Source of the DNA: a phage
Sequence record: PZ386974.1
Direction: 5' to 3' (one strand)
Length of the DNA: 64,000 nt
This document shows, piece after piece, positions 1 through 64,000 of this stretch. The notes under the pieces were generated by a model. That model was not told the origin of the DNA. It was given only the letters and a program-made list of their open reading frames with translations, and did not search any database. The position numbers were made by a program, and so were the translations under genes. How positions within the stretch are numbered: position 1 is the first letter of the stretch; each line of letters starts with the position of its first letter.

Positions 1-353
1 CTATATTGGTCAATAAATCCTTGGTCATCATCACAAACTTGTTGAGTAACTAATTGAGGTTTAACTACATCTAAAACTTCTGCCATATCTTTAGAATAAT
101 GGCGAGCACCTGGAATAATAAGAGTTCGTCCATCTTTTAATTTAAAACGATTAGCTGCACAGACAATTCGTCGTTGATACTTTTGGTTTTCATCCCAATA
201 CAGAGTCTGCCAACAGATTTCAGGAACTTCATCTAAAACATTTTGTTCTGTATATTCACCGCCGTAAGAAGCTAATTTAGCAGCCAGACTTTCCGGAGTC
301 TCACGCGACAAAGCTTTATCTAACAGAGCTAAACGTTCTTTAAAAGTTTTCAT
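1..353 (-). CDS. hypothetical protein, partial (C-terminus beyond window start)
   Basis: ATG at 353-351 overlaps stop of upstream ORF (ATGA); frame open to position 1. Confidence 0.35.
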
Positions 354-679
354 TTAAACCATCCTTTAATACGTTGCCAAATAGATTTTTGTGCTTGTTT
401 ATTTACACCAATCGAACGAATAACCGGTTGTGACTGCTGATATTCTTTATAATCTTCTTTATAGATTTCGTAAGCTGCATCAACAAATGAACTGATCGCT
501 GCCATGTAGTTTTTACGAAGGCCAAATGGCGCGTCATTATTTTCACGAATAACCGTATATTGGCCTGCTTTAATCTTTACAATTGTCCCTAAATAAGCCC
601 CGTGGTACCAAATATCCCATCCTTCTTGAGTAGGTTCTGCACATTTACGAAGTTCGTTAATAATATTCAGCTTATTCAT
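350..679 (-). CDS. hypothetical protein (109 aa)
   Basis: ATG start with GAGGA SD; ATGA-coupled to downstream ORF. Confidence 0.5.
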
Positions 680-689
680 TATGTATTCC

Positions 690-1322
690 TCACAGTACGT
701 TAGTTACAAGGGTAATGATTTCTTTGGACACATTAGGGAAGTCAATGTAAGTATATTTACCACCGATCTTAATCTTAACATCATTTTCAAGAGAAGTAAA
801 CAGCTTTGATTCAGTTTCTGACATGTTGTATGCAAAGATTCTAAGAGAACCATCTCGACGAATTTCGATCTGACGAATACCTAGAACTCGTTTAGCGAAT
901 CGAACTTCTAAGTTACTACGGTTTTCACCAATTTCTTTAACTTCAACTTTATCTTTAATATTTTCAAAAACAAAGTTTGCTAATTCATGCATTTCAGGAG
1001 TAACTCCACGTGCTTTTCTAGTGTTACGTTTCTGAAGAAGTTCTGGAGCATTTTCTTGGGCAAAGAGGTCTGCAGCTTTTTGGATAATATCCATTGCTTC
1101 GCCTGTTGCTACAAGTCCATCACCGGATTTTTCGACTAAACCTTTCTTAATCAATACACCAATGTTAGAGTTAACAACCGATGCATTGTATTCTGCTTCC
1201 AGAGCTTCACGGACATTGGCAGCAGTGGTGAAGTTGTTCTTAATGATATAAACCATTATTGCAGCAGTTTTTTCATTCAGAGCGTTTTCAGAAGCTTTGA
1301 TGATGTAAGTAACTTTAGACAT
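690..1322 (-). CDS. motA: MotA-like middle transcription activator
   Basis: 210 aa; N-terminus MSKVTYIIKAS matches recalled T4 MotA; located beside gene 52 as in T4; GGAGA SD. Confidence 0.75.
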   Translation of the reverse strand: MSKVTYIIKASENALNEKTAAIMVYIIKNNFTTAANVREALEAEYNASVVNSNIGVLIKKGLVEKSGDGLVATGEAMDIIQKAADLFAQENAPELLQKRNTRKARGVTPEMHELANFVFENIKDKVEVKEIGENRSNLEVRFAKRVLGIRQIEIRRDGSLRIFAYNMSETESKLFTSLENDVKIKIGGKYTYIDFPNVSKEIITLVTNVL

Positions 1323-1391
1323 TTTATTTCTCCAATTTGGGTGTTTTGTTTTGATAGGTCTATACTATCATGTTTGAAGCAAAAGTAAACT
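1314..1391 (-). repeat. 78 bp direct repeat copy A (promoter-leader cassette including first 9 nt of motA)
   Basis: Identical to 1635..1712 except one mismatch. Confidence 0.8.
1362..1390 (-). promoter_or_regulatory. early-type promoter cassette (GTTTAC-N17-TAGTAT) with flanking inverted repeat TGATAG/CTATCA
   Basis: Minus-strand GTTTAC at 1390-1385; -10 at 1367-1362; upstream of motA. Confidence 0.5.
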
Positions 1392-1427
1392 TTATTTTGG
1401 GCTCTTTTTCAAAAGCCCTGGTAAAAT

Positions 1428-1643
1428 TTACAAACTCATTTCTTTAATAAGGCTAATAAGTTTTGCCTTTTTAGAACGAAGCTTTTCTAAATGATGTCCA
1501 TTTGAACCGCGAACCACTAAAGAATTGATTTCAACTTCTAAGAAATTTAATTCTTCAACAAGTGCTTTACGTGGAGCATTCATACCAGGTTTAACTTTAC
1601 CGAAACGAGTAGTTGTGTTTTGGGTTAATTTCATTTTAGACAT
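1428..1643 (-). CDS. hypothetical protein (71 aa)
   Basis: ATG with GGAGA SD; shares identical 78 bp promoter-leader with motA. Confidence 0.5.
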   Translation of the reverse strand: MSKMKLTQNTTTRFGKVKPGMNAPRKALVEELNFLEVEINSLVVRGSNGHHLEKLRSKKAKLISLIKEMSL

Positions 1644-1712
1644 TTTATTTCTCCAATTTGGTTGTTTTGTTTTGATAGGTCTATACTATCATGTTTGAAG
1701 CAAAAGTAAACT
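1635..1712 (-). repeat. 78 bp direct repeat copy B (promoter-leader cassette including first 9 nt of 71-aa ORF)
   Basis: Identical to 1314..1391 except one mismatch; period 321 bp. Confidence 0.8.
1683..1711 (-). promoter_or_regulatory. early-type promoter cassette (duplicate of motA promoter)
   Basis: GTTTAC-N17-TAGTAT; upstream of 71-aa ORF. Confidence 0.5.
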
Positions 1713-1721
1713 GTTTTGTGA

Positions 1722-1752
1722 GAAAAATGCACAAAAGGGAGCCGAAGCTCCC
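1722..1752 (-). terminator. intrinsic terminator, UUCG-tetraloop hairpin GGGAGC/GCTCCC plus U-rich tail
   Basis: Stem 1737-1752, T-rich 1722-1736 on minus strand; downstream of gene 52. Confidence 0.5.
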
Positions 1753-1828
1753 TAATCATGTTTGTCCAACCAATACAGCCAAATCACTAGTACAGCTATT
1801 GCACCGAGAAATCCTAAGGCTAGGGCAC

Positions 1829-3154
1829 TCAAAGTGCCTCCAAGTCTTTAGTGTACTCGGTCACAACATCAGTAGACTTCCAATACTCATTTTCTTCTTT
1901 CTTAGCTTTAGCTTCTTCTGCTAGTTTACGTGCTTCGTCGGAAGTGATATGGAAGATGTTAAGACCTACCAGTTTATCGACATGTTCTTTATACATTTCG
2001 ATTTGTGCTAGCTCTTCAGTCAAAGCTTTACGAGTCTTGCCCTGAATCACAATTTCACCTGTAATAACTTTTTTGATGAAGTGTGCCTTAGCAAAAGCCA
2101 GTTTAAATGCTTTTTCAGATTCAAGGATTTTGTTGTCAATACGTTTCTGAACGTAAGTCTTACGGACTTCAACAAAATCTTTGATTAAGTCCACTACGTT
2201 ATCGTAGACAGCTAATTTACCCTTTTCATTAATCACTGTGATGTTTTGAGAACGGCGTTCGATGAGACTAAAATCTTTCATGATTTTTTCATGACGTAGC
2301 TCTTCATCATCAGGAAGCGAGTACTCTTTACGGAACTTCACTTTAAACCCAAAGCCGTGTTCACCACAATCATCTTCCCAAGAGATTAGACCTTTGTCTT
2401 CCAACGGGTCAAGAACCTTACTCACATACGTTTCACGGTCGAATTTATATGGGATTTCAGTTATCTGCATTTGAGTGCGAGATGTGAACTTATATGTTCC
2501 GTGAATCTCATAACGCCCATCAACTTCATGTACTTCACCACGGAATTCCGGGAATTCAACTTTTGGCTTAGTGACATTTTTACCTTGAAGAGCTTGTAAT
2601 ACAGCCTTTTTGACTGATTTAAAACTATGAGGCAGAATATTTGTTGCGTAACCGGTTGCAATACCAGAAACACCATTCAAAAGAACTGTCGGAATAATAG
2701 GAAGATAGAATTTTGGTGGAATGTGTTCTTTATCTTCATGAGCTGGAGCATATTCAGTATCTTTATATACGTTATAGAAATTTTTACTTACACGAGCAAA
2801 AATATAACGAGATGCTGCAGCTTTTTGGACTGTTCTAGAACCAAAGTTGCCTTGGCCATCTAACAGTGGATAGTTGTTGTTCCATGTGTTAGCCATCAAT
2901 GCACCTGCATCTTGTGCAGAAGATTCACCATGGTGATAACCTAAATCTGCAACACCACCTGCAATTGACGCAAGTTTATGAAATTTTTCTTTATTACCAC
3001 GAGCCAAATCTAACGCACGATGAACCACAAAACGTTGAACCGGCTTAAATCCATCAATCATGTTTGGGATTGCACGGTTTTCAACGGTGTACATCGCATA
3101 TGCTAAGGCTTCGTTATCAATAATACTTTTTAGATTACGAGAATTCAATTGCAT
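1829..3154 (-). CDS. 52: DNA topoisomerase II medium subunit (GyrA-like)
   Basis: 441 aa; N-terminus MQLNSRNLKSIIDNEALAYAMYTVENRAIPN matches recalled T4 gp52. Confidence 0.9.
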   Translation of the reverse strand: MQLNSRNLKSIIDNEALAYAMYTVENRAIPNMIDGFKPVQRFVVHRALDLARGNKEKFHKLASIAGGVADLGYHHGESSAQDAGALMANTWNNNYPLLDGQGNFGSRTVQKAAASRYIFARVSKNFYNVYKDTEYAPAHEDKEHIPPKFYLPIIPTVLLNGVSGIATGYATNILPHSFKSVKKAVLQALQGKNVTKPKVEFPEFRGEVHEVDGRYEIHGTYKFTSRTQMQITEIPYKFDRETYVSKVLDPLEDKGLISWEDDCGEHGFGFKVKFRKEYSLPDDEELRHEKIMKDFSLIERRSQNITVINEKGKLAVYDNVVDLIKDFVEVRKTYVQKRIDNKILESEKAFKLAFAKAHFIKKVITGEIVIQGKTRKALTEELAQIEMYKEHVDKLVGLNIFHITSDEARKLAEEAKAKKEENEYWKSTDVVTEYTKDLEAL

Positions 3155-3158
3155 ATTT

Positions 3159-3299
3159 TCACCATATTAATGAACGAATAGCCATTATAACATCTGAAAT
3201 GAAAAGCACTACTTTGATTAGTCCAAACATCACACCATAGTACAGAACCGTAAGCAACAACAAGAGCCCGAAGGCTCCTGCTAAGATTTTCTTAATCAT
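3159..3299 (-). CDS. small hydrophobic peptide (46 aa), below track threshold
   Basis: ATG at 3299-3297; translation MIKKILAGAFGLLLLLTVLYYGV...; TAATG-coupled to upstream small ORF; position equivalent to T4 52.1/ac/stp region. Confidence 0.3.
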   Translation of the reverse strand: MIKKILAGAFGLLLLLTVLYYGVMFGLIKVVLFISDVIMAIRSLIW

Positions 3300-3445
3300 T
3301 ACTCGCCTTTTAATACGTTAAGAAGAGCTAAGACCGCTAAGGTACCTTGTGATACGGCCTGTTGAAATACTGTTGTTTCACCTGTAACTAAAGTGTTAAC
3401 GAATAAAAACGACCAACACAGCAATGCAATAATCCATGCTACCAT
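3299..3445 (-). CDS. small membrane peptide (48 aa), below track threshold
   Basis: ATG at 3445-3443; translation MVAWIIALLCWSFLFVNTLVTGETTVFQQ...; position equivalent to T4 ac/stp region. Confidence 0.3.
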   Translation of the reverse strand: MVAWIIALLCWSFLFVNTLVTGETTVFQQAVSQGTLAVLALLNVLKGE

Positions 3446-3497
3446 TTTAATTACCTCAAAAATAAATTAAAGGCCTATTAAGCTAGGCCCGTATAAA

Positions 3498-3944
3498 TTA
3501 GTAACTCTGCAGAATGAATTTGAAATTATCTGCCAGAAGACGGTTCATTTCAGTGAGTGTTTGATATTCTGATGTATGGTTGCGAGTGAATGCCAGAGCC
3601 AATTGTCCTTTACCATAACCAGTAGTCAGTGGTTTCATGTTCTTAGCTGCAACAAAGATTACATCATATTCAATATTGTTAGTGCCCATGGTACGGGCTA
3701 GTTGCGAACGGCCTTGACGAATGTGAGAAAGAATTGCATCCAACCCTTGTTTAGAACGTTGACGTCCTACAAAGAATCGTGCTGCTACTTGTCGCCAATC
3801 AGATGAACCTTTAACAAAGAAGTAAAAACCTTCGCGAGAACGAAACTCTTTAGAAACTTCAGAACCGTATTCGCCATTACGAACTACTGCAACAACTTCA
3901 CCACCAACTGCCAGAAGGTCTTTACGAGTTAAATATTTGGACAT
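3498..3944 (-). CDS. ndd: possible Ndd nucleoid-disruption protein (148 aa)
   Basis: Size and position (clockwise of 52) match T4 ndd; ATG with GAGGAA SD; identity not verified by alignment. Confidence 0.4.
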
Positions 3945-3988
3945 GCTAATTTCCTCAATTGATTAATGTTTTTGTAATCCATGAGAGC

Positions 3989-4016
3989 ATTATACTCTGC
4001 TCTCAAGAGTTTGTAC
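3989..4016 (-). promoter_or_regulatory. early-type promoter (GTACAA-N-TATAAT) with inverted repeat GAGAGCA/TGCTCTC around -10
   Basis: Upstream of ndd-like ORF. Confidence 0.45.
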
Positions 4017-4020
4017 AATT

Positions 4021-4221
4021 TTATTCGGCTATATCAGAACGTTCAAAAAGCTCTTCAACAGTTAAACATTCAGTGTCATCTTCAATAAAGAATCGAGTCC
4101 AACACGTTGGGGCGATACAGTTATGAGTTTGTCCGGCGATAGAAGCTACACGAATAAGCTGCTGACCATTATTCAGAACAAATTTTTCACCAATTTCAAC
4201 ATCTTTAAAAAGCTTAGCCAT
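4021..4221 (-). CDS. hypothetical protein (66 aa)
   Basis: ATG with GAGGAA SD; own early promoter upstream. Confidence 0.45.
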   Translation of the reverse strand: MAKLFKDVEIGEKFVLNNGQQLIRVASIAGQTHNCIAPTCWTRFFIEDDTECLTVEELFERSDIAE

Positions 4222-4249
4222 TTTGTGTTCCTCGTGTTTCAGTAGGACT

Positions 4250-4279
4250 ACTATACCATAATCCTACCTTGATGTAAAC
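4250..4279 (-). promoter_or_regulatory. early-type promoter cassette (GTTTAC-N18-TATAGT), IR TAGGA.TA
   Basis: Upstream of 66-aa ORF. Confidence 0.45.
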
Positions 4280-4471
4280 AATTAAATTACATTAAAATAT
4301 GTTAAAGCCAACCATGTTCCAGTGAACGAACATGCGATGTAAAAACCCGTATCACAAATTGTTCTTAGTACAATAAGAAGTGCATTTTTCATAAGTACCT
4401 CAATACAATTGAAAATATTATACAAATCATAGGGATACTAAGCAACCATATTCCGATCCACATTTTAGAGC

Positions 4472-4735
4472 TCATATCTCAACTTCCGCGAGTTCCATAT
4501 ATCCTTTGTTGATAACCTCTTTAAGGTCTTTAGAAAGAATAACACTAAAATGGTCGTTCATATGCCCATTAACCAGACGAGTTATTTCGGCTTCAGATGA
4601 CATATAAGGCACGTCTGAGTCCCAATGAGATAGACCCAAATGGGTATAAATCATCCCTTCGTCATCTGCAGTGTTGTACATTGAAACAAATTCGCCTGTT
4701 ACTTTATGTTTTGCGTAGAAAAATTTAAATTTCAT
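4472..4735 (-). CDS. hypothetical protein (87 aa)
   Basis: ATG with AAGAGGA SD; own early promoter upstream. Confidence 0.45.
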   Translation of the reverse strand: MKFKFFYAKHKVTGEFVSMYNTADDEGMIYTHLGLSHWDSDVPYMSSEAEITRLVNGHMNDHFSVILSKDLKEVINKGYMELAEVEI

Positions 4736-4761
4736 GATGTTATCCTCTTTTAGATAGGACT

Positions 4762-4791
4762 ACTATATCATAGTCCTACTTAGTTGTAAAC
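4762..4791 (-). promoter_or_regulatory. early-type promoter cassette (GTTTAC-N18-TATAGT), IR TAGGACTA/TAGTCCTA
   Basis: Upstream of 87-aa ORF. Confidence 0.5.
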
Positions 4792-4803
4792 ACTTTTATG
4801 AAA

Positions 4804-5361
4804 TTAAAGTTGAAGATACCACCCGTTGTAGTTGCTCTTGCGGACGATTTTCTTTAGGTCTTCATGGTCTCCCACAAACTTTATAGAATAAGAGAAGACG
4901 TCAGGTGAGGTTTCTTTGGCATCTAATATAATAATGCAATCTGCGACTCGATGGTTCAAGAAGGGGCCTATATTGATTCCATTACCACCCGGATAATCAC
5001 CACTGTATCCTGTGGTAACCGAAATCCATTTAGAATCCATCTGATGTGTCTTGACTTCTACACGAATTCCACAATATTTGGGATGGGCTAACACGTCCCA
5101 TGCATACGTGTACGGGTCTTCTACATCTTCAATACCTTTATTAACATATCCGTCTAGCCAATTTGCTACTACATACTCTGCAAAGACCGCAACCTTACAA
5201 CGTCGAACTACATCTTCTTTGTTTTGGTCAGGATTTTGGCTCAGGGAATACCGAGCCGTGTCAGCAATCTTCACCTTCATTTCACTAGTCAAAAACTCAT
5301 TCGACAGGATAAATGTCGGAAGATTCTTCAGTCTCAACAGTCCCAAGTTCGTCTTTACCAT
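4804..5361 (-). CDS. possible DenB endonuclease IV (185 aa from internal ATG)
   Basis: Track ORF 4804..5424 trimmed to ATG at 5361 with AGAGG SD; 185 aa equals T4 DenB length; position between ndd and rIIB. Confidence 0.4.
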   Translation of the reverse strand: MVKTNLGLLRLKNLPTFILSNEFLTSEMKVKIADTARYSLSQNPDQNKEDVVRRCKVAVFAEYVVANWLDGYVNKGIEDVEDPYTYAWDVLAHPKYCGIRVEVKTHQMDSKWISVTTGYSGDYPGGNGINIGPFLNHRVADCIIILDAKETSPDVFSYSIKFVGDHEDLKKIVRKSNYNGWYLQL

Positions 5362-5584
5362 AGATACCTCTGATGTGTAGTTCGCCAAAATAAATGCGGT
5401 CACCTTCTTCAAGATATTCTGCATCTACAGGCGGAATTTCAATAACAACTTCGTCGCATTCTAACCAGCCGTAGTGTGCATCGCCGGGATGTTTTACCAA
5501 TTTAGCACAATAAACTGATTTACACTTATGATGACCACGAAGACTAGCAATTTTGGATTCTGATACGTCAAATGGATGAATCAT
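5297..5584 (-). CDS. hypothetical protein (95 aa; denB.1 position)
   Basis: Track start is TTG; first ATG at 5584 follows the rIIB terminator. Confidence 0.4.
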   Translation of the reverse strand: MIHPFDVSESKIASLRGHHKCKSVYCAKLVKHPGDAHYGWLECDEVVIEIPPVDAEYLEEGDRIYFGELHIRGIYGKDELGTVETEESSDIYPVE

Positions 5585-5594
5585 AATTACCCCT

Positions 5595-5619
5595 AAAGAA
5601 AAAGGGGACCGAAGTCCCC
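5595..5619 (-). terminator. intrinsic terminator, UUCG-tetraloop hairpin GGGGAC/GTCCCC plus U-run
   Basis: Immediately downstream of rIIB stop. Confidence 0.55.
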
Positions 5620-5624
5620 AATTA

Positions 5625-6560
5625 TTATTCTGCAAACAATTCAGTAACGTCTGAAATTACTTCATAACGACATGTACGCATCTTAGCATCACCATAGTCA
5701 ACTGGGATGGACACAACATCACGTGGATGAACTTTAACCTTAACAACTTTATCTGAGCTAGAACCAAAGTAACGAATATATGATTTAGCACAAACATGTA
5801 GACCGCGAGAACAAGTTTGTGTATCATCGTCGTTAACTCGAGTACGAGGCATTGAAACAACTTTACCTGGGGAGTTATCAAATGTACCACTATAGCAGTC
5901 TAAATAGTCCTTACGAACTACTTTCCACGCATAGAAATGACCATCTTCAGTGATTTCAATATCGTTTGCAACCAAGAAGTCGAATAAACGTTGTACAGCT
6001 TTTTCGCTTGGGTTTTCTAACAGGTTTTCAAGGAATGGCAGATAGAATTTAAAGTCTTCACCTTTTTCCATGGAATCAATAATACGGTTAACCAGCCCTG
6101 AACGAATCTCTATACCTTGATAAAATAAACTACCACCTTCAATAGTAACATTACCATCAACAAACTTAGTAATAGCTTTCTTGACGTTAATAAGTTCGAC
6201 AGCTTTACTAAGGTTTCCTGCGACCAAATTAGCTTTAATTTCTTCAAAATTTGCATGACTTGATGGGGTCGCATTGTATGCTACGCGTCCTTCAATGATT
6301 GAGATAAATTTAGATGACGCGTTCCATACGATTTCTGGACGATGTCCGCCGATAATAGGTTCATCATTTTCTGGGACCTGTTCTTCGTCTTCAAATTCAG
6401 CTGCTTTCTCTTCAGCTTTAAAATTCTTAACAATCTTACGAAGAGTATCTGTTGAAATGTCGAAGTAATCGGCAATTTCTTTACGGGTCCATTTGCCTGA
6501 TTTGACCAGGTCGTAAGCTTCTAACTGTTCTTCTTGGGACAAGCATTTGATATTGTACAT
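5625..6560 (-). CDS. rIIB: rIIB membrane-associated protein
   Basis: 311 aa; N-terminus MYNIKCL matches recalled T4 rIIB; adjacent to rIIA. Confidence 0.85.
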   Translation of the reverse strand: MYNIKCLSQEEQLEAYDLVKSGKWTRKEIADYFDISTDTLRKIVKNFKAEEKAAEFEDEEQVPENDEPIIGGHRPEIVWNASSKFISIIEGRVAYNATPSSHANFEEIKANLVAGNLSKAVELINVKKAITKFVDGNVTIEGGSLFYQGIEIRSGLVNRIIDSMEKGEDFKFYLPFLENLLENPSEKAVQRLFDFLVANDIEITEDGHFYAWKVVRKDYLDCYSGTFDNSPGKVVSMPRTRVNDDDTQTCSRGLHVCAKSYIRYFGSSSDKVVKVKVHPRDVVSIPVDYGDAKMRTCRYEVISDVTELFAE

Positions 6561-6569
6561 AATGTTTCC

Positions 6570-8783
6570 TTATTTGGCCGCTTCCACGGCCTTCATGAAT
6601 TTAACGATTTGAGCGACCTGTTCTTTAGAAAGAGTACCACGTCGTCCCATGTATTCTGACACAATATGATAATTGGTTTCAAATTCAATAACCATTTTAT
6701 CATCATTATCGTAAGCATTATCTTTAAGCTTATCGAAAATTTTAGCACACAATTCTAACTTCTTATTCAGATCTCTGTTAGTAGCACCTGAGAATCGATT
6801 CCATCCCCAACGATTATTTACTGTTGAAAGTTTTGCAAAATCTTTACTGATTTCTTTGTTCTTAGAGCTAAAATACTTACTAAGGAAGTTGAGCTCTTCA
6901 TTACGAGTAATATGATTCAAATAAGGCTGTGCTCTACGACTTGGTGATACATACTCATCATAATCTACTTTATCGATTAGCATAATATAGTCATTAATTG
7001 ATTTTTCAAACAAACATTCTACTTCACCAAGTTTACGAACTTTCTTAGCAATCTGTGGACGGACTACAGTGAACTCTTTAATACCTGACAAATCAGCAAT
7101 ACGGGTCAAGAAATTGGAGTCATAGTTCAACCAACCTTTATCTGCGTCAAGACATTCAGCATTAGAACGATTACGAACTATAGCATAACCTTGGATTTCA
7201 TCAGCTTCACTCGCCGGAATAAAGAGATCTTCTGATACCCAAACATCGTTTTCATTCTTAAAGAACCGATGAGCACTCGGGGATTTAGGACGAGGCCCAT
7301 TAGAACGAGTCTTGACTTCAATCCATGGCTTAACGATTTGTAAAAGCTCTGAAGTCTTGTACATGTTAATGTTGTCGCCATCAAAGATAACTTTAAGGCG
7401 TTCCAGAAGTTTCATTGCGTCTTCGTCTGTAGGGTCAACGAATAGTACGCTTTTACCAAAACCACGTGGGACTTTACCGGTTAATTTAACCTCGTCTTTA
7501 GACATTTCAATTGAATTAAGAGCTCGCATTAATGGAACACGTCCCTTAACGTCATCAATAACAATTTCAACGTTTTTAATGTTAATGCCAATCAGACTGT
7601 TAATTGAAATAGTTGCAGATGAGCTACCACTTTCACGAATACGACGAAGACGAGGGTCTTCAATGATATCGTATACGACGCCGAGATTACACCATTCGGG
7701 TCCCATTTTAAAACGTTTGTACAACTCAGAATAAGTTAGTTGTTCTTTAGAATATTTCAGAGATTCAATATTAGACCCAGCCTTTTCCATGTATTTGCGA
7801 GCGGTATAGCCAAGAGAATCAATTTCACGGAACACATGGCGCGGGTATTTACAATCAATCCATTTCTTAGAATCTTCAGCGAACAATTTAGCATCGATTT
7901 CTGCAACGCGTTTATGGATATTTGCTACTGTACGTTTATCAAATGACAATGCTTCACGAGACGGGGCTACATCTAGTTCACCCATAGGGAATTTAATATA
8001 AGCTGTAGTGCATCGCGTCATCATCCATGTTTGTTCTTTAATAACACTTCCGATTGGATATACAATACCACCATAAACAGCCATGATATTACCACGTTCA
8101 CCCCATGGAGCTTCCTTGGCCAAATATACATCGTCAAATTCAGGGAAGTATTTGATATCTTTAACACCGCGAACTTCTGCAATATCACCTAGAGGACGCA
8201 TAACATATGCAATTTCAGATGCGAACTTTTCAAAATCTTCTGGGTTAACCGGTACAACTACTTCTACACCCGTACGGTCATCAGGGCCCATCTTATCTAC
8301 GAAGGTTGGCTTAATCTGTGGACCACTGTCATCTTGATAAATTACATAACCACGAACTTCACCGTTGTGATAAGATGTAAGGTTAAACGTATCGGTATAT
8401 GCTAGTGGAGCTTTAGAGCCGAGTCCGAATCCACCAATGAAATCGTTACTCGATGTTTTAGTTGAAGCAAAATATGAGTTATAGATTCCTGGCTCTTCGT
8501 CATTACCTCGAATGGTGAAATCACTCATACCAGGACCAAAGTCTCGAACTACAAAACGCGGGTCTAAACGACCTGGAGCCTGAACAATAAACTTATCAGT
8601 GCAACCATTAAGAATTTGTCCATCGATACAGTTTGTGATTAATTCACGTACACAAGCCAATTCTTTGTTTGTATAAAGGTCATTAGACAAAATCTTATAA
8701 ACTTTGCTATTGCCTTGAATAGTAAATGCTGTGCTCTTACCGCCTGAACCAATAATCGTTTCTTTAGCCGTTTCAATAATCAT
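6570..8783 (-). CDS. rIIA: rIIA protein
   Basis: 737 aa; N-terminal region with DLYTNK...RELITN...PGRLDPRFV...DFGPGMS matches recalled T4 rIIA. Confidence 0.85.
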   Translation of the reverse strand: MIIETAKETIIGSGGKSTAFTIQGNSKVYKILSNDLYTNKELACVRELITNCIDGQILNGCTDKFIVQAPGRLDPRFVVRDFGPGMSDFTIRGNDEEPGIYNSYFASTKTSSNDFIGGFGLGSKAPLAYTDTFNLTSYHNGEVRGYVIYQDDSGPQIKPTFVDKMGPDDRTGVEVVVPVNPEDFEKFASEIAYVMRPLGDIAEVRGVKDIKYFPEFDDVYLAKEAPWGERGNIMAVYGGIVYPIGSVIKEQTWMMTRCTTAYIKFPMGELDVAPSREALSFDKRTVANIHKRVAEIDAKLFAEDSKKWIDCKYPRHVFREIDSLGYTARKYMEKAGSNIESLKYSKEQLTYSELYKRFKMGPEWCNLGVVYDIIEDPRLRRIRESGSSSATISINSLIGINIKNVEIVIDDVKGRVPLMRALNSIEMSKDEVKLTGKVPRGFGKSVLFVDPTDEDAMKLLERLKVIFDGDNINMYKTSELLQIVKPWIEVKTRSNGPRPKSPSAHRFFKNENDVWVSEDLFIPASEADEIQGYAIVRNRSNAECLDADKGWLNYDSNFLTRIADLSGIKEFTVVRPQIAKKVRKLGEVECLFEKSINDYIMLIDKVDYDEYVSPSRRAQPYLNHITRNEELNFLSKYFSSKNKEISKDFAKLSTVNNRWGWNRFSGATNRDLNKKLELCAKIFDKLKDNAYDNDDKMVIEFETNYHIVSEYMGRRGTLSKEQVAQIVKFMKAVEAAK

Positions 8784-8795
8784 ATTTTTCTCTCA

Positions 8796-8996
8796 TCACA
8801 AGTTACGTTTAAAAATTTCTGCTACTTCAAGAAGTTCTTCTTTAGTAGCTGTATCGGTTTGTATTTTATATCGAATTTCTTTAAAGCGTTCTTTAAAGGA
8901 CTCTGCTGACTCGATATCAAAAAATCTTTGGATAAGCCGGAATTCCCGGAGCACTGCTTTATCAAAAAGTTCCAAGTCCACGTTATATGTTCTCAT
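8796..8996 (-). CDS. hypothetical protein (66 aa; rIIA.1 position)
   Basis: ATG start; positional equivalent of T4 rIIA.1. Confidence 0.45.
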   Translation of the reverse strand: MRTYNVDLELFDKAVLREFRLIQRFFDIESAESFKERFKEIRYKIQTDTATKEELLEVAEIFKRNL

Positions 8997-9088
8997 AATA
9001 TTCTCTTCAGTAGATTCCTAGGGCACTATTACTAAAGACCATATAATCTATCATCTTATGTGTAATAGTGCCTCAGGCGATTCAGGAT

Positions 9089-10189
9089 TTACGCTGTGAA
9101 GATTTTATCCCACATCGCAACAACTGCATCTCGATTATACTTCTTCCATACTGCTTCAGCACGTTTAACTCGAGCTTCGTATGTGTCAGTGAATTCTAAT
9201 ACAGCTTTTGTGTAAAGCGCAACTACTTCTTTCTTAGGAGTAGAGGAATCAATTTCTACACGCACAGTATCTGGGTCATATTCGAATGTCGCGTGCGGAT
9301 AATCCTTAAAAACTAACTGGATTACAGGGACACCTTTAGAGATGGCTTCAATAGAACTATTCTCTACCGTACCTGTGTCAGGACACGTATTAATAAGTGC
9401 TTTAGCTGTTTTAAGACGTTCCATAATTTCACTGTGTGGAGCATCAATAATAACAGGATATTTAGCCGGTGGTGCCCATTTACTAGGACAGTATCCTACA
9501 CCATTTTCGCCTAGTGCTTTAATCGCTTCAAGAGCAACATCAGTACGACGCATTTTAGTGTCATAACGTTGTGCACTAATAATCAGATCAGTCGCCGGAA
9601 GAACTTCAGGTTTCTCATTCAAACAAATAACCGGATAATCTTCGGCTTCAAACAACGGATTTGCTCGCCAATAATCATAATCAATTTTGTCAGTCAGACC
9701 CGAAGTCATATAACAATATTTACGTTCAAATTCACGGAAGGCTTTAGTAGGAGCATAACTCTTACCACCATTCTTATGAATTTGAATAGTCTGGTCCCAA
9801 ATTTGAACAATGCCACGAGATACCGGTTCAAATGGTGTTGCCATAAAATTCTTATGAACTTTAGAGAGACCTGCGTCTTTAATTGCCTGAACGGTTAGTT
9901 TGGTCGGTTCCATTGTAACAACGAAATCATACTCATTAATGCCGGCTAGTTCAACAATCTTACGAGCCATAGTATAACTCATACCTAGACTGAATTTAGT
10001 CAGATGACCAACAGGATGATGATTAACTTTCCAATCACCAAATGTGTCATTATCAAAACCGATATAATCAATATCGGCACCGATGGACACAAGATATTTC
10101 AACACATTTAAATGTACTGCTTCAAGACCACCTTGTACACGTTCTGGGTTAAATGGGACTGCGCGAGATGGGATAAACATAACTTTCAT
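9089..10189 (-). CDS. GT-B fold glycosyltransferase, candidate hmC-DNA pentosyl(arabinosyl)transferase
   Basis: 366 aa; C-terminal segment TGTVENSSIEAISKGVPVI resembles GT4-type donor-binding motif; sits where T4 has gene 60/mobA. Confidence 0.6.
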   Translation of the reverse strand: MKVMFIPSRAVPFNPERVQGGLEAVHLNVLKYLVSIGADIDYIGFDNDTFGDWKVNHHPVGHLTKFSLGMSYTMARKIVELAGINEYDFVVTMEPTKLTVQAIKDAGLSKVHKNFMATPFEPVSRGIVQIWDQTIQIHKNGGKSYAPTKAFREFERKYCYMTSGLTDKIDYDYWRANPLFEAEDYPVICLNEKPEVLPATDLIISAQRYDTKMRRTDVALEAIKALGENGVGYCPSKWAPPAKYPVIIDAPHSEIMERLKTAKALINTCPDTGTVENSSIEAISKGVPVIQLVFKDYPHATFEYDPDTVRVEIDSSTPKKEVVALYTKAVLEFTDTYEARVKRAEAVWKKYNRDAVVAMWDKIFTA

Positions 10190-10200
10190 AATTAAGCCTT

Positions 10201-10233
10201 ATTAAAATTAAAATGAAGCTCCCGAAGGAGCTT
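10201..10233 (-). terminator. intrinsic terminator, UUCG-tetraloop hairpin AAGCTCC/GGAGCTT plus U-rich tail
   Basis: Overlaps gene 39 stop codon. Confidence 0.5.
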
Positions 10234-12049
10234 AGGACATCCATTCTTTACGAAGTTCTGAATCATCACCCATCAACATTTCAAAGAGTTCTTTCCAATT
10301 TTCAGGAAGTTTAACTACGTCGTACACAGGGTTCTGAATCATTTCACGATATTCTGACTTTTCAAGGGAGCCTAATCCCTTGATGTATCGAATACTATGC
10401 TTAGGCAGTGTATATTTAACTTCTTCATACTCAGCTACAGTATAAAACCATTTTTGAGTTTTGCCAATTTGTGCAATAATTACAGGTGTTTTAACAAAGC
10501 GAATACGTCCTTGTTCAAACAATTCAGGCCAATTACTAAAGAAAGCAAGCAAAGCTGGATAAATGCTTCCAAGACCGTCATGATCGGCATCAGTCATAAT
10601 TGCAATATTACGATAGTTCGTATTCTCTGCCTTTTCACCAAGAATAAGACCTGTGATAGCACAGATATCAAAGAGCTCTTTGTTCTTCATCATATCAGCA
10701 TATGACATACCCCAGCTATTCATCACCTTACCACGTAATGGGAATCCACCATGTAGTTCACGGTCACGAACATCAATGAGATAACCAATTGCCGAATCAC
10801 CTTCTGTTAAGAACAATGTCGTATCTGCATCTTTACCACATTGGTTAGCTTTAATATGCTTATGAACCTTAGCTTTAGTTGCCTTTTTAGCTGCTTTAGT
10901 TTCTGCAGCCTTTTCTGCCGCCAATTTACGAGCTAATGCTGCTTCAACAATAGGCATAATCAAGGCTTCGTTTTTAAGAAGTGCCTGAGCAATTTTCTTA
11001 GCATCTAATTGGATATGATTACGAATATCACCATATGTTGACGTTAAACGTTCTTTAGTCTGAGAATCAAAACGCATGTTGCTCATGTCTCTAATAAACA
11101 TCAACATTGTGAGACATTCTTTAACACGAGCTTTAGTGACTTCAATACCCTTATATTTCTTTTTAATACCGGGCAAAAGATGTTCGCAGATATCATCCAT
11201 TACACATTCAACATGATGACCACCATTTTTAGTATGGATGTTATTCACATAAGTTAAATGACGGAAGCCATCTGGTGATGTTGTGAATGCTATAGAGACT
11301 TTATCATTTTCTTGAATGATGTTATCTTCGCCAAATTGTTTAGCAAATCGTTTAAAATTACCATCAACCTTTTTACCATTAAATGTGAACTTGATATCAG
11401 GATAAACGACTGCCAACGTTTGAAGTCGGTCTAAAGTAATATCTAAATAAACTTGAGATAAATTATGCTCTTCAAATGAAGAGAAATCAGGAGTGAAGAT
11501 TACTTTAGTGCCTTTACCTTTAGATTTCTTAGAAGACCATGATTTGTTTTCCATTCCGTTTGAACAGTTAACAGTGATTTCATTTTCGCCATCTGACGTG
11601 ATGCCTGTAAACAACGTAGAGAAGATATTAGTTAAACTACTCCCGACGCCGTTCATACCACCAGTCTTGCGTTCAGAGTCATCACCAAAGTTACCACCGG
11701 CCTTTGGAATAGTCCAGGCTGCTACAGGCCCAGGAATTTGTTCACCTGTTTGGTCTGTAACTAAACCTTGAGGAATACCACGTCCGTTATCTTCCACCGA
11801 AACTTGATTATTTTTAATTTGCACATCAATTTTATTTGCAAACTTAAATGATGTACGAATAGCTTCATCAACCGAGTTGTCAATAATCTCATCGATTAAT
11901 TTAACCAGACCAGGAACATATTCAACTTGCTGATATTTACCAAACAAAAAACGCTCATGTGCTTCTTTGGCCGAAGAACCAATATACATACCACTGCGTT
12001 TCTTAATATGTTCTACATCTGACAATACCTTAATTTCATTTTTAATCAT
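10232..12049 (-). CDS. 39: DNA topoisomerase II large subunit (GyrB-like), unsplit
   Basis: 605 aa single ORF; N-terminus MIKNEIKVLSDVEHIKKRSGMYIGS matches recalled T4 gp39; GAGGAGA SD. Confidence 0.9.
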   Translation of the reverse strand: MIKNEIKVLSDVEHIKKRSGMYIGSSAKEAHERFLFGKYQQVEYVPGLVKLIDEIIDNSVDEAIRTSFKFANKIDVQIKNNQVSVEDNGRGIPQGLVTDQTGEQIPGPVAAWTIPKAGGNFGDDSERKTGGMNGVGSSLTNIFSTLFTGITSDGENEITVNCSNGMENKSWSSKKSKGKGTKVIFTPDFSSFEEHNLSQVYLDITLDRLQTLAVVYPDIKFTFNGKKVDGNFKRFAKQFGEDNIIQENDKVSIAFTTSPDGFRHLTYVNNIHTKNGGHHVECVMDDICEHLLPGIKKKYKGIEVTKARVKECLTMLMFIRDMSNMRFDSQTKERLTSTYGDIRNHIQLDAKKIAQALLKNEALIMPIVEAALARKLAAEKAAETKAAKKATKAKVHKHIKANQCGKDADTTLFLTEGDSAIGYLIDVRDRELHGGFPLRGKVMNSWGMSYADMMKNKELFDICAITGLILGEKAENTNYRNIAIMTDADHDGLGSIYPALLAFFSNWPELFEQGRIRFVKTPVIIAQIGKTQKWFYTVAEYEEVKYTLPKHSIRYIKGLGSLEKSEYREMIQNPVYDVVKLPENWKELFEMLMGDDSELRKEWMS

Positions 12050-12090
12050 GTTGTCTCCTCGTTATGAAGGTATTCTATCATCCGAAATCT

Positions 12091-12112
12091 AAAGCAAAAA
12101 GGGCCGAAGCCC
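12091..12112 (-). terminator. intrinsic terminator, UUCG-tetraloop hairpin GGGC/GCCC plus UUUUU
   Basis: Between 39.1-position ORF and gene 39. Confidence 0.5.
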
Positions 12113-12535
12113 TTATTTAAATTTAATTTTCTGAAGTGCATCAATTGCAGCCAAACGCCCTTGTTCACTTTTAACTGTAATGACCACATCGCCTGATACG
12201 ATCACCGAACCATCAACAAATTCTATAGAGCCTTTTTTGAAATCGACAGCTGTATCTGGTTCCGGAACTTCTTCAAAGAATTTAAATTCTGCACCATAAA
12301 GCAGAATATCACCTTGCATACTAATGATTGTACGTCCAGGTCCATCGGTTTCAGCGGCAATCATTGAAACACCGTAACCAATCATCTCTTCTACAATAAA
12401 ATCTCTTGATAATAAAACTGTATGCAGAGTAGTGTTAAGACGTTTACCAGTTGTATTAAGAATTCTCAAGAAATTATCTTCTTGACCTTTGATAATACGA
12501 TATTTCTTACCAACTTCAAAACCTTTAAAAGCCAT
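12113..12535 (-). CDS. hypothetical protein (140 aa; 39.1 position)
   Basis: ATG start; followed by UUCG-loop terminator. Confidence 0.5.
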   Translation of the reverse strand: MAFKGFEVGKKYRIIKGQEDNFLRILNTTGKRLNTTLHTVLLSRDFIVEEMIGYGVSMIAAETDGPGRTIISMQGDILLYGAEFKFFEEVPEPDTAVDFKKGSIEFVDGSVIVSGDVVITVKSEQGRLAAIDALQKIKFK

Positions 12536-12537
12536 AA

Positions 12538-12717
12538 TTAACCCTTCTTAAGTAAGTCGTAAAAACCACCGTTCACATGTTTAGGAGCAGAAACCCGACG
12601 AGTAGACAGACGATGACATTCAGGGCAAACATCGTTTTCTCGTTCAGAAATCCTTTTAATTTTTTCATATTCATGGCCACAATCTTCAGATTGGCATTTA
12701 TAGTCGTATAACGGCAT
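12538..12717 (-). CDS. FmdB-like zinc-ribbon protein (59 aa), below track threshold
   Basis: Translation [59 protein letters not shown]; two CxxC pairs; TAATG-coupled to upstream ORF. Confidence 0.45.
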   Translation of the reverse strand: MPLYDYKCQSEDCGHEYEKIKRISERENDVCPECHRLSTRRVSAPKHVNGGFYDLLKKG

Positions 12718-13130
12718 TATTGTTCCTTAAAGTGAGCTTTCAACATTTGATACAAAGACCATGCCTGGTCATTATTTTCGATAGTAATCGTCATCACAGG
12801 AAATTCAGACAATTCGTCAAGTTCACCAGAATCTTGCTCTTCGGACGCTTGATATGGATTTCCAACTTCGTCAAAGAACTCTGCTTCATTCGTGGAGAGC
12901 CAGATAAAGTTTTCATCAAGGATATCACCACCTGTTGCGTATCCAACCATGCCAGTAGATGTCACAATTTTAGTAGGACGACCAAGATGGTCAACATCTA
13001 ATACTTTAAATGGTTCCATGCCAAGACGTCGTGCATAAATCCCATTATCAGTGTGGTCTTTAATAAACTCTTCTTGGGCACGTTTATCTATGAACTGATA
13101 CCATTTATTAACTTCAAATTTATTAGCCAT
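12717..13130 (-). CDS. hypothetical protein (137 aa; goF position)
   Basis: Track start is TTG; ATG at 13130 with GGAAGGAA SD. Confidence 0.5.
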
Positions 13131-13357
13131 TAGTAAGTTTCCTTCCAATAAGTTGTGCCGTTTTCAGTGATTTCACGGAAGATACCATAGATAGGCATTT
13201 CATCGCCGAGTTTTTCGTAAACGTAAACCACTTCGGTGTAGCATAAAAATTCGGTCCAGTTTTTCTGTACAACAACTAAATCAGGATTAAACAGAACATC
13301 TTCAAACTCATCAATGTTTGAATCAGTAGTTACGTTTTTAATGATTTGACGTTTCAT
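13130..13357 (-). CDS. hypothetical protein (75 aa; cef position)
   Basis: Track start at 13402 lies inside promoter element; ATG at 13357 with AGGAGA SD. Confidence 0.4.
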
Positions 13358-13385
13358 AATATTCTCCTCTTGTTTTGATAGGTCT

Positions 13386-13413
13386 ATAGTATCATAGGCC
13401 ATAGTTGTTGTAC
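13386..13413 (-). promoter_or_regulatory. early-type promoter cassette variant (GTACAA ... TACTAT AGACCTATCA)
   Basis: Upstream of 75-aa ORF. Confidence 0.4.
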
Positions 13414-13414
13414 A

Positions 13415-13939
13415 TCATTTTAGCAAAATAAAATCAACTTGTTCTGCCAATGAACGTCTAAACATTAATTGACAACTTCCGAGGATGAAATCAGGTGCTT
13501 CATAGACAGCGATGTAGTATCCTTTAGCTTTCAAGAGTTCAACATCCACCTGGTCATCAAACCATGCATAAACCGCGTCAACACTTTCAAATCCAAAATA
13601 GAACCCTTGAGCCCAATCTTCACTCAATTCAAATGTGTGCTCAATTCTATGGTATCTTAAGATATTTTGTTCAAGGAGTTTGTCTTCATTTACTGTAGGA
13701 CGATTAGGGACATTATAGTTGTCGCCGTGATGGTAGAAGTTACCTGAGATTATTCCGTGTTTATCAAGGAACTCCCATGTTTCTTCAGAGTTGTCGGTGC
13801 CAGACCAACCGTATGGCGAGCGAGGTTCTTTATTCCAAGAGGTTTCCCAAATTCTGACGGCTTTACCGTCTTCGATAGCAATTCCTGGTAATGATTCACG
13901 TTGAGTACAAAAACTACGTTCTACGCGGTAAACTAACAT
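13415..13939 (-). CDS. hypothetical protein (174 aa; motB position)
   Basis: ATG with GAGGAGA SD; own early promoter. Confidence 0.5.
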   Translation of the reverse strand: MLVYRVERSFCTQRESLPGIAIEDGKAVRIWETSWNKEPRSPYGWSGTDNSEETWEFLDKHGIISGNFYHHGDNYNVPNRPTVNEDKLLEQNILRYHRIEHTFELSEDWAQGFYFGFESVDAVYAWFDDQVDVELLKAKGYYIAVYEAPDFILGSCQLMFRRSLAEQVDFILLK

Positions 13940-13965
13940 ATTATTCTCCTCTGGTTGATAGGTCT

Positions 13966-13994
13966 ATAATACCAAAACCAGAGGAGAAGTAAAC
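13966..13994 (-). promoter_or_regulatory. early-type promoter cassette (GTTTAC-N17-TATTAT AGACCTATCA)
   Basis: Upstream of 174-aa ORF. Confidence 0.5.
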
Positions 13995-13998
13995 AACT

Positions 13999-14418
13999 TT
14001 ATGCGAAAGCCGCTGGGCTATATTTTTTAATTTGGAATTCAGGAACTACCATGAACTGTCCAGCAAAAACAATATTGTAGAGCTTGACGCCATCTTCTAT
14101 CCAACGGTCGCTAATAAATCCGGCGATTTGCTTAGTTTTCCATGGCGTTCCATCAGTTGCCGCAGCAATAGTGAATTCATGGTCTTTTTCAACAGAAACT
14201 GATCTGCATAGTCCCCATTTGAACGCACGTTCTTCTGGCTCAATGAACTGGCTTGAGACGTAGCCAATATTACCATTGGCATCACGAACTTTAACTTGGT
14301 TACGACCAAAAACCGGATCACTCACAGAAAGAACTTCAACCAACTTCCCGGCAACTTTAGAGCGAGAAGCAACAGATACATATACGTAATCACCTGTAGA
14401 GAGATTTACAATATTCAT
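13999..14418 (-). CDS. hypothetical protein, tandem paralog family member A (139 aa)
   Basis: Shares C-terminal motif GFISDxWIEDGxKLYNIVFxGxF with next two ORFs. Confidence 0.5.
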   Translation of the reverse strand: MNIVNLSTGDYVYVSVASRSKVAGKLVEVLSVSDPVFGRNQVKVRDANGNIGYVSSQFIEPEERAFKWGLCRSVSVEKDHEFTIAAATDGTPWKTKQIAGFISDRWIEDGVKLYNIVFAGQFMVVPEFQIKKYSPAAFA

Positions 14419-14427
14419 AATAATTCC

Positions 14428-14892
14428 TTAAGCTTTACGAGGAGACACATAGCGAGTGATTTCAGATTCTTTAACAACTCGGAAGTCACCTAAGAATACG
14501 ATATTGTATAACTTTTCACCATCTTCAACCCATTGGTCACTAATGAAGCCACACATAGTATCAGTTTTGCTTGGATAACCGTATTCATCGATGAAGTCAA
14601 ATTCTTTATCGGTTATAAATTCAACGCCTTTGCAAAGGGCCCATTTGAACTGTGTAGTAGGCTCAACGATATCGCTTGAAGCAAAGTGGGCACTTACACG
14701 AGTTTCCAAGAATTTAGGACTTACATAGGCGAACTGAGTTTCAGTTTTTCCAGAACTAGGAATGATTCGAACTTTAACTTCTTTAATACGTCCCATGCCA
14801 TTTGTGCGAAGTCCGACAACTTCAACCAGACGACCTGCGGCTTTAGAACGGGATGCAGTTGATACACGCTTAATTTCACCAATATTAATCAT
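14428..14892 (-). CDS. hypothetical protein, tandem paralog family member B (154 aa)
   Basis: Start moved to ATG at 14892 by alignment with paralog A (MINIGEIKRVSTASRSKAAGRLVEV); track start lies in promoter element. Confidence 0.5.
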   Translation of the reverse strand: MINIGEIKRVSTASRSKAAGRLVEVVGLRTNGMGRIKEVKVRIIPSSGKTETQFAYVSPKFLETRVSAHFASSDIVEPTTQFKWALCKGVEFITDKEFDFIDEYGYPSKTDTMCGFISDQWVEDGEKLYNIVFLGDFRVVKESEITRYVSPRKA

Positions 14893-14923
14893 ATTTTTTC
14901 TCTCTTTGTTTAAATTGAATTCA

Positions 14924-14951
14924 TTATACTCCATCCATCCTTGGATGTACA
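14924..14951 (-). promoter_or_regulatory. early-type promoter cassette variant (TGTACA ... TATAAT)
   Basis: Upstream of paralog B; overlaps track-predicted N-terminal extension. Confidence 0.4.
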
Positions 14952-14954
14952 ACA

Positions 14955-15449
14955 TTAATTTAGAATATTAACCATAGCACTACGTGGAACTACACTAAAA
15001 TCACCTGCATGAACAACGTTCAGAAGTTCAACACCGTCTTCAATCCACTGATCAGTTACCCATCCACTCACTGGACCTGCGAACGGACGTCGAATTGAAA
15101 CAGCTTTACACAACAAATCAGTAGGCTCAATAGGCTTAATCAGAGTACCGTACATACAAGCGATATCCATATCAATACAGATGTCTTTAACGGGTTCTAC
15201 TTCTTCAATCAACAGTTCAAAGTCAGTGCTTGGAATGGCGGTAGTAGAAATTGTACCGTGTGAATTTTTAATTTCTAAGAATAACCAAGGGCCTTCAGCT
15301 TGTTTGATGAAGTTAACAATAGTGAAACTATTACCTTGAGTGGCACCTAAAATTTCACAAAACTTTTCATAAGCTCGCACTGAAGCACCGTACCAGTTGA
15401 TTTGTTTTTCGTCTTTCATGATGTAAGTAGCCGTAGTATTGATGTTCAT
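14955..15449 (-). CDS. hypothetical protein, tandem paralog family member C (164 aa)
   Basis: C-terminal motif WVTDQWIEDGVELLNVVHAGDF shared with paralogs A/B. Confidence 0.5.
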   Translation of the reverse strand: MNINTTATYIMKDEKQINWYGASVRAYEKFCEILGATQGNSFTIVNFIKQAEGPWLFLEIKNSHGTISTTAIPSTDFELLIEEVEPVKDICIDMDIACMYGTLIKPIEPTDLLCKAVSIRRPFAGPVSGWVTDQWIEDGVELLNVVHAGDFSVVPRSAMVNILN

Positions 15450-15480
15450 AATGTTTTTCCTGTTTGGTTAAGATAGAAAG

Positions 15481-15510
15481 ATTATACTCCAACCATCCTT
15501 GGTTGTAAAC
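15481..15510 (-). promoter_or_regulatory. early-type promoter cassette (GTTTAC-N18-TATAAT) with spacer hairpin CAACCA/TGGTTG
   Basis: 30 bp identical to 56985..57014; upstream of paralog C. Confidence 0.5.
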
Positions 15511-15515
15511 TGATT

Positions 15516-16193
15516 TTATCGCTGTTTTACACTTAACGGGTCAGGATTCTCAGGGACATCTTCAAGGCCAAGCGCATAACGCTGAGCATATTTTAACATC
15601 AAAATATCTTTAGCACAATCATGAATACTATCATGAGCAACGAATCCTTTTAGCGTACCCATCGGTAATGGACACATACTTAATCCTCGTGTCAACGAGT
15701 AAGCTTCGATTGCCGTACGAATATCACGTTGAGCCCAGAATTTAACCGGTTCTAATTTATCAGTATCAATCTCTGGTTCAAGAACACCTTCATCACGATA
15801 GAGGTCACGAATCAAATCGACCAAGATCGGGAAGTCAAAGCTCATACCGCGGCACCACATCTGTGATTTCCATTGGTCAACTTTATTAGCTCGACAATAA
15901 TCTAAAAAGATTTTAATGCCTTCAAGCGTAGTGACATCGTCTTCAGACGGAGCCAAGTTTTTACGCGCTTCAGCCGATTGTTCTTTCCACCATTTCATAG
16001 TGGATTTAGCGAAAACTCGCTTCCCTTTCTGAGAAGCTAAATTAAATTTAATTCGCTTACCTCGTTGAACAAGTTCTTCAAATGATTCAACAACTTCAGG
16101 GTCGGAATTATATGCAATAACCGCAAGGTCAATAACAGCCGCTTTTGATGTATTGCCGAATGTTTCAAAATCTATAATAACATCAGTGCTCAT
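15516..16193 (-). CDS. dexA: exonuclease A (DEDD-type)
   Basis: 225 aa; N-terminal DFETFG exonuclease motif; adjacent to dda as in T4. Confidence 0.75.
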   Translation of the reverse strand: MSTDVIIDFETFGNTSKAAVIDLAVIAYNSDPEVVESFEELVQRGKRIKFNLASQKGKRVFAKSTMKWWKEQSAEARKNLAPSEDDVTTLEGIKIFLDYCRANKVDQWKSQMWCRGMSFDFPILVDLIRDLYRDEGVLEPEIDTDKLEPVKFWAQRDIRTAIEAYSLTRGLSMCPLPMGTLKGFVAHDSIHDCAKDILMLKYAQRYALGLEDVPENPDPLSVKQR

Positions 16194-16202
16194 AATTTTC
16201 TC

Positions 16203-17516
16203 TCAAATAAAATGGACGTCAAACCGGCCACGAGTTGTGCCGACATACAATAACTGTTTAGCTAATTCCGAATCAGCATAATGGATACACGGTGTATAAA
16301 CAAAGGCCGTGTCAACAGACATACCCTGGGCCTTATGGAAGGTTGATACTGGTAGTGCCTTCACCTTAGTGAACATACGTTTAGCATCCCAGAATTCGCT
16401 CCATGGAGCTTTACCACCTTTATTCCAGAATTTGTATGTTTCTGCGGCCTTAGCCAAAAACAAATTGAATTTATAAAGCTCTTCTTCTGAAGAAATAACC
16501 TTTATATCTTCGCGGATGTATTCTTCATCATCCCCATATGTTTCTACTGTAAGATTCCAGTATCGTATCATATATTCGCCTGAAACACCACGTGCTTTAA
16601 CGAATGTAGACGTTTCTACAGCATCTCGAATACGAACGAATTGCCCGTTATTGAAAAGCATTTCGGTCATATTTTTACAATCTAGCTTATATGTCTTAGT
16701 AAATGGCTCTTGTAGAACAATGACTTCGTCTTTAATAAATGGTTTTTCTGTTTCAAGAAGTTTTCGGCGAATAATTGAATTTAACTTGTCCACCGACTTA
16801 TTTGTGAATGCCATCATTCGATTTTCGAAAAGGTCTTCAGGAGTTTTAACGACATTAAAATAGTTCGTCATATACGATTTAAGGTCTGTATATCCATGAA
16901 CACCATGCCCGTCAACTACTTTATCGTAAATCCATTTGCCATTACGAATATCAGTCGCAACATCAATAATTGGTGCATTGCTACGTTTAACTTCTGTAAG
17001 GTTGCATTGCACGAAGTCTTTGTGAGTGAAGAAAGGACTTAGATACGCAGTTGATTCGCCTGGATCTACCGGACGAATCTGGCATCGGTCGCCGATTCCA
17101 ATTACTGTACACCATTTAGGGATACTAGCTAACATTATTTTAAACAGAGAACGGTCGCACATTGACGCTTCATCAAATAACAGTACACGACACAAGGCTA
17201 AGTCGGGAACCTTTTTCTGTTCAAACAATACGTTTTCTTCGTATGTAGTTGGGTTGATTTTAAGAATGCTATGAATAGTCGATGCTTCTTGACCAGCAAG
17301 TTTGCTTAGAACCTTTTTAGCAGCATGTGTAGGGGCTGCTAAAATAATGCCTGATTCTCCGGCAGAAATAAGAGCTTCAACGATGAATCTAGTAAGGGTT
17401 GTTTTACCTGTACCAGCAGGCCCATTAATAGTTACGTGATGTTTCTTTTCTTTAATAGCTTTCATAACAACGTTGAAGGCGTTTTTCTGGCCTTCAGTCA
17501 AATCATCAAATGTCAT
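16203..17516 (-). CDS. dda: Dda DNA helicase (SF1)
   Basis: 437 aa; MTFDDLTEGQKNAF...GPAGTGKTT matches recalled T4 Dda. Confidence 0.9.
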   Translation of the reverse strand: MTFDDLTEGQKNAFNVVMKAIKEKKHHVTINGPAGTGKTTLTRFIVEALISAGESGIILAAPTHAAKKVLSKLAGQEASTIHSILKINPTTYEENVLFEQKKVPDLALCRVLLFDEASMCDRSLFKIMLASIPKWCTVIGIGDRCQIRPVDPGESTAYLSPFFTHKDFVQCNLTEVKRSNAPIIDVATDIRNGKWIYDKVVDGHGVHGYTDLKSYMTNYFNVVKTPEDLFENRMMAFTNKSVDKLNSIIRRKLLETEKPFIKDEVIVLQEPFTKTYKLDCKNMTEMLFNNGQFVRIRDAVETSTFVKARGVSGEYMIRYWNLTVETYGDDEEYIREDIKVISSEEELYKFNLFLAKAAETYKFWNKGGKAPWSEFWDAKRMFTKVKALPVSTFHKAQGMSVDTAFVYTPCIHYADSELAKQLLYVGTTRGRFDVHFI

Positions 17517-17824
17517 CGTAAAGTCCCTGCAATTGGAATACTAACAATACGGCCTGTGTCCAGGATTCGTTGATACAATCTTTGCGTCTCCGCATCTAGT
17601 TTAATGTGTTTCATTTCGAGCTTATTAAACCAGAACTTACGCGGAGTTTCGACCATTCTTAGAACTCCCATTTTTAAATCTGTTTTATACTGTGTTTTCA
17701 AAGTATCGAAAACTTTATCTGCAATATCCTTTCTAAAAAATACTGCAGGACGATGCTCATCAAGTGGAACCGGGACAGTAAATCCTTCCATATCTCGATA
17801 AACTATTGCATATACATAAACCAT
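17513..17824 (-). CDS. hypothetical protein (103 aa; dda.1 position)
   Basis: ATG start overlapping dda stop region. Confidence 0.5.
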   Translation of the reverse strand: MVYVYAIVYRDMEGFTVPVPLDEHRPAVFFRKDIADKVFDTLKTQYKTDLKMGVLRMVETPRKFWFNKLEMKHIKLDAETQRLYQRILDTGRIVSIPIAGTLR

Positions 17825-17826
17825 AA

Positions 17827-18573
17827 TTAACCTTTAATCAGTTGGAATAATGATGCGCTAAGTGGTAGGCCACGTTTCAATTTTAATTTACCAATGAAAC
17901 CAATCTTTTCAAAACGTTGCAGACCTTGGATAACTTTATCATATGTATCGAAAAGCGATTCAGCGTCAGTTAATTTAGTTTTAGTTTTCCAGTCAGAGCC
18001 TTTAAGAAGAACATTGAGTTTAGTAAGTTCATGGCCTTCTGCTTGATGTGAGCCATTAATGCGTGCTTTCAAAGCAACAATTCTAAGTTTAGATTCGTTA
18101 GATAAAGGTTGATTTTTCATCATGTTCGCCATATGCTTAACACGATTTTCACGTTTTGCTCGGATTTTTAAAATAGTGCCATAAACCTTTTTAATTTGGG
18201 CCCATTTCTTCTCGTCGAGATTAAGTTTCTCTACTTTACGGGCAGAAGGATTAGCGATACGTCTTGCAATGGCATCACGTTTCTCAATAAGTTCTTCTAA
18301 TGTTAAATCAGAACGAGCCGTGTTATATTTTTTCTTAACTGGGATGACATTACCTTTAATGTAGCCTATATCATTATTAAAACGTTCTAAGGATAATTTC
18401 TCACCTTCAACAGAGTTATTAAAAGATTCACCTGAGTAAGCGCAGACCTTTTGATCAAGAATGTTTTTAAGGTAATTAAAGTCTAAGTTAAAATCCTTAG
18501 AGCGTCTCTTCGCAGAAGCTCTGGTGTGGTCAAGACGACGATTGATTTTGTTAATTTTATTATTTGATAACAT
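17827..18573 (-). CDS. srd: Srd (sigma-70-like decoy/regulator)
   Basis: 248 aa; N-terminus MLSNNKI.KINRRLDHTRASA matches recalled T4 Srd; position between dda and mod genes. Confidence 0.65.
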   Translation of the reverse strand: MLSNNKINKINRRLDHTRASAKRRSKDFNLDFNYLKNILDQKVCAYSGESFNNSVEGEKLSLERFNNDIGYIKGNVIPVKKKYNTARSDLTLEELIEKRDAIARRIANPSARKVEKLNLDEKKWAQIKKVYGTILKIRAKRENRVKHMANMMKNQPLSNESKLRIVALKARINGSHQAEGHELTKLNVLLKGSDWKTKTKLTDAESLFDTYDKVIQGLQRFEKIGFIGKLKLKRGLPLSASLFQLIKG

Positions 18574-18622
18574 AATATTTTCCTCTGTCTTACGGACGTT
18601 AGGTCATTTAGCTGATAGGTCT

Positions 18623-18650
18623 ATAATATCATGCCCTCAGGTAGTGTACA
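18623..18650 (-). promoter_or_regulatory. early-type promoter cassette variant (TGTACA ... TATTAT AGACCTATCA)
   Basis: Upstream of srd. Confidence 0.4.
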
Positions 18651-18725
18651 CTCTTTTTTCGTAAAATGCTTTAATTTTTTATGTGTTATAATGGTTCTGA
18701 GTTCCATCCGGTTATTCCAATCCAG

Positions 18726-19334
18726 TCAGTAACTGACAATAGACAGATTCCAAATTGTATAACGTCCATCTTGAATAATAGAATCTACACGCAGTGTAGT
18801 CCCTATAGGGAGCATAAATTCACATTCGTCAGATATAAGTCTAGCATTAGACCGTCTTGTCGCTTCAGGGAAAGCTCCATTGAACTCACAAGATGGCGCA
18901 GCCAGAATCATGTTAAGCATATGTTCACGGAAGTTGAAAGCAAATGATGCATCTTTGATGCAGAACATATTAAATGTTCCATAAAAATTATATGAAGCGA
19001 AGTTACGTGCTACACCAAACACCGGACTAAAGCTCATTACTCTGTCAAATTTAATAATACTACCAATGCCTTTATCATCAAGTGTGGCCATAGTTTTCTT
19101 AGAGATTCCACGATACATTGTCTCAGGAACAGAAGACGTCCAATTTCTACGAACGATTGAACTTAACTCCTGTTGAATACAGTCTGGCTTGTTTTCCATA
19201 CACTGCCAAAGGATGCTTTGTTCATTATCGTTGAATTGACTATCAATTTCGTACTGCAATACATCTTGATATTCGGGGTTTTGAGCACGACGAACCATTT
19301 CTTCAATTTCACACTCGTTATACGGCATAAACAT
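18726..19334 (-). CDS. modA: ADP-ribosyltransferase, ModA-like
   Basis: 202 aa; R (YRG), S-x-S and E-x-E motifs; paralog of adjacent ORF; T4 order srd-modA-modB. Confidence 0.5.
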   Translation of the reverse strand: MFMPYNECEIEEMVRRAQNPEYQDVLQYEIDSQFNDNEQSILWQCMENKPDCIQQELSSIVRRNWTSSVPETMYRGISKKTMATLDDKGIGSIIKFDRVMSFSPVFGVARNFASYNFYGTFNMFCIKDASFAFNFREHMLNMILAAPSCEFNGAFPEATRRSNARLISDECEFMLPIGTTLRVDSIIQDGRYTIWNLSIVSY

Positions 19335-19362
19335 TTAGGTTTCTCCTCTGGTTGATAGGTCT

Positions 19363-19390
19363 ATAGTATCATCGTCCTTGTTGTTTGTAC
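19363..19390 (-). promoter_or_regulatory. early-type promoter cassette variant (GTACAA ... TACTAT AGACCTATCA)
   Basis: Upstream of modA-like ORF. Confidence 0.4.
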
Positions 19391-19391
19391 A

Positions 19392-19973
19392 CTAAAAATT
19401 CAACATTTTCAAATGAATGATTTTGTATAATCGAGATAAAGGGTCATATTCTAAGTCTTCAATTTCAACAATCTCAAATCTAGAGATACCTGAGACCATG
19501 TACTCTTGTTCAGATTCAATCATATCTAGGACGTCAACACGCTTTTCTTCCATAACATGCTTAGGGTTCTTTCCGGCGAGTACAATGTTAACCATGTTTT
19601 GGTAGTAATCAAAAATGAATGGAGCATTCCTGAGACTAAGAATAGTGTACGTCTGATATTCCCAACTCCCAGAGAATTGACGAGCTGTACTGAAATCAGT
19701 TGTGAACGATGTTACTCGTCCAGGAGACCAATGGCATCCAACAGAAAGAAGTGAAAGACGTTCTACTTCTTCTGGAGTTACACCACGGTAGAGTTCTACT
19801 GGTACTGTAGAAGTCATATGCTTACGAACAAGATGGTCTAATTCATAGTGGAAATCCGGGTCTTCCTTAGAATCGGTGCAAGCCCAGAGAATGTTTTGTT
19901 CTTGGCGGGTGAATTTGCTATCAATCAGATTTGTTAGGTATTCACGTTCTTGAAGTTCAGATTGACATGTCAT
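19392..19973 (-). CDS. modB: ADP-ribosyltransferase, ModB-like
   Basis: 193 aa; YRG...SFTT...EQE motifs; paralog of previous ORF. Confidence 0.5.
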   Translation of the reverse strand: MTCQSELQEREYLTNLIDSKFTRQEQNILWACTDSKEDPDFHYELDHLVRKHMTSTVPVELYRGVTPEEVERLSLLSVGCHWSPGRVTSFTTDFSTARQFSGSWEYQTYTILSLRNAPFIFDYYQNMVNIVLAGKNPKHVMEEKRVDVLDMIESEQEYMVSGISRFEIVEIEDLEYDPLSRLYKIIHLKMLNF

Positions 19974-20000
19974 GATAGACCTCCATTTAAAGATAAGCCT

Positions 20001-20029
20001 ATCATAACACGAGAGGAGGGAATGTAAAC
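20001..20029 (-). promoter_or_regulatory. early-type promoter (GTTTAC-N17-TATGAT)
   Basis: Upstream of modB-like ORF. Confidence 0.45.
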
Positions 20030-20189
20030 TACTTTTTAAGCTTTCCTACTAAAGGTCCATCAGGGCCAGGTTGTTCTAACATGAATAACGATGCTTTAAA
20101 AAGCAATGTCAACCCTTTCACCATTCGATACCATGTCTCAAAGTCTTTTTCCTTGATTTCTAGTAAGAATTTCTCTTTCAATTTCTCTT

Positions 20190-20369
20190 TCATTTCCAAG
20201 GACTCCATGGTGGAGGGTCATCATAATAAGAGGCGAGGTCTTTCAGGACATCTAATGGTAAACTAAAGCCATGACGCTGTATAATACTATCTAGTTCATC
20301 AACAAGTTCACTACGATGCACTTTAGGAGCCTCAACTTCAGGCTCGTCAAACATACTCATAAGGTCCAT
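20190..20369 (-). CDS. hypothetical protein (59 aa)
   Basis: Track start is GTG; first ATG at 20369. Confidence 0.35.
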   Translation of the reverse strand: MDLMSMFDEPEVEAPKVHRSELVDELDSIIQRHGFSLPLDVLKDLASYYDDPPPWSPWK

Positions 20370-20370
20370 A

Positions 20371-20835
20371 TTATTCACCTAAATAAAAACTAGCAGGTTC
20401 AGAGAATGTTTCTAGTGCTACACCTTTTGTCTTAAAAAATTTCCAAATAGCTCGTTGCAAATGGATTAAATCTGCTAATGATGTAATAAAGTATTTTTTG
20501 GCAAAATACGTATGGTCTCGCTTTTCAAACAGGTCTAAACGCTTTTCAGGATTCACATAAACCGCATTTTCTGTGGATTCATACCCTAAGTCCTTTATGC
20601 CTTCTTCAAGACTAAACGGAGAATTTTTAGAACGAGTAATAGCTCCAACTCGCTCTACACGAATTTTGTAACCTTTAGGAATCTGCAATTTGCAGAATTC
20701 TTCTACGATATATTGCGGATTATTTAGACTTTTGTTAATGAGAATAGCTATTTCTAGTGGAGTCTTATCTTCTACTGGTATATGTTTAAACGACTTGGCT
20801 TCAAGCAAGTACATTTTAAATAACATAGCATCCAT
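20371..20835 (-). CDS. hypothetical protein (154 aa; mrh position)
   Basis: ATG start. Confidence 0.5.
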   Translation of the reverse strand: MDAMLFKMYLLEAKSFKHIPVEDKTPLEIAILINKSLNNPQYIVEEFCKLQIPKGYKIRVERVGAITRSKNSPFSLEEGIKDLGYESTENAVYVNPEKRLDLFEKRDHTYFAKKYFITSLADLIHLQRAIWKFFKTKGVALETFSEPASFYLGE

Positions 20836-21014
20836 TATAATTTCCTCGATGGTTCACCCATATAAAGTTTTACAATACGTTCGCCTTCATCTTCGACGAG
20901 CTTTTCTTCATGTTTCTGGAATTCTTTAGCCATATTCTCTTCAAGAACATCCAGCCAATCTTCTGGACCGACACCATAGTCCCAGCTTTTAAACCATTTA
21001 ACTATCTTGTTCAT
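20835..21014 (-). CDS. hypothetical protein (59 aa)
   Basis: Track start is TTG; ATG at 21014 ATGA-coupled to upstream ORF. Confidence 0.35.
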   Translation of the reverse strand: MNKIVKWFKSWDYGVGPEDWLDVLEENMAKEFQKHEEKLVEDEGERIVKLYMGEPSRKL

Positions 21015-21211
21015 TCGCAGCTCCCTGAGCTTGAACCACAATCAGAATAACTTGACCCAGAATCACCAGGCCAAGACGATACGTATGAATGATTATAACT
21101 TGAAGAGCTTGAAGCATTAATCTGTTTTGTTTTTGGACGAACAACTTCTTCCATCATTCCGTCACCAATGTATTCCCAACTTTTTTCGTGTGTATCAGGA
21201 ATAGGCATCAT
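21011..21211 (-). CDS. hypothetical Ser-rich protein (66 aa)
   Basis: Track start is GTG with hydrophobic extension; ATG at 21211. Confidence 0.35.
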   Translation of the reverse strand: MMPIPDTHEKSWEYIGDGMMEEVVRPKTKQINASSSSSYNHSYVSSWPGDSGSSYSDCGSSSGSCE

Positions 21212-21224
21212 ACCTTCGCCTGGT

Positions 21225-21452
21225 TTAACAGCAAATAACTTCTTCAGTATCGTAAGCATTAATTGTTCCTCGAACAAAACGAACACCACCATCATCCCAG
21301 CGGATTTCGGCATTAAATTTGATGTCTTCACCGTCCATCATGAAAGAATGTACCACAACATCATCATAGTATCCAAGACCGTACTTTAATGAAACTTCTT
21401 GAGCAATCAAAGCGCCTAATGTGTTATTAGGTTTAATCCAACGATTTAACAT
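21225..21452 (-). CDS. hypothetical protein (75 aa)
   Basis: ATG start; weak promoter-like element upstream. Confidence 0.4.
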   Translation of the reverse strand: MLNRWIKPNNTLGALIAQEVSLKYGLGYYDDVVVHSFMMDGEDIKFNAEIRWDDGGVRFVRGTINAYDTEEVICC

Positions 21453-21519
21453 ATTGTTCTCCTCTTGAGTAAGTAAGAATATCTTAACACAGTTTTTAGT
21501 GGTTGTAAACTCTAGAAAC

Positions 21520-21545
21520 GAAAAAAGGAATCCCGAAGGATTCCT
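21520..21545 (-). terminator. intrinsic terminator, UUCG-tetraloop hairpin AGGAATCC/GGATTCCT plus U6
   Basis: Immediately downstream of soc. Confidence 0.6.
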
Positions 21546-21553
21546 TAAATTAT

Positions 21554-21790
21554 TTAACCACTTACTGGTGTAGGGGTAAACATTGCAGCGTTCTTAGTTT
21601 TCCAAGTTGCTGCGTCAGAAACGACATCAGAATAAGCTGCCTTTTCTGACGGAAAGATTTGGTAATGGGAATCTGCAATTCGATGTTCGTTTGAATAAAT
21701 CTCAAACGGTACAGAAACTTCCATACCTTTAACTTCTTTACCTTCACCAGCTGGACGTGTAAAGGTTTTGATATTAACGTAACCACCCAT
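21554..21790 (-). CDS. soc: small outer capsid protein Soc
   Basis: 78 aa; GYVNIKTF...HYQ.FPSEKAAYS matches recalled T4 Soc; AAGGAG SD; terminator downstream. Confidence 0.7.
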   Translation of the reverse strand: MGGYVNIKTFTRPAGEGKEVKGMEVSVPFEIYSNEHRIADSHYQIFPSEKAAYSDVVSDAATWKTKNAAMFTPTPVSG

Positions 21791-21835
21791 AATTAACTCC
21801 TTTGTTGTTTAATTACAGGTGTATTTATAACTTAA

Positions 21836-22357
21836 TTAGTAACCATTATCCTGGCGTTCAAAGTTGTGTTGGTTTTTCAAGTAGTAAAGTTTAAAGATTT
21901 CTTCAGCAGTAAGACCAAGACCTTGGAACATATTCAGAACAAAGTGGAGGATATCAATCATTTCAAATTTAATTTCAAGCTGGTCTTCAGGAGACAGTTC
22001 ATCGATACGACGATTTCGATATTCAGCATGTTGTGCCTTCCACGGCTTCCATACACTGCTGGCGGCTTTTTCACCATTGCTCATACCACCAAGTGAAGTC
22101 AGCAGTTCACGAAATTCATCATCAATATAATCTTTCTGATTACGCAGCCAATCAACAACATCACCAGCAGTGGCCAATTCATCAGGATGTTTGTTATGTT
22201 CAGGCTTGTCATTTGCCAGACGAACCTGTAAAGATTTCTGCATATCAAGCATTACCTGCAGTGGGTCTTTATCTTCGTGAATCAGAGCATTAAAATAAGC
22301 TTCTTCTGCTTTATCAACACCAGAAATAAGTTGTGAACATTCGTTAAAGTGTGCCAT
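21836..22357 (-). CDS. 56: dCTP pyrophosphatase (MazG-like)
   Basis: Start set to ATG at 22357 (MAHFNEC...) with AAAGGAA SD; matches recalled T4 gp56. Confidence 0.85.
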   Translation of the reverse strand: MAHFNECSQLISGVDKAEEAYFNALIHEDKDPLQVMLDMQKSLQVRLANDKPEHNKHPDELATAGDVVDWLRNQKDYIDDEFRELLTSLGGMSNGEKAASSVWKPWKAQHAEYRNRRIDELSPEDQLEIKFEMIDILHFVLNMFQGLGLTAEEIFKLYYLKNQHNFERQDNGY

Positions 22358-22445
22358 TATTTTTCCTTTCAATTCAGTATAAGAGAGTTAATTCTAACAT
22401 TAATTTTATAAAGCGTAATAAATAATAGGTAACTAAGGAGATATT

Positions 22446-22643
22446 ATGTTTAAACTTCCATCGTTAATCAACGCTATTAAAGGCAATAAAAAGAAAACTG
22501 CTATCGCTGCAATAGTTGTAGGTGGCATTATTTCATGGAACTTCGGGATTGCACCATTGTTAGTTGCCCATGGTATTATAGTTCCTTCTGTTCCATTGGA
22601 TACTGTAGTTGATTTGGCCTTTGCTATTATAGGGCTTGTTTAA
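22446..22643 (+). CDS. small membrane protein (65 aa), only convincing plus-strand gene
   Basis: ATG with TAAGGAG SD 6 nt upstream; hydrophobic; fills the gap between gp56 start and gp61 stop. Confidence 0.45.
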   Translation: MFKLPSLINAIKGNKKKTAIAAIVVGGIISWNFGIAPLLVAHGIIVPSVPLDTVVDLAFAIIGLV

Positions 22644-23662
22644 ATCTTCGAATAACGAGATAATCTCATTTTAGCATGCAACCCACTTGAAATATTCTGT
22701 TTCATATATTCTAAAATTTCTTGTGGTGTTGCATTTTCTTTCATTACCATATCATTCACATCCTTTGATCTCCATGGAGCTCGATCCCAGAACATGACAC
22801 GTTCGCCTGCATCAACTAATCGCTTCATGCGAGCTATAGTATCCGGATGCCTAGGTTCATTATCCATTACCCATACCCGACGCTCTTTAAATGGTACCAC
22901 ATCTAAATCTATTGAGCCGCCTGTAATAGCGATTGCGTTGGGTATGAATAAACTATCAATAGGACCTTCCATTACCCAGACGTCCCCTTCCTTAACACGT
23001 TCAACACCATAAATTTTTGTTGCAGACTCAAACGCTTTAATAGTGATATATTTCTGAGGAGCATCTTTACGAAGTGCACGTCCTTGGAACGACTCTGCCT
23101 TCCCATCTTTATTAAAAATAGGAATCACTAAACGCGGTTCAGGAATCTCTTTCTTATACGTACCCGGTTGAATCTTGTTGACCAATTTAGGCCATTCTAA
23201 TGTGAACCATAATCTGTTCCATGATTCTTTAGGAATGCATCGAGACTTAACATATTTCACAATAGGATGCTCTTCAGGCAGCTTGTCCAGACGAGAACAA
23301 GACGGCAAAGAATTTATAGTCTTTTTCTCCGGTTCTGGTTTATGTTCAGGAACCTTTTCAATCTTTGGTTCCATTCTAGCTTTTTCTTTACGAACTTCCA
23401 TTAGATACTCACGATAAAGCTCTTCATCATACTCTTTTAAGTATCCGGAAATTGTATTGTGGTATTGACAGTTATAGCAATGTACATTACCAGGAGTACC
23501 GCCATAATACCACCCGCGAGCTTTCATTGCATCTGTCTGGGAGTCGCCACAAACTGGACATCGAAACGTTAATTTAAATGTGCTTGAATTATTGATTTGT
23601 CTAAAACGAGGGAGGTGAGAAAACGCACGATAAGCAAATTCATTATCTATCCATTCAGCCAT
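22640..23662 (-). CDS. 61: DNA primase
   Basis: 340 aa; zinc ribbon CPVCGD...CYNC and Toprim EGPID; matches recalled T4 gp61. Confidence 0.9.
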   Translation of the reverse strand: MAEWIDNEFAYRAFSHLPRFRQINNSSTFKLTFRCPVCGDSQTDAMKARGWYYGGTPGNVHCYNCQYHNTISGYLKEYDEELYREYLMEVRKEKARMEPKIEKVPEHKPEPEKKTINSLPSCSRLDKLPEEHPIVKYVKSRCIPKESWNRLWFTLEWPKLVNKIQPGTYKKEIPEPRLVIPIFNKDGKAESFQGRALRKDAPQKYITIKAFESATKIYGVERVKEGDVWVMEGPIDSLFIPNAIAITGGSIDLDVVPFKERRVWVMDNEPRHPDTIARMKRLVDAGERVMFWDRAPWRSKDVNDMVMKENATPQEILEYMKQNISSGLHAKMRLSRYSKI

Positions 23663-23701
23663 AGTATTCTCCAGAGGCCTTAAATTAATAAGGCCATCTT
23701 A

Positions 23702-24169
23702 TCACAACTTATTAATATTTACTTTAATTCGCTTTCTTTTCTTGGAAGGAATTTGTTCTGGACCTTTATTTACGACTGCACCCGTAGTTGTTCCTGATGC
23801 AATAGCTTGAGGACTGCCGCCTGAATCACCAGCAACCATATCCTCAAATAAAGGGAGTTCTTTAAATATTTCTTTCTGTTGTTCTTCCGTAATGTTATAG
23901 CGTGAAGCTACAGCACTCCAAGCAGACATCATTGATGCCATTCCATTAAGACCTGGAACAGTGCTCATCATTCGCTTCATTGAACGAACTGAAGCATGAA
24001 AAGGTGTATACGCCGCTTTTTCTTCGGGAGTAGAAGGACGTTTAAGAACACTTCCACGTTCATCGATGATTTTGGCTTCGTATGCTTTCCATTCGGTAAA
24101 AGGTTTTTGCATTAGTCGAATAAACTTATATGCATAAACAGAATCTATTGCAGTGTTAATAATACCCAT
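23702..24169 (-). CDS. hypothetical protein (155 aa; 61.1 position)
   Basis: Track start is TTG; ATG at 24169 with AGGAGG SD. Confidence 0.5.
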   Translation of the reverse strand: MGIINTAIDSVYAYKFIRLMQKPFTEWKAYEAKIIDERGSVLKRPSTPEEKAAYTPFHASVRSMKRMMSTVPGLNGMASMMSAWSAVASRYNITEEQQKEIFKELPLFEDMVAGDSGGSPQAIASGTTTGAVVNKGPEQIPSKKRKRIKVNINKL

Positions 24170-24188
24170 AGGTACCTCCTGAGTATAT

Positions 24189-24386
24189 TTAATCAATTAC
24201 AAAGATTGCTTTGGCACCATTTATATCTGTGACTTCATATGTAGTGCCTTCATACTGTGGAATATTCCAAATTACACCATCATTAGCTTTTACGCTAATA
24301 TGGTATTGGTGTTTTGAAACAACTTCATAATCTTCAAAACTTGTAAAAACACTAATTTTAGAACCAGTGCAAATTGCAGTAGTCAT
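24189..24386 (-). CDS. hypothetical protein (65 aa)
   Basis: ATG with GAGG SD. Confidence 0.4.
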   Translation of the reverse strand: MTTAICTGSKISVFTSFEDYEVVSKHQYHISVKANDGVIWNIPQYEGTTYEVTDINGAKAIFVID

Positions 24387-24387
24387 T

Positions 24388-25038
24388 TTAACCTCGATTC
24401 ATAAATGCATTAAATATTTGGTCATCAACAGAAATTTCTAATTCGACTTCAATTGCTTCAGCCTTTTCTTCAGGTGGTAATTCGTATCCACACACTACAA
24501 TTTTTTCATCGATATCAAAATATACAGAAGCAATACGATTAATGTTATTTTCAGTTAAGTCCAAATCAACATCAACGTCTTTTTGGCCTACACTTAGAGG
24601 ATAACTAATACGGGTTATTTTATTATCTTTAACAAAGAGTCCACCAACATACTCTGTACTACGTTTGAAGTCTACACGTTTCCGAATTGAAAGATATGAT
24701 ACATCTTTACCGTGAGCTCGGCTCATAGGACATAATGAATAACTAGAATAAGAGATGTCAAATCCTACACCTTCAATATGAGCCAACGCGTCATGATTAA
24801 ACCAATTATAATCATATGCCAAATCCATTATATTGTAATATGTGAAAGGCACAGGATTAACATCATATGTTGTACCTTTAAAATCTGCCCAGGCAACGAT
24901 TTCGTTATCTTTAACAATTACAAAAATTACACCGAGATGGTATCCGTTATTATTTTCATTAGGCGTTATATTATAACATTGTGCATTAGGAAATTTACCA
25001 TATTTAAATGGTGCGTTTTTGTGCATATAATAAATCAT
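24388..25038 (-). CDS. hypothetical protein (216 aa; 61.2 position)
   Basis: Track start is GTG; ATG at 25038 with AGGTG SD. Confidence 0.5.
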   Translation of the reverse strand: MIYYMHKNAPFKYGKFPNAQCYNITPNENNNGYHLGVIFVIVKDNEIVAWADFKGTTYDVNPVPFTYYNIMDLAYDYNWFNHDALAHIEGVGFDISYSSYSLCPMSRAHGKDVSYLSIRKRVDFKRSTEYVGGLFVKDNKITRISYPLSVGQKDVDVDLDLTENNINRIASVYFDIDEKIVVCGYELPPEEKAEAIEVELEISVDDQIFNAFMNRG

Positions 25039-25039
25039 A

Positions 25040-25333
25040 TTATTCACCTGTGATTTCGGTTACGATATCTTTGTTATCGAAATTAGGGTCACAATACAAG
25101 ACATAGTTGTACTGCATGATACCACCAGACTTAAGTTGTTCAACAACTTTATTAACCATATTAGGACGGTCTCGTTTAGTGATGTTCATGATATCAGAGA
25201 AGATTTGTTGTTCAACATCTTCTTGATTTGCAGTCATTGACCACTCACAGAGGTCTTTATCATAACCTGCCGTAACTGGAGCCGGTGTACATGATACTGC
25301 AAGTAAGATTGCTGCCAATGATAACTTTTTCAT
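25040..25333 (-). CDS. sp: Spackle-like periplasmic superinfection-exclusion protein
   Basis: 97 aa; signal peptide MKKLSLAAILLAVSC; 97 aa as in T4 Sp; position 61.3; AAGGAG SD. Confidence 0.55.
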   Translation of the reverse strand: MKKLSLAAILLAVSCTPAPVTAGYDKDLCEWSMTANQEDVEQQIFSDIMNITKRDRPNMVNKVVEQLKSGGIMQYNYVLYCDPNFDNKDIVTEITGE

Positions 25334-25362
25334 TTTAACTCCTTAGTTGATTTGATAGGACT

Positions 25363-25392
25363 ACTATACTATAGTCCATCTATAATGTAAAC
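25363..25392 (-). promoter_or_regulatory. early-type promoter cassette (GTTTAC-N18-TATAGT)
   Basis: Upstream of sp. Confidence 0.5.
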
Positions 25393-25396
25393 AAGT

Positions 25397-25645
25397 TTAT
25401 TCTTTTTCGCGAATAATAATTACTTGTTGAGGCTGCTGAGCAGATTTCTTTTCGGCAACGATAGACCAAATTAAAGTTCCAATCCAACCAACCATCGTCC
25501 AGTTAAAGAGTAAAGATACAAAGAAGATTGCTGTTGTGCTTTTTGTGCCACGAATAAGTGCGATTATCCAAGGCAACATGTAAATGATGATTGAACCAAT
25601 ACCTGCGATTAAAACTGCTACTGAACTAGCTACGAATAATTCCAT
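25397..25645 (-). CDS. small membrane protein, two predicted TM helices (82 aa; 61.4 position)
   Basis: Hydrophobic segments; own early promoter. Confidence 0.5.
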   Translation of the reverse strand: MELFVASSVAVLIAGIGSIIIYMLPWIIALIRGTKSTTAIFFVSLLFNWTMVGWIGTLIWSIVAEKKSAQQPQQVIIIREKE

Positions 25646-25673
25646 GTTAATTTCCTCTTGATTTGTTATGTTT

Positions 25674-25703
25674 ATAGTATCTTATTTTAACTTTGGTGTA
25701 AAC
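25674..25703 (-). promoter_or_regulatory. early-type promoter (GTTTAC-N18-TACTAT)
   Basis: Upstream of 82-aa membrane ORF. Confidence 0.45.
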
Positions 25704-25706
25704 CAA

Positions 25707-26075
25707 TTAGTTAAATTTGTTTAAACGTTCAATACACTGGATGTAGTTATTCGCTATTTGTTTCTGGGTAGGCTCTTTACCGGTTGTTTCAACATAGCGA
25801 ATGAATGCGATTTCAGTAGCCTGTAAGCAATGTTCTTTAACGCGTTGTTCTTTTGACAATGCTACAGTATCAGAGTCACGATACCGTTGAGCATGAGCAT
25901 CAGCTTGAATCATTCGATTACCTACAGTAACCGGGTCTTCCACTTCAACTTTAGGTTGGTCATACTGTTTAACATTCGGATTGTAAATCAATTGGCCAAC
26001 GTTATTAGGGATAAAGCCATGGGCACCACATCCGGTTAATCCGAATACCATTGCTAAAGCGATTAATTTTTTCAT
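25707..26075 (-). CDS. putative lipoprotein (122 aa)
   Basis: Signal peptide with lipobox LTGC (MKKLIALAMVFGLTGC). Confidence 0.5.
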   Translation of the reverse strand: MKKLIALAMVFGLTGCGAHGFIPNNVGQLIYNPNVKQYDQPKVEVEDPVTVGNRMIQADAHAQRYRDSDTVALSKEQRVKEHCLQATEIAFIRYVETTGKEPTQKQIANNYIQCIERLNKFN

Positions 26076-26146
26076 TTCAATTTCCTCTGTAGTTGATAGA
26101 AAGATAGTAACACAGTATGCGGTGCTTGTAAACAGTTTATTTAAAA

Positions 26147-26335
26147 TTATCGAAAATCTGCTTCGAAAACTTTCTCGTCATTAACAAATGCTTTAACCAG
26201 TGCACTGTTCACTTCAGCAAGTTGTACCGTAACCCACTCGATTTCTTCGCGATCACCTGATAACATGATATCTTTAGTGAACATCTCACCGCTTTTAAAC
26301 CAGCCAATAAAAGTAACTTTAGTTAATTTGCTCAT
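26147..26335 (-). CDS. dmd: Dmd-like antitoxin (discriminator of mRNA degradation)
   Basis: 62 aa; FxGWFK..MFTK...AEVN.ALVKAF pattern matches recalled T4 Dmd; position 61.5 next to gene 41. Confidence 0.6.
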   Translation of the reverse strand: MSKLTKVTFIGWFKSGEMFTKDIMLSGDREEIEWVTVQLAEVNSALVKAFVNDEKVFEADFR

Positions 26336-26649
26336 ATTTCCTCACAGAATGCCCATTCAGCATGATAAACTGTAGCACCTTTAGTATCATTCATTTGAAC
26401 TACATCTACCGGAGAAATTACTCGATAGAGACGTGGTTCACCTCCATAAGAGCGTGCTGCTCGTCCTGCATAAATCTTTGCTAAACCGATATCTTCAGTA
26501 AAGAATACACGATCCAAGTTTTTCTTACGTCCAGTTTCAGACAGAACTCCTGTTTCCTCAGGAGGACAAAGCATGTTTTCGATGTTAGCTGAACTACTTG
26601 AACCGTGATAAAAAATCTTAAATTCTGCTTTACAATCGATGGTTTTCAT
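26332..26649 (-). CDS. hypothetical protein (105 aa)
   Basis: ATG; ATGA-coupled to dmd. Confidence 0.5.
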   Translation of the reverse strand: MKTIDCKAEFKIFYHGSSSSANIENMLCPPEETGVLSETGRKKNLDRVFFTEDIGLAKIYAGRAARSYGGEPRLYRVISPVDVVQMNDTKGATVYHAEWAFCEEI

Positions 26650-26675
26650 TTTGTTCTCCAGTAGTTGATAGGTCT

Positions 26676-26704
26676 ATAATAACACAACTACTGGAGAAGT
26701 AAAC
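26676..26704 (-). promoter_or_regulatory. early-type promoter cassette (GTTTAC-N17-TATTAT AGACCTATCA)
   Basis: Upstream of 105-aa ORF. Confidence 0.5.
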
Positions 26705-27079
26705 TTAAAAATGTAATTTAGATACATCTGCGTTGATTTCACTTTGGTTTGCGTCATATGCAATTAAACGAACCGCTTTAGATGGGTCATTCAATGCATA
26801 GAAATGATGGAACATTGCTCGAACGATATCACCATTTACGAGTTCTACCTGGATAGGAGAACCTTTTTCGAGTTGGAAATGTTCATAAGCTTTGATGGTT
26901 CGCAGATAATCAAGTTTTTGATTTCCGGCTCCAACGATTTGTACGATACGTTTGCCCATGTTTTCCATACGAGATACAATAGATTTAGGAGCAAGAATAA
27001 CGTAGGTTGCCAGCGGAGAAACTACTTCAACAGTTGTGTTTTCGGTGATTGCAGTAAAAATTGCTTGAGACATATTCAT
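26705..27079 (-). CDS. hypothetical protein (124 aa)
   Basis: ATG; own early promoter. Confidence 0.5.
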   Translation of the reverse strand: MNMSQAIFTAITENTTVEVVSPLATYVILAPKSIVSRMENMGKRIVQIVGAGNQKLDYLRTIKAYEHFQLEKGSPIQVELVNGDIVRAMFHHFYALNDPSKAVRLIAYDANQSEINADVSKLHF

Positions 27080-27108
27080 AATGTTTTCCTCTTGGTTGGT
27101 GTAAGTAC

Positions 27109-27138
27109 ATCATATCATGCCTAGAGGAAGATGTAAAC
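27109..27138 (-). promoter_or_regulatory. early-type promoter (GTTTAC-N18-TATGAT)
   Basis: Directly after gene 41 hairpin; upstream of 124-aa ORF. Confidence 0.45.
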
Positions 27139-27140
27139 CC

Positions 27141-27161
27141 CGAAAGGAGACCGAAGTCTCC
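27141..27161 (-). terminator. UUCG-tetraloop hairpin GGAGAC/GTCTCC (weak U-tail on minus strand, T5 on plus)
   Basis: 7 nt downstream of gene 41 stop. Confidence 0.35.
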
Positions 27162-27167
27162 TTTTTA

Positions 27168-28610
27168 TTAAAATTTTAACTCATTGGCTAAGCTATCTAG
27201 GTCAGCACGTGTTGCTTTGGCTTTACCTACGCGTTCCGTACGATTCACCTCTGCCTGACGCATCTGAGCACCTGCGTTTTCATTTACTGTGTTAGGTGTG
27301 TTCATGCCTTCTTGCTCAATCTCGATCCATTTCTGGTTGCCTTTACGTACACCCATCAGGAATTTATTCCACTTATTCTTATCACCATATCGTGATTTTA
27401 TTTGTTTGATAAGTTGTTGTTCAGCTTGTGCAAGTTCTTCGGTTTCAATTACGGCCAACATGAAATCTGCCGTTGCTGGTAAACCTGCTGATTCTGCGAT
27501 ATCACTCATGTTCATGTCTGAAGCATCCCATGCTGCACGTCCTACTTGAGCTGCAGTCCATAGAACTGTTTCAGATTCTACTGCTAATGCACGAAGTTCT
27601 TCTGCGATAGCTTTAACTAATGTGTAGCTATTTTCAGTGTAAACTCTGATACGACAAGACCCACAAATACCTAAGTAATCAACCATGATTACAGACGGCA
27701 CAAAGTTCTTCTTAAGTTTTAACTCATTAAGCAATGCACGAAATGTATTAGCATTAGCTCCACCAGTAGGATACTGTTTAACTACTAAACGTCCTAATGT
27801 GGATTTTGAACGCCATTTTTCCATCTTGGCTTTATATTCAGCATAAGATACGTTACCATCATCGATATCATCGAGTGATACGTCAAGCATGTTTGCATCT
27901 ATACGCTTAGCACAAACTTCTTCAGCCATTTCCATGGAAATATAAAGAACATTATGACCTGTTTGAAGATAATCTGCAGCAAGTGAACAAAGGCCTAAAG
28001 ATTTACCAACGTTAACACCGGCCATTAAAACATTCAGTGTACCGGTTTCAGCACCACCTTTAGTGATTTTATTCAGAATGTTTAATTTGAACGGGACCTT
28101 ACGTGCTTTATTTAGATAAGAAAGCCAGCGTGCTTCGTAGTCTTCCATCCAGTCATGTCCAACATAACTATCAAACGAAATTGAAAGTGCTTGACGCATA
28201 ATATCAGGAATAGCTCCTACGTCAGGCATTTTCTTGTTACGTTGTTCTGGAGGTAGTTCAGCATTAGACTGAATCTCAATGATTTTGGATGTAGCATTAT
28301 ACATCGCTTTTTGCTGGACATATTTCTCAGTTTCTTTAACCAACCATTCATGGTCTTCAGGAGTATCAGCCAATTTTTCAATTAGGTCTGAAGTTCCTTT
28401 ATATTCTGCTTCAGTTAAAGAACTATTATCTAAAGCCACCTTTAATGCATTGATAGATGGCATTGCATTATATTCGTTAACGTGGCTCTTTATAATTTTA
28501 AAGACGTTTTTTGCCGGTCCACGCTCAAAATACTCAGAATCCATATAAGGCCAGACCTTAGAAAAATAAGCCTGGTCATATACTAGATGAGACAAAATAA
28601 TTTCTACCAC
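27168..28610 (-). CDS. 41: replicative DNA helicase (DnaB-like)
   Basis: 480 aa; MVEIILSHL... and Walker A GVNVGKS match recalled T4 gp41; start codon is GTG after AAGGAG SD. Confidence 0.9.
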   Translation of the reverse strand: MVEIILSHLVYDQAYFSKVWPYMDSEYFERGPAKNVFKIIKSHVNEYNAMPSINALKVALDNSSLTEAEYKGTSDLIEKLADTPEDHEWLVKETEKYVQQKAMYNATSKIIEIQSNAELPPEQRNKKMPDVGAIPDIMRQALSISFDSYVGHDWMEDYEARWLSYLNKARKVPFKLNILNKITKGGAETGTLNVLMAGVNVGKSLGLCSLAADYLQTGHNVLYISMEMAEEVCAKRIDANMLDVSLDDIDDGNVSYAEYKAKMEKWRSKSTLGRLVVKQYPTGGANANTFRALLNELKLKKNFVPSVIMVDYLGICGSCRIRVYTENSYTLVKAIAEELRALAVESETVLWTAAQVGRAAWDASDMNMSDIAESAGLPATADFMLAVIETEELAQAEQQLIKQIKSRYGDKNKWNKFLMGVRKGNQKWIEIEQEGMNTPNTVNENAGAQMRQAEVNRTERVGKAKATRADLDSLANELKF

Positions 28611-28619
28611 GATAACTCC

Positions 28620-28961
28620 TTAAAAGAATTTAAATTTTTTCTTGGTCCGTTCATTAAAAGCTTGTTGTACTTGCATTGTAACACATTTTTCAACATGTGG
28701 TGCAAGTTCTGCTTTTCTGTCCTGATCAAGAACTGCAAAGTCCATTACGATTTTACCATCAACCCAGTCTAGTTTTGTAATATAGACTATATGATGGGAA
28801 CCGTCTTCAAGTGTAATCAGAATCTCTTGAATGACATTTTCCATTGCTGAACGGACAATTTTAAGAGATTCATTAAACACTCGTTCTTTGCGAATGTCTT
28901 CCCCTTCCGAAGAAGGGGATTCATCAACGATTTCTAGATTTAAATCATCGAGATTATTCAT
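28620..28961 (-). CDS. 40: gp40-like protein (113 aa)
   Basis: Position between uvsX and 41 as in T4; track start is TTG, ATG at 28961. Confidence 0.45.
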   Translation of the reverse strand: MNNLDDLNLEIVDESPSSEGEDIRKERVFNESLKIVRSAMENVIQEILITLEDGSHHIVYITKLDWVDGKIVMDFAVLDQDRKAELAPHVEKCVTMQVQQAFNERTKKKFKFF

Positions 28962-30126
28962 CGAAATCTTCCATTTCGTCAAGGTCGTTTTCTATATCTG
29001 CTGCAGATGGAGCATCAGAAGTTTTAACCGGAACTTTAGTTGTTGCTTTGCAATTAATAAGGTCGTTAACAGCGTCATCAACTTCTTTAATAGAAGAGAT
29101 AGCACCTAGTTTATATTTAGTTTCAATTGCATCTCGGAAAGGTTTGTGTTTAAACAAAGGTCCCCAGAATTCTACACAATCAGTAGCTTTAGCACGCCAT
29201 GATTTTTCTTCACGAATCATTTCACCTGTTTCTTCGTCAAGGAATTCACGAGCATACCAACCGGCTTTAGGCTTAACTACAAAACCAATTTCAGTTGCCA
29301 TTTCTAACAAGCCACTGAATGGGTCAATACCGCCATCAAAATTAACCGTGATTGGGAAAGTAGATTTCTCTTTAACTGTACGAGATTTTTCTGCTTTCAA
29401 CGTGAAGTCATAACCGGTCAATTCTGTACCTTCTTTAACCTGACGTTTAGAGATAAAGAATACAGTGTTAGCAGAGTAAAGAATACCTGTACCACCACCC
29501 ATAATCTCTTTAGGATACAATCCGCCGATTTCCATTGCTGTATGGTTGATTGCAACACACGGAATATCTTTAATAGTCAGATAAGGAGTCACAATGCGGA
29601 ACAGAGATTTAAGTGCCTTAGCACGAGACATATCACCTACAACTTTCTCGTTCAACGCATCTTCGGTTTCTTTCTTAGATGCAGTATTACCAATCGAGTC
29701 AATAAAGATAATAACTTTATCACCGCGTTCAATAGCATCAAGCTGATTAGTCATATCAACTTTAAGTTGTTCGACAGATTGAATCGGAGTATGAACTACA
29801 CGGTCTAAATCAACACCCATTGAACGAAAATAAGATTCTGAAGCACCAAATTCCGAATCATAGAACAAACAAATTGCATCTTTATATTTCTTCATATATG
29901 CTGCAACCATGGTCAGTCCAAACAATGTTTTAAAATGTTTAGAAGGAGCAGCAAAAATAGTTAAGCCTGATTGCAACCCGGCATTCAGTGCACCACCTAA
30001 TGCAATATTCAACATCGGAATACGAGTAGGGACTTCATCACGATTATTAAACAGCTTAGACTTAGTCAAGTCTGCAGTCATTTTAGAAGTAGAAGCTTTA
30101 ATCAGACGAGATTTTAAATCAGACAT
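28954..30126 (-). CDS. uvsX: UvsX RecA-like recombinase
   Basis: 390 aa; RecA fold motifs; matches recalled T4 UvsX length and position. Confidence 0.9.
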   Translation of the reverse strand: MSDLKSRLIKASTSKMTADLTKSKLFNNRDEVPTRIPMLNIALGGALNAGLQSGLTIFAAPSKHFKTLFGLTMVAAYMKKYKDAICLFYDSEFGASESYFRSMGVDLDRVVHTPIQSVEQLKVDMTNQLDAIERGDKVIIFIDSIGNTASKKETEDALNEKVVGDMSRAKALKSLFRIVTPYLTIKDIPCVAINHTAMEIGGLYPKEIMGGGTGILYSANTVFFISKRQVKEGTELTGYDFTLKAEKSRTVKEKSTFPITVNFDGGIDPFSGLLEMATEIGFVVKPKAGWYAREFLDEETGEMIREEKSWRAKATDCVEFWGPLFKHKPFRDAIETKYKLGAISSIKEVDDAVNDLINCKATTKVPVKTSDAPSAADIENDLDEMEDFDE

Positions 30127-30224
30127 TGTATTTTTCCATAGGCATCATTATATTTTACTCATGTTTAAAAGATAAGACGATTATATACTAAGGGTTATAC
30201 AGCATTTAAAACTTTAAATGGCTC

Positions 30225-30773
30225 TTAACGAGCCCATTTGATGATTTCTGTAATCAAACCATTACGTTCGCTTGCATTAAATCCTATAACTTTGTTAGCA
30301 CCATCATGATTAAGTAATTGATACGTTTGGATTTTGTTATGAATTGCAAACTCTTCAAAATGTGAAATGACTGTATTAAAACCGAATGAAGACAAAGTAA
30401 TAAGGTCGTCTTCAAAACTTTCAGTCATTTCGTTACGTGTTAAAATAATTGTGAACACATCATGGTTTTGGCAAAGACGAACATAATCCTGTTCATAAAC
30501 ATCAAGAACCGAGTCCGCATCTTGTCGAATACGTCCATAAACCCAGTTACTAATATATCCACGGTCTAACAGATAAATCTTAGTAGGGTCTAAATAATTC
30601 AACATCGTTTCGAAACAGCCAACTTCATTTCGAGACTTAACATCGAAACGTCCATCAACCGTTCGTTTAGGGAAATCAATCTTTACATATCTTTCACTAA
30701 TTTCCATTATGTCATTAATGAAAGTTGTTTTACCAGCATTATCCGGGCCATCTACTAAAATAATTTTAGCCAT
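30225..30773 (-). CDS. P-loop kinase-like protein (182 aa)
   Basis: Walker A GPDNAGKTT near N-terminus; small nucleotide/sugar kinase-like size. Confidence 0.5.
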   Translation of the reverse strand: MAKIILVDGPDNAGKTTFINDIMEISERYVKIDFPKRTVDGRFDVKSRNEVGCFETMLNYLDPTKIYLLDRGYISNWVYGRIRQDADSVLDVYEQDYVRLCQNHDVFTIILTRNEMTESFEDDLITLSSFGFNTVISHFEEFAIHNKIQTYQLLNHDGANKVIGFNASERNGLITEIIKWAR

Positions 30774-30774
30774 T

Positions 30775-31674
30775 TTATTCCTCGATTACGACATCTTCGT
30801 ATTTAGGTATATTATACGGCGAAGAAATTAAAGCATTAAAGTAGATGAACTCACCAAGACCTGGATGGAATACTTCTTCAGGATTTTCGAAATATTGAAT
30901 CTTCGGACGTCCTTTAAGAATTTGATAGTACTCAGTTTTAGTTGGTTTAAAAATTCGAATCAGCGCTTCTTCAGGATACTTATTTCTGTCGAAGCTATTA
31001 TTTGGATCGGTTATATAAAGCGGTTGGCCTAATTGAATTGCACATTCAACCACTTGTTCAAAACGATAGCATGGGTCACTAATTCGAAATGGATGAAAAA
31101 TACCATCTAGATGAATAGGAGCCAAATCACCTACAAGACGCTGCATGATGGAAGGACGTATAACTTTCTGCGTTACGATAATCTTATTACCATCTGCACC
31201 TGCGTTAACCAGCACTTCTTTTTGACGTTCATTCAACACAGTAGTTTGAAGTGAACGATTAACAGACAACATGTCGGTTTTTAAGAATTCATCAATATAA
31301 AAACGTGGTTTATTAGGGTCTGCAGTGATATTGAAATTGAATTCTACGTCAAAAGCGCCATCATATCCAGTGATATCTGTGATTAGAAAATCACAATCAT
31401 AATAAGCAATTAATGAATCAACCACAAATTCATTTTCAGACCAGAAATATTTACGAGTGTTATACGCGTTATCTTTATACCATAATGGAACAAACTTAAA
31501 TTCTGGGAAAAGACGTTCACATTCTTTAATATCAGATGCATTACGTGGATATGTAATCACATCGCCTGGATTAGCACGGTGCAAATGAAGTTGGAAGTTG
31601 CCATCCTTAAGGATAGCATACTGTCCAGTTTCATAAGACCGCATACTCAAAATAGGTACGCGGAAAATAGCCAT
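30775..31674 (-). CDS. hypothetical protein in beta-glucosyltransferase position (299 aa)
   Basis: Occupies T4 beta-gt locus between 42 and uvsX; no recognisable motif; TAATG-coupled to gene 42. Confidence 0.45.
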   Translation of the reverse strand: MAIFRVPILSMRSYETGQYAILKDGNFQLHLHRANPGDVITYPRNASDIKECERLFPEFKFVPLWYKDNAYNTRKYFWSENEFVVDSLIAYYDCDFLITDITGYDGAFDVEFNFNITADPNKPRFYIDEFLKTDMLSVNRSLQTTVLNERQKEVLVNAGADGNKIIVTQKVIRPSIMQRLVGDLAPIHLDGIFHPFRISDPCYRFEQVVECAIQLGQPLYITDPNNSFDRNKYPEEALIRIFKPTKTEYYQILKGRPKIQYFENPEEVFHPGLGEFIYFNALISSPYNIPKYEDVVIEE

Positions 31675-32390
31675 TAGTCAAGAAATCCTTTAACATAATC
31701 AAAATCACGTTCAAACACATGGGCACTTACCATGGTATGAGTATAATCACCAACTTCTACACCACATTCGTTAGCGATATAATGAAGTAATTTTCCTTGG
31801 AGATAAAAATCCAACTGCATAACAACAGCACAGTTCTGAGAACGCATATGACAGTGGGTATAAAGCTTACCATCGCGAATATAATAAGTCACTGAGTCAG
31901 TACATGGATATTCAAGCGTTTCGTCCGAATCAAGCAAAGCCTGATCAGAACTTTCTAGAATTTGGAACACAACTCTTCGAGAGTTAGGCTTCTCTTTAAG
32001 TTCTTTTAGAAGAGCCGGTAATTGGGCCGCAATGCGAGGACCATAGAAAGTGTTGAAGTTCGCAGGCAAAGCATCTGATTTTGGTTTAGAAATAAATTTA
32101 GCGACATTAGGATATGCTTTAAACGCTTCTTCTGCATCAGTACCACCAGAAATCATAAACTTCCAGAAGTCTTCGGCATATTCATAAGAGATGCGGTTAA
32201 TACGTGGGTCGGTCATTTTGAATGATGATGGATTGTCAACAACTACTGTCATGGACCCGATTTCATTACAACGTCCAATACGAGAATTAGTTACGAATTC
32301 GGGGTTTTCTAAAATTTCACGATTGACTGCTTTAAATGCGGTTTGAAAATCTGCGGCTTTGATATATTTCATTGTGTTATGTTTTCCCAT
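31674..32390 (-). CDS. 42: dCMP hydroxymethylase (thymidylate synthase family)
   Basis: 238 aa; active-site region YPCTDSVTYYIRDGKLYTHCHMRSQN parallels TS/gp42 PC(H)...YQRSxD core. Confidence 0.65.
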   Translation of the reverse strand: MGKHNTMKYIKAADFQTAFKAVNREILENPEFVTNSRIGRCNEIGSMTVVVDNPSSFKMTDPRINRISYEYAEDFWKFMISGGTDAEEAFKAYPNVAKFISKPKSDALPANFNTFYGPRIAAQLPALLKELKEKPNSRRVVFQILESSDQALLDSDETLEYPCTDSVTYYIRDGKLYTHCHMRSQNCAVVMQLDFYLQGKLLHYIANECGVEVGDYTHTMVSAHVFERDFDYVKGFLD

Positions 32391-32432
32391 GTTTACCTCA
32401 ATACAATTTATTATATACTCAATTCGTAAAGC

Positions 32433-32672
32433 TTATTTGAATTTCTTGGCAATGTTGATATAACGTAAAGCTTCAGAATCTATACTTCCAAGAACACTAT
32501 GAAGGAATGCATCAGTGTAGTATTCCAATTGAACAGGTTCTTTAATCACTTTAGCCGCTTTGGTTTCAAACAGGCCCATAAGGGCCTTTTTAAGAATTTG
32601 TTCGTTAGTGTTCAGTTTAATAGTCAAAATCTCTTCGTTAAGATTATAATTAAAAGTTTTTCTAGAAATCAT
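32433..32672 (-). CDS. hypothetical protein (79 aa)
   Basis: ATG ATGA-coupled to upstream ORF. Confidence 0.4.
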   Translation of the reverse strand: MISRKTFNYNLNEEILTIKLNTNEQILKKALMGLFETKAAKVIKEPVQLEYYTDAFLHSVLGSIDSEALRYINIAKKFK

Positions 32673-33838
32673 TCCGGGTACCTCAAAGCGTCATCAGAGT
32701 TAGTTATATCAATAATAGATATAGAGTTTTCTGCTAACCCGTTTTTAGATAATTGACGTTTATAATACCTTTCACAATATGTACACGTTGACCCACAGAT
32801 TTCATTAGCACAATCAAAATCTGGATGTCTGAACCACCTTTTTTCTAAAAAGCCATCTAACAAAGAGGTTTCAATATTTACTGTATGTGAAAACTCAGTC
32901 TCATTTTCAAGAGTGAAAATAGTCTCTAAAGGCTTCCACAGTTCTAACAAATTACCTTCAAACTTTTCAGAAGCGTATGCTTCAAGAACTTTCAAAATGT
33001 AGTCTGTGCTACCTGTACGTCCTGAAACTTTGAATTGAGTGATACCAATATCATTATAAAGTTTCAAATCTTGAGGACGAACAAAACGAGTTCTCAACCA
33101 ATTAAATGGGTCTGTATCACGAGCTTTAATACAGTGCTGCATTGGATATCCGTTTAAGGATTTAGCATCATCAGCTGTAACATCAGTACTATGGAAAATA
33201 TAGCAAGAGTCACGATAGCTACAATGTGTTGTATACCCTTTACCAGCATTAGAACAGAACTCGTTTACAAGAACTTCAAATATTATATTGTTCTTATTGC
33301 AAAACTCTGCTGCACGCTTCAGGAAAGAAACTGAACGGTTCTTATGAATTCCGCAACAGACCTTTTTGATGTTATATTGGTCATGCAAGTATTTGATTTG
33401 AGTTACAGCATCGACATGTAGAATTGTTGAAACTTCAATCTCAATATCTTTATTGACTTCACGAACAATTTCCATAACAACAGGGTTAGCGATAGTAATA
33501 CGCCATACGCCTATTGACCAAAGATACTGAACATAATCCTGAATAGCTTTCTTCTTCCACTCAACTAGTTCTCTTTTTGAACCAGGATTTATCGTGTTGA
33601 GTGTATAGTTAAAGCAAATACCTAATTCGTTACAACGTTTAACGTAATCTTCTAACATCTTTTTGTCAACGTCAGGAAGCCTAAAATCAGGTCTGGCTGC
33701 TACAAAAGCCATTTCTCTTGTAGAGCCGTATACTTCGTTTATCAAGCTATTAGGATAAGTTTTATTGAGCTCTACGATTTTATCAAGAAGAGCTAAATCA
33801 AAATTCGTTCCGATTTTAAAAGTATTCATTTTTTGCAT
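32669..33838 (-). CDS. Cys-rich enzyme of unknown function (389 aa), candidate Fe-S protein
   Basis: C-terminal CANEICGSTCTYC (CX4CX3CXYC) plus internal CSNAGKGYTTHCSYRDSC cluster; embedded in sugar module. Confidence 0.5.
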   Translation of the reverse strand: MQKMNTFKIGTNFDLALLDKIVELNKTYPNSLINEVYGSTREMAFVAARPDFRLPDVDKKMLEDYVKRCNELGICFNYTLNTINPGSKRELVEWKKKAIQDYVQYLWSIGVWRITIANPVVMEIVREVNKDIEIEVSTILHVDAVTQIKYLHDQYNIKKVCCGIHKNRSVSFLKRAAEFCNKNNIIFEVLVNEFCSNAGKGYTTHCSYRDSCYIFHSTDVTADDAKSLNGYPMQHCIKARDTDPFNWLRTRFVRPQDLKLYNDIGITQFKVSGRTGSTDYILKVLEAYASEKFEGNLLELWKPLETIFTLENETEFSHTVNIETSLLDGFLEKRWFRHPDFDCANEICGSTCTYCERYYKRQLSKNGLAENSISIIDITNSDDALRYPE

Positions 33839-33884
33839 CTCGCGTTAATTGATGCGATGGTTTTTGCAGGTCTTACTTAAATTA

Positions 33885-34286
33885 TTATAGGTTCGGTTTA
33901 TATGATTTAAATGTTTCGAATTCGCCTTTATTCATAAGAGCTTTGAATTCGTCGGGACGCATAGCTTTGTCGTCGATAATCCAATCATATACTGGTTTAT
34001 GTGTTAGCAAATTATGGTACTTCAAACCAATGTTTTCCAAGTTCTGAATCAGACTTGGGAGAATGTCAATTGCTATACGACCAGGACCTACTGACTTCAT
34101 ACCGCGAGCAGTGTAAAGCGTTATGGTATGCCCTGCATCATACAGGGCATTAATGGCAGACACCATTTCGACGTCTGGTTTGAAGTTCACGTAATCACGA
34201 TTGTTATTCCACTCTGTTATACAATCATCGACATCAAAATAAAGATTAAGCATGTTTTCTACACGGTGCATTAGATTCGTTCCCAT
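33885..34286 (-). CDS. HAD-superfamily phosphatase-like protein (133 aa)
   Basis: Motif I FDVDDCIT near N-terminus and DD motif DWIIDD near C-terminus. Confidence 0.5.
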   Translation of the reverse strand: MGTNLMHRVENMLNLYFDVDDCITEWNNNRDYVNFKPDVEMVSAINALYDAGHTITLYTARGMKSVGPGRIAIDILPSLIQNLENIGLKYHNLLTHKPVYDWIIDDKAMRPDEFKALMNKGEFETFKSYKPNL

Positions 34287-35956
34287 TGATGAGTGATATC
34301 GCCACCGATTGGACGGTAAGAAACACCAGTTTCTTTATCAGTTAGTACCCATTTACCAGGATTTTTTGTAATCAGAGTAGCCGTTACAGGTTCTGCTACG
34401 TCATAACTAATAGAGCCGTCTTGAAGTACACGGCCCATGTTACGTAATTGCTTAGTCAGAAGTTCCATACCTTTATAATATGCGGCTACCGCTTTAAGTG
34501 GATTATTCTTGAAATAACCACCTAATGCAATCCAGATAATTGCTACGGCCAAATGATGATACTCGTTAAACGAACTCAGCTTTCCATATTTGTAAATTAA
34601 TGGATTGATGTTAATAGTCACATTACAAGTTGTTTCGTCAATAGTAAACTGTCCCCAGGTCGGATTAGCGTTGAATTCATCATAACCTGAAACAGCATAA
34701 AGCACTTTAGCTTCATCATACAATTTTGGCCCGTAAATCTTGGTTTCACCAAAATATCCACGAGGGTCGATAAACTTGACTTCGCCGTTATCAGTAATCA
34801 TAGTATTACTGAAGTTCGGGTCACCATGAATAACAGAGTACTGTCCCTGAGAACGGTTATGATAACGAATAAGGTGTTCTAAAGCTTGTTTCAGCATTGG
34901 CTTCAGACGCCCAATCTTAGTGTAGTTCACATGGGTGATTTTACCAAATGAATCAATCAATGGTTGAATGCTTTCACAACGATCAATAACTTTCGTATAG
35001 AATTCTTTAGTGAAATCACGACGAACAGTTTCAGGACTTACAAAATAAGTGTCTGTGCTGAATTTCAGTGCATCTAAAATTGCATCAACAATTTGTGGAC
35101 GAGCAAGACTTGATTTGGATTTAATATATTCAAATGCCGGCTTACCTTTAATGCGTTCCATTTCAAAGTTATTTTCATTAACAGAAACTAACTGAGGAAC
35201 TGAATCTGATTTCACTTTAAGATACCATGAAATCTCATCTTTCTGAAGAGCTCGACCCTGTTCGGTTAATGCGAATTTAGTTACAGTTTCTTCACCAATT
35301 TCAACTGCATTAAAACTACGATTAAGTTCACGAACTTCATGAGCTTTTTCAAGTTTAGGCATATCACCTAAATCAATTAGATTCATAAGCTCTGATTTAT
35401 TGAATGCGCTGCCGTAAAGGAATTCTACGAAATCACGTCCTTTGCAGTATTCATGAATTTCCTCATCGGTAGAACCCATATAGAATTCCCAGTCTTTGAA
35501 CTGATAAATTCCTACAACATTACCACCTGTTGAACCTACGTTAGTGATATTTTCACCGTCGAAATTATATCGACATTCGTCACCCTTAACATAGATTGCG
35601 TTAACATTCCAAGACCATGAACCAAAATCGGGAATAATATCACACCAGTTAACAATTACATTATGGCCGTCTAAATCTTTGTGTAATTTAGCAAGAGCAT
35701 AAGCAGAACCATACGCTTCATCAACTGTGCGAATAGTCACATTGAACCCTTCTTGCTCACAATAAGCTCGAACAGTTTCAGCAAATTTTGAATGAACTAC
35801 TACAATAATTTCATCTGCGCCAAGGTCAGAATAAATTGTATACAAATTGCTCAGAATAGTGTCTTGTTTATAGTTAACAAGCACCTTAGGAATATGATGC
35901 GTTATTGGATATAAACGAGTCGCCAGTCCAGCACCAAGAATAACAGCTTTTTTCAT
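34271..35956 (-). CDS. bifunctional sugar-1-phosphate nucleotidyltransferase / APH-like sugar kinase
   Basis: N-terminus ILGAGLATRLYPIT (G-x-G-T-R-L NTase motif); C-terminal HGDPNFSNTMITDNGEVKFIDPRG (Brenner kinase motif). Confidence 0.7.
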   Translation of the reverse strand: MKKAVILGAGLATRLYPITHHIPKVLVNYKQDTILSNLYTIYSDLGADEIIVVVHSKFAETVRAYCEQEGFNVTIRTVDEAYGSAYALAKLHKDLDGHNVIVNWCDIIPDFGSWSWNVNAIYVKGDECRYNFDGENITNVGSTGGNVVGIYQFKDWEFYMGSTDEEIHEYCKGRDFVEFLYGSAFNKSELMNLIDLGDMPKLEKAHEVRELNRSFNAVEIGEETVTKFALTEQGRALQKDEISWYLKVKSDSVPQLVSVNENNFEMERIKGKPAFEYIKSKSSLARPQIVDAILDALKFSTDTYFVSPETVRRDFTKEFYTKVIDRCESIQPLIDSFGKITHVNYTKIGRLKPMLKQALEHLIRYHNRSQGQYSVIHGDPNFSNTMITDNGEVKFIDPRGYFGETKIYGPKLYDEAKVLYAVSGYDEFNANPTWGQFTIDETTCNVTININPLIYKYGKLSSFNEYHHLAVAIIWIALGGYFKNNPLKAVAAYYKGMELLTKQLRNMGRVLQDGSISYDVAEPVTATLITKNPGKWVLTDKETGVSYRPIGGDITHQWERI

Positions 35957-35997
35957 GTTGAAGTCCTCATTGGTAAGTAGGAGTATTGTACACTATT

Positions 35998-36141
35998 CTA
36001 GTTAAAGCATTCATACTTTGCTTGTAGTCCAATCATAATCCATCCAATTACAAGTGTTGGAATCATTACTGGAGCCGTTAAGCTCCAGTAGATAGTCATG
36101 ACAAGCATCAATAGTAAAAGTCCTATTGTTATTGCTTTCAT
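35998..36141 (-). CDS. small membrane peptide (47 aa), below track threshold
   Basis: ATGA-coupled to SIS gene stop; translation MKAITIGLLLLMLVMTIYWSLTAPVMIPTLVIGWIMIGL... Confidence 0.3.
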   Translation of the reverse strand: MKAITIGLLLLMLVMTIYWSLTAPVMIPTLVIGWIMIGLQAKYECFN

Positions 36142-36773
36142 TGTTCGCCTCGTAACATGGCACCTAGTGCACCGCCTGGATGGAACTTAAGGAAGTCATT
36201 AGAGGTAAATCCACGCTCAGACGAAAGGTTGATAGCGAACGTATCGATAAGCGCTAACAACAATGTAGTGGACATAGTCGGAGCTAAAGAGTTCTCGTCA
36301 ACTTCTACCGCGATACCGGTACAGAACGTATAATCAAAAAGAGCTTCGTATTCTTGTGGAATGTCAGGGTTACAATGTAACAGAATCTGTTTAACCTGAG
36401 GACGAATCATACGAAGATGTTTAGCAACACCTATCATTTCTTCAGTCTTACCAGAACGACTGATGTGAACTAATACATCATTAGGTGCAATAAATCCTGC
36501 GTCACCATGAGAATAATGCCCGGTGTTCAAGTACATACTCGGGATACCGAGTGAAGCAAATGTCTCAGAAGCTTTAGTTGCAATATTAGCATTCTTACCA
36601 ACACCTGTAATAATTACTCGGCTTTCATAATTACTAAGTCCTGGGCGTCGAAGAGTTTCTAGAATAGCATTATAACGAGCAGGGTTTTGACTAATTACTT
36701 TGGCCATAGCGGCCAAAGAAGAAGCTTGTTTTATGATTGCGTCAATAGCGATAGTAATAGGAGTAGTTTTCAT
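36138..36773 (-). CDS. SIS-domain sugar-phosphate isomerase (KdsD/GutQ-like arabinose-5-phosphate isomerase type)
   Basis: 211 aa; GVGKNANIA...HGDAG...SRSGKTEE...LAPTMSTT match SIS/API motifs. Confidence 0.7.
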   Translation of the reverse strand: MKTTPITIAIDAIIKQASSLAAMAKVISQNPARYNAILETLRRPGLSNYESRVIITGVGKNANIATKASETFASLGIPSMYLNTGHYSHGDAGFIAPNDVLVHISRSGKTEEMIGVAKHLRMIRPQVKQILLHCNPDIPQEYEALFDYTFCTGIAVEVDENSLAPTMSTTLLLALIDTFAINLSSERGFTSNDFLKFHPGGALGAMLRGEQ

Positions 36774-36813
36774 ATTTCTCTCATTTAATTAGTTTACCGT
36801 CCATGTCATTATA

Positions 36814-39525
36814 TCAAAAATCGAACATATCGAACAGAGATGCTTTCTTCTCGTAATCGAGTTTCGCTGCTGATGTGAATCCTTCAAGTGGTTTAATAAA
36901 TGTCTTCTCAAGGAGAACAGTGTAGTCCATCCAATGAAGTACGTCGTCTTTAATTAAATCTGTGATTTCAGTACCAGAAGGCCATGCGATACATTTATCA
37001 CCGAATGGGTTTCCTTCACGTAAAGGCAGAACATATACTTTTTCACCTTCTACAACTTGCGGCGCATCGATATTACCTTTGATAGCCCGGTTATACGTCA
37101 GAATTCCACGAATATGGAACGGGCATTTGGGACCAGGGAATCCACCGACGTCATATTTAGCAATGTTATTCGCAGAAGATACCGACGCGATGCTAATATA
37201 ATTCAATTGACGGAATTCTTTTTCAAACTCTTTAAAATATTCTTGTAATGATTCTTCACCTTCTTGAAGCATACGACGAATACATTCCTTAAGAGCTTTC
37301 TGTACTGCTTTAGGGGTCGAAGATTTCTGAGTCTCTAGACCCATGATTTTGAGTTTAGGCTCAGCGTATCTGGTTCCTTCCATATCCCACACGTTTAATG
37401 CATAACGTTTCTTACCAGTCCAAAATCCGCCAATACCTTTAGAACCAAGCGGAGGCCCAGCGATAGCTTCTCGGTCCATGAACATTAAGTGTTGTTTATT
37501 GTTCATGTATTCACACATTTCACGGAAACCTCTATCAATAGCAGGTTCCATACGTTCACGTGCAAACTTATCTAAGAAGTCTACCCAATGGTTGGTATCA
37601 CGGAATTTAGATTCACCAACCTTATCGATAATTTTATCAGCAGATACGTAAATAGAGTCTGTATCACCATAAAGAACGAAAGCTTCACCTTCTGTACCAC
37701 AAACTTCATTCAGATATTCATTAACTTTACGTTCAATCCACTGTAAAGCCATTTGCCCGAATGTTGTGATTGCAGTAGCATTACGCAAATCATAATAACG
37801 GAACCAAACGTTGCCAAGTGCACCATAAAGTGAGTTGATGAGCAATTTACGGTTAATTTGTGCAGTCATACCTGCAACTTCAGTACGTTGAGCTCTAAAC
37901 AACATTTCGTTAAGAGATTTAGCAGACAACTTTTTAATCTTTTCTTTAATCTCATCACTGAAGTCGAAACGATAATCAACATCTAATGGTTCGTCAACAG
38001 AAAGATTAGGATTATGCAATGCCTCTTTAATTATTTCACCATTGCGTTGAGCCGCAAGCATATAACCTTTGTGTTCTTTACGTTGATTAAAGACTTTAGT
38101 GATTTCAGTTGGAACAACACCGTCACGGTCTTTATAATACATCATGCCGTTAGGAGAACAACTGTACACATCAGAAGGACGTTCAGCAACAGCGTTAATA
38201 TAATCATGCAATGGAGCTACTTTAAACGTTCCTGCTATTGTTTCTGGGCTAATATTCACTTGGCGAATAATACTTGGATACAGAGATGTGAGGTCGAAGC
38301 TCATCACATATTTGTATCGATTTGGAATAGGTTCCTTAACAAAAGCGCCAGGATAAGGTTGAACCGGATGAGAACGACCTTGTGGAATCACCTTGTTCTG
38401 CTCTTTAAGGCTATTAAAAATAATAGCATCCCATGTTTTAATTGGGCTAAACACAGATTGAATCTGTATCTTAGCATAATAACCCATGTCCAAGCTCAAG
38501 TTAATGAACTGACGTTTACCATCAATTTGCAATACACGATACACGTCGATAATGTTATAAGAAATATATCGTTGGTGATTGCTTTCACGAAGCTTAGAAA
38601 TAGGGCCGTCATATTTCAGTTTACCAACGTTCAATTCAAATTCTGAAATGTAATCCAGAGAATACGACGGTTGATTGGTAAAAGAGAATTTTTTGTAAAG
38701 GTCAATGTAATCAAGAACAGAGATACCGAACAATGTAATGATTTCACGAGAACCATACATGTTTTCGATAACTTTAACACGAGTTTTACGATGTGGTGAT
38801 AAACGTTTCGCAGTAGATTCGCCAAAAATATTCTTGATTCGGTTATACACATATGGAATATCAAATGACTCAACGTTCCATCCAGTCAAAATGACAGGAG
38901 TTTTCTGTTGCCAGAAGTTGAGATATTCCATCAACAATTCTTTTTCATTATCGAACGGCATATAAATGATTTTATCGATAATTTCGGATGGAACTTCATC
39001 ACCACCTTGTTCTTGAAGCTTAGCCGCAATTTCGATAGACCATTCTTCCACATTACCGTATGGAGAATTCAAAAGGTCAAATACGTAGAACCTGTCGTCA
39101 ATTGAGTCATAATGGGTGATAGCATCAATCGGATGTTTTGCTTGTGACGGCTCAGGGAACCCGTCCGGAGATGTTACTTCGATGTCGAAGTTAGCCACAC
39201 GAATTTTTGTATGGTCGTATTTGATTTCATAGTTATAAGTGTCAGACAAATACGCCAATTTGAAATCGTCCATGCCAAGTGCTTCAAGTCCGATATCTTC
39301 CATGCGTTTAATCCATTGGGAGGCATCACGCATATTAGCGAACAACTTACGAGTACACGGCTTACCGTAGATATCGAAATATTTCGTAGCCTGACTTTCT
39401 GGACAATGAGCAAACAGTGATGGTTTATATTCTACTTCACGAGTACGTTCACGGCCATTAGAATCGATGTAACGTTCAAAAATTGAATCACCAATCTGTT
39501 CAACCGTTAAGTAAAATTCTTTCAT
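36814..39525 (-). CDS. 43: DNA polymerase (family B)
   Basis: 903 aa; sequence appears essentially identical to RB69 gp43 as recalled (MKEFYLTVEQIGDSIFERYIDSNGRER..., YGDTDS). Confidence 0.95.
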   Translation of the reverse strand: MKEFYLTVEQIGDSIFERYIDSNGRERTREVEYKPSLFAHCPESQATKYFDIYGKPCTRKLFANMRDASQWIKRMEDIGLEALGMDDFKLAYLSDTYNYEIKYDHTKIRVANFDIEVTSPDGFPEPSQAKHPIDAITHYDSIDDRFYVFDLLNSPYGNVEEWSIEIAAKLQEQGGDEVPSEIIDKIIYMPFDNEKELLMEYLNFWQQKTPVILTGWNVESFDIPYVYNRIKNIFGESTAKRLSPHRKTRVKVIENMYGSREIITLFGISVLDYIDLYKKFSFTNQPSYSLDYISEFELNVGKLKYDGPISKLRESNHQRYISYNIIDVYRVLQIDGKRQFINLSLDMGYYAKIQIQSVFSPIKTWDAIIFNSLKEQNKVIPQGRSHPVQPYPGAFVKEPIPNRYKYVMSFDLTSLYPSIIRQVNISPETIAGTFKVAPLHDYINAVAERPSDVYSCSPNGMMYYKDRDGVVPTEITKVFNQRKEHKGYMLAAQRNGEIIKEALHNPNLSVDEPLDVDYRFDFSDEIKEKIKKLSAKSLNEMLFRAQRTEVAGMTAQINRKLLINSLYGALGNVWFRYYDLRNATAITTFGQMALQWIERKVNEYLNEVCGTEGEAFVLYGDTDSIYVSADKIIDKVGESKFRDTNHWVDFLDKFARERMEPAIDRGFREMCEYMNNKQHLMFMDREAIAGPPLGSKGIGGFWTGKKRYALNVWDMEGTRYAEPKLKIMGLETQKSSTPKAVQKALKECIRRMLQEGEESLQEYFKEFEKEFRQLNYISIASVSSANNIAKYDVGGFPGPKCPFHIRGILTYNRAIKGNIDAPQVVEGEKVYVLPLREGNPFGDKCIAWPSGTEITDLIKDDVLHWMDYTVLLEKTFIKPLEGFTSAAKLDYEKKASLFDMFDF

Positions 39526-39584
39526 TTAATTTCCTTTAGACGAGTTATTGTCTTTTGTTTGTTGATGAACTTATTATACTCCAA

Positions 39585-39602
39585 ATGGGACCGAAGTCCC
39601 AT
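39585..39602 (-). terminator. UUCG-tetraloop hairpin ATGGGAC/GTCCCAT (terminator-like or RNA-stability element)
   Basis: Between regA stop and gene 43 start; short U-tail; TATAAT follows on minus strand. Confidence 0.3.
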
Positions 39603-39606
39603 TGCT

Positions 39607-39975
39607 TTAATTACCAATTGTATATTTTGCTTTCAAAGTCCAGTCATCTTTCTGTTTAAAAGAGATAACACGGAAGTTATTAGTCAGGCCAAACAGATCT
39701 TCACGAGCAGAGTCTTCAATAACAATCAATCCCCAGTCTTCAAGCAACTGGGCAATCGAATCACGTCGTTGGTAGTCTTCACCATCAATATCAACTTGAC
39801 GCCCGTCCATACGCAACATTTCTTTAAAGTGGACGATGTAATATTTACCTTGCTTTTGGAGGATATGACAGGACTGATAAAGAACTTTATCCTTGTTATT
39901 AGCGATGCCCATACGGGTCAGAGTCTCTTTGACTTTAAGAAAATCTTCGGGGTTCTTCAATTTAATTTCAATCAT
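39607..39975 (-). CDS. regA: RegA translational repressor
   Basis: Start set to ATG at 39975 (MIEIKLKNPEDFLKVKETLTRMGIANNKDKVLYQSCHILQK) matching recalled T4 RegA, 122 aa. Confidence 0.8.
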   Translation of the reverse strand: MIEIKLKNPEDFLKVKETLTRMGIANNKDKVLYQSCHILQKQGKYYIVHFKEMLRMDGRQVDIDGEDYQRRDSIAQLLEDWGLIVIEDSAREDLFGLTNNFRVISFKQKDDWTLKAKYTIGN

Positions 39976-39977
39976 TT

Positions 39978-40541
39978 TTACCATTCCAATGCTAATTTTT
40001 TAAATTGTTTTTGTTCTTTCACATTTTTTGTAACTTCTTTGAGAAACTCATCAGTGACCATGGCCTTCAGTTCTTTAAGGACTATTGGCAACTTGTTATT
40101 TTTTTCAAGGAGCCGCTTATACTCAGTAGCATCATTCATGTTGATTGTGTAACGTTTCATCAACAGTTTGATAACTAGTAACTCTGAAGTGTCTTCGACT
40201 AGTTTAGCCCATTTAGAGAATCGACGACCACGCGGAATTGCCGCCATCATATAGTTGAAGTGCGCTTCATCACTTAATTCAGAACCGACTAAGTTCATCA
40301 TGTAAACAGCTGGCATACATTCTGGAAACTGGGATAATGAGTTCTCAACCATAAATTTTGAGTAGTCAACCTGAGCAATTGACATAGGTTTCTTTTCATT
40401 AATAGCATTAATGATTTTAAAGAATTCATTCTCAGGTTTTTCTTTAAACATATCAGCACATTTTTGAATCGCATCAGCGTCATTAGACTTCCATGCAATT
40501 TGGTGCTCGTTAAGCCGGACGTCATCATCGAATAAGTTCAT
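39978..40541 (-). CDS. 62: clamp loader small subunit
   Basis: 187 aa; matches recalled T4 gp62 (…[15 protein letters not shown]). Confidence 0.85.
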
Positions 40542-40542
40542 A

Positions 40543-41505
40543 TTATTTCCAAGTCAGTTCGCAGGTCAGTTGAAGAAGCATATACATAACATGTAATTCA
40601 ATATTACTTGCTAATCCATGAAACTTGTTGTTTTCGCCTGCAATTTCATAAAGCGAAATAATACTTTTACCAGGTGCAACTTGGTCATAACATTCTGAAA
40701 CTAATTTATCGATGAACCATGAATAATCTGCGGCATATTTTGGAGCTAATGCACGAAGCTGTTTGATATCTTTGTTCTTCATTGCTTCGATAACATCAGA
40801 GACTGTGCCACGGTCATTAGTTACGATAGACAAAATACCCGCATCAAGAACACCTTTAGACGAGTACTGGTCTAATTGGCCAATTGTACGACGAAAGTCC
40901 GGGAAGTTCTTTTTAACCAGAGCTGCAACAACTTTCATATCAGCGATTTCGATATTTTCATTCTTACAGATTTCAACCATACGATGAATCATTTTCTTCA
41001 TCATCGAGATTTTATCTTCTTCGGTTGGACGTCCGAATTCGATAACTCGACAACGACTACGTAACGGTTCGATAATTCCATCGATGTTGTTGGCAGTAAT
41101 AATAATAGAACAGTTACTAGAGAATTCTTCCATAAACGTACGAAGGTGACGTTGTGATTCGGCGAGACCACTACGATCAAATTCATCAATAACAATAACT
41201 TTAGGCTTGCCTTCCATTGAGACTGAACGAGCGAATGCAGTTAATGGACCACGCACAAAATCAATCTTACAATCAGAACCGTTGACGAACATCATTTCGG
41301 CATTGATATCATTACATAATGCTTTTGCTACGGTTGTTTTACCTGTACCAGGAGAAGGAGAGTGCAAAATAATATGAGGAAGTTTTCCTTTAGATACTAA
41401 AGACTTGAATGTTTCATGGTCATACGCAGGCAGAATACATTCGTCAATGGAAGAAGGACGATATTTCTGTTCTAGAATGTGTTCTTTGGAATTGATAGTA
41501 ATCAT
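40543..41505 (-). CDS. 44: clamp loader large subunit (AAA+)
   Basis: 320 aa; [18 protein letters not shown]...[10 protein letters not shown] matches recalled T4 gp44. Confidence 0.9.
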
Positions 41506-41580
41506 GTAATTTTCCTCATTATCATTAAACTGGAGGATTTCTCCTCCATAATCGTACTACATTAAACGTAAAGCTTTGAC

Positions 41581-42267
41581 TTAGAAGTCGTGAGTAGAAT
41601 CGGCTTCCATCGCAATAACATAACTTACTTGAGAGCTTTCAAACTTAGCTGCAACTTTATCACCAGCTCCCCACAACATTACTTTATAGTTACCTGGCTG
41701 AATTTTCATATTAGCCATATTGATTACGAAGTTAAAGTTGTTAGAACCATCATAATCAGTAAGAGTCAAAGAATACTTAGGACGAGTTAGTCCAGAATCT
41801 TCAACTTTATTATAACCATTGATAACAATTTTACCATCTTTATTTGTAATAGCAATTGTATCAATCTGGAGACCACGTGAAACTCGAAGCAATTGTTGAA
41901 GGTCTTCAGCTTTAATTTCAGTAATCACAGAAGCCACCGGGAATTGAATTGGCTTATTAGGAAAAACAATGGTGCTCTTGTCGGCAGCAGGCCAATAAAC
42001 TGTGGAACGTGTATCTGCAATTTTAATATTGCCGTCAGTGTGCATTGAAATTTCAGCATCGTCAGACACTAGACTCAAAATGCTTAAGAAGCTATTCAAA
42101 TCATAAAGTGCTACGTCAAAATCAATTTCATCAGAGATATTTGCTTCCGCATAAGTGGTGCCATTAACTGCACGAGTCATAATAAATTTACCTTGACTCA
42201 GCAGAATGCCGGAGTTAATAGAGGCAAAGTTTTTCAGAATAGCGATAGTATCTTTAGACAGTTTCAT
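41581..42267 (-). CDS. 45: sliding clamp
   Basis: Start set to ATG at 42267 (MKLSKDTIAILKNF...), 228 aa as T4 gp45; AAGGAAA SD. Confidence 0.9.
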   Translation of the reverse strand: MKLSKDTIAILKNFASINSGILLSQGKFIMTRAVNGTTYAEANISDEIDFDVALYDLNSFLSILSLVSDDAEISMHTDGNIKIADTRSTVYWPAADKSTIVFPNKPIQFPVASVITEIKAEDLQQLLRVSRGLQIDTIAITNKDGKIVINGYNKVEDSGLTRPKYSLTLTDYDGSNNFNFVINMANMKIQPGNYKVMLWGAGDKVAAKFESSQVSYVIAMEADSTHDF

Positions 42268-42309
42268 TTTATTTCCTTTCAAGACAATTCAAAGTTTATA
42301 ACAAATTTA

Positions 42310-42726
42310 TTATGCAGCAACCATCTGCTTTTTAATAGCTTCAGGCAGTGATTCAATATATTCTGGAATTTTAGAAGCAACAATTTCACCAGCTGCAATT
42401 AGTTGTTCGTCGGCATCAACACAGTAAAAATCTTCAAGGCGTTCAGAACCGTCTTTATCAAGAACGATTTTAGCACCTGCTTCGATAGAATCTTTATAGT
42501 GCTTACGCATCAAATGAATCCACATATCAGACACATCGTTATCAATAAAACCATAAATCATAAAACGAGTTTCTTGTGGCAAAGATTGGAGTTTTTTAGC
42601 ACTTGCGTCATCACAATGCAGGACCCATGCTTTACGAACACGATTATGGTTATGCGGGTTAGCGTCAGTACGGATAGAAGTAACTTTCAGATCAGCAGCG
42701 GTAAAACCTTTAGCAGTAGTAAACAT
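42310..42726 (-). CDS. rpbA: RNA polymerase-binding protein RpbA-like (138 aa)
   Basis: Position between 45 and 46 as in T4; size similar; not sequence-verified. Confidence 0.45.
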   Translation of the reverse strand: MFTTAKGFTAADLKVTSIRTDANPHNHNRVRKAWVLHCDDASAKKLQSLPQETRFMIYGFIDNDVSDMWIHLMRKHYKDSIEAGAKIVLDKDGSERLEDFYCVDADEQLIAAGEIVASKIPEYIESLPEAIKKQMVAA

Positions 42727-42738
42727 ATTATTTCTCTC

Positions 42739-42939
42739 TTATTCGTAGAAGTCGGTAACTGTCCATGCGGAATTGCGATTAGACATTATTTTATTATACT
42801 CATCTTTAAAAGCAGATTTGAGCATTTGTTCAGTAACAATATGTTCTTCACCTGAAAACGTATTGGTCAAAACATATTTTTTAATTTCAGGGACAACGAG
42901 AAGATGTTGGCCAGTTGAATACTCCATGTTGTTCTCCAT
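42739..42939 (-). CDS. hypothetical protein (66 aa)
   Basis: ATG start. Confidence 0.4.
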   Translation of the reverse strand: MENNMEYSTGQHLLVVPEIKKYVLTNTFSGEEHIVTEQMLKSAFKDEYNKIMSNRNSAWTVTDFYE

Positions 42940-42981
42940 TTAATTTGATGTGGTCATTATAACCACATCGTGTTAAAGCGT

Positions 42982-44670
42982 TTATGAAACAGTCATTACA
43001 GTAAATCGTCCAACTTTGCTCATCCGAAGATGTTGTCCATAACGTTGAGGGTCATGGTCTCGATGAGAGATAATGAACACATTAGTATTTTGTAAACTTC
43101 CAAGAATGGTATCTATAGCCTTAACAGCCTCAGAATCGACAGCCCCGTCAAAAACCTCATCAAGAATCAGAGTGTTGATTTTAACACCAGAGACCTTTTC
43201 AGCAATATCTCTCCATGTAAACAACAATGCGATATCGATACGTGCCTTTTCACCTTGACTAAATGAAGCATAACTAAAATCTTCACGACCACGTGATTTT
43301 ATAGATTCATTGAATTCTTCGTCAATAGAAAACACGTAATCAGCTTCCATGATTTTAAGATAATGGTTAATCTGCTTGTTGAACAGAGGCACATATTTTT
43401 TAATGATAGCACCTTTAATACCAGAATCTTTTAACATATCTGTGATAATACCACGATGGTATTTTTCAAGAACGATATCCGATTTTGTTTTAATGATTTT
43501 ATCAAGTTCTTTTTGAAGCAAAGCTATCTCATCGGCATGGTCGATAAATTCTGCTGAGGCTTGCTCTATTGCAGCTTTAACTTTCTTAGCTTTATCAATA
43601 GTGGCAATCATTGCTTGTTTCTTGGTATGAATATCAGATGCAAGGTCCTGTTTAGTCTTAACATTAGCTCTATATTCGTCCACTAGGACACTCAGATTAT
43701 CTCTGTGACATGTAAGTTGCTCGAATGAGTGATTACATTCGTGAAGCTTATCGGTAATCTTAGAGACAATAGGATCACCCTGGTGCAACTGTGATGCACA
43801 AGTAGGACATGTGCCACCATCATGATACATCTTAATAACTTTGTTGTATGAGTCGATTTTAGATTTAATCAAGAATGCTTCTTGTCCTATCTTGTTGAAT
43901 GCCTCAGTAGGGTCTTCATCAAGAACGATATTAAGTAGTCGCTCATTAGCTTCTTCGATTTCTGCTTTTAATGAACGAGCTTCTTTGGCTAGGTCGTCAT
44001 ACATATTCTGTAGACGCGCTACATTATCACCAGATAATTTCTTTTGACGTTCGATATTCTCGTTATAAATCTTAATTTGTTGGATAACACCATCTTTCTT
44101 GGCATCGAGAACTTGTCCCTGGGAATTAAGTTCTCGAACTTGAGACTTATTGATTTTATCCATTTCGGCGAGTGTGCCGACTTCTAAAAGGTCTTCGACA
44201 AGTTTTCTACGAGCAGGGGTGCTAAGAGCCATGAAAGGGGTATACCCTGCCGTCCCAAGCACAACGATCTGTTTAAAAGACGCGTATGACATTCCGATGC
44301 TACGTTCAAATTCTTCTTGGAAGTCACGACTGCTGGCAGATTCATCGAGACGAACACCGTCAACGGAGATTTCGAAAATATTGGGCTTTTGGCCACGTCT
44401 AATGAAGTATTTTTTATCATCGAATTCCATCCAAAGCTCAACTAAGAGCTCTTTCTTGTTCGTGCTATTAATGATTTGTCCTTTCTTAACATCACGAAAT
44501 GGTTTACCGAAAAGTCCGAAAGTAATGGCTTCTAACATCGTAGATTTACCACCGCCATTTTTACCAGTGATTAATGTCTTTTGGACTTTATCTAATTGGA
44601 TATCAATAGGATTCCCACCTACCGACATGATGTTTTGATAACGAACACGATTTAATTTAAATGATTTCAT
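42982..44670 (-). CDS. 46: recombination endonuclease subunit (SbcC/Rad50-like)
   Basis: 562 aa; Walker A GKNGGGKST; coiled-coil centre with CPTC zinc hook; matches T4 gp46. Confidence 0.9.
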   Translation of the reverse strand: MKSFKLNRVRYQNIMSVGGNPIDIQLDKVQKTLITGKNGGGKSTMLEAITFGLFGKPFRDVKKGQIINSTNKKELLVELWMEFDDKKYFIRRGQKPNIFEISVDGVRLDESASSRDFQEEFERSIGMSYASFKQIVVLGTAGYTPFMALSTPARRKLVEDLLEVGTLAEMDKINKSQVRELNSQGQVLDAKKDGVIQQIKIYNENIERQKKLSGDNVARLQNMYDDLAKEARSLKAEIEEANERLLNIVLDEDPTEAFNKIGQEAFLIKSKIDSYNKVIKMYHDGGTCPTCASQLHQGDPIVSKITDKLHECNHSFEQLTCHRDNLSVLVDEYRANVKTKQDLASDIHTKKQAMIATIDKAKKVKAAIEQASAEFIDHADEIALLQKELDKIIKTKSDIVLEKYHRGIITDMLKDSGIKGAIIKKYVPLFNKQINHYLKIMEADYVFSIDEEFNESIKSRGREDFSYASFSQGEKARIDIALLFTWRDIAEKVSGVKINTLILDEVFDGAVDSEAVKAIDTILGSLQNTNVFIISHRDHDPQRYGQHLRMSKVGRFTVMTVS

Positions 44671-44915
44671 ATGTATTCTCTTCGAATGAAGTCCTCTACA
44701 TATTTTAACATGTCATCTCTATCAGCAAAATATTCATCTAGTTCTGCATACATAACAACACCTGGCGCGTACTCACAGGTAACATACATTGTTCCAAAGA
44801 AACTAGGAGTTGATTCCTCGTAATTCTCAGTCCATTCAACGATACCAATATAACCGTCACCAATACTAAATTCATGACGATGGATTTCATAATCAGTCTT
44901 CGTCATTATACGCAT
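44667..44915 (-). CDS. hypothetical protein (82 aa; 46.1 position)
   Basis: Track start is TTG; first ATG at 44915. Confidence 0.4.
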   Translation of the reverse strand: MRIMTKTDYEIHRHEFSIGDGYIGIVEWTENYEESTPSFFGTMYVTCEYAPGVVMYAELDEYFADRDDMLKYVEDFIRREYI

Positions 44916-45150
44916 CCTCAATACACGCTTCAGCCATTTTAAGAATAGAGCCAGGAGTATCGTTGTCCATTATATTAAAGCTAAATTCAATAGCCCAGTC
45001 GGTGCAGACATGAACTGCTTTAACTTCATTGCCTTCAACGCGTAATGGCTCAATCCAATACTTGATAGTGTTCTCGAATCCATCATCATCTTTAACGTCA
45101 ATTTCAACTTCAAGGTTGAGTCCAGCATTGTTAAATTCATCTAAAGTCAT
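44893..45150 (-). CDS. hypothetical protein (85 aa; 46.2 position)
   Basis: ATGA-coupled to gene 47. Confidence 0.4.
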   Translation of the reverse strand: MTLDEFNNAGLNLEVEIDVKDDDGFENTIKYWIEPLRVEGNEVKAVHVCTDWAIEFSFNIMDNDTPGSILKMAEACIEDAYNDED

Positions 45151-46166
45151 TGTGTTGCCTCGATATAAAGTTCGTTGGAATATTTGACCAGCGCTTCTCT
45201 GTCTTCGTCTGAGATATCTGGAATCGCGTCAATATATTCTTTAATGATATCTTGAAGTGATTTAATCTCTATTTCCTGGTCGTCATCAGATTCAACACTG
45301 TTATCAACTTTAGAAACCATACGAAGAGAGTGAACTACTTTTTCAAGTTCAGATTCAAACTTAGTCAACTCTGAATCGATTTCTGATACTATAACACGTA
45401 CGGCTAGATTAGTATAATCAGAATAATTGATTTTGCCTTTAAACGGATAAGTGATTCGTCGATGCCATGTTGTTTCATTAGGAATAAATTCCATACGTTC
45501 AACATCAGTGTCAAATACCCAGAATCCTCGAGGGTCGTTCTCATCGCCTGCAGTAAGGGTCCATGGTGTCCCAATATATTTGACGTTAGCAGCTTCAGAG
45601 ATTGTGTGGAAGTGGCCGGACCAGACTTGTTTATAGGTCTTTAAGAAATCAGGTTCAAGCCCATGAGACTTCATTCCTTTATAGAAATAAAAGCCATTCA
45701 GTTCCCAGTGCCCAACACAATACGCTGCGGAAGAAGTCTTGATGTGCTCTAAGATTTCACCTGTATTTTCTTCACACATCCATGGAACGATATCAATCAG
45801 ACATCCGTCAAAATCTACAGTAGTTGGATGTTCATAAATAGTAAAGTTTTCAAATTGAGTTAACAATTCAGAAACAGTGTTAGGTGTTATTGTATTCTTA
45901 AACGCCATGTCATGGTTTCCTATCGTGACATGAACGTGAATGCCTGCTTTAGAAATCATATCAACGATTTCACGATTGAATTCCATTGTACGATGTGTTA
46001 TTGCTTTACGGACGTCAAACCAATCACCGTACTGAATCCAAGTTTTAATCCCGTGTTTCTTAGAGTATTCAATTGCTTGTCGAATACCATCACGTTGAAT
46101 ATCTTGAACCCATGGGTCGTCTTGTTTGACTCCGATATGGAAGTCGCCTAAGTGCAAAATTTTCAT
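45147..46166 (-). CDS. 47: recombination endonuclease subunit (SbcD/Mre11-like)
   Basis: 339 aa; phosphoesterase motifs (LHLGDFH, GNHD); matches T4 gp47. Confidence 0.9.
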   Translation of the reverse strand: MKILHLGDFHIGVKQDDPWVQDIQRDGIRQAIEYSKKHGIKTWIQYGDWFDVRKAITHRTMEFNREIVDMISKAGIHVHVTIGNHDMAFKNTITPNTVSELLTQFENFTIYEHPTTVDFDGCLIDIVPWMCEENTGEILEHIKTSSAAYCVGHWELNGFYFYKGMKSHGLEPDFLKTYKQVWSGHFHTISEAANVKYIGTPWTLTAGDENDPRGFWVFDTDVERMEFIPNETTWHRRITYPFKGKINYSDYTNLAVRVIVSEIDSELTKFESELEKVVHSLRMVSKVDNSVESDDDQEIEIKSLQDIIKEYIDAIPDISDEDREALVKYSNELYIEATQ

Positions 46167-46212
46167 ATTATTTCCTCATTAGTTAATTCATTTTATCATC
46201 CGTTTATAAAGC

Positions 46213-46236
46213 AAAAAAGGAACTCCGAAGAGTTCC
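46213..46236 (-). terminator. intrinsic terminator, UUCG-tetraloop hairpin GGAACTC/GAGTTCC plus U6
   Basis: Upstream of gene 47. Confidence 0.55.
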
Positions 46237-46409
46237 TATCCACATAATACACCGTACAGAGGCTCATTTGAACTTTTAAATCGAATGGGCTTGTACGTAA
46301 TAGTTCCTTCGGCTTTAGCTTTATCATAAGACTCTTTAAAACGTCTCATTCTTTCTGCTTTGCCTTTACGGATTTTATCGAAATTTTCAGAAGTCGGGAT
46401 GTTCGTCAT
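46236..46409 (-). CDS. hypothetical basic protein (57 aa), below track threshold
   Basis: ATG with GAGGTG SD; stop overlaps UUCG-loop terminator. Confidence 0.3.
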   Translation of the reverse strand: MTNIPTSENFDKIRKGKAERMRRFKESYDKAKAEGTITYKPIRFKSSNEPLYGVLCG

Positions 46410-46448
46410 GCATAAGCACCTCTCAGAAAATGCCTAAATCAATTTCTC

Positions 46449-46655
46449 TCATCGTTTCCACCATTTCTTAACTTGAAATGAATCGACCCACACGAGTTGT
46501 TTTGGGTCTGCCTTTACAATAGGCGGACAAATTTCTGTAATAGAACCGTCGTGATATTCCTTTTCAGAAATTTTAACACAAAGAGGACCTCCCAATTTAA
46601 GGGTGAACCCTGCGTTCAGCTTCAGACGTTTAAACTTTGTTTGAACTAGCGCCAT
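46449..46655 (-). CDS. hypothetical protein (68 aa)
   Basis: Track start is TTG; first ATG at 46655. Confidence 0.35.
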   Translation of the reverse strand: MALVQTKFKRLKLNAGFTLKLGGPLCVKISEKEYHDGSITEICPPIVKADPKQLVWVDSFQVKKWWKR

Positions 46656-46953
46656 TAATGATGTCCTCAATAGCCTGACGAGTAGTAACCCACTGGATTT
46701 TAATTAACTTGTCATTGTACGGTTGTCGTAGAATATCCCGAGATTTCTTAATAGCATATTCGTAAGCTTCGAAGTTGTTTTGAATTGCTGCTTCTTGAGC
46801 ATGAGCATAAAGACGGTTTAGTTCAAAACGATTCTTTTTAAGAATCTTTTCGGATTTTTTACGTGCTTCAGCTTCATTTTTCTTTTGGATTTCTTGTAGC
46901 ATTTTAGCTACTGCATCTTCTGCTTCTTTATTTTCAATAATCTCGGTAGTCAT
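46630..46953 (-). CDS. hypothetical protein (107 aa)
   Basis: ATG start. Confidence 0.45.
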   Translation of the reverse strand: MTTEIIENKEAEDAVAKMLQEIQKKNEAEARKKSEKILKKNRFELNRLYAHAQEAAIQNNFEAYEYAIKKSRDILRQPYNDKLIKIQWVTTRQAIEDIINGASSNKV

Positions 46954-46954
46954 A

Positions 46955-47164
46955 TTATCTCATTAAATTAAAATAAAAACGTCCATCCTCTTCAATACAG
47001 AACTCATACTCAACCGGAGTCCCGTTTATTGAAAATGACACGTCATGTGGGTTCAAAGGGTCGATGTCAAAATTAATTTTAAATTCACGACCCAACAGTT
47101 TTACCAAATAAGGGATTGCTTCGTCAAAAGGTTCTTCTAAGTAGTTAGAGATGTCAATTGTCAT
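46955..47164 (-). CDS. hypothetical protein (69 aa)
   Basis: Track ORF overlaps gene 55; trimmed to ATG at 47164 just after gene 55 stop. Confidence 0.4.
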
Positions 47165-47711
47165 CCTCATATAAAAAATCCAAACTAGGCGAATCGCTAA
47201 CAACTTCCTTCTTTTCAGCCCCAGGAGCTTTATAAGCGGATTCTTCATAATGCGTCATTTTATCGTAGATGTCTTGAATAAACGTTTCATCTACCAACGC
47301 TACCATATCATCGTCATGACTGTCATAGACATTATGAACGAAGTAACTATATTTCTTTGCAACTTCCTTACGTTCTTTTTTGATACGTTGGACAAAAGCA
47401 TTAAAACAAGCTCGAGTTATGTATGCATGTGGGTTATTGTACTTAGTTTCGTCGAAATTATGAAGTCCCTTAATAGAGGCTTCAATCCCATCTGCAATCA
47501 TCTCCTGCTTCCAAGACTGGGTATATCCTGAAAAGTTGAAACGTTTGGACAGGCCTTCGGCGATAAGCATAATTGCTAAACCGATGGTATCATTCTGACG
47601 AATAATTTTGTTTGGGTCTTTATTATTTAAGAGCTCCTTTTTCCACTCGATTATAGCGGCGAGAAGCTCTTTATTATTCACATAGTTATTTTTAGGTTTT
47701 TGTTCAGTCAT
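47154..47711 (-). CDS. 55: late-transcription sigma factor
   Basis: Start set to ATG at 47711 giving 185 aa; internal …[48 protein letters not shown] matches recalled T4 gp55. Confidence 0.85.
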
Positions 47712-47783
47712 AAGTACCTCTTGGCTCAATTCATAGGTCTATTATATCATAATATTTAGAGACCTATCTTAAAGCACGAGATA

Positions 47784-48053
47784 CTATCGGAGCAAACAAT
47801 AAGCCTGAAACACTTTTTCCATTAAACGTTTGAACTCATGGATATCGATATAAAACTCAGTAAGACCGGCATTATAAAGAAAATCTAAAAAGTTATCATG
47901 TGTTTCGTTATAGTCGCCTTCGTTTAATTGAGATACATGAGTTTCCCAAAAACCAACACCTTTAACGAATGGAAAATACGTGACTTTCATGAAGTTATCG
48001 ACGTAAAATTCGCCCAGCTTTTCTTCAGTTATACTGATTCGAGTTAATTTCAT
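47784..48053 (-). CDS. hypothetical protein (89 aa)
   Basis: ATG; ATGA-coupled. Confidence 0.45.
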   Translation of the reverse strand: MKLTRISITEEKLGEFYVDNFMKVTYFPFVKGVGFWETHVSQLNEGDYNETHDNFLDFLYNAGLTEFYIDIHEFKRLMEKVFQAYCLLR

Positions 48054-48277
48054 TTTAGTTCCTTTGCTGCTTCAAGAGCAGCATCCAGCGAATCAAATTG
48101 GTCAACGAAATCAATATTCAACGCATCGTCAACCGTAGCATATAACCACCATTGTTTGAATTCATATTCTAGGATAAATCCAGGCCCTTCAATCTGAGGA
48201 AGACCTAGACTATTTGTACCAACTTCGTAACCAGCTAGACGCAGGTCATTAATCAAAGTTTCTGTTAATACGCTCAT
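48050..48277 (-). CDS. hypothetical acidic protein (75 aa)
   Basis: ATG; ATGA-coupled. Confidence 0.45.
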   Translation of the reverse strand: MSVLTETLINDLRLAGYEVGTNSLGLPQIEGPGFILEYEFKQWWLYATVDDALNIDFVDQFDSLDAALEAAKELK

Positions 48278-48606
48278 TTTACCGCCTTAACAATTTTAAG
48301 GTCAACGAATTTTTTCTTACGTTGATTTTTCATACGACGGATAGTCTTTTCAGAGATTTCATGTTTCTGATAAGCTTTAGATTCAACACCAAATGCAGCA
48401 ACGTCAAATTCAGAAAGAATATATTGTACTAGAATTTCACGAATAGAATTACGTCCAATTTTCTGGTCGTGTTTTTGCATGATTTCGTAAAGACGGAATT
48501 CCCATGCGTCAAGAACTTGAGGAGTAACAATATTGCCAGATTCCAGAAGAGCAACAACTTTATCGAAAGCGAAAGAATTAACTACGTTTTTGATTTTAGT
48601 AGACAT
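48274..48606 (-). CDS. hypothetical protein (110 aa)
   Basis: Track ATG at 48645 lies inside promoter -10; ATG at 48606 has GAGGAA SD. Confidence 0.45.
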   Translation of the reverse strand: MSTKIKNVVNSFAFDKVVALLESGNIVTPQVLDAWEFRLYEIMQKHDQKIGRNSIREILVQYILSEFDVAAFGVESKAYQKHEISEKTIRRMKNQRKKKFVDLKIVKAVK

Positions 48607-48643
48607 ATTATTTTCCTCGGTTATTTTATTATCCAACGAGAGC

Positions 48644-48672
48644 ATTATACTCTGCTCCCAAGAGTCTGTACA
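48644..48672 (-). promoter_or_regulatory. early-type promoter variant (TGTACA-N17-TATAAT) with IR GAGAGCA/TGCTCTC
   Basis: Upstream of 110-aa ORF. Confidence 0.45.
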
Positions 48673-48912
48673 CTATTTTTTAAGCATGAAAAGTAAGTAA
48701 TTTGTATCACGTGGAGTAATATCAACACCCATATCAAAGATGCCTTTATAGATCGGGTATTTGTTTTCGGTTGTATCGAAGCTGAAACTATTTCCATCAC
48801 AACTAACAGTAATAGCATCTGTTAAAATGTCATACTCAATCCTAACAATTGAATCCCCAATTTTAACGTCGAGGTGTTTTTTGAATTTGATAAAATCTAA
48901 TTCTTGGGCCAT
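48673..48912 (-). CDS. hypothetical protein (79 aa)
   Basis: ATG; own promoter. Confidence 0.45.
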   Translation of the reverse strand: MAQELDFIKFKKHLDVKIGDSIVRIEYDILTDAITVSCDGNSFSFDTTENKYPIYKGIFDMGVDITPRDTNYLLFMLKK

Positions 48913-48943
48913 GATATTTTCCTCATTTTAAGACGATAGGAAG

Positions 48944-48972
48944 ATAATAACATGTCTTCCTATCGTTGTACA
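48944..48972 (-). promoter_or_regulatory. early-type promoter variant with IR GATAGGAAGA/TCTTCCTATC around -10
   Basis: Upstream of 79-aa ORF. Confidence 0.4.
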
Positions 48973-48975
48973 TTA

Positions 48976-49176
48976 TTAACCGAACTTTTTAGCGCCTTTC
49001 CAGCCTTCGTACATAACTGCACAAGTCAGTAGTACAGCGTGCTGGCATTCTTTGTATTTGTAAATCCAGAACCAGCGTAAGAAGTCTTCATCCTCAACGC
49101 CGTTGAGTTTCATATTGGCAAAGAATTCGGCACGTTCTTCACGAAGCTTTTGCGATAACATAGATTCAGGATTCAT
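48976..49176 (-). CDS. hypothetical protein (66 aa)
   Basis: ATG start. Confidence 0.4.
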   Translation of the reverse strand: MNPESMLSQKLREERAEFFANMKLNGVEDEDFLRWFWIYKYKECQHAVLLTCAVMYEGWKGAKKFG

Positions 49177-49307
49177 TTTGTGTTCCAGGCCCCATTTTCA
49201 TCGATGAACTTAATCCAGTCATTTACAGACCATTTAGTTGTATCACCCTTTGGATTAACATTTAAAGTATATAATCCCTGCTTAAAAAGCATTCGTTTGA
49301 TATTCAT
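49173..49307 (-). CDS. hypothetical small protein (44 aa)
   Basis: Track ORF 49173..49400 overlaps next gene by 86 nt; ATG at 49307 has GAGGAA SD. Confidence 0.3.
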   Translation of the reverse strand: MNIKRMLFKQGLYTLNVNPKGDTTKWSVNDWIKFIDENGAWNTK

Positions 49308-49314
49308 AATTTCC

Positions 49315-49608
49315 TCAACTGTAACGATAACATTCGTTAGCTTTACGTTTGGCTTCAGTATGAGAAGTATTATAATCATAATCTTCTTTACTGTAAACAT
49401 CTTTTTTCAACTTACGAACTTCTTTGCGGAGTTGTCGATTCATTTCATTCTTGACTTCAGAATCAACGCCTTTCATACGTTTCCATTTATCTGAGCGGAA
49501 AATGTTTTCAACCATGTCTTTGTGGCTAACACCGTCAGGAGCTTTACGCTTACCAAAATAGTCGTAATCGCGAACTTTCAAATCTTTACGACGATATGTT
49601 TTACCCAT
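49315..49608 (-). CDS. hypothetical basic protein (97 aa)
   Basis: Track start is TTG; ATG at 49608 with GAGGT SD. Confidence 0.4.
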   Translation of the reverse strand: MGKTYRRKDLKVRDYDYFGKRKAPDGVSHKDMVENIFRSDKWKRMKGVDSEVKNEMNRQLRKEVRKLKKDVYSKEDYDYNTSHTEAKRKANECYRYS

Positions 49609-49615
49609 AAGTACC

Positions 49616-49864
49616 TCAGAGGTTGATCGATACAACGCGTTTGATAAAATTCACTTCACTTACTGAAAGGTCTTTAAGACCGATTGATTCTAAACGCTGA
49701 GTAAGCGTCAACATCGGGATATAATCCCATTGAGTTTTATTTGCTTGATAAGTACGAACGCCATTAGCAATTTCAACATGCAAATCGGAAATGGTAATGA
49801 ATACCGGATGCTCGTCATTAACTTTAAGGGTTAGAACAACCTTCTTTGAATCTAAACTAATCAT
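49616..49864 (-). CDS. hypothetical protein (82 aa)
   Basis: ATG; ATGA-coupled. Confidence 0.45.
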   Translation of the reverse strand: MISLDSKKVVLTLKVNDEHPVFITISDLHVEIANGVRTYQANKTQWDYIPMLTLTQRLESIGLKDLSVSEVNFIKRVVSINL

Positions 49865-50043
49865 GGCTTAATTTCCTTCGCAATTGAACAGAAGATACTA
49901 CGGTCACAAAGCATTTCACCAATTTCTGGATATTTGATTGAACGGTACCAAACATCCAGGCTTGAAACTCTGGTTATCTGTACTGCATTACCGTTGACAG
50001 AATAGTACTGGTCAACCTTAATTTCTTTATCTTCAATTGTCAT
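49861..50043 (-). CDS. hypothetical protein (60 aa)
   Basis: Track start is GTG with junk-like extension; ATG at 50043 with AGAGGAA SD. Confidence 0.4.
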   Translation of the reverse strand: MTIEDKEIKVDQYYSVNGNAVQITRVSSLDVWYRSIKYPEIGEMLCDRSIFCSIAKEIKP

Positions 50044-50209
50044 TTTGTTTTCCTCTGTGGTAGATGGTGCTAATCTTAACATATCTATCGAGGATGTAAA
50101 CTGTTTTATGAAAATATTTTTGATTTGAGAGGGGCACAAGGAGATAATGAAGTGAAGATTCCAATGGATTATATTAGAAATGAGATAAAGAAGACCAGGC
50201 GGCACCTGG

Positions 50210-50533
50210 TCAATCTTCTATGATATCAGAGTCATATCCTAATGAAATCAAGGACTTTTTAAACTCTGCAATATTCTTTTGTTTCTTATCATTTAAAAAT
50301 ATGACAGGATAACGAATATTAAGTGAAGTGAATCCTGCACGTTTAGCAAGAGATACGATTAAAGGACGGTCATATTCAATCTTACCATTATTAGTGAGGA
50401 CTTTATAAAATGTATAAGGAGCATTGAGCTCCTTTAAAAGTTTTGTAACAGTATAACATCCTGGACAACGTCCTACTTCTTCAGGGATGCCATAGATTTC
50501 AATCTTGTTCTTTAAGTTCGAGTTTTGTTCCAC
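50210..50533 (-). CDS. nrdH: NrdH-like glutaredoxin (107 aa)
   Basis: CPGC redox motif; position between nrdG and 55; start set to GTG at 50533 after AAGGAA SD (track extension is hydrophobic low-complexity). Confidence 0.5.
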   Translation of the reverse strand: MEQNSNLKNKIEIYGIPEEVGRCPGCYTVTKLLKELNAPYTFYKVLTNNGKIEYDRPLIVSLAKRAGFTSLNIRYPVIFLNDKKQKNIAEFKKSLISLGYDSDIIED

Positions 50534-50817
50534 GAGAAATAATTCCTTGGTAAGCCCAATAAGGAGGATTAACAGAATCCTCGCCAGAGTTTTCTTCAGG
50601 AAAATAAACCTGGATAACAAATCCAGACTCATCAAAGGTAAAATAAACCGTAGGCAGTTCACCTAACAATTCGACACGAGCATTAATTTCTTCTAGATCT
50701 CGTTCACGTCCAGCCCAAAAAACTAGGATTTAGACTACATTCATAGAAATAATAGTCATTACCGAACATATCAAAACCTTTCCAACTCTCTACCACATAC
50801 CGCTCAAAACTAATCAT
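50499..50817 (-). pseudogene. ORF interrupted by a +1 frame change at a T6 run (programmed frameshift, pseudogene or sequencing error)
   Basis: ATG at 50817 opens 37 codons then TGA at 50706-50704; +1 frame is open from 50729 to stop at 50501-50499; frames overlap at minus-strand TTTTTT (plus 50717-50722). Confidence 0.3.
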
Positions 50818-50819
50818 AA

Positions 50820-51035
50820 TTAAGCCTTTTTATCAAGAACAGAATTCAGTTTATTAGTAATTTTGTCCAAACGTTCATTGAATTCGCTGGAGGATAAACC
50901 CTTTTCTGGAGAAATTAAACTAATCACGAAAAATACACCAGTAAAAGGAATAAGAAAAATAGCTCCAACTGCCATAAACAAAAAGAACGTTACAGTTGTA
51001 AGAAAATCAGCTAAACCTTTACGAAATTTATACAT
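50820..51035 (-). CDS. small membrane protein (71 aa)
   Basis: ATG; hydrophobic segments. Confidence 0.45.
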   Translation of the reverse strand: MYKFRKGLADFLTTVTFFLFMAVGAIFLIPFTGVFFVISLISPEKGLSSSEFNERLDKITNKLNSVLDKKA

Positions 51036-51145
51036 ATTTACCCTTAATTAACTAAGCATTGATAATCATTAAACTATATTGCGAATAAAATTCTGGGCCA
51101 AAACGAAAAATCATATCATTTATAGTATCCATAATATAATTCAAT

Positions 51146-51616
51146 TTAATCATGTTTCCACACCCCATCGGTATTTGACCAAAGTCGCTGATTATCTGAT
51201 CCTCGCCACAGCTTTTTAGTCGGAAGATTTTTCTCATACTTCCCATCAATAATAACATCAACATATTTAAGCATTTCTAGTTGTTTAATATCTTCAAACT
51301 TATATCCTGTCCACAACCAAATGCTTTTATTGGGATAAAGATTTTTTACTGTTTGAACAATGCGATGAATAACATCTCGGTTATCAGGATAGAGAGGGTC
51401 TCCTCCGGTTATAGTTAATCCTTCTATATAATCATTATTCAAACATTCAATTAATTGTTCTAGTGTCTCTCCAGTGAATGGAACACCGTTTCTAGCATTC
51501 CATGTTGATTTATTATAACACCCTTCGCATTTATGCAAACAACCTGTGACGAAAAGAACGACCCTGCAACCAGGGCCATTCACAAAATCGCAAGGATAAA
51601 ATCTATCATAATTCAT
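51146..51616 (-). CDS. nrdG: anaerobic ribonucleotide reductase activating protein (radical SAM)
   Basis: 156 aa; N-terminal CDFVNGPGCRVVLFVTGCLHKCEGC; ATGA-coupled to nrdD. Confidence 0.85.
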   Translation of the reverse strand: MNYDRFYPCDFVNGPGCRVVLFVTGCLHKCEGCYNKSTWNARNGVPFTGETLEQLIECLNNDYIEGLTITGGDPLYPDNRDVIHRIVQTVKNLYPNKSIWLWTGYKFEDIKQLEMLKYVDVIIDGKYEKNLPTKKLWRGSDNQRLWSNTDGVWKHD

Positions 51617-53430
51617 TGGTGTTTAACCCTATGCATGATTTCTTTATTTTTGCCTAGATTAAATCCGCGTTCGTTCGGGTTTCCAAGATAACCACACGTT
51701 CTTCTTATTGTGTTCATCTTTTTAGGATCAGTTTCTCCACAAATAGAACAAACAAATCCGTTTTCAGTAGGAGTCATTTCATGGGTACTTCCACACGTAA
51801 AACATTTATCTACTGGCATATTAACACCAAAATAATCTAAATGTTGTGCAGCATAATCCCAGACAGCCTCAAGTCCCTTTAAATTGTTTTTCATATCTGG
51901 AAGTTCAACATAAGAAATGTGACCACCTGACGCAATGAAATGATATGGCGCTTCACGAGAAATCTTTTCAAACGGAGTAATATTTTCTTCTACTGAAACA
52001 TGGAAACTATTAGTGTACCAGCCTTTATCAGTGACATCCTTTACACTTCCATATTTTTCCGTGTCGAGTTTACAGAAACGATAACACAAGTTTTCAGCAG
52101 GAGTAGAATACAAGCTAAAAGCAAAACCGGTTCTTTCGGTCCACTGTTTAAGATGAGTATTCATTTTAGTTAAAATTTCTTGTCCAATATCACGACCGAC
52201 AAGAATATTCAATTCGTGAATACCAATGTATCCTAGGGACACTGAACTTCTACCGTTTTTAAATAACTCAATTATATCGTCATCAGGTTTAAGACGGACC
52301 CCGAATGCACCTTCTTGGTAAAGAATAGGAGCAACAGTCGCTTTAACCCCTTTTAAGGAACTAATTCTACACATCAAAGCTTCAAAACACAAATCCATTC
52401 GTTCATCGAACAATTCGGCAAATTTCTGTTCATTGAACTGTGTTCCAATATAAGAATCTAATGCGATACGAGGAAGATTCAGTGTTACAACACCGAGATT
52501 ATTACGTCCATCAAGAATTTCATTACCGGTCGAATCTTTCCATACGCTCAAGAAACTACGGCAACCCATTGGAGAAACAGGAACTGAAGAACCGGTAATA
52601 GCTTTATTATTCTTAACCGAAATAATATCAGGATACATTCTTTTGCTTGCGCACTCTAGAGCAAGCTGCTTAATATCATAGTTCGGATCATCTTTATAAA
52701 GATTAACACCTTCTTCAACAAACATAACAAGCTTAGGGAAAATAGGAGTTATTCCATCACGACCAAGACCTTTAATGCGGTTTTTAAGAATTGCCTTCTG
52801 AATCATTCGTTCAGTCCAATCGGTTCCCGTACCAAATGTAATTGTTACAAAAGGCGTTTGTCCGTTTGAACTAAAGAGAGTATTTACTTCATATTCATAA
52901 GCTTGGAATGCGTCATAGACATCTTTTTCTGTTTTGGATTGAGCATAATTCAACGCATCAGCGATTTGCCATTTTTCTGCATCTTCAATATGTTTTGCAT
53001 AGGTGCGTTTAACATAAGGAGAAAGTACTTTATCTACATTAGCAAAAGTCGTTCCGCCATACTGGTGAGAAGCAACTTGTGCGGTAATTTGTGCCATAAT
53101 TGCAGTAGCAACGCCAATAGATTTAGGCGTTTCAATTTGAGCATTGCCTAATTTAAATCCATTCTCAAGCATCCCATTTAAATCGACTAAACAGCAATTA
53201 GTAAATGGAAGAGCAGGAGAATAATCAATATCATGCATGTGAATGATTCCGCTTTCATGCGCATTCATAATAAAAGACGGGACCATATTTTTGGCAATGT
53301 GCTTAGACACAATACCAGCCATAAGGTCCCGTTGAGTTGGAAAAACACGAGAATCTTTATTAGCATTCTCGTTTAAAAGGTCTTTATTAGTTTTATGAAT
53401 TAATCCTTCAATTTCTTTTTCAATTTTCAT
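51613..53430 (-). CDS. nrdD: anaerobic ribonucleoside-triphosphate reductase, intact
   Basis: 605 aa; C-terminal zinc ribbon and glycyl-radical region (RTCGYLGNP); single uninterrupted ORF. Confidence 0.9.
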   Translation of the reverse strand: MKIEKEIEGLIHKTNKDLLNENANKDSRVFPTQRDLMAGIVSKHIAKNMVPSFIMNAHESGIIHMHDIDYSPALPFTNCCLVDLNGMLENGFKLGNAQIETPKSIGVATAIMAQITAQVASHQYGGTTFANVDKVLSPYVKRTYAKHIEDAEKWQIADALNYAQSKTEKDVYDAFQAYEYEVNTLFSSNGQTPFVTITFGTGTDWTERMIQKAILKNRIKGLGRDGITPIFPKLVMFVEEGVNLYKDDPNYDIKQLALECASKRMYPDIISVKNNKAITGSSVPVSPMGCRSFLSVWKDSTGNEILDGRNNLGVVTLNLPRIALDSYIGTQFNEQKFAELFDERMDLCFEALMCRISSLKGVKATVAPILYQEGAFGVRLKPDDDIIELFKNGRSSVSLGYIGIHELNILVGRDIGQEILTKMNTHLKQWTERTGFAFSLYSTPAENLCYRFCKLDTEKYGSVKDVTDKGWYTNSFHVSVEENITPFEKISREAPYHFIASGGHISYVELPDMKNNLKGLEAVWDYAAQHLDYFGVNMPVDKCFTCGSTHEMTPTENGFVCSICGETDPKKMNTIRRTCGYLGNPNERGFNLGKNKEIMHRVKHQ

Positions 53431-53900
53431 TTTAAACTCTTTCTAAGCTGCTTTTTGAATGAAGCTATTAATTGTGTTTTAGTGTCAGATTCATTATATT
53501 TAAATCCTCTTTGAAGCATCTCAGTCATCATTTCCTCTTTACCTAGTCTTGAGAACTCTTTAGTTTTGTCTGGAACAAAATTAGGATGGATATTATTATC
53601 AGAATAATCTTGTTTCAAATAAGCAAGAAGAGCTTCAAGCCATTCGAGGTAATCAACGTTTTGACCTTTAAGACCAGAACGGTTGAACTTATGCTTCATT
53701 TGACCTTCTGCTGCGTTGCACAGGTTACATAGTAAACCACGAACCTTACCTGCTTTTGGCCCGTTTAATTCATGGTCGTGGTCAAGATGGTTACCTTGAA
53801 CATCAGGGTCTAATTCACGGTGGCAAATAGGACACTTACCGTTCTGTGCATCATAAAATTTTTGTTTTTCTTCTTTATATTTTGCGCCTGATAATAACAT
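53427..53900 (-). CDS. 49: endonuclease VII (Holliday junction resolvase)
   Basis: 157 aa; CPICHRELD...H-N-H-like motifs; length equals T4 gp49. Confidence 0.85.
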   Translation of the reverse strand: MLLSGAKYKEEKQKFYDAQNGKCPICHRELDPDVQGNHLDHDHELNGPKAGKVRGLLCNLCNAAEGQMKHKFNRSGLKGQNVDYLEWLEALLAYLKQDYSDNNIHPNFVPDKTKEFSRLGKEEMMTEMLQRGFKYNESDTKTQLIASFKKQLRKSLK

Positions 53901-53935
53901 GATAAACCCTTACCTTAAATAGATAAGGGTATTTA

Positions 53936-54349
53936 TTAACTTAAACGTCTTTCTAAATATTCAATGTATTCTGCGGCTGCTTGCATCAGGTTACCTTCAT
54001 AGCCGTCGTTATTTTCTTGTCCGGCTAATTTAGCTAATGCATAAGAAATTCGTTCACCTTCGAATTCACCAAGTCCGCCATCACAAACTTCTTGGTCAAT
54101 TTCTTCGAGTTCATCTATTGAATGGGATTCCCAGAAGCACCAAAGAGAAGTATCACGGTCATAGATGCAAAGTTTCTCACCTGTGTTCAACATCACTTCG
54201 ATAATGCCATGGTCGCCATAACCATCTTCGGTAGTAGTACCAATTACCTTGATGATTGTTCCTTTCTTTAATTCAGGAAACTTGACTTGTAGTTCTTCAT
54301 CTTCTTTAACAATCTTGAACCATTTACCGCGAGTTTCAGAAATATTCAT
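53936..54349 (-). CDS. hypothetical acidic protein (137 aa)
   Basis: Track start extended through hydrophobic junk; ATG at 54349. Confidence 0.45.
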   Translation of the reverse strand: MNISETRGKWFKIVKEDEELQVKFPELKKGTIIKVIGTTTEDGYGDHGIIEVMLNTGEKLCIYDRDTSLWCFWESHSIDELEEIDQEVCDGGLGEFEGERISYALAKLAGQENNDGYEGNLMQAAAEYIEYLERRLS

Positions 54350-54350
54350 A

Positions 54351-54521
54351 TCAATATTCTCTATAAAAGTTACGATGAGAACGTTTAGCTTTGCGAAGCT
54401 GACGTTTAGTAGGACGAACTGTAAATGGTTGTCCAGAGAAAAAATTCGGATCGGTTTTAATAAGCAAATACCAATCATGCTTGCCATTTTTTAATAAACG
54501 GTACAATAATTTAACTTGCAT
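54351..54521 (-). CDS. hypothetical basic protein (56 aa)
   Basis: Track start is TTG; ATG at 54521 with GGAAGAG SD. Confidence 0.3.
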   Translation of the reverse strand: MQVKLLYRLLKNGKHDWYLLIKTDPNFFSGQPFTVRPTKRQLRKAKRSHRNFYREY

Positions 54522-54822
54522 AATAATCTCTTCCCATTTCCATATCAATTAATTCATTTATTGAAGGTTCATCATAACACGTTTCTTCGTCGTTGTAAAA
54601 TGTTTCGACGTCTGGCTCGACCGTCTCCCATCGAGCCGAATACCACGGTTTAACCGCGGAGCTTATTGAGCTCTTCATAATCAATCCAGGATTCTAGTCC
54701 GGATGGTAAAGCCGATTCAATTTCCCAAAGAAGCTCTTCAATTTTTTGAAGACGATCTAATTCTTCAACAGGAATAGTAACCATTGATGGAGCTCTTGCT
54801 GCACTAATATCGTAAATCATAT

Positions 54823-55038
54823 TTACCCCAGTTTAACCATGCAATCGCCGTATTTCCATTTAGAAATAGACTTTTCGCCATTAGAATAATAAACTTCGAG
54901 TTTAGCACGATTATTTTTAATTTGAATAACCTTGGCTGTCATCAAAGTTCCATACCCATAGTAAACTGCAACTTCATCACCTACATACACCGCGTTTCCA
55001 CGGTAGTCATGGATATAATCAGTTCCTTTAAGCATCAT
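54823..55038 (-). CDS. hypothetical protein (71 aa)
   Basis: ATG; ATGA-coupled to nrdC. Confidence 0.45.
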   Translation of the reverse strand: MMLKGTDYIHDYRGNAVYVGDEVAVYYGYGTLMTAKVIQIKNNRAKLEVYYSNGEKSISKWKYGDCMVKLG

Positions 55039-55298
55039 TTAAAATATTCCCGCAGTTGATCAAATCCACCGATCGAAGTTCCATCAGGAGCAAACACCTG
55101 AGGCATCGTCAACCCAACATGTGTTTCACGTCCTAGTTTATTCAGAAGCTCGTCAATTTTTTCTTCATCAAATACACCTTTCTCTGGCATCACGTTAATG
55201 AATTCGAACGGCTGTTTCTTAACAGTCAGCAATCGTTTCGCATTATCACAATAAATGCATTTATGAATAGTAGAGTCATACCCGTACACTTTAAACAT
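55035..55298 (-). CDS. nrdC: glutaredoxin/thioredoxin NrdC
   Basis: Start set to ATG at 55298 (MFKVYGYDSTIHKCIYCDNAKRLL...) giving 87 aa as recalled T4 NrdC; AAAGGA SD. Confidence 0.85.
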   Translation of the reverse strand: MFKVYGYDSTIHKCIYCDNAKRLLTVKKQPFEFINVMPEKGVFDEEKIDELLNKLGRETHVGLTMPQVFAPDGTSIGGFDQLREYFK

Positions 55299-55704
55299 TA
55301 TTTTTCCTTTCATCAATTAAATATGCAATGCCAAATACAATACATGTAATAAAACCTGTGATACAGATAGAAACCAACAACACTGTACCAAAGAACCAAA
55401 TCAAGTTATCTTTAGTAGTTTGTTTGATATCCATCTCACGAATTTCTATAGCTATCGTATCACCTTTATTCAGAAGCGTATAAAACGATGGCGATACACG
55501 CCTGTCAAAAACTCGTCCTTGCTCATCTTTATAGACGGCAATAAATTCTAATTTAGAATATTTTCCTGTAGATTGACCTGAGATTAGCTCTACTACCTCC
55601 ACAGGAATTACTTTAGTTTCCATGTAAGTATTCTGGCTGTTCCAAATGAACGGGATGATGGCAAAAACTAAAGCTGCAATAAAACAACGAAGACTATATC
55701 TCAT
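55291..55704 (-). CDS. membrane protein (137 aa, two hydrophobic segments)
   Basis: ATG; TAATG-coupled. Confidence 0.5.
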   Translation of the reverse strand: MRYSLRCFIAALVFAIIPFIWNSQNTYMETKVIPVEVVELISGQSTGKYSKLEFIAVYKDEQGRVFDRRVSPSFYTLLNKGDTIAIEIREMDIKQTTKDNLIWFFGTVLLVSICITGFITCIVFGIAYLIDERKNNV

Positions 55705-56009
55705 TATAATGTTCTCTCAAATTTGTGGAAGCATTTACGGCATTTCAATTTCAAGTTATCACTGGTCCAGTTAACCAGTTGGACTTGGATAGTTCCACAT
55801 TCTGGGCATGGGTGTTTTGCTGCCGATTTGGCAGCATTTTCACGTCGTTCAACCATTTTCATTATTTCGTTCCATGCTGGAGGAACGAACTCTTCTTCAC
55901 CATGAATTTTATCTCGCTGAACAAATTCAATCTTTGAACTATCATCAATAAACTTAACTAAGCCATGATTAGTGCTCATATCAATATCCTCTAGAAGACG
56001 TAGGTTCAT
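55704..56009 (-). CDS. zinc-ribbon protein (101 aa)
   Basis: CPECG...CRKC pairs; TAATG-coupled. Confidence 0.5.
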   Translation of the reverse strand: MNLRLLEDIDMSTNHGLVKFIDDSSKIEFVQRDKIHGEEEFVPPAWNEIMKMVERRENAAKSAAKHPCPECGTIQVQLVNWTSDNLKLKCRKCFHKFERTL

Positions 56010-56956
56010 TATAACACCTCAATGGCATTTCGTAAACCATCCGCTTTCGCGTTCAGAGCTTTTAACGATTTAGTCTGTTCTTTAATCTGGGCTTCGACTT
56101 CTTTAAGACGAGATTTGAGATATTCACGTTCTTCGCTCAAGTTGTCAACTTTTTCTACTTTAGGTTCTTTAATAGTCTTAAGTTTATACTCGTTAGGGTT
56201 CTTCAACTTAATTTGAATGCGAGAACTGAATAACATCGAACCGTTATCTTCGGTTTCGTCATACATTTCTACTACGTCCATGATTCTTAACATCATGCGA
56301 AGTTTATAAGACAGCGAACGAACGGTTTTATTGTGCTTCTTAATTTCTTCAGCTTTCATGGTGCCGAGATTACGTGAGTAGTAATAAGGAACCTGGATAT
56401 CAATTGACAATGATGCGTTACCATTACCTGTTGGTTTGAATACTGCAGTAACCCAATCTTTAACATGAACTTTATTTGTACGATCATCGCCACCAGTGAA
56501 TAATTTACGAGAATGTTTAAAAAGCATATTCACTTGGTTATTGAATTCACAAGCAAATTTATCAGCAAATTTAGTTTCAGGAATGGTAGATAACCAATCA
56601 GCCAAATGAGTCTTTTTAACATCATTAACAATAGTGAATTCAACCAAATCGGTTTTAGATGTCACAGATTTAATAAAGCTCGGCTTCATAAAGTTTTTAA
56701 TGTTATCGCGAGCTACAGTAGAAGATAATAAACGAGAACGTTTGAACCATTGAAGCAGCGTCCCTAATGAATGAGAATATGCATTTTGAGTATCTTTACA
56801 GATATGATTTTCTTGGCCTGTGTATGTAAGAAAATCACGAAGAATACTATAAACCACACCTTTATGTGGAACATCAGTCCAAGCACCAGTAGCACGTTGA
56901 GCGTGAGCGTTAGCGATAAGACCGGCAAAGTATTCAATGTAATGTGAACGTGTCAT
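56009..56956 (-). CDS. hypothetical protein with C-terminal coiled coil (315 aa)
   Basis: ATG; own promoter cassette. Confidence 0.5.
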   Translation of the reverse strand: MTRSHYIEYFAGLIANAHAQRATGAWTDVPHKGVVYSILRDFLTYTGQENHICKDTQNAYSHSLGTLLQWFKRSRLLSSTVARDNIKNFMKPSFIKSVTSKTDLVEFTIVNDVKKTHLADWLSTIPETKFADKFACEFNNQVNMLFKHSRKLFTGGDDRTNKVHVKDWVTAVFKPTGNGNASLSIDIQVPYYYSRNLGTMKAEEIKKHNKTVRSLSYKLRMMLRIMDVVEMYDETEDNGSMLFSSRIQIKLKNPNEYKLKTIKEPKVEKVDNLSEEREYLKSRLKEVEAQIKEQTKSLKALNAKADGLRNAIEVL

Positions 56957-56984
56957 AATATTTTCCTCTCGTTAAGATAAATTC

Positions 56985-57014
56985 ATTATACTCCAACCAT
57001 CCTTGGTTGTAAAC
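56985..57014 (-). promoter_or_regulatory. early-type promoter cassette (GTTTAC-N18-TATAAT), spacer hairpin
   Basis: 30 bp identical to 15481..15510; upstream of 315-aa ORF. Confidence 0.5.
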
Positions 57015-57018
57015 TGAT

Positions 57019-57978
57019 TTATGATTTTAACGCATTCATTGCGTTAAAAAGTTTAGAATACTGCAACTGGAGATTCGTTACAACACTTTGAGCATCACGA
57101 AGCTTAGCTTGTGCTTTGTCAAGTTCAACAGACAGTTGGTCCATAGTGGCCTTGATTTGATTGTAATGGTAATCTTCGACCGGAAGAAGGTCATTAGAAA
57201 CATTTAGTTTTACTGCAGACAGTTTGCACACATTTGGCAAACCTTTAAACATTGATTTACCCGAAGTAGAATAAGCACTTAGGACTTCGGCCTGTTCAAT
57301 TGGGGTCCCAGTAAGCGATGCTTCAAACGTTGCATTTTCCTTTTTAAGATTTTGATAATATTCGGAGTCTTTGTGCCACCATGGCGCAGGAACCTTTTTA
57401 CCAATAGATACACGAGCCTGGATAGCGATATGGCCCTTATTCTTGATAGGGTTGATAATATTAAGCTCACGAGAATAAATTGCTTTAATCTGGTGGATAT
57501 TATCACCTAACACTTCCAATGCTTGGTGGAATACACGAGCAACGTTATCATTCTTAGGTTTATACGTAAGAGTGAACTCATTCTCACTGATAACCATGAT
57601 TTCCAACTTATCGTAAGTATATTTCAAATGTTTCATGTTAATTGCTTGAGGACGAATACGAGAAGCAATGGCCATCAGATTGTTAAGGTTATTCCGGAAC
57701 TGCTTAGCGAAATATTGACCTTCACCGCCAATACAAAAATTACGAAGTTTCTGTTTGGCCAATAAACGGCTGAACTCACCATTTTTAATGAACTCTTTAA
57801 CGGGTGTGTTAGTAACGCATTCAAATTGGGTAAACATACGAGAAGTAATCCCATAATATGAACAGATTTCCTCAATCTCTTCAGGAGTCTTTACAGGCAT
57901 ACGGATAGGATTAGGTCCTGGAGTATATGCGTTCGAGGTAAATTCTTTGATAAGTTCTCTACGTGTAATAAAAGCCAT
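57019..57978 (-). CDS. hypothetical protein with C-terminal coiled coil (319 aa)
   Basis: ATG; own promoter cassette. Confidence 0.5.
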   Translation of the reverse strand: MAFITRRELIKEFTSNAYTPGPNPIRMPVKTPEEIEEICSYYGITSRMFTQFECVTNTPVKEFIKNGEFSRLLAKQKLRNFCIGGEGQYFAKQFRNNLNNLMAIASRIRPQAINMKHLKYTYDKLEIMVISENEFTLTYKPKNDNVARVFHQALEVLGDNIHQIKAIYSRELNIINPIKNKGHIAIQARVSIGKKVPAPWWHKDSEYYQNLKKENATFEASLTGTPIEQAEVLSAYSTSGKSMFKGLPNVCKLSAVKLNVSNDLLPVEDYHYNQIKATMDQLSVELDKAQAKLRDAQSVVTNLQLQYSKLFNAMNALKS

Positions 57979-58004
57979 TTTATATTCCTCATGTTGAAAA
58001 ATTT

Positions 58005-58034
58005 ATTATACTCCAACCATCCTTGGTTGTACAT
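58005..58034 (-). promoter_or_regulatory. early-type promoter cassette variant (TGTACA ... TATAAT), spacer hairpin
   Basis: 28/30 identical to 15481..15510; upstream of 319-aa ORF. Confidence 0.45.
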
Positions 58035-59029
58035 CATTCCTTAAGAAGTTTTACTACTTGAATAAGATTAGCTCGTTCTGTTTTATTTTTACCGTTTAAG
58101 CCTGCTAATCGTGAGATTTCATCGTCAGTCTGTTGAATAGTTACATTAAGTTCGTTAATCAAAGCTTCAAAGTATTTGATTTGCTCAGCATGTTTTGATT
58201 CAAATTTCTGAACCGGAATAACGTCTTGGTTCAGTTCATCAATAAGGTCTTTAAGAGCATCTTCTTGGTTGATATCATATTCAACTTCTTTTATTTCTTC
58301 AACTAGCTCGTCTTTATATCTAACGTCTTTTAGTCCTGGTGCTGGTCCTGAAATCTCTTCTTTAAGAGTACAAACATACCCAATACGGTATCCAGTGCCG
58401 TCTCGCTTGATATCAACTTCGTCGATAAATCCACAATGTTTGAGACCAGAGCCGATTAGGTCAAAATATCCTTGACGACGTCCTTCAAACGTTACACGAA
58501 CTACTAAGACAGTTTTGCCTGCAATCTTTTGAAGCTCACATTTATAAAAGTCAGTTGAACCTGAATAACGTGGATGAGTTTTAAAGTTCATCTGACGATC
58601 TAGGCCCATTTGTAAACGTGCTGTTACGGCCATAAAACGTGTTTGGTTCTCGTTAAGATGAGCAACAATCCATTTCAAAGGCATTTTACACTGTTCACGA
58701 CCGAACAAATCAGTACGTCCTAGATTACGCAGGATGTTGTTAGAGTTAATCATCGACAGAACGTTAAGTTTATTCAGCGCGCTGAAGATTCCATCAGCCA
58801 TTGATTTTCCGTAGCCTTTACACGCTTTAATAAGCGCTCGCGGTAGATTAGTATAGATTTCAGACGGCATATGAAAATCAAATTTACTAACCAGTAATTG
58901 ATGAACTTGGATAGCAATTCGTTCATAATTAAGCGCTCTGCGATCATTATGGTCTTTAAACCACACTTTAATCTGTGAAGCACATAAACCGTTAATTTCA
59001 TGTTTTATCGCATCAGATGTAATGCTCAT
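58034..59029 (-). CDS. hypothetical protein with C-terminal coiled coil (331 aa)
   Basis: ATG; own promoter cassette. Confidence 0.5.
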   Translation of the reverse strand: MSITSDAIKHEINGLCASQIKVWFKDHNDRRALNYERIAIQVHQLLVSKFDFHMPSEIYTNLPRALIKACKGYGKSMADGIFSALNKLNVLSMINSNNILRNLGRTDLFGREQCKMPLKWIVAHLNENQTRFMAVTARLQMGLDRQMNFKTHPRYSGSTDFYKCELQKIAGKTVLVVRVTFEGRRQGYFDLIGSGLKHCGFIDEVDIKRDGTGYRIGYVCTLKEEISGPAPGLKDVRYKDELVEEIKEVEYDINQEDALKDLIDELNQDVIPVQKFESKHAEQIKYFEALINELNVTIQQTDDEISRLAGLNGKNKTERANLIQVVKLLKE

Positions 59030-59091
59030 AACTATTTCCTCAGATTGAATTGGAACTCAAAACCATTATAACCCGTCCTTGGGTAAAGCGT

Positions 59092-59619
59092 TTATGCGTG
59101 AACCGTCTTTAAACGTTCTTCAAATTTCCGAAGAGTACTAATACGTTCTGCTTTCTGTTTTGTATAGTTTGCAATACGTTCCGAAGTGAGAGCGTATCGT
59201 TCGTTTACTGTTTCTTTCATGAAGTCAGGGATTTCACGAGAAGCTTTAATTTCATCAAACTTATCGAGTACTGCCTGGTCTTCAGCGATTAAATTTTCGT
59301 ACATCTCGATATCTTTCTTAATAAACTCGATATCTTCCTGGGTTACTTTGGATAAACGAGATGCTTTATCCTTTTTGTACTGCTCGTTAGTTTCACGAGA
59401 CCAGAATAATGTACGGTTTTTGTTAGTGTTTTTGTAGACTTCCACAATTCCAACTGAATCGATGATAACAATCCAATTCCAGCGAGATTTGAAAATCTGA
59501 CCTCCATCTACGGTAATCTCGTTACCATAAGCAACGTCATTAAAGAACTTGCTTTGTGCTTCAGATTTAAATTTACCGTCGTTATAATTTACCAGGTTGA
59601 AAATATCTTTAGCGTTCAT
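59092..59619 (-). CDS. hypothetical protein (175 aa)
   Basis: ATG; own promoter cassette. Confidence 0.5.
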   Translation of the reverse strand: MNAKDIFNLVNYNDGKFKSEAQSKFFNDVAYGNEITVDGGQIFKSRWNWIVIIDSVGIVEVYKNTNKNRTLFWSRETNEQYKKDKASRLSKVTQEDIEFIKKDIEMYENLIAEDQAVLDKFDEIKASREIPDFMKETVNERYALTSERIANYTKQKAERISTLRKFEERLKTVHA

Positions 59620-59646
59620 GTTTTACCTCCAGTAGTTGATAGGTCT

Positions 59647-59675
59647 ATAATAACATAACCATAGACCTTGTAAAC
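59647..59675 (-). promoter_or_regulatory. early-type promoter cassette (GTTTAC-N17-TATTAT AGACCTATCA)
   Basis: Upstream of 175-aa ORF. Confidence 0.5.
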
Positions 59676-59677
59676 AA

Positions 59678-59965
59678 CTAAAAGAAACTTTTTTCGGTAT
59701 TTTTTCCACTGAACCAAACCGACTTCGGGATTTTTTGTAATTTTTCAGATTTAAGTTTCTCTTCCTGTTCTTTCTTATATACACCCTTGTCGTACTGGAG
59801 CATCTCTATGGCATTCTTTTGCAAACGATCTAAGGTAATTAAGGCTTTAGTTTTTCCTTTCAAGGAAGAGTCCTGGCGAACCTCCTCGCTATATTGCATC
59901 GTAGAACTAACCATACGATGAGCATAGAGTTCGACTGCGGCTTTAATTTTTTGCATAAAATCCAT
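59678..59965 (-). CDS. hypothetical protein (95 aa)
   Basis: ATG start. Confidence 0.45.
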   Translation of the reverse strand: MDFMQKIKAAVELYAHRMVSSTMQYSEEVRQDSSLKGKTKALITLDRLQKNAIEMLQYDKGVYKKEQEEKLKSEKLQKIPKSVWFSGKNTEKSFF

Positions 59966-60102
59966 AACATATCCTCTTTGATTTGTACATCATTATTTTA
60001 AATATTTCTATGCCCTCAGTAGGTTCCTAGTGTCCTTCTTTGAGGTAAGCCATATGATTATTCATCTTTATGGCTTTTGTTACCTCAGAACTTCCTATAA
60101 GC

Positions 60103-61083
60103 TTATTTCAGTAAAGTTACTTCGGAGATTTCCTCCCAACCATCTTTATCAGTTGAAATAAAATCTGCTACATAAAGAGCCGTACGTAATGATACATTGC
60201 GAAGACGAGATACGTTAGCCTTCATCCAGGACAATGCTTTGTACGTTTCAGCATCAGTCAGACCACGTTTCTGCATCATGTCAGTAGATAATATTACGTC
60301 TTCAACTCGAACCATAATCTCTTCATTAGAGTGTACTCCAAGGTCGAGATACACTGAACGAGATACTAAAGCTTGAAGGTGTGGGGCAAGTTTCGAACCA
60401 CGTTCTAACTCTTTATCGATATCAACGTTTGTAATGAAAACGATAGTACCTTCAAACTCAAATTCTTTATCAATACCCTTATCATCAAGATAAGATGACG
60501 CAGTGCTCCAACAAACTTTGCGTTTATCTCCGGTATCTAATGCTGCTTTAAGAAGGTTCAAGATATCCATATCAGAGAATACATCAACATCGTCGATTAA
60601 GAGAACGCTGTCTGCATCACGGTTGAGCCAAAGTTGTTCGTAAAGGCCGATACCAGAGATTTTACCATTAATGCTTTTGTATTTGATGAAACCATTATCA
60701 TTAGCATTATTAAGTGCTTTATCCAGAGAATACGTCTTACCAATACCGGCTGCACCTGAAATGATGAGTGAACGAATTTTGCCATCGATAATGCCATTCG
60801 TCATCATGTTCATTACTTTAAAGCGTTTGTTGATACGAGTTTTCATATCTTCAGTGCTTTCAACAACTGCAACTGGTGATGTCTCAACTCCTTCCATTAC
60901 GATGTCTGATTTGAAGACCCATACTCCACGTTCAGAACCATCAATCATAACGAAAATTTTACCATCACCTAAGTGGGAACATTCAGGATTAAGCTTTGCT
61001 GGGAACCATGTCTTTGTGGCGACATAAGAACCAGAGATTTCGTTATTACGATAGATACCTTTTTTGATTTGAACGTTGAACAT
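60103..61083 (-). CDS. P-loop ATPase (AAA-like), 326 aa
   Basis: Walker A GAAGIGKT and Walker B LLIDDVD; start set to ATG at 61083 with GGAGAA SD. Confidence 0.6.
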   Translation of the reverse strand: MFNVQIKKGIYRNNEISGSYVATKTWFPAKLNPECSHLGDGKIFVMIDGSERGVWVFKSDIVMEGVETSPVAVVESTEDMKTRINKRFKVMNMMTNGIIDGKIRSLIISGAAGIGKTYSLDKALNNANDNGFIKYKSINGKISGIGLYEQLWLNRDADSVLLIDDVDVFSDMDILNLLKAALDTGDKRKVCWSTASSYLDDKGIDKEFEFEGTIVFITNVDIDKELERGSKLAPHLQALVSRSVYLDLGVHSNEEIMVRVEDVILSTDMMQKRGLTDAETYKALSWMKANVSRLRNVSLRTALYVADFISTDKDGWEEISEVTLLK

Positions 61084-61121
61084 TTTATTCTCCAATTTAC
61101 TCATTTCGTTTCGATAGGTCT

Positions 61122-61149
61122 ATAATAACATATCCTAAAAGCATGTACA
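61122..61149 (-). promoter_or_regulatory. early-type promoter cassette variant (TGTACA ... TATTAT AGACCTATCGA)
   Basis: Upstream of P-loop ATPase gene. Confidence 0.4.
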
Positions 61150-61177
61150 CTACTTTTTAAAAATATTTTAACCCCCT

Positions 61178-61196
61178 AAAGGGACCCGAAGGTCCC
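61178..61196 (-). terminator. UUCG-tetraloop hairpin GGGACC/GGTCCC (terminator-like)
   Basis: Downstream of secreted-protein ORF; weak U-tail. Confidence 0.35.
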
Positions 61197-61201
61197 CACA
61201 T

Positions 61202-61483
61202 TTACTTATCGCACTTAGCAACATAATTAGGCATATCACAGAATACGGAGCGAGTAACTACTCGACCCTTTGACCATGCTTCAGTTGCTTGTCCGGCAGT
61301 GCTATTAATATAGCTTGATTTGATATTCTCAATACCCTGAGAATGTGATGCATTTACCGAACCGTTGGAAGGCCCAGAAGACTGGTTACCACCAGCTCCT
61401 GCACTACCGCTGGCTGCACCCGTGGTAGCACCAACAGAGAACGCCATCATTACTGCGAATAAACCAATTACTAATTTTTTCAT
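61202..61483 (-). CDS. secreted Gly/Ser-rich protein (93 aa)
   Basis: N-terminal signal peptide MKKLVIGLFAVMMAFSVGA; two C-terminal Cys. Confidence 0.5.
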   Translation of the reverse strand: MKKLVIGLFAVMMAFSVGATTGAASGSAGAGGNQSSGPSNGSVNASHSQGIENIKSSYINSTAGQATEAWSKGRVVTRSVFCDMPNYVAKCDK

Positions 61484-61514
61484 ATTTACCTCAAGTGAAT
61501 GGTTATTTATCTAT

Positions 61515-62504
61515 TTATTTATAGTAAGAATTATGATTTTCGAGATAGACTTGCTCAAGGAAATCATCCCAGAAACTCATATCTACTTTTTGTTGCATAC
61601 CGTTCTTAGCGGCTTGTTCTGATGCTTGTTCAACTTGGTCAACGATATCTTCTAGGAATTCTTGTACAGTTTTAAACGTATGTTTACCAAGCTTAACATC
61701 GAGAATAAATGGAGCATCCTGAAGCGGGTAAACCAGGTCACCGGTTTTGTAAATTTCCAATAATTGAAGTCCACCACGACATGCATGACTCAATGCTTTC
61801 CAGTCAATACCTTCGTTGGCTTCCGCCTTACGAGCACGTTCACCATAGTTCTCTTCCAGTTTAACCAGGATGGCATTGAACTCTTTATTGGTTAACGTGT
61901 CTTGGAATTTACGGTCCAACAGATTATAGAATGTTTGCTTACCTGTTTTCTCGTTTTCGGTTTCAACCCACGAAGCAAATTCACCTACAGGCAGAACATT
62001 CTTCATATGTGATAAACGAATTACTGCACCATTATCAAAGTATTGTCCCCATTCATTAGAACGTTTAAGGGCTTGTCGAAGAACAGCCAGTCGAGAACCC
62101 TTGACACCGTATTTAGAAGCTTGCTTACGGACATACCCTAAATAAGATTTCATGTTAGTGGTATAGAAACGAGACCTGTTATCTTGAATATACTTCCATA
62201 CATCAGGCAAATCAGATTTAACTACTAGACTTTGTGGAGTGTGAAGCATATCTAATGCGACGGTTTCACCATCTGCAGCTAGTTTAAAGAAATATTTGAG
62301 ACTATATAACTCATGGTCCACGTCGTCTTTTGTGTTCTTAGAAGATGTGTTATTCGTGTTCTTGCTCATATGTTCTTTAACGTTACCGGTCAAGATATCA
62401 CGAGCATGAGGGACATAAATTTCTTTAAAATCAACGTCAGATTCTGGGGTAGACGTTCCATAAAGGTGGCTACCAAAGTAGCCTTTCATAATTGTTTTCA
62501 TCAT
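61515..62504 (-). CDS. Pol-beta superfamily nucleotidyltransferase-like protein (329 aa)
   Basis: N-terminal GSHLYGTSTPESDVDF (G-S-x9-D-x-D) motif. Confidence 0.55.
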   Translation of the reverse strand: MMKTIMKGYFGSHLYGTSTPESDVDFKEIYVPHARDILTGNVKEHMSKNTNNTSSKNTKDDVDHELYSLKYFFKLAADGETVALDMLHTPQSLVVKSDLPDVWKYIQDNRSRFYTTNMKSYLGYVRKQASKYGVKGSRLAVLRQALKRSNEWGQYFDNGAVIRLSHMKNVLPVGEFASWVETENEKTGKQTFYNLLDRKFQDTLTNKEFNAILVKLEENYGERARKAEANEGIDWKALSHACRGGLQLLEIYKTGDLVYPLQDAPFILDVKLGKHTFKTVQEFLEDIVDQVEQASEQAAKNGMQQKVDMSFWDDFLEQVYLENHNSYYK

Positions 62505-62974
62505 TTAGCCTTATATTCAAGAGTAGGACAGACTTTTTCTTTACGAGCTTTAAGGTATTCACCTATTAATGATTTCTTACGTTCAATAGGCGCAAGTCCA
62601 TTTTTAATTCGTTCTTGGTTTTGTGCAATGAGCTCAATTTCTTTATAATATTTTCTGTCGTTATATTTGTCTAACAACCAAGACGGACCAATTACCGCCC
62701 CGACAGCAATAAGAACCATTACTGATATTGTTAAAATGCCTATACCAATTGAAGCAGGAACTAATGTCCATAAACTACTAAAGACAAAGAATTTAGTTAA
62801 AATTTCTTGGCCAATGATTGCGGCACCTGCTAAAGTTGCAAATCCAACAATTGAAACAGCCAATACCGGAATAAACGTTTTCCAAAAATAAGCACATAAT
62901 GTTTTCGGACGATTCCATGTACTATTGAACGTGGCATAAATTTTAAAGTGCCAAGAGTTTTCATTGATAATCAT
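62501..62974 (-). CDS. membrane protein (157 aa)
   Basis: Multiple hydrophobic segments; ATGA-coupled. Confidence 0.5.
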   Translation of the reverse strand: MIINENSWHFKIYATFNSTWNRPKTLCAYFWKTFIPVLAVSIVGFATLAGAAIIGQEILTKFFVFSSLWTLVPASIGIGILTISVMVLIAVGAVIGPSWLLDKYNDRKYYKEIELIAQNQERIKNGLAPIERKKSLIGEYLKARKEKVCPTLEYKAK

Positions 62975-62983
62975 AATAATTCC

Positions 62984-63514
62984 TTATTTCAAAGTCGGGA
63001 TAATAGAATCGAGATAAGCTTTAAGAGCAACTGCTTCATCTTTGTCTAATGTAATGATATGTTGACGAAGGTCGTCAATTTGACGAATAACTACAACATC
63101 ACCGTCTTCATAAGAAGGATTAACGCTCAGGACTGTTGTATAGTCAGGGTTGTCCTGATTTGTAATAAAAGCATTACGACATTTAGCCCATTGAAGTTTG
63201 GCCTTTTTGGCTGTTTCAGATTCCATGAATTCTTTCACTTTAGCGACGAATGTTTTCCAATTATTAATAGAAAAACATTCGTCTTCTGTTTCGATATTAA
63301 CCCCACTATAAAGTCCGTGATAAAAACGAACTTGAAGGTCTTCATCAATGTTAATTACAGATGCATGGCCTGGTGGATTGAGTTTCAAAATCTTGTCCAG
63401 TTCCATAGGAAGAATAGTAACAGCATCATCTTCTTGCGTCAGAACGTAAGCATAACCGCGTTTTTCAATACATAAATCACCAAACAATTCAGTTGTTTCA
63501 ATTACAGTTTTCAT
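62984..63514 (-). CDS. hypothetical protein (176 aa)
   Basis: Track start is TTG; ATG at 63514 with GGTGA SD. Confidence 0.5.
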   Translation of the reverse strand: MKTVIETTELFGDLCIEKRGYAYVLTQEDDAVTILPMELDKILKLNPPGHASVINIDEDLQVRFYHGLYSGVNIETEDECFSINNWKTFVAKVKEFMESETAKKAKLQWAKCRNAFITNQDNPDYTTVLSVNPSYEDGDVVVIRQIDDLRQHIITLDKDEAVALKAYLDSIIPTLK

Positions 63515-63515
63515 A

Positions 63516-63695
63516 TTATTCACCAATTAAAGTTTCAACAAAATTCACCAAAGCATTCTGGCAAGCGTCAACCTGATTTTCATAAAAGTCTCCGTTATCA
63601 TTTACCGCATGATAAGCTACATCATTCAAATCTGAATCGGCTTCACGTAAGTCATGGATAAGGTCCATCAATTTATTAGCTTGTTCACGGGTCAT
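63516..63695 (-). CDS. hypothetical acidic protein (59 aa), below track threshold
   Basis: Translation MTREQANKLMDLIHDLREADSDL...; ATGA-coupled to upstream 36-codon ORF. Confidence 0.3.
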   Translation of the reverse strand: MTREQANKLMDLIHDLREADSDLNDVAYHAVNDNGDFYENQVDACQNALVNFVETLIGE

Positions 63696-63802
63696 TTTAC
63701 CATACTCGTTTCAATAAGATTCACTATGCCGTTTACCATGTTATAAGTAAACATCGGATAATTGTATTGTACTACAACATAAGCGATAAGCAAAAGTTTC
63801 AT
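63692..63802 (-). CDS. small hydrophobic peptide (36 aa), below track threshold
   Basis: ATG with GGAGAA SD directly downstream of promoter cassette. Confidence 0.25.
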   Translation of the reverse strand: MKLLLIAYVVVQYNYPMFTYNMVNGIVNLIETSMVK

Positions 63803-63830
63803 TTTGTTCTCCGTTCGTTTTGATAGGACT

Positions 63831-63860
63831 ACTATAACATAGTCCTATCAAGTTGTAAAC
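63831..63860 (-). promoter_or_regulatory. early-type promoter cassette (GTTTAC-N18-TATAGT), IR TAGGACTA/TAGTCCTA
   Basis: Upstream of small ORF chain and 176-aa ORF. Confidence 0.45.
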
Positions 63861-64000
63861 TACCGATTGTGTTTTAAATGTTGATAAAGTTCTTCAACTT
63901 GTTTAGGGTCCAAAACAATTAAGTCATTTTCTTGACGAAGATAAATCCATCCCTTATCCCCAGGGCCATTTTTACAAAACATCACCGTCGTCATATCGTC
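63860..64000 (-). CDS. hypothetical protein, partial (N-terminus beyond window end)
   Basis: Open frame from window end to TAG at 63862-63860. Confidence 0.35.
   Translation of the reverse strand, partial: DDMTTVMFCKNGPGDKGWIYLRQENDLIVLDPKQVEELYQHLKHNR

Follow-up and report, generated by a model that had tools for sequence, protein, structure and literature searches.

RNA repair in the arms race between host and virus has its founding example in the PseT and RNA ligase 1 (Rnl1) pathway of bacteriophage T4. In its classical form, the pathway mends the simple cut made by PrrC, which requires no addition of nucleotides. Nucleotide excision by RloC-type nucleases is thought to have arisen as a means of defeating PseT and Rnl1.

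Phage members of the RlaP family were predicted earlier to restore the nucleotides removed by RloC ahead of ligation (PMC7824862). According to an unreviewed preprint, whose in vivo model is likewise a proposal, PfRlaP and PaRlaP, canonical Pseudomonas fluorescens and Pseudomonas aeruginosa enzymes from RtcB–RtcA operons, add one or two NMPs to RNA 3′-OH ends with a preference for Mn2+, are inactive on DNA or protein and leave Escherichia coli proteins unlabelled, and raise the aminoacylation of a repaired tRNA missing one nucleotide; PfRlaP labels rRNA-sized and tRNA-sized RNAs and shows little NTP specificity (10.64898/2025.12.29.696909). That T4 NrdC.11 is a nucleotidyltransferase (NTase) and a member of the Pfam family PF10127 (RlaP) is already known: the protein (NP_049709.1) was assigned to the COG3541 nucleotidyltransferases in 2006 (PMC1524935), and the same preprint places it in PF10127, with its function unknown (10.64898/2025.12.29.696909).

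Here we analyse an NTase gene in a 64,000-nucleotide (nt) stretch of phage DNA (sequence record PZ386974.1; hereafter referred to as the window), and find that it is the RB69-group (Mosigvirus) orthologue of T4 nrdC.11. The analysis adds that the long subfamily to which the phage enzyme belongs has only the catalytic core in common with the characterized RlaPs, that bacterial members of this subfamily are often paired with a canonical RlaP, and that the link between the NTase gene and its membrane-protein neighbour is probably one of synteny only.

The NTase gene runs on the minus strand from an ATG at 62504 to a TAA at 61517..61515, as read from the sequence, and is flanked by homologues of nrdC.10 and mobD.1 in the same order as in T4 (Table 1). 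Its product aligns with T4 NrdC.11 over the full length (77.7% identity, 337 alignment columns), and matches both PF10127 (48.7 bits, the curated gathering threshold being 23; E 1e-12; residues 7–140 on profile positions 23–147 of 249) and phrog_388 (E 4e-126). Homologues of NrdC.11 occur in 1521 phage records, and public databases already hold proteins identical to that of the window. A first homologue search returned near-identical proteins only, and diverse homologues were taken from a representative library. No match was found in NCBIfam or PADLOC for the NTase, the upstream membrane protein or the nrdC.10 product, and sequence searches of the PDB returned nothing significant, whether started from the NTase, from the profile of 93 sequences or from a profile of canonical RlaPs.

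Table 1 Features of the NTase locus, with positions in the window
Feature	Position	Strand	Basis
NrdC.11-type nucleotidyltransferase CDS, 329 aa, begins MMKTIMKGYFGSHLYG	61515..62504	-	ORF list and sequence
N-terminal NTase core, residues 2-131	62112..62501	-	Pfam match (residues 7-140); hhalign (residues 2-131)
G-S...D-x-D motif GSHLYGTSTPESDVDF, residues 11-26, with catalytic D23 and D25	62427..62474	-	Conservation in 93 homologues
Codon of D63, third catalytic carboxylate, within DDVDHE	62316..62318	-	Conservation and alignment to canonical RlaP
C-terminal domain, residues 132-329, specific to the long subfamily	61518..62111	-	Secondary structure of the model; no alignment to canonical RlaP
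DWKALSHACR signature motif, residues 234-243	61776..61805	-	Conservation in the long subfamily
Two-transmembrane-helix protein, 157 aa, RB69ORF104c family	62501..62974	-	ORF, phrog_944, hydropathy and model
ATGA overlap of NTase ATG (62504..62502) and membrane-gene TGA (62503..62501)	62501..62504	-	Sequence
Sigma-70-like promoter match, TTTACA-17-TATAGT, extended -10 TG	63831..63859	-	Consensus scan only
Terminator-like hairpin after the small secreted-protein gene, before nrdC.10	61170..61186	-	Consensus scan only

The enzyme has a Pol-β fold and intact catalytic residues. No substitution of G11, S12, S22, D23, D25 or D63 occurs among 93 homologues that share 34–52% identity, and D61 is 95% conserved. 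In the alignment with canonical RlaPs, G11/S12, D23/D25 and D63 correspond to the invariant S26/G27, D39/D41 and D72, and D63 falls on the invariant aspartate of the canonical 'lDxNGWD' segment. The structure model (pLDDT 94.1) has NTase-fold enzymes as its only meaningful fold matches, and its C-terminal half is mostly helical, with a β-sheet insert at about residues 177–201. In the DWKALSHACR motif of this half, K236 and R243 are invariant and D234, S239, H240 and A241 are at least 90% conserved in the same 93 homologues; the motif probably lines the cleft for NTP and RNA. A sequence-only reading of this DNA had placed the protein in the Pol-β superfamily, an assignment that the Pfam and phrog matches, the model and its fold matches bear out, and the G-S...D-x-D signature on which it drew is present and, with its key positions invariant, is not a chance match. 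The two findings that it had named as counting against the assignment, poorly conserved catalytic acids and an unrelated fold, were both looked for: the three aspartates are invariant, and the predicted model resembles NTase-fold enzymes.

Within the RlaP family, the window NTase belongs to a distinct branch. An hhalign comparison of the 93-sequence profile with 15 canonical RlaPs aligned residues 2–131 only (probability 94%, E 1e-7), and full-length homology was not found, the hhalign alignment ending at residue 131 and the Pfam match at residue 140. Because the alignment with canonical RlaP is limited to residues 2–131, we assign the NTase and its relatives to a separate 'long' subfamily.

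Bacterial and archaeal relatives of the NrdC.11 clade are associated with RNA ligases and other RNA-repair genes. A search of bacterial and archaeal genomes with the pattern D[WF]KA[LIV]SHAxR identified 192 relatives, and the neighbours were examined at 80 loci. A canonical full-length RlaP (E ~1e-79 to Pfam) was present at 17 of these, and at 15 of the 17 it lay immediately downstream on the same strand; RtcB was found at six loci and Ro60/Rsr at four. Altogether, canonical RlaP, RtcB or Ro60 was nearby at 23 of the 80 loci, in bacteria and archaea, and 57 had none of the RNA-repair neighbours looked for. One locus has the order Ro60–RtcB–RtcA–long NTase–RlaP–Hen1–MoxR/vWA. In bacteria, the long form often accompanies canonical RlaP and does not replace it.

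The sequence-only reading had placed a membrane-protein gene downstream, coupled through ATGA to the NTase stop codon. The hydrophobic 157-residue ORF and the ATGA overlap are real, but the gene lies upstream on the coding strand, and the overlap joins the TGA of the membrane gene with the ATG of the NTase gene. The minus-strand sequence at this junction reads ...AAGGCTAAATGATGAAA, with a Shine–Dalgarno-like AAGG located 8 nt upstream, and Tequatrovirus AR1 has an identical 4-nt overlap. Start/stop overlaps occur at 14 of the 33 gene junctions in this region of the annotated relative JS09, and because they are so routine here, the ATGA overlap alone says little about a functional link. The membrane protein is modelled as a helical hairpin (pLDDT 86.6), has invariant residues W8, C27, Y29, K147 and C149, and has no Pfam match; a fold search of the PDB gave nothing at E below 7. 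Its pairing with the NTase is confined to T-even-type phages. The gene is missing beside the NTase in T4, which itself has mobD there, KP15, phiM19, Vibrio D527 and a Raoultella jumbo phage; ICP1, AS-zj and a Yersinia jumbo phage have it without an NTase next to it. Most likely, synteny is all that connects the two-helix protein with the NTase.

In Pseudomonas phage Kat, a gene of the same membrane family adjoins an Rnl1-type ligase and a P-loop kinase. A recurring link between this family and RNA repair was rejected, as the Kat pattern is absent from four metagenomic contexts, ICP1, AS-zj and the Yersinia jumbo phage. On the other side of the NTase gene, a gene for a 93-residue signal-peptide protein (61202..61483) follows 31 nt after the NTase TAA, without overlap coupling. 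The promoter match in Table 1 could tentatively drive a unit of the tk.1-like, mobD.1, membrane and NTase genes, and the terminator-like hairpin possibly ends the transcription unit; these boundaries are tentative, because the promoter and terminator scans gave no more sites than shuffled controls. Neither an Rfam scan of positions 55000..64000 nor a tRNA scan over the entire window gave a hit.

On balance, and with somewhat better than even confidence, we read NrdC.11 as an enzyme that restores nucleotides at RNA 3′ ends in support of tRNA repair by Pnk (PseT) and Rnl1. D23, D25 and D63 would bind an NTP along with a pair of divalent metal ions, probably Mn2+. The purpose would be to restore the anticodon loops of tRNAs after host anticodon nucleases have both cut and trimmed them, the trimming in question being the RloC-type excision of the wobble nucleotide. 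The phage polynucleotide kinase/phosphatase PseT and Rnl1 could then reseal a functional tRNA. By analogy, NrdC.11 would act on RNA, add no more than 1–2 nt, share the metal preference of the characterized enzymes and counteract RloC. The substrate cleft would have the C-terminal ~200 residues as its other wall, and because these have no detectable sequence homology to the characterized RlaPs, substrate specificity could differ. The sequence-only reading had proposed that the protein modifies RNA or nucleotides, or makes or caps signalling molecules; modification of RNA fits, because the family is RlaP and its bacterial members extend RNA 3′-OH ends, whereas the signalling part finds no support.

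The numbers of phage genera with NrdC.11 and with Rnl1 are almost identical, and Rnl1 is present in UGJNEcP1, a Mosigvirus with ~96% identity to the window region; this co-distribution may simply reflect shared descent within Straboviridae. Further observations speak against the repair reading: in T4, pseT and rnlA lie ~80 kb from nrdC.11 and not adjacent to it, 57 of the 80 bacterial and archaeal loci had none of the repair neighbours looked for, and HalB, the closest structure solved so far, produces DNA oligomers and does not extend RNA. Any role of NrdC.11 would be conditional, because a viable genome-reduced T4 has lost the nrdC.11–mobD.3 segment (PMC9825161). More tentatively, and at rather less than even confidence, we suggest that the long enzymes are a separate, undescribed subfamily of RlaP with a C-terminal substrate-binding domain of their own, which in bacteria form a two-enzyme pair with canonical RlaP in Ro60–RtcB–RtcA–Hen1 operons, and that T-even phages have kept the long enzyme only, as a third component of the classical PseT/Rnl1 system, one that defeats anticodon nucleases such as RloC, whose removal of a nucleotide leaves plain religation futile.

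The evidence from fold, family and catalytic residues would serve equally well for an RNA 3′-end transferase with no part in anticodon-loop repair, one that restores or tails other ends, such as the tRNA 3′-CCA, or adds short tails to host or phage transcripts and so alters their stability during takeover. The labelling of rRNA- and tRNA-sized RNAs by PfRlaP with little NTP specificity (10.64898/2025.12.29.696909) agrees with such an activity, as does the position of nrdC.11 in an early/middle region rich in host-takeover genes, far from pseT and rnlA. We nevertheless consider it unlikely: the bacterial relatives accompany RtcB, RtcA, Ro60 and Hen1, which are break-repair enzymes and not factors of RNA decay or CCA maturation, and the NTase has no Pfam match to a poly(A) polymerase or CCA-adding family. 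An enzyme that transfers nucleotides to protein, as the AMPylators DrrA and GlnE and also MNT antitoxins do, and thereby neutralizes a host defence toxin or another host protein, is clearly less probable. In the fold list, many unrelated helical proteins score at least as well as the matches behind this reading, the MNT–HEPN complex 7ae9 is a weak Foldseek match to the model (E 0.37), PADLOC has no match for the NTase, and the characterized RlaPs left E. coli proteins unlabelled (10.64898/2025.12.29.696909). An MNT antitoxin of a HEPN–MNT module finds no support in size, the NTase having 329 residues in two domains against ~100–150 residues in MNT antitoxins, or in context, as its neighbours are the two-helix membrane protein and the secreted 93-residue protein, and no HEPN gene is adjacent. 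The comparisons with antitoxin NTases and CD-NTases made from sequence alone lack support: for CD-NTases, only the shared Pol-β superfamily fold and G-S...D-x-D motif speak in favour, and neither a sequence or structural match to CD-NTase, cGAS or DncV nor a linked effector gene was found. Production of signalling nucleotides, cyclic or linear, by a CD-NTase-like or cGAS-like enzyme, or the capping or sequestering of these signals by it, is the least probable of the readings weighed here.

The solved structure nearest to the model is HalB (PDB 9dbh/9dbj), the NTase of the Hailong anti-phage system. In a Hailong-like module or counter-measure, the window NTase would make short DNA or RNA oligomers that could act on the co-translated membrane protein, or that could serve as a decoy, holding HalA-type channels of the host shut once its own signal has been destroyed by phage exonucleases. 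HalB, a protein of 217 residues that primes itself on a C-terminal tyrosine and makes oligo-dA, is 15% identical to the window NTase, and neither family profile finds it among PDB sequences. A priming tyrosine of the HalB type is not conserved: Y327 and Y328 lie in a variable tail, Y320 is 67% conserved, and tail tyrosines are not enriched (present in 40 of the 93 homologues against 33.5 expected, p ~0.10), 15 of the 93 having none. A HalA-type membrane channel with a DNA-binding crown domain was not found as a partner, and the model of the 157-residue hairpin shows no resemblance to HalA in the PDB fold search. The membrane gene is inconsistently adjacent to the NTase gene outside T-even phages, and overlaps such as theirs are common locally (14 of 33 junctions). 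With no conserved priming tyrosine, no HalA-like fold and inconsistent adjacency, the Hailong-like pairing was rejected; the whole reading is very improbable, and the chance that the enzyme makes HalB-like oligonucleotides to decoy a Hailong-type defence is slender at best. Still more remote is a small-molecule NTase of the aminoglycoside or lincosamide type, which would modify a metabolite or an antibiotic-like compound. ANT(4′), LinB and 3c18 are the top Foldseek matches and have the same generic plan of a Pol-β NTase domain and a helical C-terminal domain, but the TM-scores are low, 0.25–0.37 at 8–11% identity across these matches and 0.27–0.37 at 8–10% for the ANT(4′) and LinB type. Such enzymes have small molecules as substrates and are found among resistance genes, not in phage or RNA-repair contexts, and neither the phage context nor the RtcB, Ro60 and Hen1 context hints at a small-molecule substrate.

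If NrdC.11 does restore the excised nucleotide, it would represent the phage's next move in this arms race, in the best-studied phage. The gene is present in ~1500 sequenced T4-like phages, many candidates for therapy among them, and because it is so widespread, its role could matter for host range among strains with such nucleases.

The window NTase and canonical RlaP have a common N-terminal NTase core, with the GS, the DxD and the third aspartate in register, followed in both by a mainly helical C-terminal region, the last helix of which packs against the NTase domain in PfRlaP, and both canonical RlaP and the long relatives are tied to RtcB-type RNA-repair operons; the addition of 1–2 NMPs to an RNA 3′-OH end is the chemistry that they probably share. 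By contrast, canonical RlaPs have ~250–290 residues and the window NTase has 329, of which the C-terminal ~200 cannot be aligned to canonical RlaP and carry their own DWKAxSHAxR motif and β-sheet insert. Among phages, the canonical RlaPs belong to jumbo phages (86 records), whereas the Straboviridae type is the long form. Compared with the T4 locus, which has the homing endonuclease gene mobD in the slot upstream of the NTase gene, the window, RB69/JS09 and Tequatrovirus AR1 have the two-helix membrane gene there, and the window carries the extra gene for the 93-residue secreted protein downstream. T4 Pnk (PseT) and Rnl1 belong to enzyme classes other than that of the window NTase, and their pathway, which is present in the lineage of the window and has a matching distribution among phages, is the proposed partner of NrdC.11.

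The gene analysed here is the known phage gene nrdC.11, and its product, a real and intact nucleotidyltransferase (NTase) of a known family, is widely conserved in phages. The region is 96–99% identical to RB69/JS09-type coliphages (Mosigvirus, Straboviridae), the orthologous JS09 ORF is annotated as 'nucleotidyltransferase; nrdC.11', and the window protein shares 77.7% identity with T4 NrdC.11; proteins 100% identical to it are already present in public databases. By tblastn, 1521 phage records contain nrdC.11, and almost every one of them is from a T4-like phage. The gene was identified as a COG3541 nucleotidyltransferase in 2006 (PMC1524935), and it is dispensable on laboratory hosts, because a viable genome-reduced T4 has lost the nrdC.11–mobD.3 segment (PMC9825161). 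Many GenBank phage records (for example, mogra, AV110 and FL31) label NrdC.11 orthologues 'thioredoxin', which looks like a carry-over from the neighbouring nrdC gene name; Pfam detects no thioredoxin domain in the window protein.

The window protein passes the gathering score of the Pfam family PF10127 'RlaP' (48.7 bits versus 23, E = 1e-12) with a match confined to residues 7–140, and its match to phrog_388 'nucleotidyltransferase' (E = 4e-126) spans the whole protein; NCBIfam and PADLOC searches with it returned no match. It has 3264 relatives among 1.84 billion cluster representatives, including 745 at E ≤ 1e-30 that are mostly full length. Residues 11–26 read GSHLYGTSTPESDVDF, in agreement with the motif reported from the sequence alone, and an alignment of 93 of these relatives (34–52% identity to the window protein) revealed that G11, S12, S22, D23, D25, N57, D63, Y132, K236, R243 and G273 are invariant. 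The G-S...D-x-D signature and D63 make up the standard three-carboxylate site of Pol-β-fold transferases. The AlphaFold2 model built from the same alignment (mean pLDDT 94.1, pTM 0.85) comprises a predicted N-terminal α/β NTase domain followed by a C-terminal half that is mostly helical and contains a small β-sheet insert at approximately residues 177–201. Foldseek searches of the PDB with this model gave weak matches only (E ~4e-3), the better of which are nearly all NTases (ANT(4'), 3c18, HalB, Tam41, LinB and MNT), and PDB sequence searches with the window protein and the family profiles gave no matches. Thus, neither the loss of catalytic residues nor the unrelated fold that the sequence-only reading had named as counting against an NTase is seen: G11, S12, D23, D25 and D63 are invariant in the 93 homologues, and the model and its matches are of the NTase type. 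The comparison with CD-NTases drawn in that reading finds no support, as no cGAS, DncV or CD-NTase chain is present among the Foldseek PDB matches. The window protein is very probably an active Pol-β-fold transferase.

A profile of canonical RlaP, constructed from 15 sequences of bacterial loci that each match the full length of PF10127 (for example, E = 5e-79), aligned with the phage family over residues 2–131 only (94% probability, E = 1e-7), with the GS, DxD and third Asp in register and no alignment of the C-terminal ~200 residues of the NrdC.11 type. This C-terminal part has a DWKAxSHAxR signature of its own (residues 234–243). The core-only alignment and the signature indicate that the NrdC.11 type is a distinct 'long' branch with a catalytic core in common with RlaP. 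Canonical short RlaPs were found in only 86 phage records, essentially all of jumbo phages and none of T4-like phages.

When prokaryotic genomes were scanned, one for each species, 192 loci with relatives were obtained, and the flanking ORFs of the best 80 (33–52% identity) were compared by clustering and phmmer, followed by Pfam confirmation; some metagenome-assembled contigs among these cellular loci may be viral. Canonical RlaP, RtcB and Ro60/Rsr are found near the long NTase in 17, 6 and 4 of the 80 loci, respectively, at least one of them in 23 and none in 57, and canonical RlaP lies directly downstream on the same strand in 15 of its 17 loci. In L031, a locus of an uncultured Nitrosospira, the genes form a compact same-strand array in the order Ro60, RtcB, RtcA, long NTase, canonical RlaP, Hen1, MoxR ATPase and vWA/metallopeptidase, which ties the long subfamily itself, beyond PF10127 at large, to RNA-break repair. 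The tandem 'long + short' pair, in which a canonical full-length RlaP directly follows the long NTase, is common in bacteria (besides L031, in L013, L016, L021, L025, L032, L043, L054, L060, L067, L071, L078 and L080), and we found no description of it in the accessible literature.

PF10127 was named 'RNA-ligase-associating Pol-beta' from comparative genomics, and the phage RlaPs, the distribution of which mirrors that of RNA ligases in jumbo phages, were predicted to put back nucleotides removed by RloC-like nucleases ahead of ligation (PMC7824862). According to a December 2025 preprint, the Pseudomonas fluorescens and P. aeruginosa RlaPs extend the 3'-OH ends of RNA by one or two NMPs (or dNMPs) with a preference for Mn2+, leave DNA and protein unmodified, act preferentially on the 5' half when given a mimic of a nicked tRNA, and partially rescue the aminoacylation of a repaired tRNA lacking one nucleotide; the same work explicitly places T4 NrdC.11 in PF10127, within SSN cluster 5, and describes it as 'of unknown function' (10.64898/2025.12.29.696909). 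By analogy, NrdC.11 would add one or two nucleotides, without a template, to the 3' ends of broken RNAs, and this extension would aid tRNA repair by PseT and Rnl1 against nucleotide-excising anticodon nucleases. We hold this activity to be the most probable one, with moderate confidence. The present analysis itself demonstrates the orthology, fold and catalytic site of the protein, the family to which its core domain belongs and the RNA-repair setting of its clade; we infer its substrate, product length and biological role from bacterial homologues that share the N-terminal core only. In T4, pseT and rnlA lie ~80 kb from nrdC.11, so there is no operon link between them in the phage. The tblastn genus counts of T4 Rnl1 and NrdC.11 are almost superimposable (Escherichia, 637 and 609 records; Klebsiella, 287 and 286; Shigella, 83 and 83; Aeromonas, 77 and 75; Acinetobacter, 69 and 69; Enterobacter, 56 and 56), and Rnl1 is present in a Mosigvirus ~96% identical to the window region. 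This co-distribution is consistent with cooperation of the two enzymes, and shared descent would explain it equally well.

Features of the nrdC.11 locus and of related loci in other records
Feature	Record	Position	Strand	Description
mobD.1 homologue	window	62984..63526	-	Pfam T4_y05I_N (E 7.5e-41) and T4_y05I_C (E 3.2e-20)
Membrane ORF	window	62974..62501	-	157 codons, hydrophobic; directly upstream of NTase on the coding strand
NTase ORF (nrdC.11)	window	62504 down to 61515	-	ATG start, 329 codons, TAA stop
T4 late-promoter motif TATAAATA	window	61516..61523	-	within the NTase gene, at its 3' end
93-aa signal-peptide protein gene	window	61483..61202	-	true downstream gene, starting 31 nt past the NTase TAA; product small, Gly/Ser/Asn/Ala-rich, phrog_2243
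nrdC.10 homologue	window	60103..61104	-	P-loop/AAA-like ATPase, phrog_1250
L031 array	L031 (contig CAADGK010000054.1)	1558..12060		RNA-repair genes around the long NTase
Kat locus	L004 (Pseudomonas phage vB_Pae_Kat)	3001..4767		membrane homologue, RNA ligase, P-loop kinase
Metagenomic phage locus	L095	3492..5380		GmrSD_N-domain protein, membrane homologue
Metagenomic phage locus	L099	3477..5347		GmrSD_N-domain protein, membrane homologue

The sequence-only reading had placed the membrane gene downstream of the NTase, coupled through the NTase stop, whereas the membrane gene is upstream and its TGA overlaps the NTase ATG (minus strand, ...AAGGCTAAATGATGAAA), with an AAGG Shine–Dalgarno-like element 8 nt ahead of this ATG. 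The downstream 93-aa secreted-protein gene, the ATG of which lies ~33 nt past the end of the TATAAATA motif, may also be late-transcribed, independently of the NTase, given this motif. It is found in RB69-type phages and is absent from T4 at the same position, and its product has a weak, sub-threshold Pfam match to YbgS-like (E = 0.0015). Gene order is nrdC.10, nrdC.11, membrane gene and mobD.1 in JS09; in T4, nrdC.10 and nrdC.11 are followed by the homing-endonuclease gene mobD, inserted at the nrdC.11/mobD.1 junction (PMC2988022). The nrdC.10 homologue has weak Pfam AAA matches, each under the gathering score. The gene adjoins nrdC.11 in T4 and RB69-type phages and also in the Acinetobacter phage Kimel, whereas the two are not adjacent in KP15. 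The Pfam families matched by the mobD.1 homologue are described as a putative transcription factor.

The membrane protein belongs to phrog_944, a well-conserved, unnamed phage family with homologues in 1135 phage records and no Pfam family. W8, C27, Y29, K147 and C149 are invariant in 58 diverse homologues, within an N-terminal 'SWH...LCxYFWKT' and a C-terminal 'YLKAKKxKxCP' motif, and the model (pLDDT 86.6) shows a two-helix transmembrane hairpin with short N- and C-terminal strands on one side. The 4-nt overlap with nrdC.11 recurs in Tequatrovirus AR1, and another ORF separates the two genes in Kimel. KP15, Vibrio D527, a Raoultella jumbo phage and Sinorhizobium phiM19 carry, in the position upstream of the NTase, an ORF that bears no relation to the membrane gene; T4 lacks the membrane gene, with no remnant found at its locus, and no NTase stands beside it in ICP1, Aeromonas AS-zj, a Yersinia jumbo phage and several metagenomic phages. 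Because 14 of the 33 neighbouring gene pairs in the JS09 region overlap, the ATGA overlap gives no evidence that the two genes work as a pair, and our conclusion is that they are associated by synteny within T-even phages. In the Pakpunavirus Kat, a membrane homologue lies directly upstream of a T4 Rnl1-type RNA ligase (PF09511, E = 8e-10) and a P-loop kinase, a second case of this family beside RNA-repair enzymes, with no recurrence in the other contexts checked. In two metagenomic phage contigs, a GmrSD_N-domain protein precedes the membrane homologue, and a conserved 292–305-aa ORF without a Pfam match begins 4 nt past it.

Because no solved structure is closer than HalB, and the Hailong system combines an NTase with a membrane protein, we examined whether the window genes form a Hailong-like system, and four results argue against this. 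Neither the NrdC.11-type nor the canonical RlaP profile finds HalB among PDB sequences. HalB primes on a C-terminal tyrosine, whereas the family of the window protein has no conserved counterpart: Y320, a helix position, is 67% conserved, other tail tyrosines occur in 40 of the 93 sequences (33.5 expected, p ~0.10, not enriched), and 15 of the 93 have neither. The membrane neighbour is unlike HalA, its model having no PDB fold match, HalA included, and the NTase/membrane-gene pairing is not conserved across phages. The likeness to HalB is best read as that of the nearest available representative of the two-domain NTase architecture.
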